Part shown: positions 1-64,000 of the stretch, in pieces
Layout: every line of letters begins with the position of its first letter
How positions within the stretch are numbered: position 1 is the stretch's first letter
Assembly (NCBI GenBank): GCA_040387835.1
Contig: JAZKCZ010000002.1
Coordinates: 581,818 to 645,817 of the forward strand
Direction of reading: 5' to 3'
DNA from: Myxococcota bacterium
Lineage (GTDB): Bacteria; Myxococcota; UBA727; JABDBI01
DNA: 64,000 nucleotides
Program-made: the position numbers and the translations under genes
Notes under the pieces: model-generated
The model's input: the letters and a program-made list of their open reading frames with translations, nothing else
The model's database searches: none
What the model was told of the DNA's origin: nothing

Positions 1-1009
1 GATTTTGCAAATATTCAACCATGTCCGCATCATTACGTTTTTCCCGCAGATAACGACCGTTCAGCCATAAGAGCTTTTTCAAATCAAAAACTGGTCCACC
101 AAGCGACACGCGTTCCAGTTTAAAATTATCGACAAAATCAGCGAGCGAAAAAATCTCGCGCGCATCCTCAAACGAAAAAGCCATCATGCCCAAGAAGTTG
201 AGCAGTGCGTCCGGCAAGTAACCTGCTTCTTGGAAATAACTCAACGAAACCGGATTCTTACGTTTAGAAACCTTGCTTTTATCCGCATTGCGAAGCAGCG
301 GCAAATGGGCAAATTTAGGCGCTTCCCAACCAAAAAAGCGGTAAAGCAACACGTGCTTAGGCGTAGAGCTAATCCACTCTTCACCGCGAATCACATGGGT
401 AATCTTCATCAAATGGTCATCAACCACATTGGCCAAGTGGTAAGTAGGAAAGCCATCGCTTTTAAACAATACTTGATCATCAACCTCTGAGTTGTTGATT
501 TTAATATCACCACGCAGCAAATCGCCCACGATGGTTTCACCTTCTTTGGGTGTCTTCAGACGTACGACGCCTGAAGTATGATGTAGTTCACGGCAATGGC
601 CGTCATAGCCAGTCGGCTGTTTCAGCGCCAGCTGGCGCTTTCGCACTTCCGCCAAACGCTCAGGCGTACAGCTACACCAATAGGCATGACCGCTGGCAAG
701 CAACATGTCCACATGCTCTTTATAAATCTCGAGGCGCTCACTCTGGCGATAGGGTCCACATGGCCCGCCAATATCAGGACCTTCATCCCACTGAATGCCA
801 AGCCATTTGAGCGATGACAAAATGGCCTGCTCGCTTTCCAGCGTCGAGCGTTTTTGGTCAGTATCTTCAATGCGCAGGATAAACTTGCCGCCATGCTGTT
901 TAGCAAAAGCATAGTTAAAAAGGGCAATATATCCCGTGCCCACATGAGGGTCACCAGTGGGCGAAGGTCCTATACGGACCCGTATTTCCTGAGGATTTGG
1001 CTTGGACAT
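1..1009 (-). CDS. gltX: glutamate--tRNA ligase, N-terminal catalytic part (C-terminus lies beyond the window start)
   Basis: Minus-strand translation from the ATG at 1009 reads [41 protein letters not shown] (class I HIGH-type motif). A KVSKR (KMSKS-like) motif and ALLNFLGMM...[10 protein letters not shown] follow. The frame stays open to position 1. Confidence 0.75.
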
Positions 1010-1100
1010 CGAGTGAGGGCTTAAGTTTTTTTAGGTTAAAAATCAAGGTCATTGTTTTGAATTGCTAATCAGCCAGAATAAGCTTTACCTTAGGGTTCAT

Positions 1101-1340
1101 ATGCTCGGTTTATTGCTTTTATTTTCTCTACAATTTACCTGCTTACAAGATACCGACTGCGTGCTCAGGTCGGCCAACTGTTGCGGCTGCACCAAAGGCG
1201 GACGAGTCGCGGCCGTCCATAAAAGCACGCCCAAGCCTAATTGCGAAAATCGCCTATGCATTCAGTCCGTCAGCACCCATTCTACCTGCAAAGCCAAAAA
1301 GGCAGTTTGTAAGAAAGGCGGTTGTGCGCTTGAGTACTAA
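1101..1340 (+). CDS. small Cys-rich secreted protein (hypothetical)
   Basis: ORF 1062..1340. The internal Met at 1101 gives MLGLLLLFSLQFTC, a signal-peptide-like N-terminus. About 10 Cys in about 65 mature residues. AGGG lies 6 nt upstream of the ATG. Confidence 0.3.
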   Translation: MLGLLLLFSLQFTCLQDTDCVLRSANCCGCTKGGRVAAVHKSTPKPNCENRLCIQSVSTHSTCKAKKAVCKKGGCALEY

Positions 1341-1362
1341 AGGCTATTTATACAAGCCTTAA

Positions 1363-3144
1363 ATGGGCCAAATACAAATATTAAACGAAATTATTGCCAA
1401 TCAAATTGCAGCGGGCGAAGTGGTCGAGCGGCCAGCGTCCATCGTGAAAGAATTAATCGAAAACGCTTTAGACGCAGGTGCAACCCAAATTGATCTGCAC
1501 ATCATCGAAGGTGGCATCGCCAAGCTGGTTATCACCGACAACGGCTGCGGCATGGCGCCAGATGATGCCGTTTTGTGCTTTTCCAGATACGCCACCAGCA
1601 AACTTCGATCCATGAGCGATTTCGCCACCCTGAATTCATTCGGCTTCAGAGGCGAAGCCCTAGCCTCCATCGCATCCGTCAGCCGCATGAGTCTCACCAC
1701 CAGACAAGCGGATACAGTGCTCGCGACTAAAGTGGTCGTTGAAGGCGGTCGTATCTTAGAAGTAACCGAAGCCGGCGCACCTGTAGGCACACGCATTGAA
1801 GTCGAATCGCTCTTTTACAACACCCCGGCGCGCTTGAAATTTTTGAAAAGCCCACGTTCAGAAGCCAGCGCCATCGAAACCATTATGCGCCAAGCTGCGC
1901 TTTCCAAGCCGGCAGTGGGCTTTAGACTGCAAATCGACGCCACCACTAAGCTGGATGTTCGGCAAGCGCCAAGCGAAGCTCGCCAATTCGAGCGCGCAAT
2001 CTACTGCTTAGGCGAAGATACACGTGGATATTTATACCCCATCGATTTAAAAACCGACTTTCTAAGACTATCTGGCTATGTGGCCGCCCCATTGGCAACA
2101 CGCAAAGATAGCCTAGGGCTATACGTCTATGTGAATGGCCGTTTTGTGAAAGACAAACAGCTGGTTCAAGCCATTCGTGTTGCGTATAGAACCATCTTGG
2201 AAATCGGCCGCCACCCCATTGGTGCAATCAACATTGAAGTCGACCCTGAGGTGGTAGACGTCAACGTGCACCCGCAAAAGCTGGAAGTGAGATTCTCAGA
2301 ACCATCGAGAGTACAAAGCCACCTAATCCGCCTTCTAAGCGATTTTCTATCAACCACACCTTGGTTAAATTCCTACCGGGACCTCACCCCCAGCCCCTCT
2401 CCAGAATCTGGAGAGGGGAGAAGCTGGGCTTTAAGTCCCTCTCCACTTGGTGGAGAGGGATTTAGGGTGAGGCTACCCTCTCCCGATTTTGGCGAGCCAA
2501 AATCTCCCTCTCCCACAAGTGGGAGAGGGTATTACGTTCAGCATGGGCTGGGTGGCGCGGAGCGCTACACAGACCTTCGAGTGGTGGGGCAGATTGATTC
2601 TACCTATCTTCTTCTAGAAGGCGCGCGTTCTATGATCGTTTTGGATCAGCATGCAGCGCATGAACGGGTCGTATTCGAACGCGTCTGCGCACAAACCAAA
2701 CAAAACGGTGTTTCCTCTCAAGCTTTACTATTTCCTGTCTCCATCACGCTTTCTCCCGGGGATATGCAGACGCTGATCGAAAAGAAAGATGTCTTTTTGC
2801 CCTACGGCTTCGAAATCGAGCCCTTTGGCGATCACCAAGCGATCGTCAAAACCACTCCCGCAGGCCTTAAGTCGGAGTATGCCGAGACGATCATTAAGGA
2901 CACCCTGTCCGATTTACGAAACGCCGACCGCCCAGATGCGTTGCAAGAGTTCTCCGATCACATCTGCGCACAAATCGCTTGTCACACTTCCATCAGAGCC
3001 GGACAGCGCCTAGATAATTCAGAAATCCTAGCCCTATTAGAACAACTTGACGTTATCGACTACGCCGCGCACTGCCCACACGGACGCCCGGTAGTACGAG
3101 CGATACCTTTCACCGAGATCGCTCAATGGTTTCACAGGACTTAA
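1363..3144 (+). CDS. mutL: DNA mismatch repair protein MutL, with a 50-aa in-frame insertion in the linker
   Basis: N-terminal GHKL ATPase motifs (NQIAAGEVVERPASIVKELIENALDAGA, ITDNGCGM) and a C-terminal dimerisation domain. A miaA gene overlaps the 3' end, the classic mutL-miaA arrangement. Confidence 0.9.
   Translation: MGQIQILNEIIANQIAAGEVVERPASIVKELIENALDAGATQIDLHIIEGGIAKLVITDNGCGMAPDDAVLCFSRYATSKLRSMSDFATLNSFGFRGEALASIASVSRMSLTTRQADTVLATKVVVEGGRILEVTEAGAPVGTRIEVESLFYNTPARLKFLKSPRSEASAIETIMRQAALSKPAVGFRLQIDATTKLDVRQAPSEARQFERAIYCLGEDTRGYLYPIDLKTDFLRLSGYVAAPLATRKDSLGLYVYVNGRFVKDKQLVQAIRVAYRTILEIGRHPIGAINIEVDPEVVDVNVHPQKLEVRFSEPSRVQSHLIRLLSDFLSTTPWLNSYRDLTPSPSPESGEGRSWALSPSPLGGEGFRVRLPSPDFGEPKSPSPTSGRGYYVQHGLGGAERYTDLRVVGQIDSTYLLLEGARSMIVLDQHAAHERVVFERVCAQTKQNGVSSQALLFPVSITLSPGDMQTLIEKKDVFLPYGFEIEPFGDHQAIVKTTPAGLKSEYAETIIKDTLSDLRNADRPDALQEFSDHICAQIACHTSIRAGQRLDNSEILALLEQLDVIDYAAHCPHGRPVVRAIPFTEIAQWFHRT
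2382..2530. repeat. cluster of 3-4 palindromic units (CCCTCTCCAG-N3-CTGGAGAGGG type plus ATTTAGGGTGAGG), inserted in-frame in mutL
   Basis: Palindromes at 2394-2418 (cccctctccag aat ctggagagggg), 2437-2459 (ccctctccacttggtggagaggg, followed by atttagggtgagg at 2460-2472), 2485-2504 (gattttggc ga gccaaaatc) and 2506-2529 (ccctctccc acaagt gggagaggg). Translated in the mutL frame as PSPSPESGEGRSWALSPSPLGGEGFRVRLPSPDFGEPKSPSPTSGRG. Confidence 0.8.
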
Positions 3145-3989
3145 CCCCAATTGTAATCGCCGGCCCCACCGGCTCTGGCAAAAGTGCCCTGGCGATGAAA
3201 ATGGCCAAAGAGCTGGGCGGCGAAATTGTCTGCGCCGACAGCCGGCAAATTTACGAGCGCATGAGCATCGGCACTGCCGCTCCGAGCCAAGAAGAATATA
3301 TCTTGGTCAAACACCACGGCTTCGAGCACCTAGACCCTAAAGAAGTCTATAGCGCAGGCCGATTTGTGACCGATACAGACGCCTTTGTGCAAGAAATCCA
3401 ATCCCGCGGCAAAGTGCCCCTGATTGTCGGAGGCACAGGCTTATATCTACGAGCCTGGCGCTTCGGCCTAGCTGACGTGCTGCCCTCCGACCCTCAGGTG
3501 CGAGCAAGACTGGAACAACAAGATTTAAGCGATTTGTATCTAAAACTCCAGGAAGTGGACCCCGCAAGCGCAGCTAAAATCAAAGCCACAGACCCCGTAC
3601 GCATCCTGCGCGCCCTGGAAATCCTTGAAATCAGCGGCCAGCCCGCCAGCCAACTCAGACACACCGACTGGGCTCGCGAGCCGCGCGTCAATGCCCGCTG
3701 GCTTTTGCTTAAGCCATCGAAAGAAGAACTGGATCAAAGGCTCAAACAACGCGTCGATCAAATGTTCGAAGCCGGCTTAGTCGCAGAAGCTGTCGCTTTA
3801 AGAGACTACCTAGGCCCTGCAGCATCCCCAAAAGGTCTGTTGGGCACCCCTGGTTATGCAGAGAGCTTGGCACTCGTGGATGGACTACTAACCGAACAGG
3901 AAATGTTCGAAAGGACGTTCATCCGCCATAGACAATACGCCAAGCAGCAGGTTACCTGGTTTCAGAAGGAGAGTTGGTGGGCGCTTTAA
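3126..3989 (+). CDS. miaA: tRNA dimethylallyltransferase
   Basis: MVSQDLTPIVIAGPTGSGKSALAMKMAKELGGEIVCADSRQIYERMSIGTAAPS, a P-loop plus conserved MiaA N-terminus. Overlaps the mutL stop by 19 nt. Confidence 0.9.
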   Translation: MVSQDLTPIVIAGPTGSGKSALAMKMAKELGGEIVCADSRQIYERMSIGTAAPSQEEYILVKHHGFEHLDPKEVYSAGRFVTDTDAFVQEIQSRGKVPLIVGGTGLYLRAWRFGLADVLPSDPQVRARLEQQDLSDLYLKLQEVDPASAAKIKATDPVRILRALEILEISGQPASQLRHTDWAREPRVNARWLLLKPSKEELDQRLKQRVDQMFEAGLVAEAVALRDYLGPAASPKGLLGTPGYAESLALVDGLLTEQEMFERTFIRHRQYAKQQVTWFQKESWWAL

Positions 3990-4357
3990 CCAAGGCATAA
4001 ATCGCGGGAAGCTGTTTGTGATGCCAAACGAAAACTTCCTCCAAATCAGGGTTAGCTTCTATTTCAGCCAACATGTAATTGATGAATCCGGGTTGGTTTA
4101 TCAAATTTTCAATAGCAAATATACCTGTGACGTTATTTTGCACAAACCATTGGTTTGGGTGGGGAAAAATAACCAAAGGGGGCAGGACGACATGTTTCTT
4201 CATGGCATTAGAACTATTTATCGACGTCAAACAACAAATGAACGACAGCATGTAAATTCGCGACATGCCTTTGTACTTGCACCTTTATAGACATTCGTAA
4301 AGTTAGCGCTGAAAGCGCGCATCTTGACCAGGTAACATTAATTGATATCATATTCAC

Positions 4358-5179
4358 ATGTCATCAAACCCGTTTTTAAACACAACATTTTGGCTAGCTG
4401 TCAGTCTAACAAGCATCGCTATAGCAGGTAATCACGGACATCCTCCCCAGCGAGGCCCTTTAAAACCAAGTGGTCCGGATCAAAAACACAATAATTCATG
4501 CCACGGTGACGGAGCCGCAGTCGCTGCTCCGGAAGGGGAGAATTTTGAAGAAACAGCAGAAGCTGATTATGCCAGCTCCGATTTCGAGTCTGCCGCTGCC
4601 CATTTTACGCACGCAGAAACCTTCTATAAAAATGCGGGACAATATGCAGATGCCGACAGAATGGCGCGCCGGCGAGAAGACGCCATGAGGGCTGAAGGTG
4701 AAAAAGCACGCAGGTTGCCGTTAAAAAGTAAAAGTTCAGGCATACCAGCTCCTTATGTAAGAGATCGAGATGATAACAGTACGAATGGACTAGCTTTGGA
4801 TTTGGCCAAAGAGGGTCGTCATAATCTAGCCTCAGCATCATTTCTCGAAGCTGCCAGACAATACCGGGCGAGGGATGAGCTGGAGGCTGCGGTGAAAGCG
4901 TTCCTTAATGCGGGTAATTCATACCTACGGACACCTGACACCCAAGCAGCATTTCTTAGTTTTGATCAGGCCATCGAGATGCTTATGGCACTCGCACTTC
5001 AAGCTTTCGAAGAAGGTCAGCCAATGATTAGTAAAGATTACTATTTCCGCGCTTCAACCTTAATAGGAAGGCTTTTAATGCTGCCCTCCTTAGAAGCATA
5101 CAAAACCCATCTTTCCTTTCAGCTAGCCAAGATCCAGAAAGAACTACAGCCCTTAAGCAGCAGCTTTCAAGACAGGTAG
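4358..5179 (+). CDS. hypothetical protein with N-terminal hydrophobic anchor and TPR-like helical repeats
   Basis: 273-aa ORF. N-terminal FWLAVSLTSIAIAG hydrophobic segment. Repeated Ala-rich helical motifs (AAAHFTHAETFYKNAGQYADA, AARQYRARDELEAAVKAFLNAGNSY). Confidence 0.5.
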   Translation: MSSNPFLNTTFWLAVSLTSIAIAGNHGHPPQRGPLKPSGPDQKHNNSCHGDGAAVAAPEGENFEETAEADYASSDFESAAAHFTHAETFYKNAGQYADADRMARRREDAMRAEGEKARRLPLKSKSSGIPAPYVRDRDDNSTNGLALDLAKEGRHNLASASFLEAARQYRARDELEAAVKAFLNAGNSYLRTPDTQAAFLSFDQAIEMLMALALQAFEEGQPMISKDYYFRASTLIGRLLMLPSLEAYKTHLSFQLAKIQKELQPLSSSFQDR

Positions 5180-5223
5180 CCACCCACTAGGCATAATGGC
5201 TTAATCAGCTAAGGTGGGCGGCT

Positions 5224-6726
5224 ATGCATTCAAATTTTGTTGCTATTTTGGACTATGGTTCTCAGACGACTCAACTAATTGGCCGTCGGCTTCGAGAGTT
5301 TAAAGTATTCTCTGAAATTTTCCCTTACCATATCGACATTGAAACGCTGAAGGCTCATGCGCCTAAGGCGATTATTTTGTCGGGCGGGCCTAATTCGGCC
5401 CATTCTAAAGACGCGTTTCCGCTGCCAGAAGGATTGCTTGAATTAGGCTTGCCAATTTTAGGTATCTGTTATGGCGCTCAGATTTTGACCCAGACATTGG
5501 GCGGTCTCGTATCCCCATCGGAGCATCACGAGTATGGGCGATCGTTTATTAGTTTGCAGCGAACTTCATTGCTATTTAAAGGGCTTGATCATCAAGAAGT
5601 CTGGATGAGCCACGGTGATCAGATTGCTCGCCTACCAGAAGGTTTTGTCACTTTGGCATCAACGCCAACTTGCCCTCATGCAGGCATTGCTTGTGAAGAG
5701 CGCAAAATCTATGGCGTTCAGTTCCACCCTGAAGTGACGCACACCGTTCATGGTCGCCAGATTCTGACGAACTTCTTGTTTGAAATCGCCAAAGTGAAGC
5801 CTACTTACGAGCTTTCTGATTTCCTAAGTGAAGAAACAGCCCGCATTAAAGAACAAGTGGGAGACGCCCAGGTGATTATGGCGCTTTCAGGTGGGGTTGA
5901 CTCAATGGTCGCGGCAAAACTGGTTCAAAATGCCATTGGCGACCAGCTTATCCCGATTTATGTGAACCATGGTTTGCATCGCCTTGGCGAAATTGCGGAA
6001 ATTGAAGCCGTTAAACCACAAATCGTCGATGCCAGAGCACGCTTTTTTGAAGGGCTGAAAGGCGTTACTGACCCGGAAGAAAAGCGCAAAGTTATCGGCC
6101 GTTTGTTTGTAGAGATTTTCGATGAAGAATCGAAGAAATTCCCCAATGTACAATTTTTAGGGCAAGGCACGATTTACCCCGATGTAATCGAATCCCCAAG
6201 CAGAGACGGTGGCCCGAGCGACGGCATTAAAACACACCACAATGTGGGTGGCCTGCCTGAAATCATGAACTTGAAGTTGGTTGAACCGCTGCGAACTCTA
6301 TTTAAAGACGAAGTGCGCGATTTGGGCAAATTGCTCGGCCTGCCTGAGAAATCCCTAGCACGCCAACCTTTTCCTGGGCCAGGGTTTGCGATTCGCATCC
6401 TAGGCGAAGTGACTGAGCAGCGCTGCGAAATTCTTGCTCAAGCAGATGCCATCGTACGCACCGAAATCGGTGGTGGCTATTGGCAGTTCTTTGCGATCTT
6501 ACTCCCCGTCAAAAGCGTTGGCGTCATGGGTGATGGCCGGCGCTATGGCGAAACCATTTGCGTCAGGTGCATCGAAAGCGAAGACGGCATGAGCGCTGAC
6601 TGGGCTTATTTGCCACGAGAAATTTTGAGCCGCATATCCAACCGGATCATTAACGAAGTTGATGGCATTACCCGGGTTGTTTATGATATCAGCTCCAAGC
6701 CACCAGCAACCATTGAGTGGGAATGA
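5224..6726 (+). CDS. guaA: GMP synthase (glutamine-hydrolysing)
   Basis: N-terminal class-I glutamine amidotransferase (ILDYGSQTTQLIGRRLRE, GICYGAQ). ATP-PPase SGGVDS motif. Conserved C-terminal GMPS domain ending TIEWE. Confidence 0.92.
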   Translation: MHSNFVAILDYGSQTTQLIGRRLREFKVFSEIFPYHIDIETLKAHAPKAIILSGGPNSAHSKDAFPLPEGLLELGLPILGICYGAQILTQTLGGLVSPSEHHEYGRSFISLQRTSLLFKGLDHQEVWMSHGDQIARLPEGFVTLASTPTCPHAGIACEERKIYGVQFHPEVTHTVHGRQILTNFLFEIAKVKPTYELSDFLSEETARIKEQVGDAQVIMALSGGVDSMVAAKLVQNAIGDQLIPIYVNHGLHRLGEIAEIEAVKPQIVDARARFFEGLKGVTDPEEKRKVIGRLFVEIFDEESKKFPNVQFLGQGTIYPDVIESPSRDGGPSDGIKTHHNVGGLPEIMNLKLVEPLRTLFKDEVRDLGKLLGLPEKSLARQPFPGPGFAIRILGEVTEQRCEILAQADAIVRTEIGGGYWQFFAILLPVKSVGVMGDGRRYGETICVRCIESEDGMSADWAYLPREILSRISNRIINEVDGITRVVYDISSKPPATIEWE

Positions 6727-7292
6727 GACCATCAGACATGAATAGCAAAACACGAAATCTAAATCCTCAACGCCTCGTTTGGATCGATCTGGAAATGACC
6801 GGTTTGGATGAGAATACTTGCGCCATTGTTCAAGCCGCCATGGTGATTACTGACTTGCAGCTCAATGAAATTGCCAGCATTGATATGACCATTTGGCAGC
6901 CTGATTCCGTTCTGGCTGGCATGGTTCCTTTTGTTAAGAACATGCACACCCACAACGGTTTGCTAAAGAAAGTTCGCGCTTCTGAGGTCTCACTTCAGGA
7001 TGCAGAACGCAAGCTAATGGAAGTTTTGACCCAACATGTGGTGTACCAACGAGGCTTTTTGGCGGGCAACTCGATCTACATGGATCGGCTCTTTTTGCGT
7101 AAATATATGCCTGCTTTGGAAGGCTACCTGCATTACCGCCAAGTGGACGTGTCTTCGATTAAGATACTCTGCCAAGAATGGTTAAAAACGCAGGCGCCTA
7201 AGAAAGAAAGCACCCACACCGCACTTGATGACATTCAACAAAGTATCGAAGAACTTAAATATTTCCGAAACAATTGTTTTAGATTGCCTTAA
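6717..7292 (+). CDS. orn: oligoribonuclease (likely true start at the ATG at 6738)
   Basis: LVWIDLEMTGLD DEDDh exonuclease motif I, HTALDDI motif III. About 185 aa, typical of Orn. Confidence 0.85.
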   Translation: MGMRPSDMNSKTRNLNPQRLVWIDLEMTGLDENTCAIVQAAMVITDLQLNEIASIDMTIWQPDSVLAGMVPFVKNMHTHNGLLKKVRASEVSLQDAERKLMEVLTQHVVYQRGFLAGNSIYMDRLFLRKYMPALEGYLHYRQVDVSSIKILCQEWLKTQAPKKESTHTALDDIQQSIEELKYFRNNCFRLP

Positions 7293-7300
7293 AATTACTC

Positions 7301-7957
7301 ATGAACGAAATCATTCTTTTGGGTCAAATCGGCACGGTGGTCGCAGCCTGCCTTTTTGCCGCCAAGCTTGGCAAAGAAGCCCTATTTATTATCATCAGCT
7401 TGCAAGCGATTATCGCGAACTTGCTGGTTTTAAAACAGACCTATTTGTTTGGGCTACATGTAACTTGCTCCGATGCATTTGCGGTCGGAAGCATCTTGAG
7501 TCTCAATCTGCTCCAAGAAAAATTTGGGGCAAAAGAGTCTAAACTGGCCACTTGGCTATGTTTTGGCAGCATGCTTTTCTTTGCACTTTGTACGCAGATA
7601 CATCTCTTATATACGCCAAGTCCTACGGATACGATGCACCCGCATTATGCAGAGCTTTTAAATCCCGCGCCTAGATTATTTTGGGCTTCGCTGACCAGCT
7701 TTTTCTTGGTGCAGCAGTTCGATGTTCGATTTTATGGATTTTTAAAGCGAAAACTGCCAACTTGGCGATTCGGAGTGCGCAGTACGATTTCGCTGCTACT
7801 TTCTCAACTGCTCGACACATTTCTATTTAGCACTTTGGGCCTGTGGGGGCTGGTTGATTCGCTGCCGCAGATTTTTATATTTAGTTACTTGATGAAAGTC
7901 ATCGTGATTGCCATCATGGGCATCACGCCTTACCTGCTCCCCCGACATAAATTATGA
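7301..7957 (+). CDS. queuosine precursor transporter, YhhQ/QueT-like (VUT family) membrane protein
   Basis: 218-aa polytopic membrane protein, 6-7 TM, typical YhhQ size. Directly upstream of and overlapping tgt, a conserved queuosine-salvage linkage. Confidence 0.55.
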   Translation: MNEIILLGQIGTVVAACLFAAKLGKEALFIIISLQAIIANLLVLKQTYLFGLHVTCSDAFAVGSILSLNLLQEKFGAKESKLATWLCFGSMLFFALCTQIHLLYTPSPTDTMHPHYAELLNPAPRLFWASLTSFFLVQQFDVRFYGFLKRKLPTWRFGVRSTISLLLSQLLDTFLFSTLGLWGLVDSLPQIFIFSYLMKVIVIAIMGITPYLLPRHKL

Positions 7958-9078
7958 AATTCGAAATATTACACCAATCTAAAAAATCTCGTGCTCGCGT
8001 TGGGCGCATCCATACCGCACATGGTGTGATCGATACGCCTAACTTTGTAGCAGTTGGCACCAACGGTTCTTTGAAGGCTTTGGACAGCAAGACTGTTGAA
8101 GCTTTGGGCATTCAGCTGATGTTTTGCAATACTTACCATCTGATGCTTCAGCCCGGATCTAAACGGGTTGCTGAAGCCGGGGGCTTGCACAAGTTTATGA
8201 ATCGCTCGATGCCGATCATTACGGATTCGGGTGGGTTTCAGGTATTTAGCTTGGCTTATGGTTCGGTTGCCAGTGAGCTCAAAAGCCAAGGGACCAAGCA
8301 AATAGACGGCAGCGTTCTGAAGATCAACGAAGAAGGCGTTTTGTTTAGGTCCTATCGCAATGGCGATAAAGTCTTTTTGACGGCTGAGACTTCCATTCAG
8401 GCGCAAAAAGATTTGGGCGCGGACATCATGATCAGCTTTGATGAACTGCCACCTTATCATATGGATCAGACCGCGTTGATCGACTCCATGGAGCGCACCC
8501 ATCGTTGGGAAAAGCGGTCGCTGGATGAGCATTTGAAAGACCCGCGGCATCAGGCACTGTATGCGGTGATCCACGGTGGGGTTGATGTTGAACTTCGCAA
8601 GAAAAGCTGTGCTTATCTGGGTAATCTGCCCTTTGATGGCTTTGGCATTGGTGGCAGCTTAGGCAAAAATCGCCCTGAAATGATCAATATGTTGACCGAG
8701 GTCATGCCTTTTGTCCCGCCGGAGCGACCGAATCACCTTTTAGGGATCGGGGATTTGCCATCGATAAGAGACTGTGTGCCACTGGGTGTGGATACTTTTG
8801 ATAGCTCGTTCCCGACCAAAGCCGCCCGGCATGGGACGTTGATGACCATGGACAGCACCCATTTTAATATCACCCGGGGCAAGCATGCGGATAATCTTGG
8901 GCCGATGGTGGCTGATTGCGAGTGTTACACCTGTCAGAATTATTCAGCGGCCTATATTCATCATTTGTTCAAAGCCCACGAACCGACCGTCATGACCCTA
9001 GCCAGTATTCACAATGTGCATATCATGGTAAAGATGATGGCTCGTTATCGACAGCAAATTTTGGACGACCAGATTTAA
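7954..9078 (+). CDS. tgt: queuine tRNA-ribosyltransferase
   Basis: ARVGRIHTAHGVIDTPNFVAVGT, MFCNTYHL and a C-terminal zinc site (CECYTCQNYSAAYIHHL) are all diagnostic of Tgt. Confidence 0.9.
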   Translation: MKFEILHQSKKSRARVGRIHTAHGVIDTPNFVAVGTNGSLKALDSKTVEALGIQLMFCNTYHLMLQPGSKRVAEAGGLHKFMNRSMPIITDSGGFQVFSLAYGSVASELKSQGTKQIDGSVLKINEEGVLFRSYRNGDKVFLTAETSIQAQKDLGADIMISFDELPPYHMDQTALIDSMERTHRWEKRSLDEHLKDPRHQALYAVIHGGVDVELRKKSCAYLGNLPFDGFGIGGSLGKNRPEMINMLTEVMPFVPPERPNHLLGIGDLPSIRDCVPLGVDTFDSSFPTKAARHGTLMTMDSTHFNITRGKHADNLGPMVADCECYTCQNYSAAYIHHLFKAHEPTVMTLASIHNVHIMVKMMARYRQQILDDQI

Positions 9079-9091
9079 CCACGGAGAATAC

Positions 9092-9691
9092 ATGTACAGC
9101 CTGATTCAAAAACCAGCCCCTGATTTTAATGCCGAAGCTGTGATGGCTAACGGTGAATTTTCAAAAATTTCGCTTTCTAGCTTTAAAGACAAAAAATATG
9201 TCTGCTTATTTTTCTACCCACTAGATTTCACTTTCGTATGCCCATCTGAGATCATTTCATTTTCTCACCGCGCAAAAGATTTTGAAGCGCGCCAAACCCA
9301 AATTTTAGGTGTATCGGTTGATTCCAAATTTAGCCATTACGCCTGGAGACAAACGCCCGTGGACAACGGCGGAATTGGTGCGATTGAATTCCCGTTAATT
9401 TCCGACATCACCAAGGAAATTGCTCGTGATTATGGCGTACTAGTTGAAGATGCAGTCGCTTTGCGCGGAACATTCTTAATCGATATGGCTGGCGTTGTCC
9501 GTCACGCAACTTTGAACGATCTGCCACTGGGCCGAAATGTTGATGAAACCCTTCGCATGATCGATGCTTTGCAACACACTGAAAAATATGGCGAAGTATG
9601 TCCAGCAGGCTGGAGAAAAGGTGATACCGCGATGAAGGCTAATACAGCCGGCGTAGCATCCTATCTGAAAGAAAACGCTGCAAACCTATAA
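9092..9691 (+). CDS. ahpC: typical 2-Cys peroxiredoxin (AhpC/Prx1 family)
   Basis: Peroxidatic FTFVCPSEI and resolving VCPAGW motifs. 199 aa. Confidence 0.85.
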   Translation: MYSLIQKPAPDFNAEAVMANGEFSKISLSSFKDKKYVCLFFYPLDFTFVCPSEIISFSHRAKDFEARQTQILGVSVDSKFSHYAWRQTPVDNGGIGAIEFPLISDITKEIARDYGVLVEDAVALRGTFLIDMAGVVRHATLNDLPLGRNVDETLRMIDALQHTEKYGEVCPAGWRKGDTAMKANTAGVASYLKENAANL

Positions 9692-9709
9692 AAGCTAGGT
9701 TTCCAAAGT

Positions 9710-9752
9710 CCCCCTCCAGATCCTGGAGAGGGATTTAGGGTGAGGTCCCCTC
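9710..9752. repeat. palindromic element copy (ccccctccag atc ctggagaggg + atttagggtgagg) between convergent genes; possible bidirectional terminator
   Basis: Perfect 10-bp inverted repeat at 9710-9732 followed by atttagggtgaggtcccctc. Sits exactly between the ahpC stop (9691) and the stop of the minus-strand gene (9753). Confidence 0.75.
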
Positions 9753-10388
9753 TTAGCTGTTGCTTGATGCAGCTGGTGCACTAACGCCACCTTCTACCAC
9801 AACATTCACAGGAACAGCCACTGGAGCGCCACCACCTGGTGTTACAGGATTTGCAGGAGCTGCGGGTTCAGCGGGTGTTGCAGGTGTTGGGCTCGGTGCA
9901 GCGCCTGGGCCTACTGGAGCAGCGGGTGCTACAGGTCCTGGCGTCAAGGATACGCCGCCAGCTGGCATTGGAGCGATTGCTGAGTCTTTAGACACAATCG
10001 CGCCTTTAGCAGCAACTTCACCTTTGGAAGCCACTTGGGATTGTGATGAAACTTGCTGAGCTTTCGATTCGTGATGAAACAGAGCTTCAATTTTGCTGCC
10101 TAGATCTTGAAACGCAGCTTGAATAGCATGTAGATGAGGATGAGACACCTTCACTTCTACAGTTCCTTGCATTTGAGCTGAACCAGCGGCCATAGGAGCC
10201 ACAGGCGATTTCATCGCTTGCATCGGTGATTTAGGTTCAAAATGATCTTTAGCCGCAACTTTGCTTTCGAGTTTGGCTTCTGCTTTCGCAGGGGCAGCTT
10301 GTGTCGCAACTTGGCTTGCGCCTTTTGCAGCTTCCTGTGCAACTACAGTTTGGGATTTTGCAGGGATTACCATATCTTTTCCGCCCAT
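9753..10388 (-). CDS. low-complexity Ala/Pro/Gln/Lys-rich protein (hypothetical), paralog of the downstream gene
   Basis: 211-aa ORF starting MGGKDM. Strong RBS (AGGAGATAAAGAAC then ATG). Pro/Ala-rich C-terminus. Shares the MGG start and an A/K/Q/T/S-rich composition with 10511..10900. Confidence 0.55.
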   Translation of the reverse strand: MGGKDMVIPAKSQTVVAQEAAKGASQVATQAAPAKAEAKLESKVAAKDHFEPKSPMQAMKSPVAPMAAGSAQMQGTVEVKVSHPHLHAIQAAFQDLGSKIEALFHHESKAQQVSSQSQVASKGEVAAKGAIVSKDSAIAPMPAGGVSLTPGPVAPAAPVGPGAAPSPTPATPAEPAAPANPVTPGGGAPVAVPVNVVVEGGVSAPAASSNS

Positions 10389-10466
10389 GTTCTTTATCTC
10401 CTATTTCGGGTGACCTCGTTGGTCACGAAAAGAACAACATTGTTGGTGCGGCATCTATTTCGAAGT

Positions 10467-10500
10467 GATCCTTCCTCTTTGGATTCAAAGAGGAAGGATC
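10467..10500. promoter_or_regulatory. perfect hairpin (14-bp arms, 6-nt loop) between the two paralogous genes
   Basis: gatccttcctcttt ggattc aaagaggaaggatc. No U-tract on either strand. Downstream of the 10511..10900 stop and upstream of the 9753..10388 start. A second short palindrome, gtgacc tcgtt ggtcac, lies at 10408-10424. Confidence 0.5.
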
Positions 10501-10510
10501 TAACTAGTAA

Positions 10511-10900
10511 CTACTTCTTAGCTACAAAAGTAGGAACTTGTTGGGCAGCTTGTTGCACAACGGATTGAGCTTGGCTTTGGCTTTGGCCTTTAGCTTCGCT
10601 CTTAGCAGCTGGAGCTGCAGTACCGCAAGACTTAGCAGCTACTGTTTGTGATTGTGTTTGTGTTTGACCTTTAGCAGCTGGCACAGTTTGAGCTTGTGAC
10701 TGTGTTTGGCCTTTTGCACATGGAACTTCAGTCATTTTGCTAGCTGATTTAGGAGCAGCCAATACGTCGATTGGGATCGCGCCTTTAGCAGGAGCTGTTT
10801 GGCACTGTGATTGTGTTTGACCCTTAGCTGCAGGTACTGGTACCTGTTGTTGAGCTTGGGTTTGTGTTTGGCTTTTGCTTGCTGGTGTTAATCCGCCCAT
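10511..10900 (-). CDS. low-complexity repeat protein with AKGQTQSQ-type repeats (hypothetical)
   Basis: 129 aa, starts MGGLTPASKSQTQTQ. RBS AAGAGG. About 15-aa imperfect tandem repeats (PAAKGQTQSQCQTA, CAKGQTQSQAQTV, AAKGQTQTQSQTV). Confidence 0.55.
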   Translation of the reverse strand: MGGLTPASKSQTQTQAQQQVPVPAAKGQTQSQCQTAPAKGAIPIDVLAAPKSASKMTEVPCAKGQTQSQAQTVPAAKGQTQTQSQTVAAKSCGTAAPAAKSEAKGQSQSQAQSVVQQAAQQVPTFVAKK

Positions 10901-11012
10901 AATGTATACCTCTTTTTTGTTTAGATCTCATCAGGCGCCTCCACTGTGGTTGCACCTGCCCACAAGAACTCCTTGTGTAAGATTCTTTATTCCGGACGGG
11001 CGCATTTTGGAC

Positions 11013-11040
11013 TTGACACATTGTTTTAATATACTAATAT
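11013..11040 (+). promoter_or_regulatory. sigma70-like promoter (TTGACA, 16 nt, TAATAT) giving a near-leaderless transcript for the 11054 gene
   Basis: TTGACA at 11013-11018, TAATAT at 11035-11040, ATG at 11054. The predicted TSS would be only about 7 nt upstream of the start codon. Confidence 0.45.
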
Positions 11041-11053
11041 TTGCCACTCAATA

Positions 11054-12259
11054 ATGAGTCGAATATTTTACATAGTTTTGATTTTTCTGAGCGCGTGCGC
11101 GCCTCAGTTTAATTCAGAGCCATCTGAAATTCATTACAAGATCACGCCCCAGGCAAATGGATTTTTGGTGGAGATCACGCACGACGCGTCCGTTGCCCCG
11201 ACCATGACTTCGCCAGCTTACTATTCGACTTTTTCTCTGCAATCCAGCGGAAATGACCATACCGTCCGCTATTTTATCAAGCCCGCTCGCAGACAGGCAC
11301 ATGGCCCTTCGGATACCCAAATAGATCTATCTGAAGGTTTTTTCAAAACCTCAGGATATGGCTTAATCGCCTGCTTGGGCCGGAAATGGGATGAAGCCAA
11401 ATCAGTTCGCATCACCTGGCAAGCTCCAAAACCCTGGCGGTTTGCCAATTCCTTTTCAGCCGGAGCTACGCAGCAATCGTTTAAAGCGAGCTGTTATCAA
11501 CTTCAAAACGCTCTATATGCTGGCGGAACCAACCTGCGCTTCTACGAAACCCCTTTAGCTACCGTGGCCATTTCTAATAACGCTTCCGAAAAGGTTAATA
11601 AGAAATTAATTGCGACAGTTAAAAAGAACATGGTGAAAGTTAAAGATTTCTGGGGCGAGCTTGACGATGCCAAAGAATATTATTTTGTTTTGATTCATCC
11701 AGCGAATGGCAACGAGCACGGTGGTACCGCGCAATTTCAGTCTTTTCAATTAGCGCTTGCTGATTTTACGCCTTCTGACGCTTCTAAAGAGTTAGATCAT
11801 CTGATTGCGCATGAATATTTCCATCAATGGAACGGCATTAAAATCAACGTACCAGTGAGCACACAGCATGAAGTCCGCTGGTTCGTGGAAGGGTTCACGG
11901 ACTATTTTGCCTTTTCCATCTCAGGGCACACAGCAAACTTCAGCAATAGGTTCGAGAATGTCAGCCTTAAAAATTATGTCTCTGACATGAAAACTCATTT
12001 TGATGTTCCGTACATACAAGGCCGAAAAATCGCGGCTGATATGGATAAAGCAATCCAAAATTATTCAAGTCGTAAGCTTGAGCATTTGATGCGCCATATT
12101 GTTAGGCGATCGCAAGCAGATCCGCTATTTTACTTAACGCAGGCAAGCATCTTGGGCGTCATTTGCGAAGGCAACTATATGAACTGTGACCAAGCACACC
12201 AACTGATAGAAAACCATGTCAACCTAGGCCATCCATTTGTCACGGCGTCTCGAGATTAA
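11054..12259 (+). CDS. gluzincin zinc metallopeptidase lipoprotein (M1/M61-like)
   Basis: Lipoprotein signal (LIFLSAC). HEYFHQWNG HExxHxW motif followed by WFVEGFTDY, resembling the M1 NEGFA motif. Confidence 0.6.
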   Translation: MSRIFYIVLIFLSACAPQFNSEPSEIHYKITPQANGFLVEITHDASVAPTMTSPAYYSTFSLQSSGNDHTVRYFIKPARRQAHGPSDTQIDLSEGFFKTSGYGLIACLGRKWDEAKSVRITWQAPKPWRFANSFSAGATQQSFKASCYQLQNALYAGGTNLRFYETPLATVAISNNASEKVNKKLIATVKKNMVKVKDFWGELDDAKEYYFVLIHPANGNEHGGTAQFQSFQLALADFTPSDASKELDHLIAHEYFHQWNGIKINVPVSTQHEVRWFVEGFTDYFAFSISGHTANFSNRFENVSLKNYVSDMKTHFDVPYIQGRKIAADMDKAIQNYSSRKLEHLMRHIVRRSQADPLFYLTQASILGVICEGNYMNCDQAHQLIENHVNLGHPFVTASRD

Positions 12260-13778
12260 GCATCAAATCTTCAGCTTCCTTGTCGGTCAGCAAATTAGAC
12301 TCCAGAGAATCTCGGTAAGAAATTCGAGCAATTTGCTTGAGTTGCTTTTCGATCGCAGTCAAACGAAGGCCAGCGGCTTGCTGAAATGAAGCTTCTGCTT
12401 GCCTCGCTTCCATGCCTTTCAAAATTTCCACGCGCTCCGCTTGAAGCGTTGCGATCAGGGCTTTAGCAGCTGGCAAATCTTGAGATGACAACTTAGAAAT
12501 AGCTTCCAGCTGGGCTTTGATTGCTTTGAGACGTGCCAAGCTTTTGCTTAAGAAAGAAACCGCTTCGGTCCTAATAGGCATCATTTTTAGCCAACGCAGC
12601 AACATGCCCAGGGTTGAGCCCTGGAAAACAACCGACATCACCACCACCCCGAAAGTCATGGCGATTAAAGTTTGCTTAAACTCAATGCTATCAGGCAGCG
12701 ACAATGCCAAAACCATAGACAATGCCCCCCGCAGGCCTGCCCACCAAATCACTGTCGCGCTTTTGCCATCGAGCGGCTGGCCCATCCGGCGCAAAATCGG
12801 CAGTGGCAAATAAACAGAAGCGGCTCTAGCAGCCAAGACAGCAAAATAGGCCATGATAATCACAGGTATATTGCTCATGAGCAAAGGCACATTGACTTCA
12901 AGCCCCATCATTAAGAAAACAATGCTGCTGACAAAGAACGCCACGTATTCCCAAAAGCTGGTCACGGCTACACGGGTGTTGGGGTTAAAACCCTTTTGAT
13001 AACCAAAGTTACCCACAAAAAGACCAGCCATCACAGTCGCCAAAATGCCCGACATGTGAATCTTTTCGGCCACCAAATACGACCCATACGCCGTCACGGT
13101 GGTGATCGCGATGGAAATCAAATGATCCTCTGCTAAAGTGATGATGAAGCTGGCAAAAAGACCAAACATCGATCCAATCAGCAGCCCACCCATCGAATAA
13201 CTAATCAGCTGAAGCATGCTCTCAGACCACTCGAAGTGTCCCAGGCTCAACGCCGTCAAGACTGCATGGTAGAAAATAATCGCCGTTCCATCGTTAAATA
13301 AGCTTTCGCCTTCAATCAAAAGCGCCAAACGCCTATCAACCCCCAGCTGACGCAGCAGGCTGATCACAGAAACTGGATCGGTCGCTGCAATAATCGTGCC
13401 GAACAACAGAAAGTGTAAAAAACCATAGGCGTGAGACAAGCCAAAGATCGAAAAGCCGAGCCATAAAGCCAAAGCCGTTAAAACCGCAGCCAAAAGGACG
13501 CCAGGCAATGCAAATGTGGCAATGGTCGGCGAGAATTGCCTAAGTTCCCGAGCTGGAAAATGGATGGCTGCTTCAAATAATAATGCTGGCAGAAATACTG
13601 TCATCATTAATTCAGGCGTTAATTTTAAGTTGGGAACAATGTTTAACGCATTAATGCCAAGCCCAACCAATACCAAGGAAACGGTATAAGGAACTTTAAC
13701 TCGAGAGGCCACGATTCCTACAATGGTGGCCACCATCATCAGCGAGACCAGAGCCTCGATCGTTTCAAATTCTGCCAT
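12240..13778 (-). CDS. Na+/H+ antiporter, CPA1/NhaP family
   Basis: 512 aa, about 11 TM Na_H_exchanger core plus a C-terminal cytoplasmic coiled-coil tail. Confidence 0.8.
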   Translation of the reverse strand: MAEFETIEALVSLMMVATIVGIVASRVKVPYTVSLVLVGLGINALNIVPNLKLTPELMMTVFLPALLFEAAIHFPARELRQFSPTIATFALPGVLLAAVLTALALWLGFSIFGLSHAYGFLHFLLFGTIIAATDPVSVISLLRQLGVDRRLALLIEGESLFNDGTAIIFYHAVLTALSLGHFEWSESMLQLISYSMGGLLIGSMFGLFASFIITLAEDHLISIAITTVTAYGSYLVAEKIHMSGILATVMAGLFVGNFGYQKGFNPNTRVAVTSFWEYVAFFVSSIVFLMMGLEVNVPLLMSNIPVIIMAYFAVLAARAASVYLPLPILRRMGQPLDGKSATVIWWAGLRGALSMVLALSLPDSIEFKQTLIAMTFGVVVMSVVFQGSTLGMLLRWLKMMPIRTEAVSFLSKSLARLKAIKAQLEAISKLSSQDLPAAKALIATLQAERVEILKGMEARQAEASFQQAAGLRLTAIEKQLKQIARISYRDSLESNLLTDKEAEDLMLNLETP

Positions 13779-15379
13779 TATTCATACCTGCCGTCATAAT
13801 ATTGTAAAAACTGCTTCTCTGCCGCACTTAAAACACTTTCATCAATCAGTCGCTTATCCAAAGGGCAAAAAGAGAGCGGCTCAACCTTCAAAAAGTCTGA
13901 AAGTTCAGGATCTTCGTTCACGGTACAAAGATTTTCAATGCGAACACCACCGAAGTCTTCGATATAGATACCCGGCTCAATCGAAAAAACCTGTCCGATT
14001 TCAATGGGTGCGGTACCAACCGTGGAAATCCTAGGAGGATTCTCATGCACATTGATGCCAACACCATGCCCTGTTCCGTGGTTATATTGGTAGCCCTGCC
14101 TCCAAATCGGATCGCGGACAATGCCATCTAAACTCGCTCCAGCCGTGCCCTTGGGAAATCTAGCTGACATGCCAGCAATAGAGCCTTTTAAAACCGCTGT
14201 ATAGATCTTCTTTTGTAATTCGCTGGCTTTTTGATCGGGGCCGCCCAACAAAAAAGTACGGGTCAAATCAGTAGCGTACCCGCCCTCATAATAAGCACCG
14301 ACATCCAGCAAAAATAAATCGCCCAATCGCAACGGCTCTTTATCCTCGGGCGTTCCATGATGAATCTGTGCGCCATTCTTGCCACCACCACAAATAGGTT
14401 TAAACGACAGGCCCGTAACCCCAGATTTTTCAAACTCTACGCGAGTCTGCGCATCCACCATTGCCTCGGTTAAGAAAGTGCCTGAAGCCATCTGTCCGCA
14501 CACCCATTGCTGCACTTTATCGACCACGCGATCTGCGCGTGCAATGGCGCTGCGCATATGAGCGAGCTCTGCGCTATTTTTGATGGATTTCATCGCTTGA
14601 AACGGGCTTTGCACAAAAACGATCTCGGCACCAGCCTGCTCCAGTTCTCGGCGCACCGCTTCGGGTGTCAGCGCTGGATCCAGGCCAATACGAGCTTTCT
14701 TTTTAAGGAAAATCGGTCCCTGCAAAATTTCCAAATGATCTGCATAGGCCAACGCACGCGCCGAAAAGACCATCTGATAGGGAAACTCACTGCTACGCTC
14801 GTTGCTCAACCAAGCAATCTCATCCAGCGGAACCACCAAAAATGCATCCAGCTTATTCGCCGCGAAAAATGGCGCAGCACGTTTTAACCGATCAGCCGTG
14901 GTCTCACCCGTACAAGCAAGCGGCGCCTGCCAACGTTTTGCGGTGCTCTGAGCAATTTCTGGCCCAAATGCAGGAAGCTCAATCAAACTAATGCCGTGCT
15001 TTTCTGCCTCTGCCTTAAGCCGATTGTAAAGATTGACCGACATACGGTCTGACTCAATGCCAAGACGCGTATTCGGAAAGTTAGCAAGCTCGCTCAGCCA
15101 TGCCGCTTCAATAGATTGACCCAAAGGCAGCACGCGAACATCGAAATCAGTGGCCTCATTTTTGGCCTGAATGGCATAACGGCCATCAACAAACAAAATA
15201 CCTTTTTGACGCACCACCAAGACATCGCCCACAGATCCAGCAAAGCCCGTCAAATAGACCCTGCGACTTTGTTCGGAGGGCACGTACTCGTTCAAATATG
15301 AGTCGGTCGAGCGAACCAAGGCGCCGTCTAACCGGTGGGATTGAAGCATTTCCAGAAAGAGTGTTAGGCGCTGATTCAT
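13778..15379 (-). CDS. pepP: Xaa-Pro aminopeptidase (M24B, aminopeptidase P)
   Basis: Creatinase-like N-terminal domain. M24 metal-ligand signature HGTGHGVGINVHE plus downstream SIEPGIY. Confidence 0.85.
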   Translation of the reverse strand: MNQRLTLFLEMLQSHRLDGALVRSTDSYLNEYVPSEQSRRVYLTGFAGSVGDVLVVRQKGILFVDGRYAIQAKNEATDFDVRVLPLGQSIEAAWLSELANFPNTRLGIESDRMSVNLYNRLKAEAEKHGISLIELPAFGPEIAQSTAKRWQAPLACTGETTADRLKRAAPFFAANKLDAFLVVPLDEIAWLSNERSSEFPYQMVFSARALAYADHLEILQGPIFLKKKARIGLDPALTPEAVRRELEQAGAEIVFVQSPFQAMKSIKNSAELAHMRSAIARADRVVDKVQQWVCGQMASGTFLTEAMVDAQTRVEFEKSGVTGLSFKPICGGGKNGAQIHHGTPEDKEPLRLGDLFLLDVGAYYEGGYATDLTRTFLLGGPDQKASELQKKIYTAVLKGSIAGMSARFPKGTAGASLDGIVRDPIWRQGYQYNHGTGHGVGINVHENPPRISTVGTAPIEIGQVFSIEPGIYIEDFGGVRIENLCTVNEDPELSDFLKVEPLSFCPLDKRLIDESVLSAAEKQFLQYYDGRYE

Positions 15380-15436
15380 GGTCGAGATTTATAACCCACT
15401 TTGCACCCTCAAGCAATTTCTGTAACAAATGTATCT

Positions 15437-15700
15437 ATGAGATGGTTGGTAATAGTGTTAATGTTAGCAGGACTGGCTTGCAGCCCCTGCAGAAATTTGG
15501 CCGAAAAAATTTGTGATTGCAGGACCAGCCAGAGCGATGCAACAGCGTGTAAGAAGAATTTAGACTTCGCCAAGCAGCATAAATACTTTGGGCAAGCCGT
15601 CGATGAAAATAGATGCCAAGAAATATTAGATAGCCCAGATTGTACCTGCGAAGCTATTTTATCGAATCAATTTGAGAAATGTGGATTTACCCGAAAATGA
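15437..15700 (+). CDS. small Cys-rich lipoprotein (hypothetical)
   Basis: ORF 15401..15700. The Met at 15437 gives MRWLVIVLMLAGLACS, a lipobox-like signal. 9 Cys. The stop overlaps the pssA start (ATGA). Confidence 0.4.
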   Translation: MRWLVIVLMLAGLACSPCRNLAEKICDCRTSQSDATACKKNLDFAKQHKYFGQAVDENRCQEILDSPDCTCEAILSNQFEKCGFTRK

Positions 15701-16449
15701 GCCGCTTTAAATTAAGAAATGCCCTGTTTATTTTGCCTAATGCTTTTACCGTATCATCCATATTCTGCGGTATGTACGCCATCTGGCATGGCCTAACCGG
15801 CAACACACCTGAAACCCTTTATGAATCCGCCATTGCAGTATTTTTTGCCGGATTCTTCGATCTATTTGATGGTCGCGTTGCTCGCATGACCAAAACGCAA
15901 AGCGAATTCGGCGTCCAGCTCGATTCACTCGCTGATGTGATCAGCTTTGGCATTGCCCCTGCACTGCTAGTGTACAAATGGGCCCTAGAACCACTCGAAG
16001 CTGTTGGGTTTATCGGCGTATTTTTTTACGCTGCCTGCGGCGCCATCAGGCTCGCCAGATTCAACGTGATGGCTGCCCGGGACAATGGCGCTTCAAGCTA
16101 TTTTATCGGCCTGCCCATTCCTTTGGCCGCATCCGTCATGATCGCTTCACTGATCGCACATCTCAAATTATTTGAAGGCGATGCCGTTAAGCATCCATTA
16201 TGGATTTTGTGGCTGGTAATTATCTTAGGCGTGTTGATGGTTAGCACGGTTCCTTACTGGACTTTCAAAAACTACAAATTTAACCGCCAAACCGTGATGC
16301 TCGGGCTGGTTTTCGTTTTGATGGGCTGGTGGTTTAGGCTGCATTATCCCACAAGTTTAGGCATCGTGACCCTCCTCAGTATTTATATTCTGGCTGGATT
16401 TTCACGTTTTATTTGGATTCGTGTATACTCCAAATCAAAGGAGCGTTAA
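15697..16449 (+). CDS. pssA: CDP-diacylglycerol--serine O-phosphatidyltransferase (CDP-alcohol phosphatidyltransferase family)
   Basis: DGRVAR...G.QLDSLAD CDP-OH transferase signature. Multi-TM. ATGA-coupled to the upstream ORF. Confidence 0.8.
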   Translation: MSRFKLRNALFILPNAFTVSSIFCGMYAIWHGLTGNTPETLYESAIAVFFAGFFDLFDGRVARMTKTQSEFGVQLDSLADVISFGIAPALLVYKWALEPLEAVGFIGVFFYAACGAIRLARFNVMAARDNGASSYFIGLPIPLAASVMIASLIAHLKLFEGDAVKHPLWILWLVIILGVLMVSTVPYWTFKNYKFNRQTVMLGLVFVLMGWWFRLHYPTSLGIVTLLSIYILAGFSRFIWIRVYSKSKER

Positions 16450-16452
16450 GCG

Positions 16453-16737
16453 ATGTACAACTCGAAATGCAAATGTCCCCACCATTCAATATCTTTCATT
16501 TTTGTGGCCCTGATTGGGTTAACCTGGTTGCTATTTGAATTGGGAACCATCACCCTTCATACCGCCAATTTGGCCTGGCCAATCTTGCTAATCTTGATCG
16601 GTCTTCAAAAAGCTTTTGGTGGCATGTGCAATTGCTGCATGAAGTCCGGTAGCTGCAGTTGCGGTCGAAGTGACTGCAAATGCTGCTCGAAATCTAGCTG
16701 CAGCACGGATCCGAACCAAATTCCGTCGCAGCGCTAA
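16453..16737 (+). CDS. small membrane protein with Cys-rich C-terminal tail (hypothetical)
   Basis: AAGGAG RBS 7 nt upstream. Two TM segments, then MCNCCMKSGSCSCGRSDCKCCSKSSC. The 3' 150 nt overlap the end of the convergent 16588..17583 gene, so the true extent is uncertain. Confidence 0.45.
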   Translation: MYNSKCKCPHHSISFIFVALIGLTWLLFELGTITLHTANLAWPILLILIGLQKAFGGMCNCCMKSGSCSCGRSDCKCCSKSSCSTDPNQIPSQR

Positions 16738-17583
16738 GATCGGTCTCGCCAGATAGTAAGCGAAAAACAGATAATCTGGCAAAGCCAAGTCCTGAAAGTC
16801 GTTCACCCTTGGGATGAACAAACTTAAACAGAACTTGGCTTTATTTTTTAGTTTCGCTCGTAAGTTCAGCCGATGCACCCAAGCGTTGAGCTGCCAAACG
16901 TAATTGTCATTGCGAGCCAAGCGAAGCAATCCAGGATCCTGGATTGCCGCGTCGCTTCGCGCCTCGCAATGACGAGTTAGACCTTCTTTTAAAAAGCGCG
17001 TTAAATCATAATTCTCAGCGACTTTCCAAAGCAGATGCCAGTCCAAATTGCCATACCGCTCCAATAGAAACTTGATATCTAAGCCCCATTGCCCCCTCTG
17101 CCACAAAGACTCACTGCCATGGGCGCACAAATATAACAGGTTATATTCAGGCGAAAGCTGCTTGATATTTTGGTCTCCCACTCGGATTTCCTGAAGCGGG
17201 ACATCAAACACCGAAAAACACCCTATATCTTGAAATAAGCGCCAGTGCAGTTCTAAGCAAATCTGCTTTCTAGGGTGCCAATAAACAAAGTCTTTGCTGT
17301 GCTTCAAATGAGATTTCCGTTGCGCAGGACTAAACAAAAACCGTTCATAACCTTCCGTGCACAAAATATCATCTGCCAAGAATATATCTTGTGGCCGAAT
17401 GACAAAATCAAGGTCGTTAGAACTCCGTGCCCCTAAATCACCATAAAGCTCCAATGCCAACAGCGGACCTTTAATAGAAACCAACGGTATCGATTTAGCT
17501 TCAAATAGCCGCACCAAACGCACCAGTTCTGAAACCTGATTTAAAGCGAAAAGCGCTTTTACGGACATACATCCTCGAAGCAT
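16588..17583 (-). CDS. nucleotidyltransferase-fold protein of the type found in lasso/RiPP clusters (pol-beta-like NTase)
   Basis: GDLGARSSNDLD matches the G-x-R-x(n)-D-x-D minimal NTase motif. About 330 aa. Overlaps the B2 stop, so likely translationally coupled. Confidence 0.6.
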   Translation of the reverse strand: MLRGCMSVKALFALNQVSELVRLVRLFEAKSIPLVSIKGPLLALELYGDLGARSSNDLDFVIRPQDIFLADDILCTEGYERFLFSPAQRKSHLKHSKDFVYWHPRKQICLELHWRLFQDIGCFSVFDVPLQEIRVGDQNIKQLSPEYNLLYLCAHGSESLWQRGQWGLDIKFLLERYGNLDWHLLWKVAENYDLTRFLKEGLTRHCEARSDAAIQDPGLLRLARNDNYVWQLNAWVHRLNLRAKLKNKAKFCLSLFIPRVNDFQDLALPDYLFFAYYLARPILALRRNLVRIRAAARFRAAFAVTSTATAATGLHAAIAHATKSFLKTDQD

Positions 17584-17957
17584 TCAAGCGCCACGTAGCC
17601 GACCGCATCTTCATGTTCCAGCCACGCATGAGCGGTAAAGACCTGATGCTCGCGTTTAACGCCTAAATAAAGTTTATTAGCGAGTCGCCGCCGCCGCAGC
17701 ATCAACTTGGTTGCCAAGGTTTGCTCGAGACACTTTGCCTGCCAAGGCACTTGTAGAGAAACTCGCTGCACCCAGCTGCGAATCCATTGATTAACGGCAG
17801 GGTTTTCGATTTTGGCTTTACCACGCAACTTGTTAGCAATGGACTGGAAGGGCATTCGCAATAAAATCAATCTCGCTAAAATCAGACAGCAGACTGCTTC
17901 AACAACAAGCCCTGCTCGTTTAACGCGTTTAAAAAAATCAAAACTTCTTCTTGGCAC
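17559..17957 (-). CDS. lasso-peptide-type leader peptidase B2 (transglutaminase-like Cys protease)
   Basis: AKCLEQTLATKLMLRRRRL...LGV...FTAHAWLEHEDAVGYVALE matches the B2 signature (catalytic Cys, HAW[VL]E, Asp). 132 aa. Confidence 0.75.
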   Translation of the reverse strand: MPRRSFDFFKRVKRAGLVVEAVCCLILARLILLRMPFQSIANKLRGKAKIENPAVNQWIRSWVQRVSLQVPWQAKCLEQTLATKLMLRRRRLANKLYLGVKREHQVFTAHAWLEHEDAVGYVALECFEDVCP

Positions 17958-18169
17958 TTAAGTGGTGTTACCTCGAATTCCTGGACCAGGCGGTCACATA
18001 GTGATGCCACGGTCCGGGATTCTTCAAGCAACTCCCAAATACGCCTTCCAACGGAATTAACGCCATAATATCTGCCTGTTTGTATACTGAGCATCACCAA
18101 GTCTTCATCAAACGAAGCGCTGATCAGGTCGGAGTTTCTGATGATTCGTTCGTTCAATGCGATGGTCAT
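17882..18169 (-). CDS. PqqD-like RiPP recognition element protein (lasso B1-like); alternative upstream start at 18211
   Basis: ISASFDEDLVMLSIQTGRYYGVNSVGRRIWELLEESRTVASLCDRLVQEFEV is PqqD-family-like. A start at M15 (18169) gives 95 aa, the canonical size. Confidence 0.7.
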   Translation of the reverse strand: MTIALNERIIRNSDLISASFDEDLVMLSIQTGRYYGVNSVGRRIWELLEESRTVASLCDRLVQEFEVTPLKCQEEVLIFLNALNEQGLLLKQSAV

Positions 18170-18469
18170 ATTACCTGCTATACGCTTCGGGCCTAATTTG
18201 GTGAATGACATTAGAGATCGCCAAACCAGCGAAACAACCCATTCCCGATTTGCAATAGGAAAACACCCTACGAAATGCCCACCGACTAAATGTCAAAACT
18301 TAAGGCTCCATTCTCAACGTAGGTTGATTCGTTGGTCAATTCGTACTAGAGCCACCGGTTTTTTTGATCAAGAAAGTTTGACACGGATTTGTAAAAATCC
18401 CCGTGTTAGTTTGCAATTGCATTCTGACAATTAATCCCTTAAAATACTTCGGGCAATTGGAGCTCATAT

Positions 18470-19486
18470 ATGCATTATCGACACTATCTTGCCGGAATAT
18501 TTCTATTTGCTTCTATAACGGCTCAAGCTCAGATACTAAAGATGCGAGCGCCAGAAATATGGACACCTGGCCTTCGCCCAGCACAACAAGCGCTCAGCCA
18601 AATTACAAAAAGCGTTGCTTCAGCAGAGACGATTAAGCGCAATGCTGCCGAACGAGAGAGCGGCATGTCTGTTCTCGGCAAAGAGAGATCTTTAGGCTCA
18701 AACGTCAGAAAACACCGACAACAAATTAAAACATTGCGCTCGGAGCTGAGTGAAGCGTTGCGAGATGTACGCGTCAACGATCCTCGGTCGGCCAATGTGG
18801 TACGGAGCGAACTATACGATTTATTGAACAAGAAGCCAGCAGACGAACAAGGCGAAGAGTCATCTCTGTTCGGCCAGCAAGATGTGCCAGGAACTTTTTG
18901 TGATGTATCGGCTCAAGCTCAGAGTATTCAAGGCCCAGTTGCTTGGACAGCACCCACGGCCGGTACTGCAGCTGCTGGCGCAGGCGGTCCATCGCCGCAA
19001 CTTGGGCCTGCTCCGCAGGCACCTGCACCTCTATCAGCGATAGTTAACCCCACCCCAACTCTTGCTGTTGCCGCTGAGCCTACGGTTCGCACTCAGCCGA
19101 TGACAGTGTCGCCTTTGGCGCGTGTGGGAGATTGGTACCAAGGTCCTAGAGAATCAAAAACTGTTCCTGCTCTAGAGTGGGAGCTCGGGCGAATGGGCAC
19201 TACTAAAATGACCTTTGAAGACGCGCAAGCCTATGCAGCATCGCGTGCACATGCTGACTGGCGTTTGCCAACGATTTGGGAATTAGAAGCTTTGTATCAA
19301 CAGCAGAATGTTTTAGGCAGTGATTTGGATACCGAATGGTTTTGGTCAGATACAGCGGTCGTTAGCCGTCCCAGAGCTCATTGGTTCGTCCACTTCAGCG
19401 GTGAACATGTGTACAGCAGTCGCCTGCTCATCCGTAGTCGCGTTCGGTTGGTTCGCTCACGAGACGGGTGGTTTATTGGTCTATAA
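18470..19486 (+). CDS. secreted protein with C-terminal DUF1566 (Lcl C-terminal-like) domain
   Basis: Signal peptide (LAGIFLFASITAQAQ). Pro/Ala-rich linker. C-terminal DWRLPTIWELEALY...WFWSDT...AHWFVHFSGEHVYS motif set typical of DUF1566. Confidence 0.6.
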   Translation: MHYRHYLAGIFLFASITAQAQILKMRAPEIWTPGLRPAQQALSQITKSVASAETIKRNAAERESGMSVLGKERSLGSNVRKHRQQIKTLRSELSEALRDVRVNDPRSANVVRSELYDLLNKKPADEQGEESSLFGQQDVPGTFCDVSAQAQSIQGPVAWTAPTAGTAAAGAGGPSPQLGPAPQAPAPLSAIVNPTPTLAVAAEPTVRTQPMTVSPLARVGDWYQGPRESKTVPALEWELGRMGTTKMTFEDAQAYAASRAHADWRLPTIWELEALYQQQNVLGSDLDTEWFWSDTAVVSRPRAHWFVHFSGEHVYSSRLLIRSRVRLVRSRDGWFIGL

Positions 19487-19839
19487 TTAGCTGTTCCGGA
19501 TACCACCGAATTGATTTAAGGCTTCGGTCTGTTCTCGATGCTCTCGAACCGCTGAGCCCAAAGCTTTTTGCTTAGGCTGGATCAAAAATCCAGCTTCTCT
19601 TTTTTCAACAATTGTCTTGATCGCCGTGGCGGAAGCGACACTTTTTGCAATCGATTGCAGCGCTTGCTGCGCAGCACCTGCCCCTGAGCGCTCAGAGAAG
19701 CTAACACAAATAATCCAGCGAAATAATACCGACCATACATATAGAAACTCCAAAATATTAGAAAATGTTTTAAAGGATCGATAATGCGAATGCAATCGTA
19801 AATCGGAAAGAGATCATACCCCGTCCATGTTAACCCCAA
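19487..19839 (-). pseudogene. frameshifted inverted partial duplicate of the N-terminal part of the 18470..19486 gene
   Basis: Two overlapping minus-strand ORFs in different frames. One reproduces the signal peptide (YYFAGLFVLASLSAQGQ vs HYLAGIFLFASITAQAQ). The other reproduces the next segment (AAQQALQSIAKSVASATAIK vs AQQALSQITKSVASAETIK). The two stop codons abut tail-to-tail. Confidence 0.5.
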
Positions 19840-19948
19840 AAAAGCAGCACTTTACAGCAAGCGTCAGATATTATCAGTATATCGGTCATCTGAGGGATGC
19901 ATATTGCGCTTACCAAAGATTTAGGAACTCAATACAAGAGGATGTGTC

Positions 19949-20545
19949 ATGATGCTTAAAAATGGGATCTGCTTTAGAGTCTTAATGCTAACAGTCGTTT
20001 GCAGTATTCTTCCTTTAGAGTCAGCTATCGCCAAGGAATCATTCGATGGCTTTCTTCCCGAAGTACGTCGAGGGTTATTTTTGCATCTTTGTGACGTAAT
20101 TCATGAAGTCGAGAATACTGCGGTGCGAGATTCGTGGCAAGCTGAGTTTAACCTAGATAAACTAGCCTCCATTAACAAAAAAAGTGTCGAAAAAATAACT
20201 TCGTTATGTTTTCATATTTATGAGATTAATTTTAAAGTTAAGCAGCAACGTAATATCGCTAAATCCACATTCTCTCGAATTTGGCAGCTATCTTTAAAGG
20301 ATTTCACTCGAGGGGCGAAGATTTCTGCCTATGATCGAGCGTCAGTTTTTGCTTTATCAAATGATGACGGTACTCGATTTTTATTGAGAAATGTGAATGA
20401 TTCCGTTCGCGAACTTTTTTGTAACCAAAGCTATGACCGCCAATCTTCTATCGACGCTGTATGGCCTAGCGCACACCAGGCCCTGCAAGCATTGGAACCG
20501 GAGTTGATTTTGGAATGGAAAAATTATTCGAGTGAATTGAACTGA
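19949..20545 (+). CDS. hypothetical secreted protein in an AT-rich islet
   Basis: 198 aa. N-terminal hydrophobic signal (VLMLTVVCSILPLESAIA). Local drop in GC from about 19740 to 20550. Confidence 0.4.
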   Translation: MMLKNGICFRVLMLTVVCSILPLESAIAKESFDGFLPEVRRGLFLHLCDVIHEVENTAVRDSWQAEFNLDKLASINKKSVEKITSLCFHIYEINFKVKQQRNIAKSTFSRIWQLSLKDFTRGAKISAYDRASVFALSNDDGTRFLLRNVNDSVRELFCNQSYDRQSSIDAVWPSAHQALQALEPELILEWKNYSSELN

Positions 20546-20654
20546 GTCGGTTCCCAGGCTCCAGGCTCAACAAAGCTTGATTCGTTGGCACCGGACCAAC
20601 GTGGCGTTGTGAAACAGACGATTTGCCCATGTTTTGTAACGAGTTAATGACGGG

Positions 20655-22349
20655 TTATTGGCGGCATAGGGCTTTTAGGCGGCAATCCCCGCAACTTTCT
20701 GGGCCGCCCGGAGGAACGTAGCCTTGAAGTACCGGGGTTAAGACTTCCATGAGCGCTTGGTCAAGTTCATCTAGGCGCTCGGTCATATCTATCATGGGGC
20801 CAGGGGCGCCGTCTTTGATGGATATTGGGTAGCCTATAAGCGATCGCTGTGATCCAAGCAGCTTTAGATAAATCGGTATCTGAAAATGCGTCTTTAACAC
20901 TTCCGACTGAGCAAAGCGCATGCGTAGGCTGCTGAGTGATGACAGTTTATAATCCACAACGATATCAGCGCTCGGGCTTTTATCAATTCGATCCGCGACG
21001 CCGCCCAGAAATATTTCAGTTCCGGCAATGGGAAATACCATCGGTCCCAGTTTTTTTTCAGACGCAACCTGGTACGCACCGGGGATAGGCGGGTTTTTGC
21101 GCAGGTTGGACTCTAAGCGAACCAGTGCTTCATGAAGCCAGAGCATCATGGCATCCCAAACACCTTTGTGAATTTCAGGATGCTCAGCCAACACCAAGTC
21201 GGCCTCAGCTTTAAAAAGCGCTAAATCACCACCTTCTAAAATCTTATGAGCGAGTTGACCCAAAATGCGTGGGTCGATATCACTGCCGGAAGGCTTGTTT
21301 AGATCTACTTCTAATAGGCGTTCAATAAATGCTCGAAAAGGGCATTTTGCGAAGGCTTCAATGCGCGTCGCACTGAAAGCGCGCTCCCTAGACAAGCCCA
21401 ACTTGTCACCGAATTTTTCTCTGAAGCGAGCCGTGTCCATTTGAAAAGCGCCCTGCTTTGCGGAAGATTTAGCATGGCTAGCGGTTTCGATCAGGCGCTC
21501 TAGCTTGCCTAAAGGCTTATTCACCAGATCCAGAGAACTCGGCTCACCCAGCCAGCTAAGCTTAGTAAGCTCGCTGGCAGCCTGAGCTTGATACACTTCA
21601 TCTACTAAAGAGCTAGTCACCAGCAGCGTCTCTGTCGCCGCATCGCAGGCGCCCAGAAACCACATAGGCTCCAGCGCTTGCCTCGCTGGAAACAAGCTCG
21701 GCTCGAGCGGGTCTTCTTCGAAGCGCCTTAAAACTTGCCTGCCCATCAGGCGATTAACCAGAAAGCAATCGGCATCGGATAGTGGCCAATCGGGCTCTCT
21801 AGAAAGCGTCAATCTGCCATGAGCTGCGTCGGCGATAATTACCAGGTCGAACTCTTTACCCAAAAGGTCAGGAAGCGCCATCACGGTCAAATCAAGTCCC
21901 TGATCTTTTAGGGCGTCCTGGAAAATCAACGCCCGCCTATCGAGCATCCGCATAGACACAGCAATGCGTTTATCAGCGCCGTAGCCTGAGGCCACTTGCG
22001 CAACGAGACGTGCTTCTTGAACCAAATCAGGTGCTTCGTAACGCATCCAACGAGGGGGCTTCGAAAACGGCTTAAAGACGATTTCGATATTTTCTAAATT
22101 ATGATGCTTTTCAATGCGAGCAGCAAGCGCAGTGGTGGGCAAGCTAAAGCCTTGCCCCGATTCATCTACCGGTAGTTCGAACTTCAGTTTGACGCCTAGA
22201 CTAGCCAACTTGAACAGATACGATAGCTCGAGCTCGCTTAAGTCTACCCTGCCCGAAATAACCAACTGATCAAAAGCAGGCTTGGCGATCAACGCATCGT
22301 GCTGCGCTCTAAAATCCGAGCTTTCTTCTGATTGCCCAACCAATGGCAA
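20655..22349 (-). CDS. PD-(D/E)XK nuclease family protein with AddB/Cas4-like Fe-S Cys cluster
   Basis: C-terminal DIVVDYKLSS nuclease motif. One Cys before it (AKCPFRAF) and three after it (CGDCRLKALC) resemble the Fe-S staple of AddB/Cas4/Dna2 nucleases. Confidence 0.55.
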   Translation of the reverse strand: MPLVGQSEESSDFRAQHDALIAKPAFDQLVISGRVDLSELELSYLFKLASLGVKLKFELPVDESGQGFSLPTTALAARIEKHHNLENIEIVFKPFSKPPRWMRYEAPDLVQEARLVAQVASGYGADKRIAVSMRMLDRRALIFQDALKDQGLDLTVMALPDLLGKEFDLVIIADAAHGRLTLSREPDWPLSDADCFLVNRLMGRQVLRRFEEDPLEPSLFPARQALEPMWFLGACDAATETLLVTSSLVDEVYQAQAASELTKLSWLGEPSSLDLVNKPLGKLERLIETASHAKSSAKQGAFQMDTARFREKFGDKLGLSRERAFSATRIEAFAKCPFRAFIERLLEVDLNKPSGSDIDPRILGQLAHKILEGGDLALFKAEADLVLAEHPEIHKGVWDAMMLWLHEALVRLESNLRKNPPIPGAYQVASEKKLGPMVFPIAGTEIFLGGVADRIDKSPSADIVVDYKLSSLSSLRMRFAQSEVLKTHFQIPIYLKLLGSQRSLIGYPISIKDGAPGPMIDMTERLDELDQALMEVLTPVLQGYVPPGGPESCGDCRLKALCRQ

Positions 22350-22457
22350 TAGGATTTCAGCCAGTTTGGCAGAAAGACCTGGCTTGGCCAGAAGTTCTTC
22401 TGGGCTGCAAAATCCGTGGATCAGCGCCCTTAACAGTTTGGTTTGCGAAGGCGTCAG

Positions 22458-23204
22458 CTACTTCTTCCTCTTTTTGAGCTGGTCTTTGGCTTTGGCCGCA
22501 AACGGGCTTTTGGCATGTTTTTCTATGATTTCGTTATAAAATACCGCCGCGTCATCTTTAAATTTCAGCGCTTCTAAAGACAAGCCTACTTTGTATAAAG
22601 CTTCGGGGATTTTACTGAAATTTTGATATTTGGTCAGCAATTCTTGAAAAGACAAAACGGCCTTTTTGTACTCACCTAGCTCATAGTACGAGTCTCCGCG
22701 CCAATACAAAACCTGCGGCGAAAATTGCTTGTCACCTGCATACTTCGTTAAAAATGCATCGCAACCCGCAATCGCTTTTTCAAAGCTTTTGTCTTCGAAG
22801 GAAGTTTTGATTTGAGCAACCAAATCGGCTTTGCTTTCGGTGGAAACTTCAGCTGGCGCGCTCGATTTGGTACTCTGCAAATCTTCAAGCTGTGCCTTAA
22901 GCTGTTCGACTTCCGTTAAAAGCTTGTCTTTTTCAAGAGAACGTTCAGCATTTTGCTTAAACGTGCCGTCTTCGACATGCTTCAATCTGGAATCGATCAG
23001 TTTAAGTGCGTCGCCTTGATCACGCTGGGTTACGGCCAATTCGCCTCTTAATTTGGCGATGTCAGCGCGCATGAGGTCGCCTTCTGCCCGCGGCACGAAG
23101 CACGCAGGCAGTAAAAGGCAACTAGTCCAAAGTAATGTCTGTGCGCCGGTTTTTAGACCAAGCTTCTTCGTTGTGTTCTGTATCAACGGGTTTTTCCTTT
23201 CCAT
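22458..23204 (-). CDS. cpoB: Tol-Pal system protein CpoB/YbgF (coiled-coil plus TPR)
   Basis: Signal peptide. Coiled-coil region (LTEVEQLKAQLEDLQ). C-terminal TPR repeats. Directly downstream of pal. The listed start overlaps the pal 3' end by 82 nt, so the true start may be later. Confidence 0.65.
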   Translation of the reverse strand: MERKNPLIQNTTKKLGLKTGAQTLLWTSCLLLPACFVPRAEGDLMRADIAKLRGELAVTQRDQGDALKLIDSRLKHVEDGTFKQNAERSLEKDKLLTEVEQLKAQLEDLQSTKSSAPAEVSTESKADLVAQIKTSFEDKSFEKAIAGCDAFLTKYAGDKQFSPQVLYWRGDSYYELGEYKKAVLSFQELLTKYQNFSKIPEALYKVGLSLEALKFKDDAAVFYNEIIEKHAKSPFAAKAKDQLKKRKK

Positions 23205-23751
23205 AAGAGATAATAGTCATTCTAGAACCATCAATTCCAGAGTTTTGCAAGTATTGAGCTACGGTTTGAGCGCGTTTTTCACCTAAAGCCAAGTTGTATT
23301 CTACCGTGCCTCTTTCATCGGTGTTACCGGAAAGAACAAATTTTTGACCCGGATTCGAGCGCATACAGGAGGCAATTTCATTTAACTGATCACGAGTGTC
23401 TGACTTAACGTCGTAGCCATTGAAATCAAAATGGACCACGCCTGTGATCGCACAGCTTAAAGATTGGGTAGGACCTGTGCTCGGAGCGCAAATACCAGCG
23501 GCGCAAACCATGCCGGTGCCGCAATCGCCTGAATCAGTGCAGGTTTTAGGTTGCTGATCAGGGTTTAGGCACTGGGCGTTTTGACAAGTTTTGCCGTCTT
23601 TGCAGTCAGCATCTACCGCACATTCCTGGCATTTTCCAAATACGCAAACGCCTTCTTTGCAGTCGGTGTCTTTTTTGCAGGTACCTGAAGTGGATTGATG
23701 GCACGCGGACATCATGAACAAAGCGGAAACCATTACAAATTTCAAGAACAT
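23122..23751 (-). CDS. pal: peptidoglycan-associated lipoprotein (OmpA family) with Myxococcus-type Cys-rich repeats in the linker
   Basis: Lipobox (FMMSAC). Three D-x-D-C-x-x-G-x-x-C-x(4)-C repeats. OmpA_C domain (NTDERGTVEYNLALGEKRA...NRRTDI). Confidence 0.7.
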   Translation of the reverse strand: MFLKFVMVSALFMMSACHQSTSGTCKKDTDCKEGVCVFGKCQECAVDADCKDGKTCQNAQCLNPDQQPKTCTDSGDCGTGMVCAAGICAPSTGPTQSLSCAITGVVHFDFNGYDVKSDTRDQLNEIASCMRSNPGQKFVLSGNTDERGTVEYNLALGEKRAQTVAQYLQNSGIDGSRMTIISYGKEKPVDTEHNEEAWSKNRRTDITLD

Positions 23752-23764
23752 CTTTCTCTCCTTT

Positions 23765-24670
23765 TTAAACCAACACAGGCAAACACCTGGGTAAAATTTC
23801 AAATCTTGCAGGAAGCGTACCCGCATCCTCACCATCCGTTTCAATATAGAAGGGTTCTTTAGAGATGCAATCTACTTTTGCGACTCGACCCCGCATCTTA
23901 TATACCTGAGGAAGCTCAAGATGCAAACCTCGGTATACCTTGGCCCCATGTCTCAGAAAAAATCCCAGGCCCATATTGGATACCGCGATTTCGTCAAAGC
24001 GACCGTCATCTAAACTAGCGCCTGGCGCAATTTGCATACCGCCGCCAAAATATCGACCGTTCGCAAAAGCCAGCAACGAGCATCTGGGATGCCGAATATT
24101 TTTACCATCAATATCAACGCTTAATTGCTTAGGTTTAAAAGAAAAAATGGCTTTGAACGTTTCGAAATAATAAGCCCAGCCGCTCAAATTGCTCTCTCGT
24201 GCACGCACGTTTTGGGCGATCACCGCTGAAATGCCGCAGCTGGCAACGTTCAAAAAATATCGAGTGTGAGTTTTAGAAGTTACCAAACCTAAGTCGATCA
24301 TTTTAACGCGAGCATTCAGTAAATGCCGGACCAAGTTTTTGGTCTCACTTGGAATGCCCAAGCTTTTTGCGGTGTCGTTGCCTGAGCCGCAAGGCAAAAC
24401 GCCCAAAGGAATTTGGCATTGATCACCCATGGCGTTCACCACTTCGTTTAAAGTGCCATCCCCACCGAGCACCAAAATCACCGTCGCATTTTCAGCAATG
24501 GCCAAAAGCGCCAAGTCGGTGGCATGGCCGCCGCGGTCAGTCTCAAGGACCTTAAGGCTAGGCCAAGTTGCCAACATTTCGGGCAAAATGAGATCTAAAC
24601 TAGCCTTCGCCAAGCCCCGATTCGATTGGGGATTGACAATTAGGTAGGGGTTGCCGAAAGTGCCATTCAC
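23765..24670 (-). CDS. lipid kinase, diacylglycerol kinase catalytic domain family (YegS/BmrU-like)
   Basis: LVLGGDGTLNEVVNAM DAGK_cat signature. 301 aa. Confidence 0.75.
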   Translation of the reverse strand: MNGTFGNPYLIVNPQSNRGLAKASLDLILPEMLATWPSLKVLETDRGGHATDLALLAIAENATVILVLGGDGTLNEVVNAMGDQCQIPLGVLPCGSGNDTAKSLGIPSETKNLVRHLLNARVKMIDLGLVTSKTHTRYFLNVASCGISAVIAQNVRARESNLSGWAYYFETFKAIFSFKPKQLSVDIDGKNIRHPRCSLLAFANGRYFGGGMQIAPGASLDDGRFDEIAVSNMGLGFFLRHGAKVYRGLHLELPQVYKMRGRVAKVDCISKEPFYIETDGEDAGTLPARFEILPRCLPVLV

Positions 24671-24679
24671 CTAAACAAA

Positions 24680-25363
24680 ATGAGTTCTATCCAAGCAAGC
24701 GTCAAGACCCCCCTTCAAATTTTAGATCAAGGCAAACACCACCTTGTGGTCTTTAAGCCTTCTAACATGGTGGTGGTCACAGGGCGCGGTGCGCCTAAAC
24801 CAACGTTGCTCGATGTGGCTATTGCCGAGTTTGGCAAAGGCATTCGCCCAGTGCATCGCCTCGATCGCGGCACTACCGGTTGCTGCATCTTGGCCAAAGA
24901 CCTTTTTGGGCAACAAGCTTTGAGTAACGCCTTTCGCAAGCACTTGGTTAACAAAACCTATCTGGCGATTATTGAAGGCGTGCCCGATTTCAAGAAATTA
25001 AGCGTCGATGCACGTCTGAAACGCGTGGATACGCCCAACAATAAAAAGAGCCTAGCGCACCAAACCATTGCAGAAGATGGTGAGCGCGCACTGACACATT
25101 TGAAAGTGCTTTCAACGACAGACGGGTTAACGCTCATTGAAGCTAGGCCCGTCACGGGTCGCATGCATCAAATAAGGGCGCATCTTAGTCATTTAGGCTT
25201 TCCAATTATTGGCGATATTTTGTATGGGTCAAAACGAGATTACGCACCCCATTCGTTAGCGCTTCATGCATACAGTGTTGATTTTCCGGTCCCAGAAGGC
25301 GGGCGCAAAAAAATCGTGGCTGAGCCCGATGAACGCTTTGCCGCCCTTGCTAAATTGCCCTGA
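24680..25363 (+). CDS. RluA-family pseudouridine synthase
   Basis: HRLDRGTTGCCILAKD catalytic-Asp motif. Confidence 0.8.
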   Translation: MSSIQASVKTPLQILDQGKHHLVVFKPSNMVVVTGRGAPKPTLLDVAIAEFGKGIRPVHRLDRGTTGCCILAKDLFGQQALSNAFRKHLVNKTYLAIIEGVPDFKKLSVDARLKRVDTPNNKKSLAHQTIAEDGERALTHLKVLSTTDGLTLIEARPVTGRMHQIRAHLSHLGFPIIGDILYGSKRDYAPHSLALHAYSVDFPVPEGGRKKIVAEPDERFAALAKLP

Positions 25364-26971
25364 TTGGGGCAACTAAGAGGCTTCATGCAAGATACTCCTG
25401 ATTTTAAACGCCTATTTATGGCGGTTTTCTTAATGACTGCTTTGCTCATGGGCTATAACGCCTTTTTTGGTCCTAAAACCAAAGCACTGCAGCCTGCGCC
25501 TGCGCCAGTTCAAAGCACAGATACCGCGGGAGTGAAAACTGCGCCGATGCCTTTAGCGCCTCCTCGCGTAGAAACGCTCAACACGCCGATTGTCACTCAA
25601 AGTCTAACCCGAACGCTTCCCGACAGGGGCGGCATTAGGGGCGGTTATCAAGCAACATTTAGCAGCGAAGGCGCCCGTGTCAGCGATTTTTCGTTAACTG
25701 GCTATCAAAACCCAGTTCATTTGGCGCCCTATCTGGTTGCTGAATCACGCGATGGTAATTTGACGCTCTCATCAGCTTCCAGATACCAATTGGTTAACCA
25801 AGACGCTTCCAGCATCGCTTTTCAAAAAACAACGCCAGAAGACATTCGAGTTATTAGACGGTATCGTTTCTCCGAAACACCTTTTGTCTTGCAACATGAG
25901 CTTGAATTTAAAAATTTAAGCGCCGTATCAAAGCCCATCTCGATTAACTTGGTCATGGACACACACGAGGCTCAAAAGGCCGATGTGGAACAATTGGCTG
26001 CAGCATTTCGCTTTGGCAAGACGCACGAACGCTTTCCTTTGAAAGACATCAAAGAACAGCCAGAAACCCTAAGCGGCACGCTCACCTATGCTGGCTTTGA
26101 CCGTCGTTACTTCTTTATCAGCGTTGCCCCTGAGCAAAATAATCTGACTGAAAGCGCCACCACACAGATTTTAAAAGTAGGCGAGCATGAAGGTATGCGC
26201 ATTAGCCTGCGTCATAAAACTTTCACACTGGCGCCAGGCGCGACTCAGCTTTTTAGCTACTCATCTTACATTGGACCGAAAGAGTTGAAGCTTTTGGATG
26301 CAGCGGGCCACGGGCTTTCAGAAAACATCGACTATGGTTGGTTTGGGGTGCTGAGCAGGCCCCTGCTATGGTTGCTGATTTATATTAATCAGTGGGTATT
26401 GAACTTCGGCTTAGCCATTATTCTGCTCACGGTCTTGATTAAGCTGCTAACTTTTCCGCTGACTCAAAAATCTTTTGGTGCGCAGCAGCAGATGAAAAAG
26501 ATCAGCCCGCAGCTTAAAGAAATTCAAAAGAAATATGCTCATGACAAAGCCATGTTGGGCCAGCAGCAAATGGCGTTTTATAAAGAGCAAGGCATTAACC
26601 CGATGGCAGGTTGCTTGCCCATCTTGATCCAGATGCCCGTTTGGTTTGCTTTGTATCAGATGCTCGGCAACTCAGTAGAGCTTTACGAACAGCCATTTTA
26701 CGGCTGGATCACCGATTTAACCAAGCCGGATCCTTATTATGTGATGCCAGTCGTCATGGGACTCAGCATGTTGATCAGCCAATGGATCATGCCGCCAGCC
26801 ATTGATGAATCGCAACCACAGATGAAGTATGTCATGTGGTTTATGCCGGTTTTCCTAACCTTTGTGATGCTCAGCATGCCAGCCGGTCTTTCGATTTACA
26901 TGCTGGTGAACAATCTTTTGACCATCGCTCAACAAATGTACATCAAGCAACGTTCAGAGGTGAGCGCGTGA
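25364..26971 (+). CDS. yidC: membrane protein insertase YidC
   Basis: N-terminal TM. Periplasmic domain. Conserved ILLTVLIKLLTFPLTQKS...GCLPILIQMPVWFALYQML core. Confidence 0.88.
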   Translation: MGQLRGFMQDTPDFKRLFMAVFLMTALLMGYNAFFGPKTKALQPAPAPVQSTDTAGVKTAPMPLAPPRVETLNTPIVTQSLTRTLPDRGGIRGGYQATFSSEGARVSDFSLTGYQNPVHLAPYLVAESRDGNLTLSSASRYQLVNQDASSIAFQKTTPEDIRVIRRYRFSETPFVLQHELEFKNLSAVSKPISINLVMDTHEAQKADVEQLAAAFRFGKTHERFPLKDIKEQPETLSGTLTYAGFDRRYFFISVAPEQNNLTESATTQILKVGEHEGMRISLRHKTFTLAPGATQLFSYSSYIGPKELKLLDAAGHGLSENIDYGWFGVLSRPLLWLLIYINQWVLNFGLAIILLTVLIKLLTFPLTQKSFGAQQQMKKISPQLKEIQKKYAHDKAMLGQQQMAFYKEQGINPMAGCLPILIQMPVWFALYQMLGNSVELYEQPFYGWITDLTKPDPYYVMPVVMGLSMLISQWIMPPAIDESQPQMKYVMWFMPVFLTFVMLSMPAGLSIYMLVNNLLTIAQQMYIKQRSEVSA

Positions 26972-27639
26972 GAAATTTCTTCGGCAACGAACCTGGCGAT
27001 GGCGGTGGCAATCGCCGCTCTGTTAAAGACCTCAAAGTTCCCTACGATGGCATTGGCAATCAATTGGAACATGGCGGGCAGATTCACTACGCGCCGGATA
27101 ATGTGGGCAACTCGATTGATTCAGCGCCAACGCATCATTTAAGCAGTGTCACACGGAAAAAAAGTGAGCATGCGGCACCTCAGCGCCTAGGGCGTTACCT
27201 TGCAGGCGGCGTTAACCCATTGGTGGTTGCAGGCCTCAGCCACTTAAACCCCGATAACAACCCGGCCGTTGTCACCGGCGCAGAAGCGGCCCCTACCCCC
27301 CGGCCTGTTTCAAATCAAGCTCAAAATGATAAACGCTTGCGAAGATTATTCGAATTCGATGAAGATGACCGCGCCGAATACAGCCTCACCAGCACACCGG
27401 AAGAAAAGTGCGCGCAGATCGAACAAACCGTTAAAAAGTTGTTCGACTTAGGCCATGCCCCGGTTGAGCTAACTTGCCATGTTGAACAAGTGAACGAAAA
27501 ACCATTTGTCTCAGTGGCAGTCAAAACACCACTGTTTAAAAACGATGAGATTTCGATGGCTGCTTTGAACTTTTTGGTTAACAAAATGGTTAATCGCGCA
27601 CACTCGGATCGAATCCGGCTAGCCGTTAAAGCAGCGTAG
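26969..27639 (+). CDS. hypothetical protein, possibly Jag/KhpB-like (position after yidC; GTG start inferred)
   Basis: ORF 26836..27639 overlaps the yidC C-terminus in another frame for 135 nt. A GTG at 26969 removes the overlap. C-terminal ISMAALNFLVNKMVNR weakly resembles the Jag KH region. Confidence 0.35.
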
Positions 27640-27903
27640 CCAAAATCATTTGGCTGCTGCTAATGATATATATGCCACCTATTTCAACGCTTCCACCCAA
27701 AAGTCCAATCATTCCCATGACACCGGGCGTAGACCTATTTGTGTCGCTCGTTAGCCGCAGCCTCTCCCCAATAGATACCTTCGAGGGGAGTTTTGAGCGT
27801 GCCTATTCGCTCATTGGCTTTCAAAAGAAAACGACGCCCGAAGAGCTCGAGCAGCTGTCACGCCTGATGGATGCTCAGCATCAAGCTCGCATGCGACGAA
27901 TCA

Positions 27904-28914
27904 ATGATGTTAGGTAAAATTGCTGTCATTCCCGGAGATGGCATTGGCCCAGAGGTCATTGCCGAAGGTGCCGAGTTGCTTGAAGCCCTTGGTTTTGAGC
28001 TGACGTTTTTCGACTGGGGCGCAGACAAATGGCTTCGCGATGGCATTGGCTTGCCCAAAGACGCGCTTAAAATGCTGTCCGAGAATTTCGACGCCATCTA
28101 TTTCGGCGCACTCGGAGATAAACGCATCCCCGACATGGCGCATGGGCGCGAAATTCTGCTGGGCCTGCGTTTAGGGCTGGATCTCTATATCAACCTGAGA
28201 CCAGTTCAGCTTTTGCATCCCAGCTTAGCCGTGTTGAAAAGCAGTGCGCCTATTGATTTCATGGTCTTCAGAGAAAACACGCAAGATTGCTACTCTGGTG
28301 CGGGGCGCAGCCTACACACAGGAACTGACCAAGAGCAAACTTGCGATGAAAGCCTGCATACTTTCACAGGCGTTGAGCGCATTATCAGGCAAGCATTCGA
28401 ATATGCGATAAAGCATGGCAAAAGCTCCGTAACGCTTGGTCACAAATCGAATGCTATCAAATTTGGTGGCGCGCTTTGGCAAAAGACCTTCCAGGCTCTG
28501 GCGCGCGAATATCCAAACATCGCGCCTAAAGAACTTTATATTGACACCATGGCCATGGAATTTGTCCGAGCACCTGAGCAGTTTGAAGTTATCGTAACCT
28601 CCAATCTGTTTGGCGATATTTTAACCGACCTGGGTGCGGGCATTACCGGCGGGCTTGGTTATGCAGCCAGCGCGAACATCCACCCTGGCAAAATTAGCCT
28701 CTTTGAACCTGTCCACGGATCAGCGCCTGACATTGCAGGCAAAAATCTAGCCAATCCCATGGCAGCATTCTTAAGCGCCGGGCTTATGATGGAGTTTTTA
28801 GGCCACCATGATCTCGCTAAAAATATTAAAAAAGCAGTCATTTCAGCAATCGAACTCTGTGGACAAAAAGGCACCAGAGAAGTAGGAACTTATATCAGAG
28901 CTCAAATCCTATGA
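27904..28914 (+). CDS. isocitrate/3-isopropylmalate dehydrogenase family protein
   Basis: GKIAVIPGDGIGPEV N-terminus. SNLFGDILTDLGAGITGGLG and GSAPDIAGKNLANP motifs. Confidence 0.8.
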   Translation: MMLGKIAVIPGDGIGPEVIAEGAELLEALGFELTFFDWGADKWLRDGIGLPKDALKMLSENFDAIYFGALGDKRIPDMAHGREILLGLRLGLDLYINLRPVQLLHPSLAVLKSSAPIDFMVFRENTQDCYSGAGRSLHTGTDQEQTCDESLHTFTGVERIIRQAFEYAIKHGKSSVTLGHKSNAIKFGGALWQKTFQALAREYPNIAPKELYIDTMAMEFVRAPEQFEVIVTSNLFGDILTDLGAGITGGLGYAASANIHPGKISLFEPVHGSAPDIAGKNLANPMAAFLSAGLMMEFLGHHDLAKNIKKAVISAIELCGQKGTREVGTYIRAQIL

Positions 28915-29378
28915 AATACCCGATGACACAGACCGGCTATGACTCTCTTTCCGAAGAACTCAGACGCCTCAGAACAGAAATTCGACCTAAGGTCATTCAA
29001 GATGTGGCCGAAGCGAGATCTCATGGCGATTTGTCCGAAAACGCTGAATATGACGCAGCCCGAGAAAAACATTCGATGGTCGAAGGCAGAATTCGAGACA
29101 TCGAAAGCAAAATAGCCAACGCAGAAGTCATTCATCCACATCAGATCAATAACTCCAAAGTCGTCTTTGGCGTGACTGTGATTATCGCAGATACAACTTC
29201 TGGCGAAGAACAGACCTGGACTTTGGTTGGTGAAGATGAAGCGGACCTCAAAAGATCAAAAATCAGCATCGGCAGCCCGTTGGCCCGCGCTATGATTGGT
29301 AAAGCCGTAGGGGATCAGATGGAACTCATCACCCCTAAAGGCAAACGTGAATGTGAAATCGTCAAAATTTTGATATAG
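28911..29378 (+). CDS. greA: transcription elongation factor GreA
   Basis: EARSHGDLSENAEYDAAREKHSMVEGRIRDIESKI coiled-coil, plus an FKBP-like C-terminal domain. 155 aa. Confidence 0.9.
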   Translation: MKYPMTQTGYDSLSEELRRLRTEIRPKVIQDVAEARSHGDLSENAEYDAAREKHSMVEGRIRDIESKIANAEVIHPHQINNSKVVFGVTVIIADTTSGEEQTWTLVGEDEADLKRSKISIGSPLARAMIGKAVGDQMELITPKGKRECEIVKILI

Positions 29379-29525
29379 TGTTTGTTATGGACGAAATCAC
29401 TGCCGAGTATAAAATCGAAAAAGTCCAAGACGAAGCTGCTACGCTGCCGACTCCTGACGCTCCAGCCACATCCAAACACCATTTAAATGAGTGGATTCCT
29501 ATCATTGTGGGCGTGATCACTATCA

Positions 29526-31577
29526 TTGGCATGGCCGCGATTAGCTACCTATTATGGACCAGAGGAGCGCGTGTCCTCTGAGCATTCGGTCTATGATACC
29601 CCAGTTAAATCTTTAACCGGCGTTGGCCCTGTCAAACTCAAAGCATTAGAAGCGCTTGGTGTTCATCGCCTTGCCGATCTTTTGGGCATCCTGCCGCGCA
29701 GCTATCAGCTCAGAGAAAGATTGCCGATGGATGAGCTTAAGCCGGGTATGCAGGCCATGGTAGTGGGTCAAGTGCTCAGACTCAAACTCATGGGCTCGCC
29801 CAAAGCACAACGCTTGGAAATCATGCTGAAAGACGGCACCGGCTATATCAAACTGGTGTTCTTCCAGCCTAAATTTGTCGCCTACTTAAGAAACATAGAG
29901 CCTATGACGGTACTTACCGCCATCGGCCAGGTGAACTCTTTTAACGCCATGCTTCAAATGGCTCACCCCAAAGTGGTTCTAGGCGACAAATCTGAAGAGC
30001 TTCAAGGCGTCTGGCCGATATACCCAGAACTCAAAAACTTAGCGCCTTCTGATTTCAATCGCCTGATTGAATCAGCTTTCAACCTGATCAAAGAAAAGCC
30101 TCCCCAAGAAAATTTTTCGCCCGATATTTTAAAAAAGCTAAACCTCATGCCGCTTTTGGAAAGTTACCAAGCCATCCACCAGCCAGAGGCTTCTGCGCTT
30201 CACACGCTTTTAGACCCGGCGCATCATCCCGCTTTTAGACGCATGGCTTTCGAAGAGCTGTACGCTCTGCAACTGCGCCTGCAAAAGCATCGTAACGCAC
30301 AACAGCAAGCCGCGGCACCACAGGTAGCTGCCGTAGATGCGAAATTACTTTTCGCCGAAATCATGCCTTTTGCCCCGACCAATGCTCAAGCTCGTGTGAT
30401 TAATGAGATCGTTGGTGATCTGGCTAGACCCATTCCCATGCTGCGCCTGCTTCAAGGCGACGTAGGCTCTGGAAAAACCGCAGTCGCCGCCTCAGCTGCG
30501 CGTCACATGAGTAAAGCTGGTTATCAAACGGCCATTATGGCGCCCACTGAAATTCTGGCTGAGCAGCATTACCAGCTATTCATCAAATTATTCGGCCCCG
30601 AAAAAATTGCTCGCCTGCAAGGCAGCTTAAAAAGCAAAGAGCGCCGCTTAGCCATCGAGCGCCTAAAATCCGGCGAAGCAAAAATCATCATTGGCACCCA
30701 TGCGCTGATTTCAGATGACGTCGAATTTCATAAACTCGGCCTATGCATCATCGATGAACAGCACCGCTTCGGCGTAGATCAGCGGACTCAACTACGCAAC
30801 AAAGGCAAATCAGGCCTCAGGCTGCCGCATGTCTTGGCCATGACCGCCACACCCATTCCCAGAAGCTTGGCACTAACTGCCTACGGGGATTTTGCCCTGT
30901 CGGTCATCGATGAATTGCCACCTGGGCGAACGCCTATCTCTACGCATATTTTGCAAGGTGAACCGACCAAAAACATCCTGCTGTTGGCAGAGAAATGCGT
31001 TCGCAATAACGAACAAGCTTATATTATCTATCCATTGGTCGAAGAGTCCGAGAAACTCGACCTATTAGACGCAGAAGCCGGCTTCAGGCATCTCGAAGGC
31101 CATTTTGGAGGCACCCAGGTCGCACTCATCCACGGCCGCATGAATGCCGCCGAAAAAGACGCTGCGATGCAAAGATTTTCGAGAGGCGATGCGCGTTTTT
31201 TGGTATCGACTACGGTCATCGAAGTGGGCGTAGACGTTCCCAATGCTACTTGCATGATGATCATCCACCCCGAGCGTTTCGGTCTGTCCCAACTGCATCA
31301 GCTGCGCGGTCGAGTCGGCCGTGGCAGTCGAAAGAGCGCCTGTTATCTTATCAGCGATAAACTATTTTTAAGTGGCGAAGCGTACCGACGCCTAACCATC
31401 ATGGAAAAAACCCAAAACGGGTTTGAAATCGCTGCCGAAGATCTGGCCATCAGAGGCCCGGGTGATTTCTTGGGGACCAGGCAGTCGGGTTTGCCGATTT
31501 TCCATCATTGCGATTTGGTAAAACACGCAGACCTCATTGAGCCTGCGCGTGAATTAGCAATTGCTGAACTACCTTAA
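29526..31577 (+). CDS. recG: ATP-dependent DNA helicase RecG
   Basis: Wedge domain. Walker A GDVGSGKT, DEQHRFG and QLRGRVGRG helicase motifs. Confidence 0.9.
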   Translation: MAWPRLATYYGPEERVSSEHSVYDTPVKSLTGVGPVKLKALEALGVHRLADLLGILPRSYQLRERLPMDELKPGMQAMVVGQVLRLKLMGSPKAQRLEIMLKDGTGYIKLVFFQPKFVAYLRNIEPMTVLTAIGQVNSFNAMLQMAHPKVVLGDKSEELQGVWPIYPELKNLAPSDFNRLIESAFNLIKEKPPQENFSPDILKKLNLMPLLESYQAIHQPEASALHTLLDPAHHPAFRRMAFEELYALQLRLQKHRNAQQQAAAPQVAAVDAKLLFAEIMPFAPTNAQARVINEIVGDLARPIPMLRLLQGDVGSGKTAVAASAARHMSKAGYQTAIMAPTEILAEQHYQLFIKLFGPEKIARLQGSLKSKERRLAIERLKSGEAKIIIGTHALISDDVEFHKLGLCIIDEQHRFGVDQRTQLRNKGKSGLRLPHVLAMTATPIPRSLALTAYGDFALSVIDELPPGRTPISTHILQGEPTKNILLLAEKCVRNNEQAYIIYPLVEESEKLDLLDAEAGFRHLEGHFGGTQVALIHGRMNAAEKDAAMQRFSRGDARFLVSTTVIEVGVDVPNATCMMIIHPERFGLSQLHQLRGRVGRGSRKSACYLISDKLFLSGEAYRRLTIMEKTQNGFEIAAEDLAIRGPGDFLGTRQSGLPIFHHCDLVKHADLIEPARELAIAELP

Positions 31578-32029
31578 ATCCCAGCGACGCGTGCACCCAT
31601 TTCGCCCATTTGAACTGCAAAGGCGTGAGTACATGATCCATAAATTGCGCAAGTAACCAAAGCGACACCGACATTCCCAGCCTTCGCAAGGGCGTCACCA
31701 ACCAAAGGGACGTTAGGCAAAATATTGGCCACAGCTGGCAGATTTGCAATTGCTGTTGCGCTGGTTGCGACTGCAGTCTTGATGCCAACCACAACAAGTG
31801 TTGGATTGCGAAGCGCGGCCCCCATGCCTGCCAAGCCCACGCTTGCAGATATTGCATGTTTATTCAGCTGGCCGACTGGCAATAATCTTTGAATCGCTGT
31901 AGCAACTATGCCCGTAGCGGCAAGCGCTAGAACCAAACGCTGCGTGCCATCCGCTCCCGAAGTCGGCTGAGCAGACGCGACAGATGATATTAATCCGACC
32001 ACCACCAAAGCAAGAATTGATTTTTTCAT
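31574..32029 (-). CDS. secreted Gly/Ala/Val-rich protein (hypothetical)
   Basis: Signal peptide MKKSILALVVVGLISSVASA. 151 aa. Confidence 0.45.
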   Translation of the reverse strand: MKKSILALVVVGLISSVASAQPTSGADGTQRLVLALAATGIVATAIQRLLPVGQLNKHAISASVGLAGMGAALRNPTLVVVGIKTAVATSATAIANLPAVANILPNVPLVGDALAKAGNVGVALVTCAIYGSCTHAFAVQMGEMGARVAGI

Positions 32030-32079
32030 TGTAACTCCTCAAGCAGCACAAAGCTCCCAACGAGAAAATTATTTCAGGC

Positions 32080-32766
32080 TTAAAGATTCAACTTCTTCAT
32101 AACCGCTTGCAAATCTTCCCAAGCTTCTTTTTTCTTGGTCTGATTGCGAAGCAAATAAGCCGGGTGGAAAGTGGGCATTAAGTCGATGCCTTCATAGCTC
32201 GTCCACTTACCCCGAACATCGCTTAATGCGCCCTCAAACTTAAGCAAACTTTGGCAAGCATAACGTCCTAAAGCGACGATTACCTTGGGCTTAATGATTG
32301 AAAGCTGCATTTTCAAAAAAGGCTCGCAAGCTTCGATTTCATCAGGCTCCGGATTACGATTCGCAGGCGGCCTGGATTTAATCACATTGCAGATGTAAAC
32401 ATCGGAACGGGTAAGGCCCATCGCTTCGATCATTTTGGTCAATAGCTGTCCTGAACGGCCCACAAAAGGAAGACCTTGTTCATCTTCATCTGCGCCAGGT
32501 GCCTCGCCTACGAATAGTAAATCTGCCTCGGGGTTGCCAGCGCCAAAAACGATGTTTTTACGGGAGCTCCAAAGCTTGCAACGGCGACAATCTCCGAGCT
32601 CGACCGTACGCAGGGCTTCCAATTGTTCGGCGGGAGTGCCTTTTAAATTTTTCGATAGCGAGGCCTTTAAAGTTCCGCCAGAAGCTTCATAAATTTCCAG
32701 GCGCGTCTTAAGCGTTTTCGCAATATCTGAAATCGAATCGGTGGTCATGCGAATATGCTGGATCAA
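32080..32766 (-). CDS. uracil-DNA glycosylase, family 4
   Basis: GEAPGADEDEQGLPFVGRSGQLL motif and HPAYLLRN C-terminal motif. Confidence 0.8.
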   Translation of the reverse strand: MIQHIRMTTDSISDIAKTLKTRLEIYEASGGTLKASLSKNLKGTPAEQLEALRTVELGDCRRCKLWSSRKNIVFGAGNPEADLLFVGEAPGADEDEQGLPFVGRSGQLLTKMIEAMGLTRSDVYICNVIKSRPPANRNPEPDEIEACEPFLKMQLSIIKPKVIVALGRYACQSLLKFEGALSDVRGKWTSYEGIDLMPTFHPAYLLRNQTKKKEAWEDLQAVMKKLNL

Positions 32767-32788
32767 TGCCTAGAGCGTGTAAATAGGC

Positions 32789-33436
32789 CTAAATTAGCGG
32801 GTTTAATTGTAGATTGTCGGGGAACAGCAGGTTTTCTCTGGTTTTTGACCACCTTTCAGCGGGCAATTTCATCCACCAGACTTGCCAGTAGCGGCCTTCA
32901 GCATCGTAGTGCCAGCCAGAGCGGTGGGAGATTTCGAAGCCCAATTGCTGATAGAGCTTGAGCGCGACATGGTTGAACTCCAATACTTCCAGGCAGATTT
33001 CCACCAGGCCTAATGCATAGGCCGCATGGTCCAATAAAATCGCCATGGCGGCTTTTCCGACGCCTAAGCCTCGGTACTTTTCTTCACCAATTTCTATGAA
33101 TAGTTCAGCTCTTTTTGTCTCCAGATTTATCTCTTTTAGGCCGACATTGCCCACATGTTCTCTATCAACTTCGATGGCGAAAGTTTTACGTGTTTTATCA
33201 ACCAACAAGGCATGGATATATTGGTCCATCATCTTTTGATCGAATGGCAAAATTGCACGGCGCTCTGGGCCTGAGATCACAAAAGTTAAATTTAACACGT
33301 AAGGATCTTGGAGCCATTTTTGTACTTTTTGATCGTCTTTTTTTTCTAAAAATCGCAAATTTATTTCTAAATTATTGGTCAATTTGGCGAGCATAATTAA
33401 TGCTAGCATGGACCCCTGGGATTTTTCCGTGAGCAC
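32789..33436 (-). CDS. GNAT family N-acetyltransferase
   Basis: RGLGVGKAAMAILLDHA acetyl-CoA binding motif. Confidence 0.7.
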   Translation of the reverse strand: MLTEKSQGSMLALIMLAKLTNNLEINLRFLEKKDDQKVQKWLQDPYVLNLTFVISGPERRAILPFDQKMMDQYIHALLVDKTRKTFAIEVDREHVGNVGLKEINLETKRAELFIEIGEEKYRGLGVGKAAMAILLDHAAYALGLVEICLEVLEFNHVALKLYQQLGFEISHRSGWHYDAEGRYWQVWWMKLPAERWSKTRENLLFPDNLQLNPLI

Positions 33437-33452
33437 GGCCTGTTCTTGATTT

Positions 33453-35045
33453 ATGCATGCTTCGGAGCTCTACTTATTGGGCGTTTTCTTTGCCCTCTTG
33501 GTCACCATTTGCCCGATTGTGGGATCCTACTTTTCCTATGTTTTCAATCGCCCTATCCACCCGATAGAAGGGCTATTTTACCGAGCCACCCGCGTCTCGG
33601 TCGCGCCCATGAACTGGAAGCAATATTTGTCCGCCCTGCTCATATTTCAGGGGCTTGGACTGCTAACCCTCCTGATCATCCTCCAGTTCAACGCTCGGGG
33701 GCGCATTCCCATCGATTTGGCTATTAATATCAGCACCAGTTTCGTCACCAACACTGACTGGCAGGCTTATGCAGGCGAAAGCACGCTCAGCTACTTGTCC
33801 CAAACGTTAGGACTAACGGTTCAAAACTTTTTAAGCGCCGCGACTGGATTCGCGGTTTTGCTCGCTTTTATTCGGGGTTTACAACGAAGCGAAACATCCG
33901 AATTGGGCAATTTCTGGGTGGATATCACTCGGATTATTTTTTGCGTTTTGCTTCCAGGCGCGTTCATTCTGGCCATTACGTTAGTCAGCCAAGGCGCGAT
34001 CCAAAACTTTTCAGAGTACATCGAAGCGATCAGCGTAGAAGGCTTTAAGCAGATTTTGCCGATGGGGCCTGCTGCATCTCAAACGGCCATCGCAGTTTTA
34101 GGCGGGAACGGCGGGGGCTTTTTCGGGCAGAATTTGACCCACCCTTTTGTGAATCCTAGCGAGCTCAGTAATTTTGTTTTGATGAGCGCGGTTCTGATTC
34201 TGCCGGCTGCGCTGGTTTACTTTTACGGGCTGCAGACATCTAAACGCCAGGCCAGGGTTATTATTTGCGTGATGCTGGGGCTCTTTTTATTGTTTTACAT
34301 CTGCTGCCTCTTTTTCCATTCGAAACTCGGCAGTTTAGAAGGTCAGGAAATTCGATTTAAAACCATTGGCACGCTACTCATGAACACCTTGAGTACCGCA
34401 ACTTCTAATGGGTCCGTTAATGCGATGCTAGAAAGCCTGTCACCGTTGACCAACGGTTTGATGATGCTTCAAATCATGCTCGGCGAGATTATTTTCGGCG
34501 GCGTTGGTTCAGGGCTTTACGGCATGCTACTTTTTGTTTTGCTGACTGTTTTTCTATCTGGCCTCATGATCGGCAGGACGCCCGAGTATTTAGGCAAGAA
34601 AATCGAAGCTCCTGAAATGCAGCTGATTTTGGTGGCTATTTTGCTTCCAGGAATTGTTACACTCACGGCTGCTGGCATCACGTGCCTAAAGCTATCCGGA
34701 GGGCACAGTCTCTCGCAAATACTTTATGCGTTTACATCGACCACCAATAACAACGGCAGCGCGCTGGGTGGTCTGGATGCTAACACGATGTATTTCAATT
34801 TGGCACTTTCCATCACCATGTTGCTCGGGCGGTTTGGGACCATTGTTCCCGTCTTGATGATCGCAGGCATCATGGCGCGCAAAAGATGTCTGGAACCCGA
34901 ACTTCGCACCTTTGAGACAGACACGTTGCTTTTTGGTGTGTTGCTGGCAAGCGTTATCCTTTTGATCGGGGCGCTGACATTTTTACCTGGCTGGTTTTTG
35001 GGACCGCTGCTTGAACAAGTTACTTTGATGGGAGCTCAAAAATGA
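33453..35045 (+). CDS. kdpA: potassium-transporting ATPase subunit A
   Basis: Collinear similarity to KdpA throughout, e.g. LSQTLGLTVQNFLSAATG and GEIIFGGVGSGLYGML...MIGRTPEYLGKKIE. Confidence 0.9.
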   Translation: MHASELYLLGVFFALLVTICPIVGSYFSYVFNRPIHPIEGLFYRATRVSVAPMNWKQYLSALLIFQGLGLLTLLIILQFNARGRIPIDLAINISTSFVTNTDWQAYAGESTLSYLSQTLGLTVQNFLSAATGFAVLLAFIRGLQRSETSELGNFWVDITRIIFCVLLPGAFILAITLVSQGAIQNFSEYIEAISVEGFKQILPMGPAASQTAIAVLGGNGGGFFGQNLTHPFVNPSELSNFVLMSAVLILPAALVYFYGLQTSKRQARVIICVMLGLFLLFYICCLFFHSKLGSLEGQEIRFKTIGTLLMNTLSTATSNGSVNAMLESLSPLTNGLMMLQIMLGEIIFGGVGSGLYGMLLFVLLTVFLSGLMIGRTPEYLGKKIEAPEMQLILVAILLPGIVTLTAAGITCLKLSGGHSLSQILYAFTSTTNNNGSALGGLDANTMYFNLALSITMLLGRFGTIVPVLMIAGIMARKRCLEPELRTFETDTLLFGVLLASVILLIGALTFLPGWFLGPLLEQVTLMGAQK

Positions 35046-37021
35046 AAGTCCGATTGCTAAAAAATGCTTCCTTGGGTGCCGTGGTCAAATTAAATCCAGT
35101 TCATCTGCTTGGAAATCCGGTCATGCTGCTGACTTGGATCGGTGCCCTGATTTCAACCGTATCTATTTATTGGCACCCTTCAAGTTTTGAAATTCAGATT
35201 GCTTTGTGGCTTTGGTTCACCGTTTTGTTCGCCAACTTTGCTGAAAGTTTGGCGGAGTGCGAAGGCAAGGCGCAAGCTAAATCACTGCGAAAAGGCAAAG
35301 TCTCGCTTATGGCCCGAAGGTTCAATGGCAGCAAAGAAGAAAGCGTTCCGGCCACATCTCTGCAACGGGGCGATTTGGTCGTTTGCGAAGCGGGCGATGC
35401 CATCCCTGCAGATGGCGAAGTTATCGAAGGCATTGCCAGTGTGGATGAATCCGCCATTACCGGGGAGTCGGCACCCGTGATTAGAGAAAGTGGTGGCGAT
35501 CGAAGCGGTGTTACCGGTGGTACCCGGGTAATCAGCGACAGGCTCGTAATTAGAGTTAGCTCAGAAGCCGGGCAATCTTTTCTAGACCGCATGATCAATA
35601 TGATCGAAGGCGCGAAGCGTCAAAAGACACCCAACGAACTGGCTTTAAATACGCTGCTGATTGGACTGACAGTGATGCTGTCTTTTTCAGCGCTTAGCTT
35701 ATGGTGCTTCGGAAGCTATAGCGGCCTCAGCATCTCGGTCACAGCGTTGGTTGCTTTATGGATCTGCTTAATCCCAACGACGATCGGGGGTTTGCTCAGC
35801 GCAGTCGGCATCGCGGGCATGGACCGGCTGGTCAAAAAGAATGTCATCGCCAAAAGCGGACGCGCCATCGAGGCAGCTGGCGACACCAATGTCTTGTTAT
35901 TAGATAAAACCGGCACCATCACCTTGGGAAATCGAATGGCATCAGATTTCCTACCAAGCCTAGGACACACAGCGCGGGACGTCGCCCATGCTGCGGCTTT
36001 GGCTTCCCTGTCCGATGAAACCGCCGAAGGGCGCTCAATTTTAGCGCTGGCCGAAGAGAAATTCGATTTTGATCGGACCACTACCGATACCTCTGCCGCT
36101 CAGTTTATTGCCTTCTCAGCGAACACGCGCGTCAGTGGCATCGATCTAGCCAACTGCCGAATTCGCAAAGGTGCCATTGATGCCATCAAAATGGAAATTC
36201 AAATGCAAAAAGGCGAGTTTCCCGCAGACCTGGAACCGGCCATTATAGCCATTTGCCAAAGTGGTGGAACGCCGTTAGCCGTGCTGAAAGACAACGAAGT
36301 GGTAGGTGTCATACATCTGAAAGATATTATTAAAACCGGCATCAAAGAGCGCTTTCAAGAGCTTCATAAGATGGGCATTAAAAGCATTATGATGACCGGC
36401 GATAATGCTTTGACCGCTGCTGCGATCGCTGCTGAAGCAGGCATCGGCGATTTCATTGCACAGGCAACGCCAGAGATGAAGCTTTTGCGCATCAAGGAAG
36501 AGCAGAGACGCGGATCGTTGGTCACTATGACCGGCGATGGCACGAACGATGCGCCTGCGCTTGCTCAGGCAGATGTAGGCCTGGTGATGGGCTCGGGCAC
36601 GCAAGCTGCTCGCGAAGCCGGCAATATGGTGGATTTGGATAACGATCCTACTAAAATTCTGGAAGTCGTTACCATTGGTAAGCAGCTATTGATGACCCGC
36701 GGGGCATTGACCACTTTTAGCGTTGCCAATGACTTGGCAAAATATTTCGCGATTTTGCCGGCCATGTTTGGCAGTCTGTTTGTCATCGATATCAATATTA
36801 TGGACCTTGGTTCGAGCGAGAGCGCGATTTTGAGCTCGGTGATTTATAATGCGATTATTATCATGCTACTTATCCCATTGGCCTTGCGAGGCGTGCCCTA
36901 CCGGCCAATCGCGAGCAACTTATTGCTGCGACATAACTTGATTGTGTATGGCGTGGGTGGCCTAATCGCACCTTTTGTCGGCATCAAACTGATTGATTAT
37001 GTGGTGCGAGGATGGGTCTAG
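35042..37021 (+). CDS. kdpB: potassium-transporting ATPase subunit B (P-type ATPase)
   Basis: DKTGTITLGN phosphorylation site and MTGDGTNDAPALAQADVG hinge motif. Overlaps the kdpA stop. Confidence 0.92.
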   Translation: MKVRLLKNASLGAVVKLNPVHLLGNPVMLLTWIGALISTVSIYWHPSSFEIQIALWLWFTVLFANFAESLAECEGKAQAKSLRKGKVSLMARRFNGSKEESVPATSLQRGDLVVCEAGDAIPADGEVIEGIASVDESAITGESAPVIRESGGDRSGVTGGTRVISDRLVIRVSSEAGQSFLDRMINMIEGAKRQKTPNELALNTLLIGLTVMLSFSALSLWCFGSYSGLSISVTALVALWICLIPTTIGGLLSAVGIAGMDRLVKKNVIAKSGRAIEAAGDTNVLLLDKTGTITLGNRMASDFLPSLGHTARDVAHAAALASLSDETAEGRSILALAEEKFDFDRTTTDTSAAQFIAFSANTRVSGIDLANCRIRKGAIDAIKMEIQMQKGEFPADLEPAIIAICQSGGTPLAVLKDNEVVGVIHLKDIIKTGIKERFQELHKMGIKSIMMTGDNALTAAAIAAEAGIGDFIAQATPEMKLLRIKEEQRRGSLVTMTGDGTNDAPALAQADVGLVMGSGTQAAREAGNMVDLDNDPTKILEVVTIGKQLLMTRGALTTFSVANDLAKYFAILPAMFGSLFVIDINIMDLGSSESAILSSVIYNAIIIMLLIPLALRGVPYRPIASNLLLRHNLIVYGVGGLIAPFVGIKLIDYVVRGWV

Positions 37022-37031
37022 CGAAACCCTT

Positions 37032-38111
37032 TTAATTCGAACGTTCCTCTAGCCTCTCCAAATAGACTTGCGCCGATATTCGATGCCCTGACGAATCCTT
37101 GTAAGTCACCCGATTCAAGTTGATACCCTGACGTTGCAGAAGGCGCAGACCGTGCAGCGCCTCTTGTGGGCCTGGCTTATAATGGCCACTTTCATTACTA
37201 ATCTCAACGAGCCTACCATGCTCATCTGTCTCAATAGACCCTCCCCAAATAATAGCGCCCCCACCAAAAAAGCTGGAATGATGGAACTTTCCTTCCTCAG
37301 CAAGACCTACATATAACTTCTTGTCGGGCCCCAGTACAAAGATATGTTCCTTGCCCCAGTCCAGCCCAGTCTGAAGCAGCCTTCCGTCTGGATGCGTCAG
37401 AAATACTTCATTGTCCTCTTTGGAAAGATGCACCTCATGAGCGGCCCGCTGCGACGGTGTCAAATATTTAATGCGACTGTCCGCATATGTCTCCTTATAT
37501 GCCCCTCGACCCCTAACTACCGGCGCGGTCGGAGATGCCCCAGCTATGGGGAAACGCTTTTCTAAAGCGCTAAATTGTTCTTCCTGAAAAAGGGACATGC
37601 CGCCATGGTTTGCTTTATGCCACTCGGGGAAAGATGCCGAGGTTTCACTGTCTCGCCACTGATTCCACTGCTTTTCAAATTCACCTTTTCCAAGACGATG
37701 TTTGGGATCTGCTACTTCGCGCCAGTATTTTTCATCCAACATCTTACCGGGAATACCTTGATCCGCCAGCTCCCGAACACCTTTAGTAATTTTGACCAAA
37801 TTTCGAAAGCCACGTCTTAATTTTTCTTTCAATGACAACACTTGCGGCTGTCTCTCTTGTGGCGGTGTTCTTGCACCCGTTGGTGTGCTTGCCCCGTCTG
37901 GCGTTCCAGCCGCCGGCGGTGTTCGTAGGTCGCGTGGCGTACCCATAGGCACGCCTTGCGAGCTGGTTGTTTGTGATACTCCGGTCTCTGGGCGTAGCGG
38001 AGAACTAGCAGGTGAAAACCGATCCCGCGACCCTGGACCTGACGGCAATTGATCTAGTTCAACTCTTGATGCGGAATCAGAAGCAGGTAAACGGAATTTT
38101 GTTCTGTCCAT
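37032..38111 (-). CDS. hypothetical protein with Pro/Thr/Ser-rich disordered N-terminus
   Basis: 359 aa. No signal peptide or TM. Sits where flhB would be expected, downstream of fliR. Confidence 0.45.
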   Translation of the reverse strand: MDRTKFRLPASDSASRVELDQLPSGPGSRDRFSPASSPLRPETGVSQTTSSQGVPMGTPRDLRTPPAAGTPDGASTPTGARTPPQERQPQVLSLKEKLRRGFRNLVKITKGVRELADQGIPGKMLDEKYWREVADPKHRLGKGEFEKQWNQWRDSETSASFPEWHKANHGGMSLFQEEQFSALEKRFPIAGASPTAPVVRGRGAYKETYADSRIKYLTPSQRAAHEVHLSKEDNEVFLTHPDGRLLQTGLDWGKEHIFVLGPDKKLYVGLAEEGKFHHSSFFGGGAIIWGGSIETDEHGRLVEISNESGHYKPGPQEALHGLRLLQRQGINLNRVTYKDSSGHRISAQVYLERLEERSN

Positions 38112-38134
38112 TTAATAACTATACATCAAATAGA

Positions 38135-38962
38135 TTAGCCTAAGAGCATAACGACTTTTAAAAAGTGCTCCATTAGCCCTTTGGAAAAATACTCGAACTG
38201 AGACAATGTCATAGAAAGCGCTGCGAACGAGATGGCCATGCCGCCAACCGCAATCGCTGGCATCGACAAAAAGTACGCATTAATCTGCGGCGCAATGCGG
38301 TTGATTAAACCGAAAGCAATATTAATAATCAAACAAACCGCCACAATCGGCAAAGCCAGTGTCAGGGCGATTTTGAAAATCTCAGCGAGCAAGAACATAA
38401 ACTCTTGATAAAACGCCACCGAGCCGCCCGTGAAAGGCGGCATTTGGTTAATCGGTACCGAGATAAAGCTCTGAACAACGCCTTCAAAAAAAACTTCATG
38501 CAGCCCCGTGGATAAAAACAGAATCAGCGCCAACTGATAATACATGTCCCCATAGGGCGAGCTTCTCTCAGAAGTTTCAGGAACCATTAGCTGCACTTGG
38601 TTCGTCCCGCGCACCACATCGATTATTTGCCCAGCCATTTCCACCGCGTAAAATATTTGAGCGGTGACAAAACCCAACGTGAAGCCTACGAAAACTTCTT
38701 TGATCATCATCAACAAGTAAGGCATCAAACTGCCTGGGACGGTCCCGTGAAGATTACTGGTCGCCAGCGGCCAAACAAGAGCCGAAAGCATGATGGCAAT
38801 ACCAACTCGAACCGGACCAGGCGCGTTTTTCGACCCCAAAAAAGGGATCAGCGTTACCATCGATATCATTCGAGCGGCTATTAATGAAAACAGGATCAAG
38901 GCATGACCCTGAGACACATCCTTGGTGAATGCAGCAATCAGTGCGTTTAAAAATGCCTGCAT
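38135..38962 (-). CDS. fliR: flagellar biosynthetic protein FliR
   Basis: 275 aa. 6-TM export-gate protein. Follows fliQ. Confidence 0.75.
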   Translation of the reverse strand: MQAFLNALIAAFTKDVSQGHALILFSLIAARMISMVTLIPFLGSKNAPGPVRVGIAIMLSALVWPLATSNLHGTVPGSLMPYLLMMIKEVFVGFTLGFVTAQIFYAVEMAGQIIDVVRGTNQVQLMVPETSERSSPYGDMYYQLALILFLSTGLHEVFFEGVVQSFISVPINQMPPFTGGSVAFYQEFMFLLAEIFKIALTLALPIVAVCLIINIAFGLINRIAPQINAYFLSMPAIAVGGMAISFAALSMTLSQFEYFSKGLMEHFLKVVMLLG

Positions 38963-38964
38963 GA

Positions 38965-39240
38965 TTAACCTAGCGGGATGGTGTAAAACTCACCCAAGCA
39001 CCTGGTGGCAAATTTGAGCATCAAACCCCCAACCCAACCACCCGAAATGGCAATAGCCAAGTACACGAACACCATTTTAGGCGCAAAGCTCAAGGTCTGC
39101 TCTTGAATCTGAGTGGTTGCAGAAAACAGAGCGACTGCCAGTCCGACCACCAAACTCGCCACAATCGAAGGTGCCGAAATCAGAATGGTCAACAAAATCG
39201 CCTCGTTGGTCAGCTGTGCAACATAGGCTCCAATGTTCAT
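38965..39240 (-). CDS. fliQ: flagellar biosynthetic protein FliQ
   Basis: From the Met at 39240: MNIGAYVAQLTNEAILLTILISAPSIVASLVVGLAVALFSATTQIQEQTLSFAPK, typical FliQ. Confidence 0.8.
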   Translation of the reverse strand: MNIGAYVAQLTNEAILLTILISAPSIVASLVVGLAVALFSATTQIQEQTLSFAPKMVFVYLAIAISGGWVGGLMLKFATRCLGEFYTIPLG

Positions 39241-40010
39241 AGCTGATATCCTAGCACGAGACCTTTGGTGATGAGGTACCAACCGTCCACCATCACAAAG
39301 AGCAACAGCTTAAACGGCAAACTGATCATGGTGGGCGCAAGCATCTGCATGCCTAAAGCCATCAAAATATTCGACACCGCCATGTCAATAACCATGAACG
39401 GCAAGAAAATCATGAAACCGATTTGAAACGCCTTGGTAAGCTCCGAAATCACAAACGCAGGAACCAAGATAATATAATCATCGATCGACAAGGCAGCGCG
39501 GTCTTCCGCTTTGCGAATTTTTTGTGCGATGCGATAAAACAGCTGAACGTTCTTTTCTGAGGCCTGGTTTCTTAAAAACTCTTTCATCGGCGCTTCAGCA
39601 GCAGTCATCGCTTTAAACAGCAAATCAACGTTGGCTTTGTCAAAAAACTCGCTATTTTGATGGTGCATGAATTTTTGTGAGTTTTTGTAAATCTGGAGTC
39701 CAACCGGCTGCATCACATAAACGGTCAATAAAATCGCAAGACCTGTAATCACCGTCGTTGGCGGCGCCTGTTGCATGCCCACGGCTTGACGCGTGATCGA
39801 AAGCACCACAGCGATCTTGACGAAGCTCGTGACCATCATGCCAACAAAAGGAAGCAACGATATGGCCACCATGCCGATCATGAGCATCAAAGGCTTCGAA
39901 CTAATGCCCCCACCACCGGCGAGAGCTTGAATGCCACTCATATCTGCCGATTGCGCAAATACACTTTGGGAAAGCAGCAGACAAAACAGCTTAAAGAGAA
40001 GATTTTTCAT
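39237..40010 (-). CDS. fliP: flagellar biosynthetic protein FliP
   Basis: Signal peptide then conserved FliP core (VKIAVVLSITRQAVGMQQAPP...FKLLLFVMVDGW). Confidence 0.85.
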   Translation of the reverse strand: MKNLLFKLFCLLLSQSVFAQSADMSGIQALAGGGGISSKPLMLMIGMVAISLLPFVGMMVTSFVKIAVVLSITRQAVGMQQAPPTTVITGLAILLTVYVMQPVGLQIYKNSQKFMHHQNSEFFDKANVDLLFKAMTAAEAPMKEFLRNQASEKNVQLFYRIAQKIRKAEDRAALSIDDYIILVPAFVISELTKAFQIGFMIFLPFMVIDMAVSNILMALGMQMLAPTMISLPFKLLLFVMVDGWYLITKGLVLGYQL

Positions 40011-40254
40011 TCAATTCACAAACGAGAGAAACCCCGTTTTCACTCCCGGCCAACACAAAGTCACGTCCTCGAATTTCCACGATGTAGATACTTCGTCGCG
40101 GCTCTAACGCCAAACGTTCTTTTAAAACCATGGTGGCGGAGCGCTGATGTTTTGCCAACCAACGGCCCATGACTTTATTGAGTAAGAAATAAGCTAACGC
40201 GACCACTGCTGCGAGCATGGTCGCAATTTGAAGAAGCGCCCAAACAAGTTCCAC
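39991..40254 (-). CDS. fliO: flagellar biosynthetic protein FliO
   Basis: 87 aa. Single TM. RERLALEPRRSIYIVEIRGRDFVLAG FliO-like core. Lies between fliN and fliP. Confidence 0.55.
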   Translation of the reverse strand: MELVWALLQIATMLAAVVALAYFLLNKVMGRWLAKHQRSATMVLKERLALEPRRSIYIVEIRGRDFVLAGSENGVSLVCELNEKSSL

Positions 40255-40259
40255 TGGAT

Positions 40260-40493
40260 TTAAGCCCCAATCAAGGACAGGACTTTAACCCCAAGCTTTC
40301 CTTCGACTTCCACCAGCTCACCTTGGCCGATGCTTTTGCCACTAATGGTCAGCTCCACAGGCTCACCCGAGGTCTTTTTAAGCTCAACCACCTGCCCTGT
40401 TTGAAGGGCACCAATTTGCTGCAAATTGAGCGGCAGACGTGCCAACTCAACGACAAGTGGCATTGCAATACTTTGCTTTAAATCTTCGGTCAT
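40260..40493 (-). CDS. fliN: flagellar motor switch protein FliN (SpoA domain)
   Basis: 77-aa SpoA-fold: LQTGQVVELKKTSGEPVELTISGKSIGQGELVEVEGKLGVKVLSL. Confidence 0.7.
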   Translation of the reverse strand: MTEDLKQSIAMPLVVELARLPLNLQQIGALQTGQVVELKKTSGEPVELTISGKSIGQGELVEVEGKLGVKVLSLIGA

Positions 40494-41323
40494 GACAGTT
40501 CCTTGGCGTTTTCAATTTGGGACACAGAAAAGGTGTATTGATTTGACTCAGACAGACCGAGTTGCCCCTGCAAACTGGCCGACGCTGGCGAGCCTATTTT
40601 AGCAGTCGCTTGCCCTGAAATAACTTTGTCAGTCAGTTTCAAAGATGCGGCATCCAGCATAATGATATCACCAGCTTCTAAACCTTGCAGATCGCCAGAG
40701 GTCATCTCCACTGAAGCAATCTCGATAACCAGGGGCAGCTCGGCCCAGGCTGTTCTGCTGGCAGCACGTTCCGCAATCACGCTCGCGGCTGGCGGATTGA
40801 TGTCAGCCAAAGATTTAAGCAGCGTTTCCGATACCCAAATCCTAACAAAAGAGTTTTGATCGCCCAAACCCAGTGTCAGAGACAAGCAGAGTGACCCTGC
40901 GGGCGGCACCTCATTTTGATCGCTCAGCTGAAACGACTCTTTGGTCGAATCAAACAATTTGGCGAGCAAATAGAGCGCTACGCCTTTTTCCAAATCCGAA
41001 AGTTTAGGATCGAGGCTTTCTGGAGCTGCCTGAGTGATGGTTTTGTAAACCAGCGTCTGCAGCACTTTGGTGTCCAACTCAATCCAAAATAGACCCGCGG
41101 CCGGAGCCCATGTCGCTGCGAACAAACTGCCTGTTATTTCAGGGCTTTTTTCAAAAGAAAGTCGTTTGTAATCAAGATGCGCAGGCAAACTTGACGTTTC
41201 AGCAAGGGATTTTTCGACGGGAGCGATTAATCCAAGCAATTGAGCAGCCATTCCCGAGGCCGCGCTGATTAAATTACAGAGTTGTACGTCACCTTTGCTG
41301 AGCCTAGGCAAGTTTTGTAGCAT
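40490..41323 (-). CDS. FliM-like flagellar switch protein (C-terminal SpoA-like segment); divergent
   Basis: Sits where fliM would be, upstream of fliN. C-terminal SGDLQGLEAGDIIMLD. Lacks the canonical N-terminal LSQxEIDxLL CheY-binding motif. Confidence 0.45.
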   Translation of the reverse strand: MLQNLPRLSKGDVQLCNLISAASGMAAQLLGLIAPVEKSLAETSSLPAHLDYKRLSFEKSPEITGSLFAATWAPAAGLFWIELDTKVLQTLVYKTITQAAPESLDPKLSDLEKGVALYLLAKLFDSTKESFQLSDQNEVPPAGSLCLSLTLGLGDQNSFVRIWVSETLLKSLADINPPAASVIAERAASRTAWAELPLVIEIASVEMTSGDLQGLEAGDIIMLDAASLKLTDKVISGQATAKIGSPASASLQGQLGLSESNQYTFSVSQIENAKELS

Positions 41324-41326
41324 AAG

Positions 41327-41587
41327 TTAGTTAGAAACCTTGTCGAGCACGGAAGCAACGTGTGACGACATCAAGGACAAAGCCAGATTTGTAATCATAA
41401 ACGCTGCGGCAGCACCGAAGGTCAACTTGCTTAAGAAAGTGTTAGCGCCGCGACCACCGAAAGTAGTGTCTGAACCGGAGCCGCCAAAAGCTGCACTAGA
41501 ACCACCCTTGTTACCTGGTTGTAATAGAACAACCAAGATCATGAAAACTGCGACCACGACCTGAAGAATAATCAAAAATGCCAGCAT
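41327..41587 (-). CDS. secG: preprotein translocase subunit SecG
   Basis: Two TM segments flanking a Gly-rich loop (LLQPGNKGGSSAAFGGSGSDTTFGGRG). Confidence 0.7.
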   Translation of the reverse strand: MLAFLIILQVVVAVFMILVVLLQPGNKGGSSAAFGGSGSDTTFGGRGANTFLSKLTFGAAAAFMITNLALSLMSSHVASVLDKVSN

Positions 41588-41595
41588 GCGGAAGT

Positions 41596-42264
41596 TTATA
41601 TCGCATGGGCCAATATTTCACAAGCCCGAATCAATTGGCATGGGTATTTCAGCGGTAATTCAGGCTCCTGCATGATGTATTCAAGCACAGGCTTTTTCGA
41701 AGCACCCGAAACCAAAAATCTGATCTGATGCGCCGTATTAATAAAATTCGGAAGCAACGAAATCCGATAGCCGCCCAGCTTATGCACATAAAAAGCCGAC
41801 ACTTTCTGATTTTCAGGAACCAAAATCCCCGGAAAAATCGATGCCGTATGACCATCTGCACCGATACCCAAATAGACCAAATCAAAACGCATATCACCGA
41901 TATGATTTTCATAAGCCTTAGCCGCCTCATGTGGATCAGGTTGGTCTGTATTAATCGAGTGGATATTCGGATTCGGAAGATTAATATGACAAAACAAACT
42001 CTTTTGAACCATGGCAAAGTTGCTCATGGGATCCACGTGAGAGACATATCTTTCATCACCAAAGTAGAAATGCACTTTAGTCCAATCAATATCAAGTTTG
42101 ACCAAAGCTTCATAAATTGCCTTAGGCGTACCGCCTCCAGATAGTGCTACAGAGAATTTACCTCTCGCAGCAATAGCGTCTGTCGCTAGCCGCATGAAAT
42201 CAGCAACCGCGTGATCGATAAACTCTTGTTCCGAAGGAAACTCTATGAGGGTATATTTCGCCAT
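41596..42264 (-). CDS. pgl: 6-phosphogluconolactonase
   Basis: [18 protein letters not shown]...[10 protein letters not shown], glucosamine-6P isomerase/6PGL fold. Confidence 0.8.
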
Positions 42265-43697
42265 TTACGACCGTCTCGCTCCATTAAATCAGTGGCTTCC
42301 GCCGGCCCCCATGAGCCTGAAGTATAATTAGGAAAATTCCTAGGTTGCAGCGCACTCCAAACATCTAAAATTGGTTGCACCACCCGCCAGCCGGATTCCA
42401 CCATGTCAGCTCTTTGGAACAAGGTTCGATCGCCCATCATGCAATCATATAACAAAGTCTCATAACCCGTACCCGGCCTAGAACCAAAGTAGTCTTTATA
42501 CTGAAACTTCATGTTCACATCGCCGAGTCGGACAATAGGGCCTGGAACCTTAGCACCGAATCTCAAGGAAATGCCCTCTTCCGGTTGGACATGAATGACC
42601 AACAAATTAGGGGATAAATTAGCAACTTGAGTTTCTTTAAACATAATAGCAGGTGGTGTTTTAAACTGAATCGCAATTTCGGTAGCTCTCAGCGGCAACT
42701 TCTTTCCTGTTCTAATATAAAAAGGCACGCCTGCCCAGCGCCAATTTTCCACCATTAATCTCATGGCGACAAAAGTCTCTACATTTGATCCTGGATTCAC
42801 ATCAGGGGAAGAGCGATAATCTTTATACTGTCCACGAACGGTATAACGCAAAACATCTTCAGGTTTGAGCTCTTGCACCGCCCTTAGCACCTTGGACTTC
42901 TCATCGCGCACGGCGTCTGCATCCAGTGAAATCGGTGGTTCCATGGCGACATAACTCAGCAGCTGAAAAATATGATTGGGTATCATATCTTTTAAAGCGC
43001 CAGCCGTTTCATAATAATTGCCGCGGGTCTCTACGCCCAACTTTTCAGCCACCGTGATTTGGACATGATCAACGTAAGTTCGGTTCCAAATCGGCTCGAA
43101 GATGCCATTCGCAAAGCGAAAGGCCAGCAAATTTTGCACGGTCTCTTTGCCCAAGTAATGATCAATGCGGAAAATCTGACTTTCTTTCAAAATGGCGCGA
43201 ATGTCATGGTTCAGCTTTTTAGCGCTTTCCAAATCGTTACCAAACGGCTTTTCAATCACCACTTTGCGCCAAGGGCCAGGGCTCTCCTCTTGGATCAACT
43301 GCGCGTCACCCAATTGCTGGATCACCGGCAAAAAGAATTTGGGCGGCACCGCCAAATAAAACACATGATTGCGTTCAGGACTTAAAGTCGCTTTGAGCGT
43401 CTCATAGGTTTTTCCATCCGTTAAATCGCCTTGCACAAAATGCGTGCGCTCGAGCAGCGCCATGCCGTATGCCTTGGAATCTGGGTCGGTCACGAATTGG
43501 TCCAAGTTGTCTTTTAAGTAAGCTCTAAATCCTTCGGTGGTGTAATCTGCGCGCGCAACACCAATCAGCTTGAAAGTATCTCTTAAAAGCCCAGCGGCAC
43601 CTAGATTACACAGGGCCGGCAGCAAGAGCCTTTTGGTCAGGTCTCCCGCCGCGCCCATAATCACCATTTCACAATCATTTGCTTGCATTCTCGACAT
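42243..43697 (-). CDS. zwf: glucose-6-phosphate dehydrogenase (start taken after the gnd stop)
   Basis: [18 protein letters not shown] site and RIDHYLGKE active-site motif. The longer listed ORF would overlap gnd. Confidence 0.85.
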
Positions 43698-44643
43698 GTC
43701 CCCCAAACTGAAAGCGCATCGCTGACAGGATTTTTTCAGCAAAGCTGTGTTCCTGTCTCGACCTAAATCTCTTAAATAGCGCCGTAGCCAAAACTTCGGC
43801 GGATACTCCCGATTCCACCGCAGCCTGAATGGTCCAGCGACCCTCTCCAGAATCAGCCACATTGCCAGAATATGCCTGAAGCTCTGTATCTCCCTGCAAA
43901 GCAATTGCCGTCAGATCAAGCAGCCATGAACCAATCACACTACCACGACGCCAAACTTCGGCGATTTCTTTTAGATCTAATTCAAACTCGCCTGCGCCTT
44001 TTAGAATATCAAATCCCTCAGCATATGCCTGCATGACACCATATTCAATTCCATTATGAATCATTTTGACAAAATGCCCAGAACCAACTGGCCCACAATG
44101 CAAATAACCTTGTTCACTGGCACTTAAATCACCATCTCTGCCGCGCGTTCTCTCAATGCTCCCCGTTCCAGGTGCCAAGGTTTTGAAAATAGGTTCAGCG
44201 CGCTTAAACGCATCCTTGGGACCGCCGATCATCAGACAATAGCCTCGATCCTTGCCCCAAACCCCGCCGCTGGTACCAACATCCATAAAATGAATGCCCT
44301 TAGCGCCCAAAACTTCTGCATGCTTCATGTCATCGCGATAATAAGAATTACCGCCATCGATGACAATATCGCCAGCAGACAACACGCCCGCCAATGAATC
44401 CATGGTTTGATGCGTTGCTTCCCCGGCAGGCACCATCACCCAAACAACCCGAGGCGACTGAAGCTTTGAGGCAAGCTCAGCCAAAGTATAGGCACCACCA
44501 ACACCTGCGGCCTCAATCTTTTCAACATTGGCACGGCTCAAATCAAAGCCAACGCATTCATGGCCGCCTGCTTTCAATCGCTCAGCCATGTTTGCGCCCA
44601 TTTTACCCAAACCAATCATACCAATTTGCATAGAGTCTCCCAA
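43675..44643 (-). CDS. gnd: 6-phosphogluconate dehydrogenase (decarboxylating), short form
   Basis: [19 protein letters not shown] Rossmann N-terminus. About 320 aa, the GndA-like short variant. Confidence 0.8.
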
Positions 44644-47132
44644 GATATTGAAATCACTCGGCGCCCGCGCGCCTTCAAAACGTTAAAATCGCCCAAAGCC
44701 TGTGCGTGCTTTACTTGATCAAATCCATAAGATTTGCCCGGCACAGCCAGATCAGTCGTCGCGTCGCTTACCACCTGCAAAAACACGCCGGAGTCCGGTC
44801 CGCCTTTATGCAGCTGCCCAGTCGAATGCAAAAACCTCGGTCCAAAACCCAAAGTGGTCGCTACTTTTTTTAAATCACGCACTTTCATGCGATACTTTTG
44901 CAGCGTTGCACGCGTGGCTGCATTCATCGGCACAAAAGCCTGAATCGCAAAATAATCGCCCGGCTTAACGCTGGATAACAAATCTCGAACATCGCGTTCA
45001 CTCCCCTTTGGGATCGCCGGCACCGACGGTTGCTCCATGAGTCGTCTAGCTTCAACTTTAGCAGCCTCAACATCGGGCTGATCAAACGCGTTAATGCCCA
45101 AAACTTCGCCCGCAACGGCCGTGGCAACTTCCCAGCGATAAAACTCAGCGCCTAAGTGATGTTTGCTAGCCACGTTGATCCGAAACACGGGATGCCCAGC
45201 TCGCTCAAAGGCCTCGACAGTATGCTCCATAGACGCATCATTGCCCAGCTGCACGTAAACAAAAGCTCTATCTGAAGCGTACAAATGGGGTGCGCCAATC
45301 GATTCACCGACAACCGGAATCAATCCTTTTCCTTGCTTACCGGTAGACTCAGCCAACAACTGCTCAACCCAATCCCCCAGCGGCTCGAGCTCTTTAGATG
45401 TGATTAAAGTGACTTTATCGCGAGATTTCAAAGCCCAATTACCCAGAAATAAACCGAGCCTTGCGCCAGGGTTATCCAGCGCATCCATTTTCATGCAGAC
45501 CTGCCGCATCGAAAGCGCGTGTTCAAGTTGCTGAGCAGTATCAACCCCCATCAAAGCCGCGGGCACCAGCCCGAAATTCGACAAGGCTGAATATCTGCCG
45601 CCAATGGATTTTACGCCCGGGTAGATAGATAAAAAGCCTTTCTCTTGAGCCACACGCTCGAGCGCAGAGCCCGGGTCAGTAATCGCAATAAACTGCTTCG
45701 GATTTTTAGCCTTTGCAACAAAGTAATCAAAAAAGATATTGGGCTCGAGCGTGCTGCCAGATTTACTCGACACGATAAACATCGTATTTTTGACATCAAT
45801 CTGCCTCTCAATATCAGCAATCTGCTCCGGATCCGTAGAATCCAGTACATGAAAACCGCCAAAGGGCCCGCAAATACGATTCATCACATCCGGCGCTAAA
45901 CTAGAGCCCCCCATCCCCAAAAGCACCAGCGAAGGACTATCCTCCCTTTGCAAAAGGGAGGTCGGGAGGGATTTTTCTCCACCAGTTAAAATAACATCTA
46001 GCCACCCTAGCCATTCGTTATTTTTTTTTTGCTCCCAGAGATTTGGGAGTGGATGTTCGGCTTGCGGATATTTCGCCGCGATAGCGGCCAGCATCTTGTC
46101 AAACGGCTCAACAAATAGCTTAATCCCATCGCTCAAAAGTTTATCGGTCACCGCATCAAAATCCACACCCGCCGCTTTTAAATCGCTCATCACTTGCCGA
46201 GCAGCGCCCAAATCTAGCTCAAGGGTTGATTTAGCTTTGCCGTGGTCCAAAAACGCTTCATAGGTTGCAGGCGGAATGGTATTCACTGTTTCAGGGCCAA
46301 CCAACTCTTCGACATATAAAACATCCGAATAAGCCGGATTCTTGGTGCCCGTGCTAGCCCAAAGCAAGCGTTGCGGCTTTGCACCCAAAACTTCAAGGGT
46401 TTTAAATCGCTCACTGGCGTAAAACTTTTTATAATATTGGTAAGTCAGCTTAGCATTGGCAATCGCTGCTTTCCCTTGCAGCTCTTGTGGAGCCACTTTA
46501 TCTACCGCCGAGTCAATGCGGCTAATGAAAAAGCTGGCCACACTGGCAATGTTAGAAATCGTCAGTTTATGCTTGGCTCGGTATTCTAAACCGCTAACAA
46601 AAGCCTCTGCTACATCGGCGTACATTTTCTCTGAAAATAGCAAGGTCACATTGACGTTAATGCCATCTGCGATTAACTGCCGGATCACCGGCACACATTC
46701 AGGCGTTGCGGGTACCTTGATCATGACATTGGACCTGTTCACCCGGGCCCATAAACGTCTAGCTTCAGCCAAAGTACCCTCGGCATCTTGCGCCAGATGC
46801 GGCGAGACTTCCAAGCTCACATACCCATCTCGGCCAGCCGTATCTTCATAAGTCGATGTAAAAACATCGGCAGCGTCTTGCACGTCTCGAATCGCCAAAG
46901 CTTCGTATAAATCTACCGGCCGCTGCACCTGCTGCGCATTTTGCTCACTCAAAAAGGCATCGTATTCATTGCCGGAAGCCACCGCTTTTTCAAAAATCGC
47001 AGGATTGGAAGTCACACCGCGCAAGCCACCCGCGATCATCTGCTTCAATTTTCCCGAGGTCATCAGTCCGCGTTGAATAAAATCTAACCAAATAGATTGG
47101 CCCTCTTCAGCCAGCTTTTGAATGGAATTCAT
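44616..47132 (-). CDS. bifunctional transaldolase / glucose-6-phosphate isomerase
   Basis: N-terminal transaldolase ([12 protein letters not shown], Schiff-base Lys region) fused to C-terminal PGI (SIS domains, GGRYS motif). 838 aa. Confidence 0.85.
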
Positions 47133-47161
47133 AAGCCCAACTGTAAGCGATAATCAGAATT

Positions 47162-48256
47162 TTGTCCAAGCCATCACCCATTTTGTGCTTTGATAATGAT
47201 ATGCATCTTGTGAAACCCGAAATTGGTTACAAACCTTACGCCATTGAGGCGCTCAAGGCGGTAATTATCTGTGGCTTAAGCTTTGGTCTATTGCAGCTCT
47301 TAGGCATTCAAGGCCGTCAGCTTGCAATGGGGCTCATGATCGTCGCCCAGACTTCCTTCGCTGTTTTCTTTGTACCGCCATATCACTTTCCGATTCGGGC
47401 GATGGCATTCCCGTTTATTGGACTGAGCGCCATTGCTGGCGGAATTGCTGGGCACTATATACCTTTTGCCGCGCCCGCGCTGACCATCATCGCTGCAGCA
47501 GCGACATTTTACTATATATTCATCAATTCGATTCGAGTGATTTGCATTAATGTTGTTTTGGTGTTTATGATCTTCGCCTATTTTCCAACGCCTATCGAGT
47601 TGGCAGGCGTTTACTTATGGCAATGGTTCTTGCCGGGCATATTATTTACCGTATGGCATTGGTTAGCCTACCGCCGCCATCGATACACGGAAATCTCGCT
47701 ACCAATTCTCGAGAGCAACGAAAGAGACAGGCTCTTATCAACTGTCGTTTGTCTGGTTTCGCTGGGCATTGCATACACAGTTACCGCGCTTTTACCCACG
47801 CGTTTTCACAGTATGCATGTCTATTGGATCCCGATGGTTTGTCTTCTGGTGACTCAAGTTACGGTGTCTTCAACCACAACTTACGTCAAACAACGCATCA
47901 GCATGAACATCTTAGGCGCCGGTATCGCGGCGATCCTATTTTACGTCATCTCAATGCCCTATTGGTTAGCCATCACGCTGTTGGTGGCTTTATTTTATCT
48001 TTGCCTATTTTTCATGTTCTCATACAAGCACCGGACGTTTTGCGTGACCGTGATGATGGTCGGCATCTACCATATTTTACAACATGCAACCGCAGTGGTT
48101 ATGATGGATCGGGTCGTTTTCACTATTATCGCAGGCAGCATCGTCTTGGTCGTATCATTTGTGACCTACGCCATTGTGCTTAAATTTCAGCAGCCTGCAC
48201 ATTCACCCGTTTCGCTCCCAGCCTCACAAATGCGACAGGCACAATCAGGCAAATAG
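47162..48256 (+). CDS. polytopic inner-membrane protein (hypothetical; FUSC/YccS-like size)
   Basis: 364 aa, about 10 hydrophobic segments. Confidence 0.5.
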   Translation: MSKPSPILCFDNDMHLVKPEIGYKPYAIEALKAVIICGLSFGLLQLLGIQGRQLAMGLMIVAQTSFAVFFVPPYHFPIRAMAFPFIGLSAIAGGIAGHYIPFAAPALTIIAAAATFYYIFINSIRVICINVVLVFMIFAYFPTPIELAGVYLWQWFLPGILFTVWHWLAYRRHRYTEISLPILESNERDRLLSTVVCLVSLGIAYTVTALLPTRFHSMHVYWIPMVCLLVTQVTVSSTTTYVKQRISMNILGAGIAAILFYVISMPYWLAITLLVALFYLCLFFMFSYKHRTFCVTVMMVGIYHILQHATAVVMMDRVVFTIIAGSIVLVVSFVTYAIVLKFQQPAHSPVSLPASQMRQAQSGK

Positions 48257-48584
48257 GCAACCGTGTAGAGCAAAGAGCTTGCCGCGGCACCTAACGCGCC
48301 GTACTTAAATACAGTCAACGTGTCATGGTCTCCTGCGTCTCGCATATAAATTTTGCGAGTCAAAACCATAAAAGCAGGAATCACTGGCGAAAAATAAGCC
48401 AAGGTCTGCCCGCAAGAGATCCAAGCAGGCACCCAACGTTTGGGCTGAGGTTCCCGGAGGCACCGCACAACCAGGGTAGTATTATCAGCCAAAACGGCAA
48501 TACAAAGCAAAAAAACAAGAAAAAAGGCGTGCATTGAGCACGTAACACTCGAAAGTGCACATGCCTTTCCGCGCACCTCACATA

Positions 48585-49691
48585 TTAGACATTAAATTTA
48601 AAATGCATCACATCGCCGTCTCTAACGACATACTCTTTACCTTCGAGTTTAATAGCGCCGGCTGAGCGACAACCCGATTCGCCTTGATGCTTAACGAAAT
48701 CTTCCCACCAAATGACATCTGCTTTAATAAAGCCTCGTTCGAAGTCGGAATGGATCACGCCTGCTGCCCCTGGGGCCTTACAACCTACAGGAATCGTCCA
48801 TGCGCGAACCTCTTTTACCCCTGCAGTTAAATAAGTTTGTAGATTTAAAAGTTTAAACGCTGCTTTAATAATGCGATCCAGCCCGGAAGTTTCGAGCCCA
48901 AGTTCTTTAAGAAAATCGCTACGTTCATCGGGCTTGAGATGTGCAAGCTCTTCTTCGATCTTGGCGCAGACAGTGACAACTTGGTCCTTTCTACCAGCGG
49001 CAAAATCCATCAGATTCTTCAAATGCGGATTTTTCTCAGGCGAAAAGCCATCCTCATCCACATTGGCAACAAATAGCGTCGGCTTCGCAGTTAACAGATG
49101 CAAGTCGCGAAATGCGTTTAACAAATCTTCATCTTCGCGATTAAAATCAAAAGTTCTGGCAGGTAAATTATTGTTCAAGTGTGCCAGCAAGTTTTCGCAC
49201 ATAGCGGCAACTTTTTTAGCTACAGGATTTTGGCCCCTCGCGGCTTTGGCCGCCCGATCTAGACCCTTGGTGCAAGAATCCATATCGGCGAGCACCAACT
49301 CCGTTTCAATGGTCTGCAAATCGCGAACTGGGTCAATGATGTTGTCCACATGGATGATATTTTCATCTTCGAAGCATCGCACCACATGGCAGATGGCGTC
49401 CGTTTCACGAATGTGGCTCAGGAATTTGTTGCCAAGCCCTTCGCCCTGACTGGCGCCCTTCACCAAACCAGCAATGTCCACAAACTTCATGCTAGCCGGC
49501 AATATTTTTTCCGGATGTACAACCCCTGCCAGCGCATCAAGCCGATGATCAGGCACATCCACCACGCCAACATTGGGCTCAATGGTGCAAAAAGGATAAT
49601 TTGCAGATTCGGCCTGAGCTGAAGTCAAACAATTAAAAAGCGTACTTTTACCAACGTTGGGCAGGCCAACAATACCACAAGAAAGTGCCAT
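48585..49691 (-). CDS. ychF: redox-regulated ribosome-binding ATPase YchF
   Basis: GIVGLPNVGKSTLFN G1 motif. Coiled-coil insert. C-terminal TGS domain. Confidence 0.9.
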   Translation of the reverse strand: MALSCGIVGLPNVGKSTLFNCLTSAQAESANYPFCTIEPNVGVVDVPDHRLDALAGVVHPEKILPASMKFVDIAGLVKGASQGEGLGNKFLSHIRETDAICHVVRCFEDENIIHVDNIIDPVRDLQTIETELVLADMDSCTKGLDRAAKAARGQNPVAKKVAAMCENLLAHLNNNLPARTFDFNREDEDLLNAFRDLHLLTAKPTLFVANVDEDGFSPEKNPHLKNLMDFAAGRKDQVVTVCAKIEEELAHLKPDERSDFLKELGLETSGLDRIIKAAFKLLNLQTYLTAGVKEVRAWTIPVGCKAPGAAGVIHSDFERGFIKADVIWWEDFVKHQGESGCRSAGAIKLEGKEYVVRDGDVMHFKFNV

Positions 49692-49743
49692 AAGACGGCC
49701 AATCTAATATCAACAACCGCCAAATGCAAACGGGGCCAGTAAC

Positions 49744-50919
49744 CTAGTCTGACAGGCAAACAATCCCATACGACTGTGACGGATCTGTAGGAATCGTGAC
49801 CTGCGGGCTTCCAGCGATGCCGCCGCCAAATGGGCCAATCTCATATCCGACGGAAGTTGAGGTATAAGGATGGGTTGCGTCCGAACTAAATAAAACGTCA
49901 TTCTCATTGAAAAAGCATATGGCGCTGCTAGCCAAACAAGTGCCCGGCAAATTATTGCAACCAAAATATGCGATCGACCCACTAATACCAGCCCCATCAA
50001 CCCCAGGATTTGACCAAGCGTTGAAGCTAATGCTATTAGAAATATAGTTAACATTGCCAAACACCGGCGTGGTTGGATCCTCACAGAACGCTTCAGTGTA
50101 AGGCTCAGGCGGTTGAGATCCTGGGACTTCACCGCTATAAATGTTGTAAGACTGTGATTGACACGTAGAAGGCAACTTGTATGGATCCTGACAGACACAC
50201 CCACCAGAGTTGCAACTAGCTGCCTCTGTACTGCCTCCGATGCCACTCCAAAAAATATTTTTATTCGGTCTAATATATCCATGCCGATCTTCCAGCGTGT
50301 TTGTCGCACTAAAAGGTTGATTAGGTCCCAAATAGTTGGCGACAGCGGAGGCCATAAAGGCATTGACGCGTGTTAGCCCTTCAGGAGAGAGCGACGTATT
50401 GGTCGACGGATTGCCGGTATTGGAAGGCGAATTAACGCCACTATCCGGTTGGGCAACAACAAGTGCTTTCCACTTAGCAACACCTCTAACAGTGGGTTTT
50501 AACGATTGCTGCGCCTGATATAAACACCACTCATCCAAGGATTTATAACCTTTGGCCATAATATTATAGATATAGTCATAGGCAGGATTACAACCACTCC
50601 CGTTGCAGTTCAACGTTGCACCAGGCTGGAGAGGATCTGTTCCAAACCAAATGCGAGAAGTGCCCAGCGACGCGACGCAATTGCCATCCGTACAAGTATA
50701 ACCAGCTGGGCAATCACTATTGCCGGAAGGGGTCGTCGCACCGCATTGTCCATCCAAAATCGCCTGCCAACTCCCGCTAGCAGTACAAAGATGCCCATTG
50801 CCATCGGTTTGACCCGCTATGGTCGCCGTACAAGCTGGTATCGCATCAGCTTGACTGGGCGCTTTCGAGCTGTCACCGCAGGCAATCAAAAACATCAACG
50901 CGAAGAAACTTATTCGCAT
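49744..50919 (-). CDS. Cys-rich secreted lipoprotein (hypothetical)
   Basis: Lipobox MFLIACGD. Multiple C-x-x-G-x-C and Thr/Gly/Ser-rich segments. Overlaps the stop of the upstream giant gene. Confidence 0.55.
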   Translation of the reverse strand: MRISFFALMFLIACGDSSKAPSQADAIPACTATIAGQTDGNGHLCTASGSWQAILDGQCGATTPSGNSDCPAGYTCTDGNCVASLGTSRIWFGTDPLQPGATLNCNGSGCNPAYDYIYNIMAKGYKSLDEWCLYQAQQSLKPTVRGVAKWKALVVAQPDSGVNSPSNTGNPSTNTSLSPEGLTRVNAFMASAVANYLGPNQPFSATNTLEDRHGYIRPNKNIFWSGIGGSTEAASCNSGGCVCQDPYKLPSTCQSQSYNIYSGEVPGSQPPEPYTEAFCEDPTTPVFGNVNYISNSISFNAWSNPGVDGAGISGSIAYFGCNNLPGTCLASSAICFFNENDVLFSSDATHPYTSTSVGYEIGPFGGGIAGSPQVTIPTDPSQSYGIVCLSD

Positions 50920-53900
50920 ATTTTATCGCTCCATAAATGACCTAAAGGGGCCCGATAGCTTTGGGGTTGAGGCTGAAAGGCGCCTTCCACCGCGGTAGTC
51001 CAAACATTGCCCGCAAAATCGAGCGGATAAGTAGTGGGCAACGGCCCGCCGGTAATCTTAGAAGCTGTTACTGGAGCACAGTTGCTGTACGTCGGCGATG
51101 CACAATCGATGAATTCAGCGGTCGTACACTGATTGGCAGAGGCATTTGTATTAAAGGTGATTGTGCCTGAATTATTCACTGTTGCCGTTCCACAAATTCC
51201 GGTCCCCGAACAAAGACCAGTCCCGTCTGACGTATAGGCAATCGTCGGACACATATCCACATAACTAACAGCTAAACCAGGATTCCCCACAGCAGGCGAC
51301 TGACTTGGGCTCGTGTACTGAATAGCAGGCGAAATCGAATTAATCTGGCTCTGCCAATTGGTTCCCCTGTCCCCAAGCCATTCATTAACGCCGGAATTTA
51401 CCAAAGCGAACAGGCCTATATTATCTCTAAAAAGACTATTGCTCAGACTCGAGTTCGTACCTTCATCAAACACGCCCCCTCCGCCTCGATTGAGCCCGGC
51501 GTTACCGATATAAGTATTATTCATTAAGACATTGTTTGTCGAACCAGATGGCTTGGCAAGATAGATTCCGCCCCCGCCATAACTGGCCCGATTGGCAGCA
51601 AGCACGGAGCTCACCACTGTCAAAGTCTGACTATTGGTATAAATACCCCCACCGTTCATGAAGGCTTGGTTGGCGTTGAATTTGGACGCAAATATCTGCA
51701 AGGGCGCACTGCCGGTGGATGCAACCGCACCGCCATTTTGCAACTGACCTATTGGATACGGCCGAATACAATTACCGCCCTGTATCGGACAAGTTAACTC
51801 ATCTGAGCAGGTGCCACCGGCAGCACAAAGCGCGGTGCTTGGAACTTGGCAAGTCTTGCCGGAGCTAGTCGACACACAATTCATCCCGCTTGGGCAATCC
51901 GTGTTGATGTTGCAGGTGTAGGTACAAACACCACCGGCAGCTGGACAAGTCAAACCGAGAGGGCAGCTACCCTCGCTTGTGCAAGTATAGGCGCACGTTC
52001 CGCCACCCGCAGGACAGGTCATGCCGCCCGGGCAACTTCCGTTATTATTGCAAGTATAATAGCAGGTGCCCCCATTAGCAGGGCAGGTCATGCCGTCTGG
52101 ACAACTGCCATCCTTAAGGCATGAGGGGGTAGCAACGCAGACACCTCCTTCGCTCGGGCAATAAGTACCAAAAGGACAATTGTTCCCCCCCGGCGTACAA
52201 ACTGGATTGATTGTGCAATTGCCGCCGCTAGTAGGGCAGGTCATGCCAACCGGGCATGACCCATTGACACACGGTGCGGTACAATCCCCTCCACCTTGAG
52301 GACAGAGCATGCCCGTAGGGCAAGAGCCGCCTGCGCTGCACACAGGCGTACAAGCCCCACCTGCTGCAGGGCAAGTCATCCCAATGGGGCAACTTCCTCC
52401 TGTGTTACAAGCAGGAATACCAAAACATGCCCCTCCTCCCGTCGGACAAATCATGCCTTGAGGGCAACGTGATTGGTTTCCGATACCACACAATGGCCAG
52501 ACATAAGGGACCTTCGAAAATCCATTACCATAAAACACGACCCGCTCGATTGTGCTGGTCGTGCCCGAAGAGGACGTATGACTAATCGCACCACCTTGAG
52601 TACTCGCTGAATTGCGAGAGATATACGAATCTTGAAGCGTCATGACGCCCGCATTTCGAATGGCGCCGCCATCTGCAGCCGTCTGGTTACCAACAATGCG
52701 CAAATTGCGTAAAATGGCATTGGCATTCGAGTTGACCACGACAGCACTGTCCGCACCATTTTGCAGTTGAAATCCATCAATAATTATCGAAACCGTCGGC
52801 GGCGAGGCAGCGCCGGCGGTTCCCAAAAGAAAGGTTGAACCGGTAGAGTTTCCTAGAATGGTGCCACTGAATCCAGCTCTCCCTAACGGCGCCGGATTCG
52901 TCTGTCCCGGTGCTGGAGAAGCAATTAAATTATCCGTGCGGTCGTAGATAGTTTGCTCAGTTCCCGAGAATCCCCCATAAATCGCAATGGGCGTAGTTAG
53001 CGGAATCGGTAGGGTTTCAGCGGTGGTAGAAACACCATTTTCCACCCAGATGCCGTAGCCGCATGGACAAATACTGCCCCGATTATCCTTCCCTGTTGCC
53101 GGCGCAGGCATCCAATAATTTGGGCTGGCCAGCGCGCTGGTCGGGCATGTCTGCGTCGACGTAGGATGAGGAGCAGAAAGAACGGTTAAGGCAGAGGCGA
53201 TTGAGCCAACAGTATTGTTAAAATTTTCACCCGTGCCACTGCTACCGTAATCGACAAAGGCGGCACAAACTTCGGTACAATGATTACTACAATGGCCTGG
53301 CTGGCCATTTCCTTTACACGAGTTTGTTTGAGCGCAATTTGTATCCGGCGTGCCATTTGCTTTAAGCGGAACACAAAGTGTAGCACCCGTTGGACACCCC
53401 CAACCATTAGGGCAGTTAGGGCAGGTTTTCCCTATGGTACCCTCATCGCAAGTCTCACCCGAACCAACATAACCATCACCACAATGCGAACTTTGGCAAA
53501 ACCCGCCTATACATGAAAAGCTATCTGGGCAAGGTACTGTGCTACTACAAGCGGAATGTGTACACGCACCAGAGACACAACTACTCCCCGTTGGGCAAAG
53601 GACAGAAGCACCGCAAGCCTGGGGCTTTTGGCATTGGTTCTTCTCGCACGTCTCCCCGGAAGGGCAGTTTGCGTCAACACAGGCGAGCTCGCATCTACCC
53701 TCGAAACAAGTATAGTTTCCCTCGGTAGGACAATCGCTCTGCTGACTACACCCTGCAAATCTGCATGTCCCTTGTGGAGGGTTGTTACCCGCCAAGCAAG
53801 TTAGGCCCGCGGGGCAAGTGGATGACGTTGTACTACAACTGATCTCACAAATATTTACCAGACTGGATTGGGCTTCAACGCTCGAACAGGTGCCAGTAAC

Positions 53901-54620
53901 CGAACCTGCAAAATCGCAGGACACTTGTCCGATTGAACAAGTTTTCTCGCACGTTCCGATCGAGTTAACACTGTTTTTGGGCACATAGCAGGTTGCTGAT
54001 TGATTGGAGCATACCACACCATTGCCGCATGATGGCTTACAAGTACCACTCACCTGACTACAAGCAAAATTAATCGTAACAGTTTGACCTGCCTGCAGGT
54101 AAGAAATAGGCGTTGAGCAGTTATCATCCGAGGTACACGGAATATCACAAGTCCCGCTGACCAAATCGCTTGTCAACTGCTGACCTTGAAATTGGCCGGA
54201 ACAACCGTCAGTGCTGGAAAACTTGCATAAGCCGCTGGATTCACTGAAATTATTAGGGCAAGTTGATTGGAAGGGAACGATGCAATAGCCTTGTGTTGAG
54301 CACACAGCGCCAGCAACAGAACGGCAAATTTCTCCTTCGGAAAGATTGCAATTATTCTCGCAAGCACCTGAGATAGGATTGCAAACGAAATTATTGGCAC
54401 AGCTTCCGCTTGAAGGACAAGAATGAAAACACTGACCAGCTTTAGAGCCTGCAGGAAAGTTCAAATCGCATGTCTCGCCAGAGGGGCACGCATCCCCAGG
54501 ATTACACGGGGCATTAGACGCTCCTGGCCCACCTGCAGCAGGCGGAGGAGACGCAGTTTTGCTGCACGCAAGGGCCAATAAAACCAAGAAGATCGAAAAT
54601 CGGAATCCCTTAAAACGCAT
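50910..54620 (-). CDS. very large Cys-rich repeat plus parallel beta-helix lipoprotein (start at the Met at 54620; ORF extends to 54734)
   Basis: Lipobox LLALACS. About 25 tandem C-P-x-G-M-x-C-P-x-x-G-G-x-C units. A central NosD/pectate-lyase-like beta-helix segment (GGAIRNAGVMTLQDSYISRNSASTQGGAI). Confidence 0.7.
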   Translation of the reverse strand: MRFKGFRFSIFLVLLALACSKTASPPPAAGGPGASNAPCNPGDACPSGETCDLNFPAGSKAGQCFHSCPSSGSCANNFVCNPISGACENNCNLSEGEICRSVAGAVCSTQGYCIVPFQSTCPNNFSESSGLCKFSSTDGCSGQFQGQQLTSDLVSGTCDIPCTSDDNCSTPISYLQAGQTVTINFACSQVSGTCKPSCGNGVVCSNQSATCYVPKNSVNSIGTCEKTCSIGQVSCDFAGSVTGTCSSVEAQSSLVNICEISCSTTSSTCPAGLTCLAGNNPPQGTCRFAGCSQQSDCPTEGNYTCFEGRCELACVDANCPSGETCEKNQCQKPQACGASVLCPTGSSCVSGACTHSACSSTVPCPDSFSCIGGFCQSSHCGDGYVGSGETCDEGTIGKTCPNCPNGWGCPTGATLCVPLKANGTPDTNCAQTNSCKGNGQPGHCSNHCTEVCAAFVDYGSSGTGENFNNTVGSIASALTVLSAPHPTSTQTCPTSALASPNYWMPAPATGKDNRGSICPCGYGIWVENGVSTTAETLPIPLTTPIAIYGGFSGTEQTIYDRTDNLIASPAPGQTNPAPLGRAGFSGTILGNSTGSTFLLGTAGAASPPTVSIIIDGFQLQNGADSAVVVNSNANAILRNLRIVGNQTAADGGAIRNAGVMTLQDSYISRNSASTQGGAISHTSSSGTTSTIERVVFYGNGFSKVPYVWPLCGIGNQSRCPQGMICPTGGGACFGIPACNTGGSCPIGMTCPAAGGACTPVCSAGGSCPTGMLCPQGGGDCTAPCVNGSCPVGMTCPTSGGNCTINPVCTPGGNNCPFGTYCPSEGGVCVATPSCLKDGSCPDGMTCPANGGTCYYTCNNNGSCPGGMTCPAGGGTCAYTCTSEGSCPLGLTCPAAGGVCTYTCNINTDCPSGMNCVSTSSGKTCQVPSTALCAAGGTCSDELTCPIQGGNCIRPYPIGQLQNGGAVASTGSAPLQIFASKFNANQAFMNGGGIYTNSQTLTVVSSVLAANRASYGGGGIYLAKPSGSTNNVLMNNTYIGNAGLNRGGGGVFDEGTNSSLSNSLFRDNIGLFALVNSGVNEWLGDRGTNWQSQINSISPAIQYTSPSQSPAVGNPGLAVSYVDMCPTIAYTSDGTGLCSGTGICGTATVNNSGTITFNTNASANQCTTAEFIDCASPTYSNCAPVTASKITGGPLPTTYPLDFAGNVWTTAVEGAFQPQPQSYRAPLGHLWSDKICE

Positions 54621-54688
54621 AATACTAGGGTAATAGAGGTGCGTGCCGCAATTCAACTCGATCGCCCCTTCAGGCCGAAGAATTTTAT

Positions 54689-54718
54689 TGTCATCCCGGG
54701 TCGATGCCTGGGATGACA
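54689..54718 (-). terminator. hairpin (9-bp stem, 12-nt loop) followed by a U-rich tract, downstream of 54722..55105
   Basis: tgtcatccc gggtcgatgcct gggatgaca. On the minus-strand RNA it is followed by AUAAAAUUCUU. Confidence 0.45.
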
Positions 54719-54721
54719 GGG

Positions 54722-55105
54722 TTAGCAGCAGCAAAAGCCCGATGTGCTTACTTGGTAGTATCCACCGCTTGGACGTGAGTGGTATCTGTAACCATCACGA
54801 GGTCCCCTATCTTCACCGTAGTAGCGATTCCTCTCGCGAGTGTATCCGTTCCAGTCTGGGCCTGCATCGTAGGTGTCATTGGAGTACCCACCGCCTACAA
54901 CGACGCTGCCGCCGCCGCCATGACGTGATGGGCCTGGGTTACCGATGGTGGCGCCAACGCCTGCATCCAGCACGATGGGGGTCGAAACGATGTCTGCTCT
55001 CACAGCTGCGTTATCATTGACAACTTCAGCGGAACCGCCGGCTTCAACATTGATGGCCGCGTTGACGTTTAGAGCATGAAAGCTATTATTAACGGGTGAT
55101 GGCAT
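54722..55105 (-). CDS. small Gly-rich protein ending in CCC (hypothetical)
   Basis: AGGAGAT RBS 7 nt upstream of the ATG. 127 aa. The C-terminus is ...YQVSTSGFCCC. Confidence 0.45.
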   Translation of the reverse strand: MPSPVNNSFHALNVNAAINVEAGGSAEVVNDNAAVRADIVSTPIVLDAGVGATIGNPGPSRHGGGGSVVVGGGYSNDTYDAGPDWNGYTRERNRYYGEDRGPRDGYRYHSRPSGGYYQVSTSGFCCC

Positions 55106-55144
55106 ATGAATATCTCCTGAGGAGGTTGATATCCACGTGTCGCC

Positions 55145-55600
55145 TTATTTGGCTTCCAAAGCCTCTATCTTTTTCAAGCGCTTCACATGCCGCGCTTCGT
55201 TGGAGAAGGTGGCGCTCAAAAATTGATCCACCAGATCTTTGGCCAAGGCATCCCCTACAATGCGTGCACCAAGAACCAAAACGTTCATGTCATCATGCTC
55301 AACACCTTGATGGGCTGAGTAAGTGTCATGGCAGACAGCGGCCCGGATGCCCTTGATCTTATTAGCAGCAATGCTCGCACCAACGCCACTGCCGCAGAGC
55401 AGGATTCCTCGAGTTGCTTGCCCGGAGACAACCGACAATGCTAATGCCTCTGCAAAATCCGGATAATCCACAGGCGCCGTGCTGTCAGTGCCTAGATCGA
55501 TTAAATCGAAATGCTGCGCCAAATGCGCATTCAAAATCTCTTTTAAAGCAAAACCTGCGTGATCAGACGCGATGGCTATTTTTTTCAACTTGCTCATGGG
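55145..55600 (-). CDS. rpiB: ribose-5-phosphate isomerase B
   Basis: From the Met at 55600: MSKLKKIAIASDHAGFALKE...LCGSGVGASIAANKIKGIRAA. Confidence 0.8.
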   Translation of the reverse strand, partial: PMSKLKKIAIASDHAGFALKEILNAHLAQHFDLIDLGTDSTAPVDYPDFAEALALSVVSGQATRGILLCGSGVGASIAANKIKGIRAAVCHDTYSAHQGVEHDDMNVLVLGARIVGDALAKDLVDQFLSATFSNEARHVKRLKKIEALEAK

Positions 55601-57569
55601 CTGCTTTCCTAATGTTTTGTGCCGTAAAGCCAAAGTGCTCGAACAGTTTTTCCGCTGGTGCCGACTGGCCAAACTCACGCATGCCTATGATCGCGCCGTC
55701 CATACCGACGTATCGCTCCCAGCCTAAAGTGCTGCCAGCTTCAACCGCAACACGCGCCCTAACACCAGCTGGCAAAACCGACTCTTGATAAGCTGCAGGC
55801 TGGCGAGCAAATAACTCCCAAGACGGCATACTAACCACAGACGCTGAGATTCCGTCTTGCTCAAGCAGCTTATGCGCCTCAACGCAAAGCGAAACTTCGC
55901 TCCCGGTCGCAATCAAAATGACCTGCGGTGTCTTGGAAGATTTCGTTAAAACATAAGCTCCTTGCGAAACACCTTTTGCGGGCGCCAGCATCGATCGATC
56001 GAAAGTCGGAAGGTTTTGACGGGTCAGCACCAATGCCGCCGGGCCCGACTGATTCATCAATACCCGCCAGCATTCCGTAACTTCGTTGGCATCCGCGGGT
56101 CTAAAGGTCATAAAATTCGGCGTTGCCCTTAAACTCATCAACTGCTCAATCGGCTGATGGGTTGGACCATCTTCACCAAGCCCAATGGAGTCATGAGTGA
56201 AAATATAAATCGCACCCGTGTGCATGAGCGCCGATAGCCTCAAACTTGGCTTCAAATAATCGCAGAAATTGAAAAAAGTCGCTCCATAGGCACGCATTTT
56301 CGACAGCGACATGCCGTTAATCATTGACGCCATGCCATGTTCTCTGATCCCAAAATGCATATTGCGCGCGCCCAAACTTTGCGCTTCAAACGAAGGCTCA
56401 CCATCAATCAAAGTCTTGGTCGAAGGTGCCAAATCTGCGGAGCCACCCATCAGCCAGGGCACTTTCTTCGCAATGGCATTGAGCACTTTTGACGAAGCGA
56501 TACGACCTGCCATGCCTTTAGCGTCTGTTTGGAAAACAGGAAGCTCAGCGTCCCACTGATCAGGCAGTGTGCCAGCTTCCATCTGCAATAGTTGCTCAGC
56601 AAGCTCAGGAAACTCACGCTGGTATTTTTGGAATCGCTCGTTCCAGTCAGCGAACAGTTGCGCACCGCGTTTGCCAATGCCATTTTGGAAATCTTCCAAA
56701 ACGCCTTCGGGAACTAAGAACTTCGCTTCTTCACCCCAGCCATAAAACTTCTTGGTAAGCGCCACTTCTTTGGCGCCGAGCGCTTCTCCATGTGCAGAAG
56801 CTGTGTTTTGCTTATTGGGAGAGCCATAACCAATTTGGCTGTCCAAAATAATCAAACAAGGTTTGGATTTCATCTGCGCAACCATTAAAGCGCCTTCGAT
56901 CGCCCCTAGGTCGTTAGCGTCAGTAACGTGCTCGACCGCCCAGCCATAGGCCTCAAAGCGAGCAGCTACGTTTTCACCAAAGGCCAAATCGGTTTTGCCT
57001 TCAATGGTGATGTGATTGTTATCGTAAATCCAACACAGGTTGGGCAGTTGCAGATGGCCAGCGAGCGACGCCGCTTCAGAGCTGATACCCTCCATCATGC
57101 AACCATCGCCGCAAACAGCAAACACGCGATGGTTAATCAGCTCGTGGCCCGGGCGATTAAAATATTTGGCCTGCCAAGCACCAGCAATGGCCATCCCCAC
57201 GCTCATGCCCAAACCCTGTCCTAACGGACCCGTGGTGCATTCGATGCCAGGCGCATGTCCAAATTCTGGATGCCCCGCGCACTTGCTGCCAAGCTGTCTA
57301 AAATTCTTAATGTCATCTAAAGTCACGCTGTCTTTGACCTGAGCCAAATACAGCATTGAATAGAGCAGCATCGAAGCATGGCCGTTGGACAAAACAAAAC
57401 GGTCGCGGTCAAACCACTCAGGATTTTTAGGGTCATAACGCAAGATTTTCTGCCAAAGCGTGTATGCCAGCGGCGCCAAAGCCATCGGTGTACCCGGATG
57501 CCCAGAGTTGGCAGCTTCCACAGCGTCCATCGATAAAGTGCGAATCGTATTAATGCTTGTTTGACTCAT
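55563..57569 (-). CDS. tkt: transketolase
   Basis: SGHPGTPMALAPLAYTLW TPP-binding motif and GDGCMMEGIS. About 668 aa. Confidence 0.9.
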   Translation of the reverse strand: MSQTSINTIRTLSMDAVEAANSGHPGTPMALAPLAYTLWQKILRYDPKNPEWFDRDRFVLSNGHASMLLYSMLYLAQVKDSVTLDDIKNFRQLGSKCAGHPEFGHAPGIECTTGPLGQGLGMSVGMAIAGAWQAKYFNRPGHELINHRVFAVCGDGCMMEGISSEAASLAGHLQLPNLCWIYDNNHITIEGKTDLAFGENVAARFEAYGWAVEHVTDANDLGAIEGALMVAQMKSKPCLIILDSQIGYGSPNKQNTASAHGEALGAKEVALTKKFYGWGEEAKFLVPEGVLEDFQNGIGKRGAQLFADWNERFQKYQREFPELAEQLLQMEAGTLPDQWDAELPVFQTDAKGMAGRIASSKVLNAIAKKVPWLMGGSADLAPSTKTLIDGEPSFEAQSLGARNMHFGIREHGMASMINGMSLSKMRAYGATFFNFCDYLKPSLRLSALMHTGAIYIFTHDSIGLGEDGPTHQPIEQLMSLRATPNFMTFRPADANEVTECWRVLMNQSGPAALVLTRQNLPTFDRSMLAPAKGVSQGAYVLTKSSKTPQVILIATGSEVSLCVEAHKLLEQDGISASVVSMPSWELFARQPAAYQESVLPAGVRARVAVEAGSTLGWERYVGMDGAIIGMREFGQSAPAEKLFEHFGFTAQNIRKAAHEQVEKNSHRV

Positions 57570-57596
57570 CATCGTTTTCATCCTAACCAATAACGC

Positions 57597-58283
57597 ATGC
57601 CTATCACTTTAGCCATTGATATTGGAGGCACGGGCATCAAGATGATGAAGATTGATGCCCGTGACAAACCCGCCAGCGACCGCATCAAACAACTCACCCC
57701 AAGACCAGCAACGCCCCAGGCCATCCTCGAATGTATCAACTCCATGCTTGCGCAACAAGGGAATTTTGACCGCCTTTCCGTAGGTTTTCCAGGCGTGGTG
57801 CTGCATGGCCACGTTAAAACAGCCCCGAACTTAGACGGCGAATGGGTTGATTTTCCCCTTGAGCAAGAACTTCACAAGCTCACCCACAAGCCAGTCAAGG
57901 TCGCTAACGATGCAGATATTCAGGGCTTTGGTCTAATCAGCGGCCAAGGTACTGAAATGGTCATCACCCTAGGCACCGGCATGGGTGCGGCGCTTTTTAT
58001 CGACGGCAAATTGGTGCCAAATTTGGAACTCGGTCACCACCCGTTTAAAAACGATAAAACCTACGAGCAGCTTTTGGGCAAGAAGGCTTTGGAAAAACAC
58101 GGTGATGAGAAATGGAACGAGCATGTGCAAGAAGCCATCGATTTGATGCGGCGAATTTTCAACTTTGACAGGCTTTATATCGGCGGCGGGCATGTGAAGA
58201 ATATTACTTTTACGCCGGGCAAAGACGTGATTTTAGCAAAAAATATTGCAGGATTGTTGGGTGGCTTGAAGTTGTGGCGTTAG
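57597..58283 (+). CDS. ppgK: polyphosphate glucokinase / ROK-family sugar kinase
   Basis: LAIDIGGTGIK N-terminal motif typical of PPGK. 228 aa. Confidence 0.65.
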   Translation: MPITLAIDIGGTGIKMMKIDARDKPASDRIKQLTPRPATPQAILECINSMLAQQGNFDRLSVGFPGVVLHGHVKTAPNLDGEWVDFPLEQELHKLTHKPVKVANDADIQGFGLISGQGTEMVITLGTGMGAALFIDGKLVPNLELGHHPFKNDKTYEQLLGKKALEKHGDEKWNEHVQEAIDLMRRIFNFDRLYIGGGHVKNITFTPGKDVILAKNIAGLLGGLKLWR

Positions 58284-58293
58284 GGGGTAAGTA

Positions 58294-59310
58294 GTGCCAA
58301 TGAGAACTACTGCTCTTTATCAGCGCCACGTCGAGCTTGGCGCTCAGATGACAGATTTTGCCGGTTATCAAATGCCGGTGCGATACAGCGGCGACAAGCT
58401 TGAGCATATGGTGGTTCGGGAAAACGCCGGCATTTTCGATGTTAGCCATATGGGCGAAGTTTGGATCGAGGGCCTTCACGCTGAGGCAGAGGTTTCAAAG
58501 CTTTTAAATCATGACGCCAGCAAACATGCACCAGGTAAAGCATTCTACTCGGTTATCATGAACGACCACTCAGGCATCGTTGATGACGTTATCGCCTATA
58601 AATTCTCGCCGCAAAAGTTTCTCATCTGCGTGAACGCTTCCAACCGATTCAAAGATTTCAAATGGATTAAAGCGCACACCGATGCGAACGTGAGGGATGC
58701 GAGCGAAGCCTGGTCGCAAATCGCCATCCAAGGCCCAAATGCCAGAGCGATTGCCGCGGAATACTTAGGCTCTGAAATATTAGACATCCCTCGCTTTGGC
58801 TTTATCGAAGGGGAATTCATCATCGCTCGCACTGGCTATACAGGCGAAGATGGTTTTGAGATTTTTTGCCCGAACTATCAAGTTGCTTCACTATGGGACA
58901 CGCTTTGTCAGAAAGCCACCCCTTGCGGCCTCGCGGCCAGAGACACCCTGCGTCTCGAAGCCGGCATGTGCCTTTATGGCCATGAACTAGCAGACGACAT
59001 CACCCCTTGGGAAGCCGGCCTTGGGTGGTGCCTAAACTTGCCCAAGCAAGAACCAAAGCGCCGCCTGGTCGGTCTAAACATATCAGGCAATGCCATCGCC
59101 CGCGCCGACTATGAAGTTTGCACGGAACAAGGCGATCAGATAGGCTGGGTTACCTCAGGCACCAAAACGCCTTATCTCAACCGCGCCATTGCCATGGCCT
59201 ACATAGACACGCCCCATTGCGATACCGGATCGGCCGTGTACGTAAAAGTCAGAGGGCGCCTGGAGCCCGCTTACATCTGCAAACTGCCATTTTATCGGAG
59301 GGACTCATGA
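58294..59310 (+). CDS. gcvT: glycine cleavage system T protein (aminomethyltransferase)
   Basis: TALYQRHVELGAQMTDFAGYQMPVRYSG...GIFDVSHMG. Confidence 0.9.
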   Translation: MPMRTTALYQRHVELGAQMTDFAGYQMPVRYSGDKLEHMVVRENAGIFDVSHMGEVWIEGLHAEAEVSKLLNHDASKHAPGKAFYSVIMNDHSGIVDDVIAYKFSPQKFLICVNASNRFKDFKWIKAHTDANVRDASEAWSQIAIQGPNARAIAAEYLGSEILDIPRFGFIEGEFIIARTGYTGEDGFEIFCPNYQVASLWDTLCQKATPCGLAARDTLRLEAGMCLYGHELADDITPWEAGLGWCLNLPKQEPKRRLVGLNISGNAIARADYEVCTEQGDQIGWVTSGTKTPYLNRAIAMAYIDTPHCDTGSAVYVKVRGRLEPAYICKLPFYRRDS

Positions 59311-59681
59311 AATATTTCACCAAAGAGCACGAATGGGTATCCATCGACGGCAATACTGCAACTGTAGGCATCACCCACCACGCTCAAAAAGCCTTGGGCG
59401 ATGTGGTGTATTTAGAGCTCCCTCAGCCCGGCAAACAAATCACCCAAGCCAAAGTGTTCGGTGTGGTTGAAAGCGTCAAAGCCGTCAGCGATTTGTTCGC
59501 GCCCATTTCAGGCGAAGTTTTAGAAACGCACGAAGATTTGATCCAAAATCCAGAATGGATCAACGAAGACCCTGAGAAAAAAGGCTGGATGATCAAAATA
59601 TCCTTCAAAAATTCCGAAGAGATAAACAAATTGCTCAGTGAAGCGGACTATCAAAAGTATTTAGATGAAGAAGTGAAATAA
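59307..59681 (+). CDS. gcvH: glycine cleavage system H protein
   Basis: MKYFTKEHEWVSIDGNTATVGITHHAQKALGDVVYLELP with the lipoyl-Lys region (VESVKAVSDL). ATGA overlap with the gcvT stop. Confidence 0.85.
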   Translation: MKYFTKEHEWVSIDGNTATVGITHHAQKALGDVVYLELPQPGKQITQAKVFGVVESVKAVSDLFAPISGEVLETHEDLIQNPEWINEDPEKKGWMIKISFKNSEEINKLLSEADYQKYLDEEVK

Positions 59682-59696
59682 AATTTATGGAGGTTT

Positions 59697-60062
59697 TTGA
59701 TGTTAATGAAAATAATTTTGAATGCAGCCGGCTTTTTGACGGCCATATTAATCGTTCCTGGCATTCATGTTCGCAGTCATGACCATTGGCATTTGATCGG
59801 CATTGCGCTCATGGCGGGCCTTATCAACACCATCTTGGGGCCGATTCTCAAATTCTTCACTTTCCCCTTCATTTTTTTGACTTTGGGGCTGTGGATCATC
59901 ATTGCCAACATGATCATGTTTTGGTTCGCCGGCAGCATGGGACAGCAGTTTGGCTTTGGTTTTACCGTAGACGGATTTTGGCCAACCTTCCAAGGTGCGC
60001 TCATTGTGAGTATTGTCAATTTAGTCTTCGGCTTTCTGTTTAAAAGCGTTCGAGGTAAGTAA
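59697..60062 (+). CDS. phage-holin-4_2 / YvlD-like family small membrane protein
   Basis: 121 aa, 4 TM. LLVPGIHV...TLGLWIIIANMIMFW pattern. The stop overlaps the ATG of the giant downstream ORF (TAATG). Confidence 0.55.
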   Translation: MMLMKIILNAAGFLTAILIVPGIHVRSHDHWHLIGIALMAGLINTILGPILKFFTFPFIFLTLGLWIIIANMIMFWFAGSMGQQFGFGFTVDGFWPTFQGALIVSIVNLVFGFLFKSVRGK

Positions 60063-63000
60063 TGGGCAAAGGCAGTTTTATTGGTGGCGTTTTTGTTGCT
60101 GGCGCTGGAGAAATTATCCGGAGCCAAAACCCGGCACGCGCCTACGAAACTGTCTTTGAAACCAACGCTGACATCAGCCATGTGGCTAAAGCGGTGGAAG
60201 CTGCCGAAAAAGCACTGCCCATTTGGCGGGGACTTACTCAAAATGAGCGTGTCCTTGCGCTTAAATCCGTAGAAGCCGTGTTCAAAAAACGCGAAGAAGA
60301 TCTAGCCCAGCGCATCACGGCCGAAATGGGCAAAATTTTCACAGAGAGCCTCTTCGAAGCCAAAAACGTCAGCGGCCGCGTCTCTCTGACCGCCGAAGAA
60401 GGACTTAAAAGGGTTGCCACCGAACACCCGCCCGGCGCTGGTGAAACCAGATATCACGCTCAAGGCATCATGGCTGTATTGGGTCCCTATAATTTCCCAG
60501 CACACCTGATGAATTCGCACATCATCCCCGCCTTGATGACCGGCAACACCATTGTCGCTAAGCCCAGCGAATTATGCCCAGGCGTTGGCGAGCTGTACGC
60601 GGAATGCTTCGAAGAAGCTGGCCTACCCGCTGGCGTTTTCAACTTAATCCAAGGCCGAGGCGATATCGGCAAAGCCCTGGTTACCCACCCCCGCATTCGG
60701 GGCGTCCTCTTCACCGGCAGCTATCAAACCGGCCGAGCCTTAACAGAAATGTTGCTCGATCACCCACACAAGATCCTGGCGCTAGAAATGGGTGGCAAAA
60801 ATACTGCCGTGGTCTTAGATGATGCCGACTTATACCAATGCTTGGTCGAAATCAGCCAAGGCGCCTTTCAAAGCGCAGGCCAACGTTGCACCGCCACTTC
60901 CCGGGTGCTCATCGATCGTCAAGTAGCGCCCAAGCTGATCCCGGCCTTAATTCGCATGGCTAAAGAGTTCGTGCCAGCAGATCCAACGAACACAGACACC
61001 GTCTTAGGCCCCATGGCTGGCCGCGCAGCTCTAGAGCGTTACCTATCGCTGCTTGAAAAAGTACGTGAGTCAGCGGGCTGCAAAGTATTACTAGAAGCAC
61101 AAGTGTTACCAGGTGGCGCCTTTGTCACGCCAAGCGTTTACCAAGTCGAACAATTTGTAGACATCGAACTCTTCGGCCCGCATTTTGATATCCAATTATT
61201 TGACGGTCTCGATGAAGCGATCAAGCTTGTTAATCAAAGCGATTACGGCCTATCAAACTCTATCTTTACTCGAAGCGAAACCAGTTTTGAGCGCTTCTAC
61301 CAAGAGACCTACTCGGGCGTGTTAAATTGGAACCGCAGCACCAACGGCTTGTCGGGCAAAGCACCCTTTGGCGGCGTTGGCAAAAGCGGCAATCATCGCC
61401 CAGCGGGCATCGATGCCGTTCGAAACGCCACCTACCCGGTGATGGTGCAAAGCCTACCCTTCGGGCACGCGGAACCGCTTGCACCTTTGGCTCTTAAGTT
61501 CAAATCAGAACAGATTGGTTTAAGCGAGACGCTTGAAGACCTGATCAAAAGCCACGAACAAGAATTCGCAGCGCAGCGCTATCGCTATTTTGACCAGCCA
61601 CACGTACCAAAAGACATTCGCCTGCCAGCCTCAGAAGTGATGCTGCAGCGGCTGTACCAAGGCGATTTGGTCCCGCGGGAAAAGAAAGAACCAATAGTCG
61701 ATCTTTTTGCGTCAAAAGGGCCCTATTTAGTATCCATTGACGAAGAGCCCTTGGTTATTTTTGATGCAGCCAGCCAAATTGCGTCGTTGGGTTTAGGCTT
61801 TAGCGCAGGTCCTTTTCAAAAGGCACTGGACGAAGGCCAATTGACGGAGAGCTTGCTATCCAATGCCGCCGATATCAGTGGCGATAGCGAAGCTTATGAA
61901 AAACTTTTGCTTTCCAGAGCCGACAAAAGCTTAAATTACGTCTCGTTTACCACCAGCGGTGCCGCAGCGAACGAAAAAGCATTCGATCTTTGTCGTTTAA
62001 ATGGCCCAGGCGGTAAGCGAATCATCGCCTTTGAAGGCTCGTTCCACGGTCGCACCATGATGGCGCTGCACGCGACTTATAACCCTGAAAAGCGTAAAGG
62101 TTTCGAACTGCCCGGCTACGAAGTCACTTTCCTACCATTTGGCTCACTCGACGGCCTCAAAGAGGCGCTCGCCAAAGGCGACATGTGCTGCGTGATTGTC
62201 GAGCCGGTCCAATGTGAAGGCGGCGATAATTTTGCCAGCATCGATTTTTTCAGAGGCGTTAGGCAAATCACCCGCGACATGGGCGTGCCCATGGTCGTTG
62301 ACGAAGTACAAACCGGCTTCGGTCTATTCGGGCCGTTCTTTTATCACACAGCCTTTGGCCTGGAAAACGGCCCCGACTGCGTAACCTTGGCTAAAAAGGC
62401 CCAACTCGGCGTCGTATTATCCACTTGGCCAGACACACGTCCAGAGCACCCTCACCAGATTCAAATCCAAAAGGGTCTGATTCAAGCCAAAGCGGTATTG
62501 GAAGCACCTTTTCAAGATCTAGAACGCCAGATCGCTGACCGATTAGCAAAACTTCACGAAGCATTCCCAATGCTGGTCTCAAACCCACGTAACACTGGCT
62601 ACGCCTTTGCCTTCAACATGCCGACCCCTGCGCAAGCCAATCATGTGGTGAACCAACGTTTTAGTCGCGGCTTCATGGTTTATATCGCCGGCGTTCAAAC
62701 GCTGAGATTCAGAGCCAATATCGACACCACGCTGAAGGAAATCGACTTTCTATTCGACGCCTTGCATGGCGCCTTAAAAGGCACAGCACCCGCTAAAACC
62801 AATGTTGTTTCTCAGGCCGCCTTGCCGCTGATGGGCGGCATCAGCATTGAGCAATTTACCCCCGATCAATGGTCTTATTACGCCAATAATATCGAAGCCT
62901 TAGAACACGCGGCCTACGAGCCAGAGCGCCGCGACAGTATGGCATATTTAGAAAGCTGGCTGAAGCAGCCTAAATCCGTCGGCCTAATCGCCAAACAACG

Positions 63001-64000
63001 CGGCGAAGTCGTCGGCTTTGCCATTGGCGGGCCGCTCGAGCATTCTAAAGTAGACGGCCCGGTGCATGATCCCATGCGTGGGCTCGGCAATACTTTTTAC
63101 TCAACCGACATTGTGATTCATGAATCGCTGCGCGGTAAAGGCGTTGGTTACCATTTAAAAGCAGCGCAAATCGAAGCCGCAAAAAAACTAGGCTACGCCT
63201 ACATGAGCGGCCGCAACCGCGTGGGCGCGACGTCTGAAATCCAGCGCATCAACAAAAGCTTCGGCGCCTATACAGTGGCCGTATACGACCACCAATACGG
63301 CAGCGATGCACAAGCACTCTACTATCGCATCCCCCTCCTAAGACCAGCCCTCCCCTCTCCCCTCTCCAGTTCCTGGAGAGGGGCCGGGGGTGAGGTCAAC
63401 TGGGCCGACTCAATCCAAGCCCCCCTAGGAAAACACTCCCCCGAAATCCTAGCCGACATTCAAAAAGGCATCTTCACCACGGCCGTCGGCACCAAGCTAA
63501 CGCTTTCCAATTTCATCACCCCTGACATGGTGCGCTACACCGAACTTTTGCGCCATTTGATGCCTAGATCATGCAAGCATCTCTACTTCACCTCTGGCCG
63601 AGATGAGATGGTAGACAAGGGTCTACGCTCGCTCAAAGTCAGCCGCCCCGGCGCCGAAATTGCCATCGGTCTCAAAGGTCAATATCTAGGCCACACCACC
63701 TGCTCTGCCAGAAGCCTAACCGACCCGGGCGATTATCAAAAACCATTCAGCTGGTTCGACTGGCCACTCGCCGAAACGGCAGAAGACATCGAAGCCTTAA
63801 TCACGGAGCACGGCGCCGATAAAATATTCGGCATCGTCATCGAACTCATGGGCGAAATGACCGGTAAAGTCATATCCCCAGATTTGCTCAGACGATTAAG
63901 CGATATTCGTGAAAAGACTGGCATCCCACTCGTGTTCGTCGAAACAGCTTCCAGCTTAGGCCGAAGCGGCGAAAGTTTATTCCTCAGCGACTCGCTCCCC
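60062..64000 (+). CDS. giant multidomain fusion protein (ALDH / class-III aminotransferase / GNAT / second aminotransferase-like domain), 3' end beyond the window
   Basis: Open frame of at least 1313 codons with no stop. N-terminal AstD-like succinylglutamate-semialdehyde dehydrogenase (VLGPYNFPAHL...ILALEMGGKN...FQSAGQRCTA...APFGGVGKSGNHRP). AT-III domain (IIAFEGSFHGRT, DEVQTGFG). GNAT (LRGKGVGYHLKAAQIEAAKKLGY). Then FTSGRDEMVDKG...VFVETASSLGRSGE. Confidence 0.7.
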   Translation, partial: MGKGSFIGGVFVAGAGEIIRSQNPARAYETVFETNADISHVAKAVEAAEKALPIWRGLTQNERVLALKSVEAVFKKREEDLAQRITAEMGKIFTESLFEAKNVSGRVSLTAEEGLKRVATEHPPGAGETRYHAQGIMAVLGPYNFPAHLMNSHIIPALMTGNTIVAKPSELCPGVGELYAECFEEAGLPAGVFNLIQGRGDIGKALVTHPRIRGVLFTGSYQTGRALTEMLLDHPHKILALEMGGKNTAVVLDDADLYQCLVEISQGAFQSAGQRCTATSRVLIDRQVAPKLIPALIRMAKEFVPADPTNTDTVLGPMAGRAALERYLSLLEKVRESAGCKVLLEAQVLPGGAFVTPSVYQVEQFVDIELFGPHFDIQLFDGLDEAIKLVNQSDYGLSNSIFTRSETSFERFYQETYSGVLNWNRSTNGLSGKAPFGGVGKSGNHRPAGIDAVRNATYPVMVQSLPFGHAEPLAPLALKFKSEQIGLSETLEDLIKSHEQEFAAQRYRYFDQPHVPKDIRLPASEVMLQRLYQGDLVPREKKEPIVDLFASKGPYLVSIDEEPLVIFDAASQIASLGLGFSAGPFQKALDEGQLTESLLSNAADISGDSEAYEKLLLSRADKSLNYVSFTTSGAAANEKAFDLCRLNGPGGKRIIAFEGSFHGRTMMALHATYNPEKRKGFELPGYEVTFLPFGSLDGLKEALAKGDMCCVIVEPVQCEGGDNFASIDFFRGVRQITRDMGVPMVVDEVQTGFGLFGPFFYHTAFGLENGPDCVTLAKKAQLGVVLSTWPDTRPEHPHQIQIQKGLIQAKAVLEAPFQDLERQIADRLAKLHEAFPMLVSNPRNTGYAFAFNMPTPAQANHVVNQRFSRGFMVYIAGVQTLRFRANIDTTLKEIDFLFDALHGALKGTAPAKTNVVSQAALPLMGGISIEQFTPDQWSYYANNIEALEHAAYEPERRDSMAYLESWLKQPKSVGLIAKQRGEVVGFAIGGPLEHSKVDGPVHDPMRGLGNTFYSTDIVIHESLRGKGVGYHLKAAQIEAAKKLGYAYMSGRNRVGATSEIQRINKSFGAYTVAVYDHQYGSDAQALYYRIPLLRPALPSPLSSSWRGAGGEVNWADSIQAPLGKHSPEILADIQKGIFTTAVGTKLTLSNFITPDMVRYTELLRHLMPRSCKHLYFTSGRDEMVDKGLRSLKVSRPGAEIAIGLKGQYLGHTTCSARSLTDPGDYQKPFSWFDWPLAETAEDIEALITEHGADKIFGIVIELMGEMTGKVISPDLLRRLSDIREKTGIPLVFVETASSLGRSGESLFLSDSLP
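63352..63396. repeat. palindromic element copy (cccctctccag ttc ctggagagggg + ccgggggtgaggtc), in-frame inside the giant ORF
   Basis: Perfect 11-bp inverted repeat at 63359-63383. Translated as PSPLSSSWRGAGGEV in an interdomain position. Confidence 0.75.

Follow-up and report, generated by a model that had tools for sequence, protein, structure and literature searches.

The coding sequence of mutL in this Myxococcota metagenome-assembled genome (MAG; roughly 49% GC) contains a block of palindromic DNA that leaves the reading frame open. This raises the question of what the palindromes are, how they may have reached a mismatch-repair gene, and why they are tolerated there. The window, the whole 64,000-nucleotide stretch of DNA that was analysed, carries the following features:

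1363..3144, + strand: mutL, the host gene, 593 aa (ORF list and Pfam domains)
2382..2418, - strand: u1, complete unit, reverse; on its own strand CCCCTCTCC-AGATTCT-GGAGAGGGG-CTG-GGGGTGAGG
2436..2472, + strand: u2, complete unit, forward; TCCCTCTCC-ACTTGGT-GGAGAGGGA-TTT-AGGGTGAGG
2476-2484, + strand: orphan C-rich arm CCCTCTCCC (sequence and arm counts)
2485-2504, + strand: 20-nt mini-hairpin GATTTTGGC-GA-GCCAAAATC after the orphan arm (inverted repeat and folding)
2506..2529, + strand: u3, tail-less hairpin CCCTCTCCC-ACAAGT-GGGAGAGGG (inverted repeat and one-mismatch scan)
9709..9745, + strand: intergenic complete unit of the u2 subtype; TCCCCCTCC-AGATCCT-GGAGAGGGA-TTT-AGGGTGAGG
60062..64000, + strand: second host ORF, with aldehyde dehydrogenase, class-III aminotransferase, GNAT and second aminotransferase-like domains (Pfam); it continues past the window end
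63352..63395, + strand: complete unit of the u1 subtype (63359-63395) preceded by a duplicated 7-nt half-arm, CCCCTCT (pattern match, in frame)

The repeat block and its host gene

An intact gene of the endonuclease type, mutL has both the DQHAAHERVVFE and CPHGRP motifs, and its product contains the Pfam domains HATPase_c_3 (residues 25-122), DNA_mis_repair (216-329) and MutL_C (408-550). A miaA gene lies downstream and overlaps it. The first-pass annotation had described an in-frame palindrome block in the linker of this gene; the block was located at 2382-2529, in frame between the DNA_mis_repair and MutL_C domains, and encodes exactly the peptide that had been quoted, with u1 translated as LTPSPSPESGEG and u2 as PSPLGGEGFRVR. 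The linker had also been called disordered, in agreement with the AF2 model, in which residues 335-394 have a pLDDT below 50 (27-35 in the repeat-encoded part) and the flanking domains are modelled confidently; the repeat block is thus predicted to sit in a disordered linker. The earlier count of three to four near-identical palindromes was right as to where palindromes lie, and the block is better described as two complete inverted units, an orphan arm with its mini-hairpin, and a tail-less hairpin. Units u1 and u2 form an inverted repeat of 36 nt that is 78% complementary, with tails pointing outward.

Only about 10 residues of the 60-aa MutL linker are not repeat-encoded, so that the repeats now constitute the linker. 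In both host genes, mutL and the fusion ORF, repeat-encoded residues substitute for linker without lengthening it. The nearest MutL relatives lack the array, as do 118 of the 120 closest homologues, in line with the earlier suggestion of a lineage-specific insert; lineage-specificity is all that this comparison shows, because the nearest homologue shares no more than 69% identity and the linker is hypervariable (alignment with homologues gave related linkers that are Pro/Ser-rich and of differing lengths). A second MutL (P0020, 58% identical) has two further units elsewhere in its linker, which points to an independent event. No empty-site allele of this mutL was found among the homologues, the closest being 69% identical, and insertion into the gene is therefore inferred from the behaviour of the repeat family.

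Further copies had been reported at 9710 and 63352, and complete units were indeed found at 9709-9745 and 63359-63395. The former fills the gap between the convergent ORFs 9092-9691 (+) and 9753-10388 (-). The latter is translated as LPSPLSSSWRGAGGEV in a variable linker after the GNAT domain of the fusion ORF, in another frame than that used by the mutL units. Three of the four complete units in the window, and also u3, are therefore in frame within genes. A scan of the window allowing one mismatch recovered these four complete units and tail-less u3 against none in 30 shuffles, so the earlier expectation of copies beyond chance held. The pattern CCCTCTCC-N(3-30)-GGAGAGGG gave five matches, corresponding to four distinct hairpins (2395-2417, 2437-2459, 2506-2529 and 63360-63382), and none in 100 dinucleotide shuffles. 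Across the window the 8-mer CCCTCTCC occurred 12 times (1.05 expected) and GGGTGAGG four times (1.03 expected), each of the latter adjoining a hairpin. Folding, which had been proposed as a check, gave -53 kcal/mol for the mutL array as DNA (z = -8.2 against shuffles) and -100 kcal/mol as RNA (z = -7.5). A search of the whole window at Rfam gathering thresholds returned zero known RNA families.

Relation to the BoxC / PIT / TMECO motif family

The repeats had initially been taken not to belong to a described family, and this view had to be abandoned: they are almost certainly members of the BoxC / PIT / TMECO intrastrand-triplex motif family, which has already been described (PMC4666352; PMC5100583). 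Holder et al. 2015 report the motif from E. coli together with over 260 further proteobacterial genomes (PMC4666352, where Hoyne/Maher 2000 is cited), with 143 copies in Enterobacter asburiae LF7a; the G4-hairpin-duplex 'HPG' motifs described by Kaplan et al. 2016 (PMC5100583) are grouped with it here. A unit measures about 37 bp: roughly 3 nt separate a 9-bp C-rich/G-rich hairpin from a 9-nt G-rich tail, which mirrors the G-rich arm. The published motif and the window units share this order, with a CCCTCTCC(C) arm and, beyond the loop, a (G)GGAGAGGG arm, then roughly 3 nt of spacer before the GGGTGAGG(G) tail; the E. coli sequences in Table 1 of PMC4666352 show the same three blocks, and copies are in both cases dispersed and multi-copy.

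Unit u1 and the unit at 63359 match CCCCTCTCC-N7-GGAGAGGGG-N3-GGGGTGAGG exactly, and u2 and the unit at 9709 have the same three-block layout with T-A as the ninth pair. The published strict pattern, CCCTCNCCC-N3-6-GGGNGAGGG-N3-GGGNGAGGG (PMC4666352), had no match in the window, whereas a one-base shift of that design, as in u1, gave two exact matches. The window units differ from the published motif in having the register C4TCTC2 in place of C3TCTC3, or, as in u2, a ninth triad T-A*A; because the design is retained and its register moves by one base, they are regarded as a sequence variant and not as another architecture. Under the purine-motif register of the mirror tail (G*G-C, A*A-T, T*A-T), u1, u2 and the 63359 copy each form nine allowed triads. 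In a set of 156 instances drawn from many phyla, covariation was found between the base beside the G-rich arm and the triplex partner of that base beside the tail (chi-square 147, p = 3e-27), and between arm and tail at the other end (p = 1e-7); of four control pairings, three gave p >= 0.8 and the fourth p = 0.0005. An exact-pattern scan of a genome collection found at least 120 loci, spread over nearly all bacterial phyla. For the E. coli sequence, CD and NMR showed that the isolated strand forms an intrastrand triplex in vitro, which was undetected in duplex DNA or in vivo (PMC4666352).

The window units depart from the E. coli picture in behaviour and context. All 23 E. coli K-12 copies are reported as intergenic (PMC4666352), whereas most of the complete units here, and u3, lie inside ORFs; this is a behavioural difference that leaves the architecture unaffected. 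Inverted pairs in E. coli join spacer types A (TTA-like) and B (CCG-like) (PMC4666352), and the mutL pair is likewise mixed, u1 having the B-like spacer CTG and u2 an A-like spacer (TTT / ATTTA). However, E. coli pairs have their tails inward, and the host here is a Myxococcota MAG rather than a proteobacterium.

DUF559 cassettes and comparable mobile systems

Holder et al. found the units without mobile-element association in E. coli (PMC4666352). Among the 120 unit-centred genome loci listed, DUF559 matches were present in seven, and in all seven the match was at most 37 bp from a unit. In metagenome loci a unit lay within 250 bp of DUF559 in 58 of 80 cases, a proportion that describes one DUF559 clade and not all DUF559, because the query alignment was made from unit-adjacent genes; in 39 loci units were present on both sides in inverted orientation. 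Unit density was 3.6 per kb near DUF559 and 0.07 per kb further off, a 51-fold difference. More distant DUF559/Vsr-like relatives had a unit within 1.5 kb in 0 of 68 cases.

By the definition used here, a cassette comprises a DUF559 ORF that is preceded at 10-70 bp by a forward unit and followed, at -9 to +50 bp, by a reverse unit. The flanking units have their tails inward, so that the outward tails of u1 and u2 run contrary to cassette flanks as well as to E. coli pairs. The genes for MetRS, an HrpA-like helicase and a peptidase M14 were found to contain whole unit-DUF559-unit cassettes, in frame. Because entire cassettes occur in frame inside MetRS and HrpA, the unit-gene-unit assembly appears to move, or at least to be kept, as one piece. 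Other cassettes merely share an open frame with DNA-methylase, HsdS or aminotransferase domains, where internal insertion is unproven. At one DUF559 gene the two flanking units have differing loops, so that this pair was not made by duplication at insertion. The 64-kb window contains no DUF559 (best HMM E-value 0.53), which leaves the mutL array as a cargo-less cassette derivative at most.

E. coli offers a view of the same association. Its DUF559 gene ycjD has a degenerate unit hairpin at its end, and 168 bp away is TMECO #9, at the original BoxC locus beside fabI/envM. The gene is absent from 2083 of 5426 E. coli genomes, and the species still carries units. Presence and absence of ycjD were considered as a test and set aside: the comparison is not clean, since strains lacking ycjD hold an eefABC efflux island at the site. 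In the E. coli allele N5D43 an inverted pair has collapsed into a single tail-less hairpin, whose anatomy u3 matches. The tight, orientation-specific pairing names a candidate mobility enzyme in a model organism, E. coli YcjD, and offers the large DUF559 family a possible job.

We know of no DUF559 protein with shown nuclease activity or target. The NCBIfam label is just 'DUF559 domain-containing protein', and the sole match among solved structures is 3HRL, an uncharacterised Neisseria protein. A PADLOC defence search returned nothing for YcjD or for the protein of locus L063, and weak partial matches (best E = 9e-6) for the MetRS-embedded copy. DUF559 shares its PD-(D/E)XK clade with Vsr and with the EDxHD/Vsr-like homing endonuclease I-Bth0305I (PDB 3r3p) (PMC3424549). 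Like homing inteins and introns, DUF559 cassettes invade housekeeping genes (MetRS, HrpA-like helicase) with the frame kept; unlike them, the cassette has no intron or intein, is simply translated within the host protein, and is bounded by structured DNA repeats.

Rickettsia palindromic elements (RPE) reportedly lie in frame in Rickettsia genes. They are about 100-150 bp, AT-rich, restricted to Rickettsia and without a mirror-repeat tail, and to our knowledge have no autonomous partner gene. The RPE-like behaviour claimed for the mutL block was found, in that units are tolerated within coding sequence; in both systems in-frame palindromes add or replace surface or linker peptide with function kept, and intergenic copies also exist. 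By description, however, the units stand apart, being about 37 nt, GC-rich, present in many phyla, equipped with a mirror tail and found flanking DUF559. The likeness is thus one of behaviour and does not make the units members of the RPE family.

REP/REPIN sequences are said to go with RAYT transposases. They resemble the present units in being GC-rich hairpins of about 35 nt, in frequent inverted doublets, in lacking target-site duplication, and in that a small flanked gene, present in few copies, goes with hundreds of non-autonomous ones. In contrast, the units have an extra mirror tail and no GTAG or CGTC head: neither was seen in a profile of the 14 nt on either side of 149 units, which showed just a pyrimidine at -1/-2 and G at +1. 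The flanked gene is a Vsr-like DUF559 PD-(D/E)XK gene and not an IS200/IS605-type Y1 transposase. REP sequences are moreover species-specific, whereas the BoxC-type unit is nearly constant across phyla.

Origin and tolerance of the mutL array

Taken together, the mutL block is probably a selfish or neutral cluster of BoxC/PIT/TMECO units, tolerated in the linker and belonging to a family spread via DUF559 cassettes. That the array is a tolerated passenger is the firmer part, and we consider it very likely. In each of five frames 78-96% of units lacked stop codons, in the sixth none did, and their translations were 81% P/G/R/L/E/S; units that are usually stop-free in five of six frames and encode such disorder-compatible peptide would be tolerated, the more so because the linker of MutL acts as a flexible tether whose sequence is little constrained. 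Whether this particular array derives from a DUF559-linked element is an even call, and the term 'mobile or amplified', applied to it earlier, is plausible.

In the proposed mechanism, units would be the flanking inverted repeats of cassettes encoding a DUF559 Vsr-like PD-(D/E)XK nuclease, as their ends or as their homing site. Solo units and pairs without a gene, as in mutL, would be deletion derivatives, perhaps propagated in trans or by recombination. The array would then comprise two complete inverted units, one per spacer type, and a decayed third resembling a collapsed inverted pair. In its full form, to which we give equal odds of being right or wrong, the scheme holds that BoxC/PIT/TMECO units are the ends or homing site of tiny selfish DUF559 (Vsr-like, EDxHD-related) cassettes across bacteria, that cassettes and cargo-less derivatives enter flexible linkers (MutL, Mfd, LigA, MetRS, HrpA) and are translated like a never-splicing intein, and that the mutL array is a decayed footprint. 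Units acting as cassette ends and DUF559 homing into pre-existing inverted pairs fit the data equally. Neither target-site duplication nor a conserved flank was found around the units (shared k-mers between upstream and downstream flanks averaged 3.10, against 3.02 when shuffled), nor was a clean duplication seen between filled and empty E. coli alleles. A classical cut-and-paste MITE, a non-autonomous relic of a DDE insertion sequence with terminal inverted repeats and target-site duplication, was rejected on these grounds.

The units may instead have spread without DUF559, by a RAYT-like single-strand transposase, template switching at hairpins or gene conversion, with DUF559 a secondary colonist of inverted pairs and the mutL array never cassette-related. 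Most units are solo, few of the unit-centred loci contain DUF559 and the window contains none; the lack of target-site duplication, the differing loops beside one DUF559 gene, and the persistence of units in a species of which many genomes lack ycjD are also as this account would have it. It is nevertheless unlikely, as no other gene recurred beside units in the loci examined, DUF559 adjacency is very tight and orientation-specific, and entire cassettes sit in frame in hosts as unrelated as MetRS and HrpA. More improbable still is co-option of the array, either as a contingency site at which deletions toggle MutL (a mutator switch) or as an mRNA or DNA structure modulating mutL and miaA. The predicted structure is very stable, units are tied to local deletions in E. 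coli (PMC4666352; allele N5D43), and a second MutL lineage has linker units. The four C-rich arms of mutL also share one reading frame, with spacings of 42, 39 and 30 nt, so that slippage between arms would stay in frame; however, four arms fall in one frame by chance with a probability of about 0.04, and simple in-frame duplication gives the same result. In vivo, PIT elements neither acted as promoter or terminator nor blocked polymerase (PMC4666352), and the same units are found both between genes and within many unrelated ones. Since just 2 of the 120 closest MutL homologues have units, no conserved requirement for them is indicated.

There is, finally, a very slight chance that protein-level selection for a Pro/Ser/Gly-rich linker produced the palindromes as a by-product, or that they are an artefact of MAG assembly. 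Related MutL linkers are indeed Pro/Ser-rich and variable in length, and the sequence does come from a metagenome-assembled genome. Against this, protein-level convergence was rejected because the same 37-nt DNA design recurs in non-coding DNA (9709-9745) and in a different reading frame (63359-63395). The unit is known from at least 120 genomes across phyla, and arm-tail covariation is a DNA-level property. As to assembly, a chimeric join would rarely leave an intact ORF with conserved domains on both sides, as is the case here.

The tolerated-passenger reading of the mutL array is matched in other genes. Further in-frame units were found in another MutL linker and in Mfd, LigA, MetRS and an ABC-transporter linker, the last four confirmed by Pfam. 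Both the in-frame colonisation of genes by BoxC/PIT/TMECO units and their pairing with DUF559 appear to be unreported; a search of the open-access literature found no paper that describes in-frame copies or ties the repeats to DUF559. As these units rank among the most widespread short bacterial repeats, in-frame units and unit-bounded nuclease cassettes in essential genes would supply linker and domain insertions generally, beyond Rickettsia. The MutL linker described here is almost wholly made of repeat-derived, structure-prone DNA, which is relevant to annotation and possibly to the stability of a mismatch-repair gene.

A palindromic array in the linker of MutL

The repeat unit consists of a 9-nt C-rich arm, a loop, a G-rich arm, a short spacer and a 9-nt G-rich tail. 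The first-pass annotation had placed a palindrome array in frame within the disordered linker of MutL, with further copies at 9710 and 63352; the array was real and correctly located, and both further copies were found as complete units.

Repeat units and host reading frames in the window
1363-3144: mutL, intact ORF, 593 aa; Pfam HATPase_c_3 25-122, DNA_mis_repair 216-329, MutL_C 408-550
2382-2417 (end by one-mismatch scan), minus strand: u1, complete unit; plus strand reads CCTCACCCC-CAG-CCCCTCTCC-AGAATCT-GGAGAGGGG
2437-2472, plus strand: u2, complete unit, TCCCTCTCC-ACTTGGT-GGAGAGGGA-TTT-AGGGTGAGG
After u2, plus-strand reading: CTA, an orphan arm CCCTCTCCC and a 20-nt mini-hairpin GATTTTGGC-GA-GCCAAAATC
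After the mini-hairpin and a T, to the array end at 2529, plus-strand reading: u3, tail-less hairpin, CCCTCTCCC-ACAAGT-GGGAGAGGG
9709-9745, plus strand: unit copy, intergenic, filling the gap between two convergent ORFs
60062-64000, plus strand, running past the window end: fusion ORF, >1,300 aa; aldehyde dehydrogenase, class-III aminotransferase, GNAT and a second aminotransferase-like region
63359-63395, plus strand: unit copy in frame in the fusion ORF, in a phase different from the mutL copies

A one-mismatch scan of the window gave four complete units (2382-2417 minus; 2437-2472, 9710-9745 and 63360-63395 plus) and one tail-less hairpin; 30 shuffles yielded none. The hairpin pattern matched five times, representing four distinct hairpins, and never in 100 shuffles; the 8-mer CCCTCTCC occurred 12 times where 1.05 were expected. 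Units u1 and u2, separated by a 17-nt spacer, form an inverted pair with one of each spacer type and tails outward. The folding check proposed for the array gave structures far more stable than shuffled versions, at -100.5 kcal/mol as RNA (z = -7.5) and -53.3 kcal/mol as DNA (z = -8.2).

The repeat-encoded residues of MutL, about 341-390, are flanked by Pfam domains on either side. Because residues 335-394 had pLDDT values below 50 (block means 27-35; AlphaFold2, 20 homologues) between confidently modelled domains, the insert lies in the unstructured linker, as the annotation had supposed. The four C-rich arms in mutL share one frame, in which each encodes Pro-Ser-Pro. The linker measures 60 aa (29-60 aa in relatives), and all but about 10 of its residues are repeat-encoded. 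At exactly the unit site, the linker in homologues of the fusion protein varies from 13 to 23 aa; the window protein has 20 aa there, about 14 of them repeat-encoded. In both proteins the repeats take the place of the linker and add no length.

An identical protein, named 'MAG: Myxococcota bacterium' at NCBI, is encoded on a 929,517-bp contig; beyond it, the best homologue shares 69% identity with the window MutL, and no empty-site allele of the window mutL was found. The ortholog comparison indicated that the insert is lineage-specific, being absent from all near relatives. When the 120 closest MutL homologues were scanned for peptides that a complete unit could encode, these were found only in the window protein and in P0020, a 58%-identical MutL from another lineage, in both cases in the linker. 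The P0020 gene (locus L001) carries two units at a linker position differing from that in the window: CCCTCTCCC-GCAAGGC-GGGAGAGGG-ATTAA-GGGTGAGGG and an inverse copy 30 nt later. A second MutL lineage thus shows an independent case.

The mutL ORF overlaps the downstream miaA ORF (3126-3989) by 19 nt (3126-3144), and the mutL-miaA order is also kept at the P0020 locus. Immediately upstream of mutL, a small ORF (1062-1340, plus strand) encodes a Cys-rich protein of 92 aa whose N-terminal part includes a hydrophobic stretch. Homologues of the fusion protein were scarce (28 at E <= 1e-10, mostly from Myxococcota MAGs), and a 7-nt direct duplication at the 5' arm of its unit (CCCCTCT-CCCCTCT, 63352-63365) looks like a slippage footprint.

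Membership of the BoxC/PIT/TMECO family

The annotation did not recognise the repeat as a described family, but it corresponds to one known under three names: TMECO, BoxC (from the 1990s) and the Maher laboratory's PIT element are one and the same (PMC4666352). TMECO was defined as CCCTCNCCC-N3-6-GGGNGAGGG-N3-GGGNGAGGG, and counted 23 times in E. coli K-12 and 3610 times in 262 proteobacterial genomes (Holder et al. 2015, PMC4666352), and its sequences have also been described as a G-quadruplex/hairpin/duplex switch (Kaplan et al. 2016, PMC5100583). In E. coli, all copies are reported to be intergenic (PMC4666352, PMC5100583). Holder et al. observed raised local instability, but neither an association with mobile elements nor a stable triplex in vivo (PMC4666352), and earlier PIT work found no promoter or terminator activity (cited in PMC4666352).

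None of the window units matches the published strict TMECO pattern. Two match its layout once the register is moved by one base (CCCCTCTCC / GGAGAGGGG / GGGGTGAGG, second spacer 3 nt), and the other two complete units have T-A*A in place of the ninth C-G*G triad. In a set of 156 instances, the base flanking the G-rich arm covaried with the base next to the tail that is predicted to pair with it in a triplex, at both the loop-proximal end (chi-square 147, p = 3e-27) and the distal end (p = 1e-7); three of four control pairings gave p >= 0.8 and the fourth p = 0.0005. The shifted-design matches and this covariation show that the window units are genuine family members in a variant register. As in E. 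coli, where an inverted pair contains one of each spacer type, u1 and u2 differ in spacer; their tails point outward, whereas those of E. coli pairs point inward.

The exact pattern CCCTCTCC-N5-11-GGAGAGGG-N2-6-GGGTGAGG, for which we estimate about 0.15 chance matches, was found at no fewer than 120 loci with one genome taken per species. The matches listed included Proteobacteria, Chloroflexota, Planctomycetota, Cyanobacteria, Verrucomicrobiota, Bacteroidota, Acidobacteriota, Omnitrophota, Myxococcota and others. Among 154 units examined (loci L001 and L003-L122; 152 from the genome sample and two from P0020 mutL), 27 lay in frames that stay open for 100 codons or more to either side, many of these being spurious frames of high-GC genomes. 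Pfam confirmed an in-frame position for about eight of the 152 (5%).

Pfam-confirmed in-frame units
Mfd: between UvrB_inter and MFD_D3
NAD-dependent DNA ligase: within the adenylation region
ABC transporter: linker from membrane domain to ATPase
Molybdopterin-binding/cytochrome c fusion: domains on both sides
MetRS of two betaproteobacteria: domains on both sides

A TGA stop (GGG-TGA-GG) is always present in one reading frame of the unit, each of the remaining five is free of stops in 78-96% of cases, and 81% of translated residues are P, G, R, L, E or S; units are tolerated within genes because of these mostly open frames and this composition. The family in general can thus sit in coding DNA, in line with the resemblance to Rickettsia palindromic elements that had been proposed. 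What was already known is the repeat family; it is the behaviour of the units, including those in the window, that departs from the published account.

Inverted units flanking DUF559 genes

In both MetRS cases, an inverted pair of units surrounds an in-frame DUF559 domain (PF04480, Vsr-like PD-(D/E)XK fold), and in three MetRS proteins this domain lies between the anticodon-binding and C-terminal tRNA_bind domains. DUF559 has been placed alongside Vsr and the homing endonuclease I-Bth0305I (PMC3424549). Its only solved relative, 3HRL, is uncharacterised, and neither NCBIfam nor PADLOC assigns it a function.

DUF559 within or beside host genes
L026:1777-4515 minus, L005:2-2161 plus, L124:1826-4771 plus: betaproteobacterial MetRS with DUF559 and two inverted units
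L132:3053-6715 plus: cassette (DUF559 gene bracketed by inverted units) in an HrpA-like helicase, in frame between RecA1 and RecA2; host Pfam domains on both sides
L198:3749-4822 plus: DUF559 in a peptidase M14
L123 2205-2420 (E. coli K-12 1351204-1351419): region downstream of ycjD with a DUF559 fragment and TMECO #9

DUF559 occurred in seven of 120 unit-centred genome loci, always within 37 bp of a unit and nowhere else. In the reverse direction, 80 metagenome loci encoding relatives of the unit-associated domains (41-69% identity) were searched; 58 had a unit within 250 bp and 39 had units on both sides. Unit density was 3.6/kb near the DUF559 gene versus 0.07/kb further off, a 51-fold difference. 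In the usual cassette, the unit upstream of the gene is forward and 10-70 bp away, the downstream one is reverse and at -9 to +50 bp, and the tails point inward. Among viral-contig relatives at least 42% identical, five of ten had units within about 150 bp, all five on both sides; as a negative control, none of 68 relatives at most 40% identical had a unit within 1.5 kb. One DUF559 clade is thus tightly associated with inverted flanking units, and cassettes occur in frame within host genes. A search of open-access text found no paper tying DUF559 to these repeats.

In the peptidase, only profile positions 82-190 of M14 come after DUF559, which suggests an insertion within the M14 domain. Two N6/N4 DNA methylases, an HsdS and an Aminotran_5 protein (L173, L125, L126, L184) likewise lie in one open frame with DUF559; since host domains were found on one side only, these may be fusions or read-through. 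One more case resembles hsdM by eye.

At least 120 IMG/VR viral or proviral contigs (L210-L329) matched the exact unit pattern, with DUF559 adjacent in three of the matches listed, whereas no phage or plasmid association was reported in E. coli (Holder et al., PMC4666352). The E. coli K-12 DUF559 gene ycjD ends in ...RRSPSP*, and CCCTCTCCC at its stop codon forms a degenerate hairpin. Within the next 170 bp follow a fragment similar to the 3' end of another DUF559 gene and then TMECO #9. This is the fabI (envM) locus, at which BoxC was originally observed.

The 64-kb window itself contains no DUF559. In their outward tails, u1 and u2 agree with an additional pair, reverse then forward, that lies upstream at many cassettes, and differ from the core flanks.

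Allelic states and proposed origin

The E. coli hrpB-mrcB intergenic site (TMECO 1+2; L204-L207) showed four states among complete genomes.

States of the hrpB-mrcB site
State 1: filled allele, K-12
State 2: empty, pair missing, 102 bp shorter
State 3: inverted pair reduced to one tail-less hairpin, CCCTCTCCCTGTGGGAGAGGGG
State 4: whole unit of about 115 bp in opposite orientation

Inverted pairs therefore collapse to tail-less hairpins, and u3 in mutL is built precisely like the collapsed allele. No clean target-site duplication was visible in the hrpB-mrcB alleles, nor any in the flanks of 149 units, which were conserved only at -1/-2 (pyrimidine) and +1 (G).

We propose that the mutL array arose when unit-bearing elements inserted there and then decayed, the ancestral linker being lost. 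DUF559 would be the enzyme that moves or maintains the units, and these would be cassette ends rather than a homing target. If confirmed experimentally, the association between units and DUF559 would explain the nature of BoxC/PIT elements.

Short arrays of repeats of about 151 bp, three head to tail, were seen in Pseudomonas crudilactis (L012 233-755) and P. chlororaphis (L037), each repeat containing one unit preceded by ...cacctcggtcggcc.

Follow-up and report, generated by a model that had tools for sequence, protein, structure and literature searches.

A three-arm repeat unit beside ahpC in a Myxococcota MAG, probably of the BoxC/PIT/TM_ECO family and most likely a passenger

BoxC, reported by Bachellier et al. 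in the 1990s, the PIT element of Hoyne & Maher (2000-2002) and TM_ECO are one and the same repeat (Holder et al. 2015, PMC4666352). Its published pattern is CCCTCNCCC-N3-6-GGGNGAGGG-N3-GGGNGAGGG, and the 23 copies present in E. coli K-12 are all intergenic; the second loop is of two types, TTA (type A) and CCG (type B), and inverted pairs made up of an A and a B copy are frequent in E. coli (PMC4666352). Oligonucleotides with the E. coli sequences formed a class II purine-motif intrastrand triplex in vitro, while no in vivo signal was obtained, and the TM loci were linked to local genome rearrangement (PMC4666352). According to Holder et al. (PMC4666352), who cite Hoyne & Maher on this point, PIT/BoxC has neither promoter nor terminator activity in E. 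coli. A role as a terminator or mRNA stabiliser was guessed for the same palindrome in the Enterobacter sp. 638 genome paper (PMC2869309). A second group of comparable sequences are the RAYT-mobilised REP/BIME/REPIN elements, GC-rich imperfect palindromes of 20-40 nt that are found mostly at gene 3' ends, often as inverted doublets, and that have likewise been proposed to be mRNA stabilisers or terminators (PMC3733652, PMC3116915).

The 64-kb stretch of DNA analyzed here (64,000 nucleotides of a Myxococcota MAG; hereafter the window) carries at 9703-9752 a sequence that we consider, with a probability of about 0.75, to be one unit of the dispersed BoxC/PIT/TM_ECO repeat, a G/C-rich class II intrastrand triplex motif, and at this place most likely a passenger. 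The family itself is known, and what is new is a member in a Myxococcota MAG. The preliminary description of this DNA had presented 9710-9752 as a palindrome filling a 61-nt gap between two convergent genes, and on re-reading both the quoted sequence (ccccctccag-atc-ctggagaggg-atttagggtgagg-tcccctc) and the gap, which spans 9692-9752 between the ahpC stop (9691) and a minus-strand stop (9753), proved to be as claimed. Read out directly on the plus strand, this solitary three-arm repeat (unit C) starts at about 9703 with a 5' extension, CAAAGT, that is followed by the Y-arm (9710-9719), loop 1 (9720-9722), the R-arm (9723-9732), loop 2 of the form A-TTT-A (9733-9737) and a third arm, GGGTGAGG (9738-9745), after which comes the 3' tail TCCCCTC. 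The third arm, which had been overlooked, identifies the repeat family. The stem had been called perfect, yet nine of its ten pairs are Watson-Crick and one is a C/A mismatch on the plus strand, which corresponds to G.U in minus-strand RNA. In addition, AAAGT of the extension pairs with ATTT of loop 2. The same flanks recur in metagenome copies: the 5' flank is conserved in these and in cyanobacterial copies, and the 3' tail has the form TC(C/T)CC.

The upstream neighbor of unit C is ahpC (9092..9691, plus strand), a peroxiredoxin gene with the Pfam domains AhpC-TSA and 1-cysPrx_C, the stop codon of which lies 11 nt ahead of the unit. On the other side, the stop codon of an orphan Ala/Pro-rich ORF of 211 aa (9753..10388, minus strand) directly abuts it. 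No homologue of this ORF was found among 1.84 billion representatives, but in its codon usage it resembles a gene (0.165 in frame, as compared with 0.12-0.20 for ahpC, tgt and an M61-like gene), so the placement of the element between convergent genes is probably right. A second orphan low-complexity ORF, with AKGQTQSQ-like tandem repeats of a 36-nt family, is found on the minus strand at 10511-10900. Both orphan ORFs begin with MGG, and both are missing from the syntenic relative L182 (GCA_023248545.1).

Searching the window with the 22-mer hairpin and allowing up to three mismatches gave four matches, compared with 0.00 expected from shuffles, and all GGAGAGGG and GGGTGAGG 8-mers of the 64 kb are confined to 2380-2530, 9706-9752 and 63352-63397. 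In the MutL ORF (1363..3144), the entire variable linker (2378-2532) consists of three repeat units that stand in both orientations and in frame. These are unit A' (2380..2421, minus strand), a type B unit with CTG in loop 2 and nine canonical triplets, unit B (2433..2474, plus strand), a type A unit with an A-TTT-A loop 2, and an atypical third unit (2476..2530, minus strand), which is composed of the hairpin CCCTCTCCCAC-AA-GTGGGAGAGGG at 2506-2529, a distant extra arm, CCCTCTCCC (2476-2484), and a small hairpin between this arm and the main one. Units A' and B form an inverted dimer that folds as single-stranded DNA with z = -6.3, and its arrangement, a type B unit on the minus strand followed by a type A unit on the plus strand, is that of the five E. 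coli pairs; one TM pair was also read directly in the hrpB-mrcB gap of E. coli. The protein encoded in the window reads ...DLTPSPSPESGEGRSWALSPSPLGGEGFRVRLPSPDFGEPKSPSPTSGRG... in the linker. In MutL orthologues at up to 69% identity the linkers are unrelated and mostly shorter, and a search outside the source for relatives closer than 69% MutL identity, which would allow an empty-site comparison, found none. A more distant MutL homologue (P0020) has GRG/GEG-type peptides in the same linker, and its sequence suggests an independent insertion. The remaining copy, unit D (63352..63397, plus strand), is a type B unit with CCG in loop 2 and lies in frame in the linker following a GNAT domain. The ORF in question runs on the plus strand from 60059 to the end of the window (64000) and encodes more than 1,313 aa, a fusion of aldehyde dehydrogenase, class-III aminotransferase and GNAT domains. 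A further repeat of another kind, a 42-nt direct repeat occurring seven times at a spacing of 66-153 nt and made of GGGCA/GCAGG-rich units, is present at 51924-52466 and suggests a repetitive protein-coding region. Units C and B are 88% identical, and this, together with the related copies in MutL and in the ORF at 63352-63397, bears out the earlier statement that the intergenic sequence and the in-frame ones are the same element.

A comparison of the four window copies revealed three arms on one strand, namely a C-rich arm, CCCCTCTCC, its complement, GGAGAGGGG, and, 3 nt on, a purine arm, GGGGTGAGG, which is the mirror image of the second. The order of a pyrimidine arm, a purine arm and a second purine arm antiparallel to the first is that of class II polarity. 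In unit C, seven canonical triplets can be counted along with an eighth in which the duplex has a C/A mismatch; in A', B and D the number of canonical triplets is eight to nine, and the order of triplets in the window units (G*G-C, T*A-T, A*A-T) is that of E. coli TM1, TM2 and TM5. If the outer triplet is counted in, loop 2 is TTT for both C and B, CTG for A' and CCG for D. A covariance model was then built from eleven 36-nt E. coli copies only, and the whole window was searched with it, filters off. The model matched unit B with 28.8 bits (E 2.3e-5), unit D with 21.1 bits (E 0.0016), unit A' with 17.8 bits (E 0.01), 2506-2530 with 15.6 bits (E 0.03; hairpin part only) and unit C with 11.4 bits (E 0.34), the last match being full-length and, taken alone, marginal. 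The nine best matches all fall within the three element loci, and none elsewhere in the window exceeds 7.3 bits. The strict published pattern is matched by both E. coli control copies and by no window unit; the arms in the window have a 4+3+2 register, with A-T*T instead of C-G*G as the innermost triplet, and a relaxed pattern, in which an 8-nt core is allowed, matches A', B and D. Since only four of the at least 120 loci listed from other genomes match the strict pattern, we take it to describe the enterobacterial subfamily. In neither the window nor 16 related loci did any Rfam family attain its gathering score, and around the site itself there were chance-level matches only (E up to 10).

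The history of the locus was examined with the help of L182, in which the gene order is guaA, RNase T, Vut_1, tgt, ahpC, the M61-like gene and a Na/H exchanger gene, with the M61-like gene starting 51 bp past ahpC. No hairpin follows ahpC in this relative, and not a single element 8-mer is found across its 21.7 kb. Since ahpC directly precedes the M61-like gene there, about 1.3 kb of the window (9692 to ~11005) form a lineage-specific segment, which contains unit C at its left edge and the two low-complexity ORFs. A short-read assembly made independently for this organism also breaks here: Logan contig SRR26324620_642186 (L001) ends at 9743, within the third arm of unit C, as is typical of a multi-copy repeat. 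We propose that in a single DNA strand the second purine arm, GGGTGAGG, would occupy the major groove of the hairpin and form G*G-C, A*A-T and T*A-T triplets there, and that unit C would have arrived by the family's own spreading process, for which a single-stranded DNA intermediate is plausible. It would have persisted because the gap is flanked by gene 3' ends on both sides and lacks a promoter, while in-frame copies would be retained in disordered linkers because the unit is open in most of its reading frames. The position at the edge of the lineage-specific segment would fit the published link between the motif and rearrangements (PMC4666352). We infer that unit C, at this locus, is most likely tolerated as a passenger where a rearrangement has left a junction, and is not a dedicated terminator.

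To place the window units among those of other bacteria, 185,579 species' genomes were scanned for the exact pattern derived from the window, and the resulting loci, at least 120 in number, were assigned to groups from their record titles. The matches listed span more than ten phyla and include at least 34 loci in Chloroflexota, at least 34 in Cyanobacteria, at least 18 in Planctomycetota, at least 14 in Proteobacteria, at least four in Patescibacteria, at least three in Bacteroidota/Ignavibacteria and at least three in Acidobacteriota, with at least ten others (Armatimonadota, Elusimicrobia, Fibrobacteres, Desulfobulbaceae, Myxococcota, two actinobacterial records, Zixibacteria, Bdellovibrionota and one unclassified). 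The sole Streptomyces match listed (L073, Streptomyces chisholmiae) comes from a 393-bp contig with a coverage of 0.93 and may be contamination rather than an actinobacterial copy. The subfamily to which the window units belong, with the stem CTCCAG...CTGGAG, is not among the at least 120 loci listed; it was found in 57 metagenome contigs with a GC content of 0.39-0.71, in which the element is the sole sequence shared with the window. Most of these contigs originate from one sample, one protein of which is labelled "MAG: Myxococcaceae bacterium" at NCBI. A recurrent neighbor gene, e.g. a transposase or RAYT, was sought across 177 loci, and only common families (ABC transporters, TPR proteins) and a lineage-specific wHTH family emerged. 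Several arrangements of the unit other than the solitary one were also seen. Some Chloroflexota and Desulfobulbaceae MAGs have head-to-tail arrays of the three-arm unit, which could be mistaken for CRISPR arrays; those at L032:1-165 (45-nt spacing) and L070:2120-2210 (58-nt spacing) are regular, and in the one at L016:189-630 two units stand 126 nt apart. Complete four-arm palindromes of the order CCTCACCCC..CCCCTCTCC..GGAGAGGGG..GGGGTGAGG occur at L108:7771-7822 and in L003, L046, L054, L069, L086 and L103. Such a palindrome yields a three-arm unit on either strand. The common three-arm form looks like three quarters of it.

The 129 distinct copies among the matches listed were used as a covariation set, in which the counts take no account of shared ancestry. 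Four of the eight bases of the left arm were fixed by the search pattern, and the remaining ones read CCCT in 108 of the 129 unique copies listed. The stem pair beside loop 1 is always a standard one, yet it is variable (C-G in 92 copies, T-A in 24, A-T in 9 and G-C in 3), and the inner stem pairs covary across the set of 129. At the outer triplet position, 92 copies have C-G*G and 25 have T-A*A; at the inner one, 90 have C-G*G and 23 have T-A*T. All four combinations of outer and inner triplet are present (65, 16, 14 and 6 copies). The nominal p-values of about 1e-22 to 1e-27 overstate the case, since the copies are not independent; moreover, the pattern with which they were collected was itself derived from the window. 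We also considered an alternative Watson-Crick pairing between the third arm and the left arm. This reading leaves a mismatch in each of the three discriminating classes (16, 14 and 6 copies), whereas the triplet model leaves none, and the mirror (triplet) reading therefore fits better. As judged from these aligned copies, changes in the third arm accompany those in the hairpin as purine-motif triplet rules predict.

The preliminary description had also stated that the element occupies both coding and non-coding contexts, which holds for the window units and, beyond them, for copies in other genomes. Among the loci listed, in-frame copies in Pfam-supported proteins were found in a LeuRS editing domain (L167), a SufS-like class-V aminotransferase (L124), urease alpha (L121), Dus of a Nomurabacteria MAG (L009), DUF1385 (L145), ThuA (L105), AAA_25 (L173) and a radical-SAM protein (L053). 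By eye, the consensus of type B units has five open frames out of six and that of type A units three out of six. In the low-GC metagenome contigs, where ORFs were called crudely, 11 copies lie well within ORFs, 20 are intergenic and 12 are ambiguous. A multi-copy family of wHTH proteins (~190-260 aa; Pfam HTH_11/HTH_36) was noticed in the related 'Myxococcaceae' MAG and in metagenome contigs, with paralogues at L071:2752-3453, L152:2299-3006, L155:249-959, L168:115-762 and L178:415-1203 and in L179. In every paralogue seen, the repeat unit stands in frame directly after the HTH domain, although the paralogues share only 23-66% identity with one another and one of them reads the unit in another frame. 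This family may represent a hot spot of insertion or may be the element's cognate partner; none of its homologues is encoded in the 64-kb window. Taken together, these sequence comparisons would be compatible with a broader reading that we put forward tentatively and regard as possible, though rather doubtful, i.e. that the motif is pan-bacterial selfish DNA, the third arm of which is maintained because selection favors an intramolecular triplex, that it routinely colonizes conserved genes in frame in several phyla, in contrast to what is described for E. coli, and that the wHTH family could be its cognate partner. If this were true, the triplet-rule covariation would be the first comparative evidence of such a triplex structure in vivo.

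Apart from the passenger reading, it was considered whether unit C could be a functional bidirectional terminator or an mRNA-stabilizing 3' hairpin serving ahpC and the convergent ORF, as the preliminary description had supposed and as was guessed for the Enterobacter palindrome (PMC2869309). As RNA, the 47-nt unit is predicted to form a stable hairpin from either strand (-22.5 and -25.1 kcal/mol), the 69-nt gap folds with z = -2.6, and the stem is flanked by AAAG and ATTT, a weak symmetric A/T flank. However, a terminator scan requiring a stem-loop with at least five T in eight within 0-2 nt does not call the site, only three T follow the stem on either strand, and the tails, ATTTAGGG on the plus and ACTTTGGA on the minus strand, hold no T-tract. 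Moreover, the element is missing after ahpC in the syntenic relative, PIT/BoxC is reported to be without terminator activity in E. coli (Hoyne & Maher, as cited in PMC4666352), and a terminator role leaves the conserved third arm unexplained. The unit is also found in frame within essential genes (LeuRS, MutL, urease), where a terminator would be harmful and which argues against efficient termination. Counts of canonical terminators are close to chance in two of the three 20-kb segments of the window (27 vs 23.4 and 29 vs 25.4 expected), so that non-canonical signals might be used, and exceed expectation in the middle segment (44 vs 26.9); they neither help nor hurt the terminator idea.

The positions of copies elsewhere were also taken into account, for they avoid divergent gaps and often lie 0-20 nt past stop codons, which a 3'-end function would predict as well. 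In loci with a GC content of up to 0.56 and with crude ORF calls, 34 intergenic copies were compared with 237 baseline gaps. Tandem gaps accounted for 21 copies (145 in the baseline), convergent gaps for 11 (45) and divergent gaps for two (47; p = 0.056 for depletion). The enrichment at convergent gene ends, for which the preliminary description had proposed a genome-wide comparison, is visible as a trend (11/34 vs 45/237, odds ratio 2.0), but it is weak and not significant (p = 0.11). Within tandem gaps, the upstream stop is the nearer one for 16 of 25 copies (p = 0.23), and orientation relative to the genes is unbiased (11 same, 14 opposite). Copies thus favor gene 3' ends and avoid promoter-only gaps, which is true of many selfish repeats and requires no function. 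We regard a dedicated terminator or stabilizer as unlikely. The predicted RNA hairpin (~-22 to -25 kcal/mol) could nonetheless protect, incidentally, the 3' ends of transcripts that read into it.

A further explanation, that the sequence is a putative protein-binding site recognized by a nucleoid-associated protein, by gyrase as for REP, or by the wHTH protein of the lineage, and kept for chromosome organization or for its own mobilization, seems improbable to us. It would account for a conservation of the arms across phyla that far exceeds the needs of a triplex and for the recurrence of the unit after the HTH domain in wHTH paralogues that are 23-66% identical, but the window encodes no wHTH homologue, no neighboring gene shared between phyla was found in the 177 loci except frequent families such as ABC transporters, and a dimeric protein binding duplex DNA would not impose a mirror-repeat covariation. 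Finally, a chance GC-rich palindrome unrelated to other sequences, for which only its short length could speak, is refuted by the shuffle expectation in the window, by the hundreds of related copies elsewhere and by the recovery of the window loci with the E. coli-derived model, and we give it next to no credence.

In practical terms, unit C should be annotated as a repeat unit and not as a terminator, and the identity of the repeat accounts for the assembly break within it as well as for the unusual peptides, rich in Pro/Ser/Gly/Glu, of MutL and the large fusion protein. Three points may be new with respect to the literature searched: that a BoxC-type motif reaches far beyond Proteobacteria and Cyanobacteria, that it stands in frame in housekeeping genes, and that its third arm covaries by triplets, which would make the in vivo folding of bacterial triplex motifs testable by comparative genomics.

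When compared with known systems, unit C has in common with an intrinsic terminator a GC-rich hairpin just past stop codons, but it has no T/U run on either strand. REPs differ from the window repeat in that they lack a mirror third arm, and of the REP tags GTAG/CGTC none was found beside the hairpin of unit C or D, while CTAC is present only at 2373 and 2473, outside the hairpins of the MutL cluster. Rickettsia palindromic elements are said (Ogata et al. 2000) to be 100-150 bp long, restricted to Rickettsia, and located both between genes and in frame in conserved genes, where they are reportedly tolerated as surface or linker peptides. This family is named in PMC1779305 and PMC2267715. In behavior it is like the window repeat, but its sequence is unrelated and has no third purine arm, so that the two are not the same family. 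From BoxC/PIT/TM_ECO, the window units are distinguished by their 4+3+2 register, by A-T*T as the innermost triplet, by the CTCCAG...CTGGAG stem and by a Myxococcota host; in addition, A', B and D lie within ORFs and in frame, while for the E. coli copies intergenic positions alone are reported (PMC4666352). We consider the exclusively intergenic location to be a property of the E. coli copies and not a structural criterion. Common to BoxC/PIT/TM_ECO and the window units are the three-arm order, the core words CCCTCTCC / GGAGAGGG / GGGTGAGG, the order of triplets, the two types of loop 2 (A-TTT-A corresponding to TTA, and CTG or CCG to CCG), the inverted pairs of type A and type B units and a dispersed occurrence in both orientations.

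Follow-up and report, generated by a model that had tools for sequence, protein, structure and literature searches.

A B1-B2-nucleotidyltransferase gene trio in a Myxococcota genome is probably one half of a split lasso-peptide cluster

Three overlapping minus-strand genes form the locus described here. It lies in a 64,000-nucleotide stretch of a Myxococcota metagenome-assembled genome (MAG; GCA_040387835.1, contig JAZKCZ010000002.1, positions 581,818 to 645,817), hereafter the window. The genes encode a PqqD-like leader-binding protein (B1), a transglutaminase-like leader peptidase (B2) and a nucleotidyltransferase (N), and are flanked by pssA (TIGR00473, 131 bits) and an Lcl_C/DUF1566 gene (PF07603) (Table 1). 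The initial annotation, made from the DNA letters, had placed these three gene types at 16588-18296 between the same neighbours, with overlapping stop and start codons. Profile searches confirmed each identity with matches far beyond chance (PF05402, PF13471 and PF14907), and both the flanks and the overlaps were as it had described.

Table 1. Features of the trio locus and of the distant precursor gene (window positions unless a locus is named)
Feature	Position	Strand	Description
B1, PqqD-like RRE leader-binding protein	17882-18211	minus	PF05402, E 7.6e-19, full domain; MES2504338.1
B2, transglutaminase-like lasso leader peptidase	17559-17957	minus	132 aa, GTG start; PF13471, E 4.4e-18; MES2504337.1
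N, PsmN-like NTP_transf_5 nucleotidyltransferase	16588-17583	minus	PF14907, E 8e-39; MES2504336.1
Overlap of B1 3' end and B2 5' end	17882-17957	minus	76 nt, out of frame; both frames conserved as protein
Excision scar	17557-17577	minus	B2 homology stops at ...ALECF; N homology restarts at K(A)L..Q
Intergenic region upstream of B1	18212-18469	minus	missing in relatives
Precursor A	L019 11724-11843		39 aa; leader MVEEEKKAWVAPEIILIADVKLETE, core FNFGGSGDLQLLGS

B1 scored 77 bits against the lasso PqqD model NF033536 (lasso_PqqD_Bac), just below its cut-off of 80, and was 62-63% identical to the B1 proteins of the related loci L002 and L007. Membership in other PqqD systems was rejected, as matches to ScmD, GeoRSP and PQQ in an NCBIfam scan were weak and sub-threshold. 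The start of B1 is probably the ATG at 18169, which gives 95 residues as in relatives; the NCBI call has 109.

B2 was well above the cut-off of the lasso peptidase model NF033537 (lasso_biosyn_B2; 74 bits, cut-off 33). The earlier link between the trio and lasso-peptide biosynthesis was borne out. The NCBI version of B2 is shorter (98 aa), and the long form is favoured because its N-terminal KRxxxAGxxxEAxxCL motif is conserved in L005, L007 and L022. The Cys and HAWLE parts of the proposed peptidase signature also held, with Cys76 and His110 (AHAWLE) invariant in the 11 aligned B2 sequences and not mutated in orthologues. The B2 proteins of the whole clade lack 8 residues after the catalytic His, and the third, acidic residue has no assignable position.

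A similar overlap of B1 and B2 measures 112 nt in L005 and 97 nt in L007. Overlaps of a few nucleotides are usual between B1 and B2 in split-B lasso clusters, and those of 76-112 nt are longer. A programmed -1 frameshift from B1 into B2 was considered and rejected; U_UUU_UUA, a T7 slippery-like run, is in frame in the window, but not in L005 or L007. B2 and N overlap by 25 nt, or by 10 nt if N begins at the NCBI start, an ATG at 17568 that gives a protein of 326 aa.

N is an NTP_transf_5 protein of pol-beta fold with predicted nucleotidyltransferase activity. It was 54-61% identical to orthologues that adjoin cyclases, and alignment with these demonstrated conservation of G34, D52/D54 and E106; the G[SP]...DxD metal motif and the third carboxylate are present. 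The protein belongs to a short-N-terminus subfamily without the N-terminal ~50-90 residues of usual family members. A PDB sequence search with B2 and N gave no useful match. An AlphaFold2 model of N (pLDDT 81.8) had its best PDB fold matches in LnuA and ANT(2'')-Ia, and Foldseek aligned the model with its structural neighbours at a probability of 1.0 and E values of 1.6e-4 to 1e-2. The PDB neighbours reported for PsmN by its authors, 5cfs and 4xje, are the same as those of N (PMC6993621). LnuA, ANT(2'')-Ia and the CDP-ribitol transferase FKRP resemble N in predicted fold and in the conserved GS/DxD metal site. However, they are only 11-20% identical to N in sequence, N has an extra C-terminal helical domain, and its substrate is presumably a peptide Ser rather than an antibiotic or a glycan. 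The Ala-rich C-terminal tail of N was considered as a sign of read-through or decay, and was discarded as such on finding the same tail in P0002 and P0003.

As the initial annotation had stated, the window contains no cyclase, nor was a cyclase remnant detected in it by tblastn with two clade cyclases (best E 0.31). The sole SGGxDS PP-loop in the window lies in an ORF at 5224-6726, the syntenic counterpart of which in L002 carries GMP_synt_C. A tblastn search of the window with the family precursor was also negative; its best match (E 0.54) fell at an unrelated site. Two small ORFs were rejected as precursors, a 41-aa TTG-start ORF (18171-18296) and a 43-aa ORF (18336-18467); neither contains the WxxPE...TE leader motif, and both are without an Asp/Glu in the core 7-9 range. 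The former is the only ORF in 18212-18296 and has no similarity to the precursor of the trio family. Upstream of B1, 18339-18310 gave a sigma-70-like match, and a 33-nt direct repeat has one of its copies at 18303-18335.

Comparison with relatives, a check that the initial annotation had proposed, showed that five related MAGs or contigs have the gene order B1-B2-C-A-N (C, cyclase; A, precursor) at the syntenic position, with a PDDEXK_1 nuclease gene upstream. L005 and L007 contain the full set, L022 ends at a contig edge in N, L023 ends in C, and the cluster of GCA_964484075.1 is spread over two contigs (L024 and L008). In the undivided clusters, A and the beginning of N overlap. Further scans of genome and metagenome contigs yielded only two more close loci and a few distant ones. 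In a Nevskia MAG, B2 and N are fused in one ORF, which suggests that the two are functionally linked.

Where relatives have C (~1.7 kb), A (0.12 kb) and the first ~12 codons of N, the window has a scar of ~20 nt. The tblastn alignment of the L007 B2 protein stops at 17577, and the window N lacks the N-terminal segment found in all orthologues, including the native start. Collectively, this comparison of sequences indicates that B1-B2-C-A-N is the ancestral layout, from which C, A and the beginning of N have been cleanly removed in the window MAG.

A same-clade cyclase, P0085 (MES2504507.1), followed by a 39-aa precursor, was found at locus L019 of the 929,517-bp contig that also holds the trio. 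The trio (MES2504336-338) and MES2504507 are separated by 171 protein accession numbers, or ~170 genes; the core genes are not co-located, with B1-B2-N and C-A at separate sites of one contig. Both loci come from the same run (SRR26324620), and their DNA does not overlap. In a search with a clade-cyclase profile, P0085 had an E value of 3.5e-205, and the next, unrelated match one of 2e-138. P0085 contains GATase and Asn_synthase domains and an SGGLDSS motif, and its best NCBIfam match is the lasso cyclase model NF033535 at 249 bits, the strict cut-off of the model being 525. The 120 best matches to a B2 profile included a single B2 from this contig; a second B1/B2 set may be present elsewhere in the MAG.

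The precursor gene overlaps the 3' end of P0085, exactly as in L007. Its product reads ...WVAPEIILIADVKLETE up to the predicted cleavage site and FNFGGSGDLQLLGS after it, placing a Thr at leader position -2 and an Asp at core position 8. This Thr(-2)/core Asp pattern is conserved in 7 loci, and the C-terminal Ser is invariant in 7 precursors, with a core length of 14 aa. The leader motif at L019 is the one conserved beside B1/B2 in relatives with an undivided cluster. The initial annotation had called the trio an orphan, a view to be given up if a lasso cyclase and a canonical precursor that pair with this B1/B2 were found elsewhere in the genome. Both lie on the same contig, and the view does not stand; its conclusion that the cluster is decaying or makes a non-lasso RiPP is not supported.

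A second genome, GCA_023248545.1, is split at other points: contig 2 (JAHFEF010000002) carries B1-A-N, and contig 10 (JAHFEF010000010) carries B2-C. Counted between its two loci, each part occurs once. This split is present in NCBI, ENA and Logan assemblies; the junction at L002 is agreed by three independent assemblies, and that of the window by two. Retention of every part looked for exactly once in both split genomes favours a working trans-encoded pathway over decay.

Collectively, these data suggest that a lasso-peptide cluster has been split within the genome, leaving the trio as its B1-B2-N half, and that the pathway most likely runs in trans (probability about 0.6). In the proposed model, the 39-aa precursor would be translated at the distant L019 locus and bound by B1 through the leader motif WxxPE(I/V)...TE. 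B2, through Cys76 and His110, would cut after Thr(-2)-Glu(-1), and the distant cyclase would join the N-terminus of Phe1 to Asp8, giving a predicted 8-residue macrolactam within the 14-residue core. The PsmN-like N would then decorate the invariant C-terminal Ser, perhaps directly, as no kinase is seen.

The main alternative, which we consider somewhat unlikely, is that the trio is a relic: either it has become dispensable, with C-A acting on its own or together with other proteins, or the entire pathway is dying; disabling mutations have yet to reach the three ORFs. C-A might be self-sufficient because pseudomycoidin can form without B1 and B2 (PMC6993621), and L021 has the order B1-C-A-N, without B2 at that locus. 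The trio is physically apart from C-A, and three features count against a pathway in trans: the loss of the original 5' end of N, a cyclase more diverged than expected (P0085 and the L007 cyclase share 48% identity, against the roughly 56-58% expected from other gene pairs) and a changed core residue 1, which is Phe in the L019 precursor and Asn in six relatives. However, all three ORFs are intact, with catalytic motifs and invariant residues kept. Relaxed selection was rejected on identity ratios, in which divergence of the window B1 and N relative to flanking housekeeping genes was no greater than in the L002-L007 pair; the nearest relative of the trio is ~60% identical, a distance at which synonymous sites would be saturated. 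Random loss would rarely yield two independent splits with complementary sets and each part once, and the relocated precursor retains, with strong conservation, the leader motif expected to be read by B1.

It is very improbable that the three enzymes by themselves turn a precursor encoded nearby into a non-lasso RiPP through leader cleavage and nucleotidylation. The window without a cyclase would fit such a product, and L002 keeps B1-A-N together, so that action of B1 and N on a linear peptide is conceivable. Against this, no precursor-like ORF lies near the trio, the sole family precursor found for the genome adjoins a lasso cyclase, and in all relatives the trio genes have a cyclase partner, encoded at their own locus or at another site of the genome. 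Least probable of all is a misassembled junction or a chimeric contig of two organisms: the source is a MAG, and the inter-locus distance rests on the contig size and protein accession order, but 17.8 kb spanning the B2/N junction matches at 100% identity in a Logan assembly made independently from the run, a different Logan contig of 31.9 kb has the C-A locus in its interior, and the analogous split of GCA_023248545.1 recurs in the NCBI, ENA and Logan assemblies.

A bolder extension of the trans pathway, distinctly unlikely as a whole, is that this uncultured Myxococcota lineage repeatedly splits the cluster and keeps it functional, and that the C-terminal Ser of a minimal 14-residue lasso is directly O-nucleotidylated, or given a phospho-sugar, by a PsmN-like enzyme working without a kinase. 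The bulky group would serve as a steric lock for a tail otherwise too short to be held. If true, lasso tailoring would gain a new chemistry, and cluster-based genome mining would be missing working lasso pathways. RiPP mining with tools such as RODEO and antiSMASH generally assumes that lasso core genes are neighbours. Under this assumption, the genome would be scored as an "orphan B1/B2" and a "B-less cyclase." That two related genomes were cut at different points, with the parts each kept once, suggests that lasso pathways can survive fragmentation, and lasso loci that look "incomplete" in MAGs may in some cases each be half of a working system. What PsmN-type nucleotidyltransferases do without a kinase could naturally be tested in this clade.

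The clusters for pseudomycoidin (psm, Bacillus) and paeninodin (pade, Paenibacillus) share with the trio separate B1 and B2 genes and, directly after them, an NTP_transf_5 gene (psmB1-psmB2-psmN). As in the window family, their precursor is Ser-terminated, with a KK.W..PE leader motif and a Thr at -2. A search with the window nucleotidyltransferase retrieved five Paenibacillus genomes in which the order is C-A-K-B1-B2-N, so that B1-B2-N is shared with the trio. The psm and pade kinase K is HPr-kinase-like and phosphorylates the C-terminal Ser (Hpr_kinase_C in Paenibacillus locus L012); a K gene is absent from the window, from L019 and from the undivided clusters of the clade (L005, L007 and L022). 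The window clade further differs from psm and pade in its gene order (B1-B2-C-A-N), its 14-aa core with Asn or Phe first, its short-N-terminus nucleotidyltransferase and its split cluster. Hexose is added to the phosphorylated C-terminal Ser only when PsmN is present, and mutation of the DxD motif of PsmN abolishes activity (PMC6993621); the in vitro role of PsmN has been described as unresolved (PMC11912497, PMC9266682).

Canonical contiguous split-B clusters (A, B1, B2, C) have the same four core functions, the Thr(-2) and the core Asp8, whereas in the window MAG B1-B2 is ~170 genes from C-A. No precedent for split lasso clusters was found in the literature searched. Some lanthipeptides are matured in trans by proteases whose genes lie outside the cluster, at another locus (PMC8960859), as is proposed here. 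However, in that case a generic protease is recruited, whereas here a dedicated cluster appears to have been cut in two, with C-A apart from the RRE and peptidase. The organisation is unusual, and the chemistry is of a known kind.

The three minus-strand ORFs stacked at 16588-18211 were assigned to a PqqD-like RRE protein (B1), a lasso leader peptidase (B2) and a nucleotidyltransferase (N; NCBI MES2504336.1, from a 'Myxococcota bacterium' MAG, on a 929,517-bp contig) by their matches to PF05402, PF13471 and PF14907. B1 scored 77 bits against NF033536, 'lasso PqqD' (cut-off 80), and B2 scored 74 bits against NF033537 (cut-off 33). These results bear out the gene identities proposed in the initial annotation, and the flanking genes, pssA and a divergent Lcl_C/DUF1566 gene, were also as it had them. 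Its report that the window contains no cyclase was confirmed: tblastn queries with two cyclases from the clade concerned detected no lasso cyclase or cyclase fragment within the 64 kb (best E 0.31), and the only SGGxDS PP-loop belongs to an ORF that corresponds by synteny to a GMP_synt_C-carrying one in a relative. All three ORFs of the trio are intact and, as judged from sequence, Cys76 and His110 of B2 and G34, D52/D54 and E106 of N are conserved. The B1/B2 overlap is 76 nt long and out of frame (97-112 nt in relatives, where both frames are kept as protein), and that of B2 with N is 25 nt, or 10 nt with the N start at NCBI's ATG (17568). A T7 run in the B1/B2 overlap reads U_UUU_UUA in the B1 frame, and a shift there would lead into the B2 frame. 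Since two relatives, L005 and L007, lack the run, it was rejected as a meaningful slippery site and is probably due to chance.

The nearest homologues of the window N reach only 45-61% identity and make up a small clade in which the NTP_transf_5 proteins are unusually short (285-312 aa). Their loci share the upstream genes of the window (pseudouridine synthase, DAG kinase, OmpA, TPR and PDDEXK_1 nuclease), and most share the downstream genes (small Cys-rich membrane protein, pssA, M24 peptidase and Na/H exchanger). In these relatives, a lasso cluster including cyclase (C) and precursor (A) genes sits between PDDEXK_1 and the downstream genes. At L007, B2 and C are separated by a glycosyltransferase of the TIGR04372 family (225 bits) and by a 247-aa protein that matches no family, which hints at glycosylation in this lasso family. 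In a Nevskia sp. MAG (JALNYU010000032.1), a single 562-aa ORF joins Transglut_core3 (B2) to NTP_transf_5 and adjoins a lasso cyclase. Both this fusion and the L007 glycosyltransferase are consistent with these proteins working closely together and with a part in glycosylation.

Coordinates of features in the window and at related loci, with gene orders
Feature	Locus	Coordinates	Strand	Remarks
B1, PqqD-family RRE	window	17882-18211	minus	PF05402, E 7.6e-19 over whole domain
B2, lasso peptidase	window	17559-17957	minus	PF13471, E 4.4e-18
N, NTP_transf_5 nucleotidyltransferase	window	16588-17583	minus	PF14907, E 8e-39
B1/B2 overlap	window	17882-17957	minus	
pssA	window	15679-16449		flank of trio
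Lcl_C/DUF1566 gene	window	18470-19486	plus	divergent flank
PP-loop ORF	window	5224-6726		
94-aa membrane protein	window	16453-16737	plus	
33-nt direct repeat	window	18303-18335, 20556-20588		
Sigma-70-like match	window	18339-18310	minus	
102-aa ORF	window	19490-19795	minus	
Precursor gene	L002, GCA_023248545.1	9925-10044		B1-A-N
Precursor gene	L005, GCA_964635635.1	~9955-10062		B1-B2-C-A-N
Precursor gene	L008 (with L024), GCA_964484075.1, two contigs	78-185		B2-C... (L024; order from B2 onwards) and A-N (L008)
Precursor gene	L021, SRR22387936	6444-6575		B1-C-A-N; B2 missing at that locus
Precursor gene	L022, JGI 3300045996	9673-9792		B1-B2-C-A-N, contig ending in N
Precursor gene	L019, window's genome	11724-11843		C-A
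Lasso cluster	L023, GCA_016764955.1			B1-B2-C..., then contig end
Lasso cluster	L007, SRR22388016			B1-B2-glycosyltransferase(TIGR04372)-247 aa-C-A-N
Genes between B2 and C	L007	787-2752		
Neighbour stretches of C-A	L019	8761-9957, 11840-13254		
B2-N fusion	L017, Nevskia sp.	8272-9960		

The window B2 aligns with that of L007 up to ...ALECF (position 17577), followed by five extra codons and a stop. N, which now starts at an ATG inside the B2 end, is alignable to its orthologues only from Lys4 (NCBI-start numbering) on. Missing from it are about 12 N-terminal residues whose codons, in relatives, fall inside the 3' end of the precursor gene. C, A and the first N codons were therefore lost as one block, and about 20 nt (17557-17577) remain in their place.

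In relatives, B1 lies within a few bases after PDDEXK_1. The same interval in the window holds a 2.3-kb insertion, comprising the plus-strand genes for Lcl_C/DUF1566 and a 198-aa unknown protein, with a 33-nt direct repeat on either side (copies 85% identical and 2253 nt apart); a sigma-70-like match overlaps the first copy. An adjacent 102-aa ORF on the opposite strand shares 49% identity over 57 aa with the Lcl_C protein (residues 33-89 of the latter). It may be a fragment of a paralogue or a small paralogue in its own right, and no DNA-level inverted repeat was detected. On the other side of the trio, a 94-aa membrane protein, very rich in Cys in its C-terminal tail and weakly matching LiaF-TM, is kept beside pssA in L002, L007 and L021, and is absent from the Logan gene calls of L001. 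Its gene overlaps the 3' end of N convergently by 150 nt, so the Ala-rich tail of N, also present in two orthologues, is what the Cys codons encode when read in antisense.

A profile built from the cyclases of L005 and L007 matched a 586-aa protein (P0085, MES2504507.1; E 3.5e-205), named 'MAG: asparagine synthase-related protein [Myxococcota bacterium]' by NCBI; matches outside the clade began at 2e-138. It shares its run, SRR26324620, with the trio (MES2504336-338: N, B2 and B1), and its contig has exactly the same length, 929,517 bp. This locus (L019) does not overlap the window, and if accession order follows gene order, the two lie about 170 genes apart. As in L007, the cyclase is followed by a 39-aa ORF overlapping its end (MVEEEKKAWVAPEIILIADVKLETE/FNFGGSGDLQLLGS). 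No B1, B2 or N was found within 10 kb of this C-A pair, and the 120 top-ranked hits of a B2 profile included a single B2 from the 929,517-bp contig, that of the window. The pair has a GloVer tandem-repeat protein (TIGR03803, 251 bits) on one side and, on the other, two proteins whose N-termini are of the prepilin type; a RiPP function was recognisable in none of these neighbours.

A second split was found in GCA_023248545.1. Its PDDEXK_1 site (L002, contig 2) has neither B2 nor C, identically in the NCBI, ENA and Logan assemblies, and contig 10 (L020) carries the clade's B2-C pair with A, B1 and N absent nearby. The L020 cyclase is 68% identical to that of L007, in line with N (70%) and B1 (72%), and thus looks like the vertically inherited copy, relocated.

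The initial annotation had read the trio as an orphan, either decaying or serving a non-lasso RiPP. This reading was not supported, given a same-clade cyclase and 39-aa precursor on the same contig, the kind of finding that the initial annotation had itself named as refuting it, and the complementary splits. The cuts fall at different points in the two genomes, and each genome has one full set of parts across its two loci, which is the main argument that the split pathways still work. Simple decay would rarely leave such complementary sets in two differently cut genomes. Some features count against a working split: the cyclase of the window's genome is 48% identical to that of L007, where roughly 56-58% is expected, the L019 core starts with Phe rather than Asn, and N lacks its native 5' end. 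Further support for working pathways comes from the intact ORFs, the conserved B2 and N residues, and the divergence of the window B1 and N, which relative to pssA and M24 peptidase does not exceed that of the L002-L007 pair. The trio is half of a lasso cluster that has been split; the cluster belongs to a kinase-less family bearing a PsmN-type enzyme, in an uncultured Myxococcota lineage.

The precursor is a conserved small ORF overlapping the 3' end of C and the 5' end of N, and gene callers left it unannotated at several loci (missed at L002 and L005, with differing coordinates elsewhere). Its leader, ..KK(I/A)WxxPE(I/V)xx(I/V)xDVxx(D/E)TE, agrees with what is usual in lasso leaders: an aromatic residue, xxPx, an aliphatic residue and then Thr at -2. 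The core has 14 residues (for example, NAISSGGDIGLLQS) with Asp at position 8, or 18 with Asp at position 9 in L021. The C-terminal Ser is invariant, and position 1 is Asn in all except the window genome's.

A trans pathway from two loci is most likely working. The precursor would be produced at the distant locus and its conserved leader bound by B1; B2 would cut after Thr-Glu, the cyclase would form a Phe1-Asp8 lactam, and the nucleotidyltransferase would modify the invariant C-terminal Ser. The predicted structure of N (pLDDT 81.8) resembles LnuA, ANT(2'')-Ia, MenT and FKRP, which transfer NMP or phospho-alditol groups to acceptor molecules. Two ANT(2'') entries, 5cfs and 4xje, were also given as neighbours of PsmN, the corresponding pseudomycoidin protein, which is needed for adding hexose to that peptide's phosphorylated terminal Ser; this bulky group was proposed to lock a short tail in place (PMC6993621). 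According to the literature, PsmN may be either a glycosyltransferase or a true nucleotidyltransferase (PMC9266682, PMC11912497).

A literature search found no description of a split lasso cluster, which does not show that none exists; cluster-based mining is blind to recurrent complementary splitting of this kind. Among described systems, the paeninodin and pseudomycoidin clusters come closest. Searching with the window N retrieved five Paenibacillus genomes that carry C-A-K-B1-B2-N, with a Hpr_kinase_C-like kinase (K) and a precursor ending in Ser. Like these systems, the present clade has the B1-B2-N order, the leader KK.W..PE motif and the terminal Ser. Unlike them, it shows no kinase at the loci examined, has a much shorter core, an N shorter at its N-terminus and a different gene order, and in two of its genomes is split. 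By genome-level gene content it is therefore a lasso system, although neither clustered nor equipped with the kinase of the paeninodin and pseudomycoidin systems, and thus offers a kinase-free setting for resolving the role of PsmN-type enzymes.

Follow-up and report, generated by a model that had tools for sequence, protein, structure and literature searches.

A palindrome translated in the linker of a Myxococcota multidomain enzyme reads as a register-shifted BoxC/PIT/TMECO repeat

Introduction

How does a perfect G/C-rich palindrome come to be translated between two domains of a giant enzyme, and what, if anything, keeps it there? The question is raised by a site near the end of a 64-kb window (the whole stretch of 64,000 nucleotides analysed, from a Myxococcota metagenome-assembled genome, MAG), where a preliminary description had reported a further in-frame copy of a dispersed repeat. 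Repeats of the BoxC/PIT/TMECO kind have been known since the 1990s, and REPs, by definition, lie outside genes. In the survey of Holder et al. 2015 (NAR 43:10126, PMC4666352) there were 3610 BoxC/PIT/TMECO copies in 262 proteobacterial genomes, with 23 in E. coli K-12, where the motif is 'always located intergenically' and five inverted A+B pairs occur. The family is described there as intergenic and, for the published consensus, proteobacterial; earlier BoxC/PIT work (Bergler/Bachellier, Hoyne & Maher) is cited in the same paper. As a single strand TMECO forms a stable triplex in vitro, with none detectable in duplex DNA or in vivo, and it has no associated transposase and is associated with local genomic instability (PMC4666352).

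Structure of the element and its host gene

The palindrome occupies positions 63359-63383 (CCCCTCTCCAG ttc CTGGAGAGGGG) and is followed by ccg GGGGTGAGG tc, which runs to 63397 (Table 1). The interval first assigned to it, 63352-63396, does contain a real element, but is shifted by 2 nt from the codon boundaries and takes in 7 nt upstream of the element core. Folded as DNA, the hairpin of 63359-63395 gave -17.8 kcal/mol (z = -3.6), and ViennaRNA predicted for the unit the hairpin alone. The block downstream of the hairpin mirrors its purine strand, and over the 37-base unit 63359-63395 G·G-C, A·A-T or T·A-T triads are possible at 9/9 positions, the same full count as in the type A and type B units of E. 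coli TMECO (Table 1 of PMC4666352). All full copies in the window have this third block in common (GGGTGAGG), 3-5 nt past the hairpin, and the unit is a hairpin plus a third block rather than a hairpin by itself. The preliminary description had read the hairpin without recognising that, together with GGGGTGAGG, it makes up the known BoxC/PIT/TMECO motif. Its suggestion that the C/T-rich run 5' of the element is a decayed additional unit was roughly right. Within the run, 63347-63355 (GCCCTCCCC) mirrors the C-stem at 7/9 positions, a degenerate third strand of a minus-strand motif that uses the same hairpin, and the run aligns with an intact counterpart of this third strand in an orthologue (L002, described below).

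Table 1 Repeat units, their parts and the host ORF in the 64-kb window
Feature	Position	Strand	Remarks
Unit, loop 2 CTG (B-like)	2382..2418	-	In-frame in MutL linker as LTPSPSPESGEG
Unit, loop 2 TTT (A-like)	2436..2472	+	In-frame in MutL as SPSPLGGEGFRVR
Hairpin-only relative, CCCTCTCCCAC aag TGGGAGAGGG	2506..2529	+	Without third strand; in-frame in MutL (SPSPTSGRG)
Intergenic unit, loop 2 TTT	9709..9745	+	One stem mismatch; between convergent ORFs 9092..9691(+) and 9753..10388(-)
Host multidomain ORF	60062..64000	+	ATG 60062; open to window end, >1312 aa
Pfam domains of host ORF	Residues 12-458; 540-784; 947-1045		Aldedh; Aminotran_3; GNAT (Acetyltransf_1)
Element-coded linker	Residues 1097-1111		Followed by a second class-III-aminotransferase-like domain, cut by window end
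C/T-rich run, tccccctcct...gccctcccctct	63331..63358	+	5' of element
C-stem, CCCCTCTCC	63359..63367	+	Hairpin pyrimidine strand; 9/9 Watson-Crick pairs with 63375-63383
Loop 1, AGTTCCT	63368..63374	+	AG/CT give two further pairs, hence an 11-bp stem with 3-nt loop
G-stem 1, GGAGAGGGG	63375..63383	+	Hairpin purine strand
Loop 2, CCG	63384..63386	+	'Type B' of Holder et al. 2015
G-stem 2, GGGGTGAGG	63387..63395	+	Potential third strand, mirror of G-stem 1; 9/9 reverse-Hoogsteen-compatible (G·G, A·A or T·A)

The host frame around the element reads ...YYRIPLLRPALPSPLSSSWRGAGGEVNWADSIQAPLG..., in which PSPLSSSWRGAGGEV corresponds to codons 63350-63394. Pfam placed a GNAT domain upstream of the element and found Aminotran_3 in homologues of the ORF part downstream of it. 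In an AlphaFold2 model of the GNAT domain, the linker and the truncated downstream part, the GNAT fold was confident with ALYYRIPL as its last strand, and the element-coded residues (198-212 of the query) fell directly after that strand in a segment with pLDDT <50; of the downstream part, a domain truncated at the window end, the model says little. The location originally proposed, an interdomain linker between GNAT and an aminotransferase-like domain, was supported by the domain matches on both sides and by the low-confidence segment after the GNAT fold.

Twelve homologues were aligned across the junction and every one has a linker between ...YYRIPL and ...(D/N)WAS. The linkers of element-free homologues are 11-19 residues long versus 17 residues in the window, 13 of which are element-coded, and hence there was no net gain of a 15-residue segment. 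This disposes of the idea of a simple added 15-residue insertion, which is also at odds with the presence of the element at the same site in the two closest orthologues, L001 and L002. Homologues 35-49% identical show no trace of the element and already have the GNAT-aminotransferase fusion, indicating that the fusion is older than the element. These fused, element-free homologues with their linkers of 11-19 residues also rule out that the linker is an intergenic spacer captured at gene fusion. An intrinsic terminator was likewise rejected owing to the lack of a T-run and the position of the unit within an open frame.

Identification of the repeat family

Searching full texts for the two 9-mers pointed to the paper of Holder et al. 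(PMC4666352), whose TMECO consensus is 5'-CCCTCNCCC N3-6 GGGNGAGGG N3 GGGNGAGGG with loop 2 being either type A (TTA) or type B (CCG). Judged by its sequence, 63359-63395 is a register-shifted copy of this intrastrand-triplex repeat and not a new element. The succession of C-stem, loop, G-stem, 3-nt loop and mirrored G third strand is that of TMECO and the core, GAGAGGG...GGGTGAG, is nearly identical. Both have two loop-2 types (TTA-like and CCG), both orientations and inverted A+B pairs, and the window-type repeat, like TMECO, is multi-copy and dispersed, a linked transposase being known for neither. The differences are a one-base shift in register (CCCCTCTCC/GGAGAGGGG/GGGGTGAGG in the window versus CCCTCTCCC/GGGAGAGGG/GGGTGAGGG in E. 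coli) and two extra hairpin pairs (AG..CT or AC..GT) in the window-type units. Owing to the 1-nt register shift and to a loop 1 of 7 nt (or 3 nt with the extra pairs), the strict published consensus gave 0 matches on either strand of the window. Host and position also differ. The variant described here comes from a Myxococcota MAG and is spread over at least 15 phyla, versus 262 proteobacterial genomes for TMECO, and three of the four full units in the window lie inside ORFs and are translated, unlike the intergenic TMECO of E. coli K-12. Rfam at its gathering thresholds had no match anywhere in the window, and thus the element is not a described RNA family.

Other repeat classes share parts of this picture. 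Rickettsia palindromic elements (RPEs), as summarised in PMC10969869 (after Ogata et al. 2000), are likewise dispersed palindromic repeats lying in-frame in unrelated housekeeping genes and, together with intragenic MITEs such as the Coxiella QMITE (according to PMC5896051), they likewise contribute peptide segments compatible with fold and function. However, that summary gives the RPE a length of ~150 bp (about 100-150) and a single lineage, whereas the window unit is 37 nt, G/C-rich and cross-phylum, and has a triplex-type third strand. Moreover, the window segment takes the place of linker sequence and does not lengthen the linker. REP/REPIN elements, which are mobilised by RAYT (Y1 HUH) transposases whose genes the repeats typically flank, resemble the window-type repeat in being short G/C-rich dispersed hairpins with inverted doublets that fold into longer structures (here 2382-2472), but the flanks of the unit have no GTAG-type head and its conserved extra block is GGGGTGAGG. 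A crude regular expression for the HUH and YxxNP motifs, a weak test, found 0 RAYT-like genes in 0.99 Mb (window plus loci).

Copies in the window and in other genomes

When scanned with the pattern CCCCTCTCCAGNNNCTGGAGAGGGG allowing ≤3 mismatches, the window gave three matches (2394, 9709 and 63359) versus none in 100 dinucleotide-preserving shuffles. With the palindrome and the open frame confirmed, the report of a further in-frame copy of a dispersed repeat thus holds. The MutL linker locus contains at least three units (2382-2530), of which 2382-2418 and 2436-2472, on opposite strands, form an inverted A+B pair with a fold of -34.8 kcal/mol (z = -7.0). Of the two matches besides 63359, the MutL one is thus in-frame, and the copy at 9709 is intergenic. 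The MutL protein of the window is 100% identical to NCBI protein P0025 (from a Myxococcota MAG) and is 23-31 residues longer than most of its closest orthologues (562-570 residues, ~70% identical); P0026 and P0037 equal it in length. The GEG/PSP units are absent from the linkers of MutL orthologues P0026-P0037 (67-73% identical), which makes the MutL cluster lineage-specific, in contrast to the copy in the giant ORF. The more distant MutL P0044 has a repeat-like linker peptide of its own, HPHPTLSRPAGEG.

Given these matches, it seems very improbable that the element at 63359 is not repeat-derived, that is, that a low-complexity Pro/Ser/Gly linker happens to contain a palindrome or that a false long ORF was made by an error of assembly or a frameshift. 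The shuffles gave no match, and all 31 positions of the scan pattern, including the loop 2 type, match the 2382 unit and units of other genomes. An artefact might be suspected given that the source is a MAG, but in two orthologues from separate assemblies the same frame continues across the element into the conserved domain that follows. The linker is no longer than those of element-free homologues, which speaks for this reading; against it, the homologues also show that the GNAT-aminotransferase fusion is genuine.

The exact 24-base pattern TCCASNNNSTGGAGAGGGNNNNNGGGTGAGG was found at 120 or more loci in at least 15 phyla among the GTDB species genomes. The hosts include Acidobacteriota (Thermoanaerobaculia), Chloroflexota, Myxococcota, Bacteroidota including cultured Chitinophagaceae, Gemmatimonadota, Armatimonadota, Zixibacteria, SAR324, Burkholderiaceae, Spirochaetota, Ignavibacteria, Elusimicrobia, Fibrobacteres and a Dojkabacteria MAG. 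Among the matches listed, loop 1 varies freely and the stems and third strand are constant. From this dispersal we infer that the repeat is mobile.

Reading frames of the coding copies

As the hairpin is palindromic, its six reading frames give three peptide classes: PSPxxGEG, PLSxxWRG and PLHxVER. The frames free of stops number 5/6 for the type B consensus and 3/6 for type A. The preliminary description raised the question whether all coding copies share the translated frame PSP...G.G, and the window alone contradicts this: the giant ORF reads PLSSSWRGAGGEV, whereas the MutL units read SPSPLGGEGFRVR and LTPSPSPESGEG. Verified coding copies in other genomes also read TSPxxPLHxVERG. Taken over the window and the other genomes, coding copies use all three hairpin frames and both strands and orientations, which rules out one shared coding frame.

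In-frame units in other genomes were verified by Pfam in a KdpB-like P-type ATPase (PPSPLRGEGLGVRF, within the hydrolase domain), a UDP-glucose dehydrogenase, an asparagine synthase (a doublet that splits GATase_7), TruB (TSPLTPLHQVERG) and an M19 dipeptidase (TSPPTPLHSVERG). Coding units are therefore not limited to interdomain linkers. In genomes of 65-72% G+C (Thermoanaerobaculia, Chloroflexota) many 'spanning ORFs' seem not to be genuine, as they translate into Arg/Pro/Gly-rich nonsense, and these were left out of the count of coding copies.

Units are rarer in long ORFs than are random positions (11/35 versus 357/580, odds ratio 0.29, p = 6e-4, for loci of <55% G+C). The use of all frames together with this depletion suggests that disruptive insertions are purged, and shows no sign that insertion is directed to a frame. 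Of the two causes of frame preservation proposed in the preliminary description, purging thus fits the data, whereas nothing points to insertion directed to a frame, several frames being used.

The orthologous site in the closest relatives

The two closest orthologues, L001 (~70% identical) and L002 (~66% identical), also have the element at this site, but in other subtypes. In L001 (MAG ELA443) the site reads cccatttccac agg gtggagagggg tta ggggtgagg tc aattgg, with the right junction and the frame as in the window; the left arm of this unit is partly decayed (7/9 pairs) and its loop 2 is TTA. In L002 there is a unit in minus orientation whose third strand is intact (CCTCTCCCC TAA CCCCTCTCC ...), together with another hairpin and a mirrored G block some distance away, two to three units in all at the site. 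These are the only two close orthologues in the searched collections, a small sample for any conclusion on renewal, and when metagenomes were scanned for closer matches to the linker region, only relatives 36-44% identical came up.

Downstream of the element the window and L001 proteins are 72% identical and the third codon positions are 32.5% identical (200 codons), which means that the synonymous sites are saturated. The G-stems are nonetheless identical at 18/18 positions, and 6/7 informative third positions agree (binomial p = 0.006). The differences between the window and L001 units are subtype differences of the family, AG..CT versus AC..GT at the top of the hairpin and CCG versus TTA in loop 2, and the variant in each orthologue is the prevailing one among the few other units of its own genome (the numbers being small).

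Intact, subtype-switched units in a setting of saturated synonymous sites do not fit the passive decay of a single old insertion. We therefore regard as quite improbable a neutral relic of one ancient insertion that drifts with nothing maintaining the unit. The junction ggggtgagg/tcaaYtgg, which is the same in the window and L001, would fit a single event, and the degraded left arm of L001 also speaks for a relic. However, at this third-position identity an unconstrained 37-nt tract should lose both the 11-bp palindrome and the mirror, and the window copy has lost neither, and the L001 differences amount to five changes that, in a coordinated way, turn one subtype of the family into a different one. 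As read from the aligned units, the pattern at the orthologous site points to one of three processes: renewed insertion at a favoured site, conversion by paralogous units or selection at the DNA level.

The last of these could mean that the motif is kept by a DNA- or RNA-level function, either as a replication or transcription pause or a recombination-prone site at the domain boundary, or as an 11-bp G/C mRNA hairpin that slows ribosomes. The perfection of the unit (11 bp and 9 triads) and the identity of its G-stems to those of L001 despite saturation would be expected of such a function, and all three orthologues keep one or more hairpins at the junction. Nevertheless, we consider a function of this kind unlikely. 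Element-free homologues having the same domain order manage without the unit, as do the MutL orthologues P0026-P0037, and coding copies elsewhere lie inside catalytic domains and not at junctions alone. The L001 hairpin is already decaying, and the earlier work cited in PMC4666352 found that PIT elements neither act as promoters or terminators nor block polymerase in vivo.

Discussion

The explanation that we consider probable is that a dispersed copy of BoxC/PIT/TMECO kind is tolerated in the linker, is in-frame by survivorship and is renewed by re-insertion or gene conversion. The family would be REP-like and non-autonomous, its unit being a G/C-rich hairpin plus a purine tract that mirrors the purine arm, such that one strand could fold back twice to give a purine-motif intrastrand triplex. 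The copy in the sense strand of the multidomain enzyme gene encodes 13 of the ~17 residues of a flexible linker. Tolerance could have three sources: the linker appears unconstrained in sequence and length within the protein family, the unit is stop-free in 5/6 frames, and every open frame gives a Pro/Ser/Gly-rich peptide. Its in-frame state would then reflect survivorship, with frame-breaking or structure-breaking insertions purged, and would call for no frame-directed insertion mechanism. The site may have been occupied since before the split from the two orthologues with saturated synonymous sites, or may have been struck repeatedly. As the copies are intact yet of different subtypes, they seem to have been renewed, either through re-insertion or through gene conversion by paralogous copies. 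For the giant ORF itself the element is probably neutral biology, a replaceable linker.

A wider proposal is that triplex-motif repeats are actively renewed within genes, where either site-preferring re-insertion or gene conversion, or direct selection on the DNA, preserves a perfect unit within a coding linker in lineages with saturated synonymous sites. This is possible, but we advance it only tentatively. If true, the repeat would be a cross-phylum supplier of Pro/Ser/Gly linker and loop peptides, and orthologous coding copies would provide a dated series for working out the propagation mechanism of BoxC-type repeats.

Although the repeat belongs to a known family, its position inside genes is unusual. 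The family-defining paper (PMC4666352) contains neither the intragenic habit, nor the spread of the variant over many phyla, nor intact, subtype-switched units at one orthologous coding site. Each could bear on the function and mobilisation of BoxC-type repeats: the same 37-nt core is shared by at least 15 phyla, some Myxococcota often translate it (in MutL, TruB, sugar dehydrogenase, asparagine synthase and the fusion enzyme), and at one orthologous coding site the units have stayed intact, in differing subtypes, even though divergence is saturated. In annotation, the peptides PSPxxGEGxGVR, PLSxxWRGxGGE, TSPxxPLHxVERG and the like mark translated repeat DNA and not conserved motifs.

Two minor observations concern the distribution of the pattern. 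Viral contigs that carry it numbered only six, a figure that relates to phage carriage as a cross-phylum vector, and the core found in Thermoanaerobaculia forms part of a larger repeat, ~160-190 bp long.

Repeat units in the MutL linker

Most of the interdomain linker of the MutL encoded in the window consists of repeat units, an inverted pair (one unit with a TTA-like loop 2, type A, and one with a CCG-like loop 2, type B) plus a hairpin-only unit, and is translated across these units as DLTPSPSPESGEGRSWALSPSPLGGEGFRVRLPSPDFGEPKSPSPTSGRGYY. For the inverted pair, the predicted fold is three-way, with an energy of -34.8 kcal/mol (z = -7.0). The closest MutL orthologues (about 70% identical) are without the linker units and most are shorter by 23-31 residues. 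The same linker also has a direct repeat, CCCTCTCCC, on both sides of a further, distinct small hairpin (GATTTTGG cgag CCAAAATC); this feature could represent either another kind of inserted unit or the junction of a duplication.

In a MutL homologue of another lineage (P0044, 57% identical) the linker contains repeat-like peptides of its own (GGRGIKGEGD ... HPHPTLSRPAGEG), which suggests that the linker was colonised independently by the same kind of repeat in that lineage.

Features of the window and of related loci
Feature	Coordinates	Context
Repeat-unit cluster in MutL interdomain linker	2382-2530	inside MutL ORF 1363-3144
Small hairpin with flanking direct repeat	2476-2515	same MutL linker
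TTT-type units with AAAGT/AAGT flank	window 2432-2440, 9705-9713	also loci L015, L046, L047, L067, L090, L099, L109
Inverted repeat, 15 bp	10467-10500	intergenic, ORF 9753..10388(-) on one side, 11054..12259(+) on the other
Host gene of the in-frame unit at 63359-63395	60062-64000	ORF of >1312 aa
Longer repeats with 37-nt core (examples)	L003 3890-4060; L004 4210-4390; L019 1925-2110	other genomes

The gene hosting the other linker unit is an unusual ORF, a fusion of aldehyde dehydrogenase, class-III aminotransferase, GNAT acetyltransferase and a second aminotransferase-like domain; its aminotransferase-GNAT-aminotransferase part has homologues in Myxococcota and other MAGs.

Sequences around the core

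Among units having TTT as loop 2, the 5' flank AAAGT/AAGT is conserved in Chloroflexota, Myxococcota, Elusimicrobia and the window, and pairs with ATTT to lengthen the hairpin to 14-15 bp.

Among the listed matches to the exact 24-base pattern (L003-L122), MAGs of Thermoanaerobaculia and other Acidobacteriota enclose the 37-nt core in a repeat of about 160-190 bp having an outer inverted repeat, GGGCCCTCC...GGAGGGCAG, and copies that are 80-93% identical both within one MAG and between MAGs. The core common to these genomes thus sits within larger repeats that are specific to a lineage.

The window also contains a perfect inverted repeat, GATCCTTCCTCTTTG n4 CAAAGAGGAAGGATC. It has no relation to the triplex motif and may serve as an operator or terminator.
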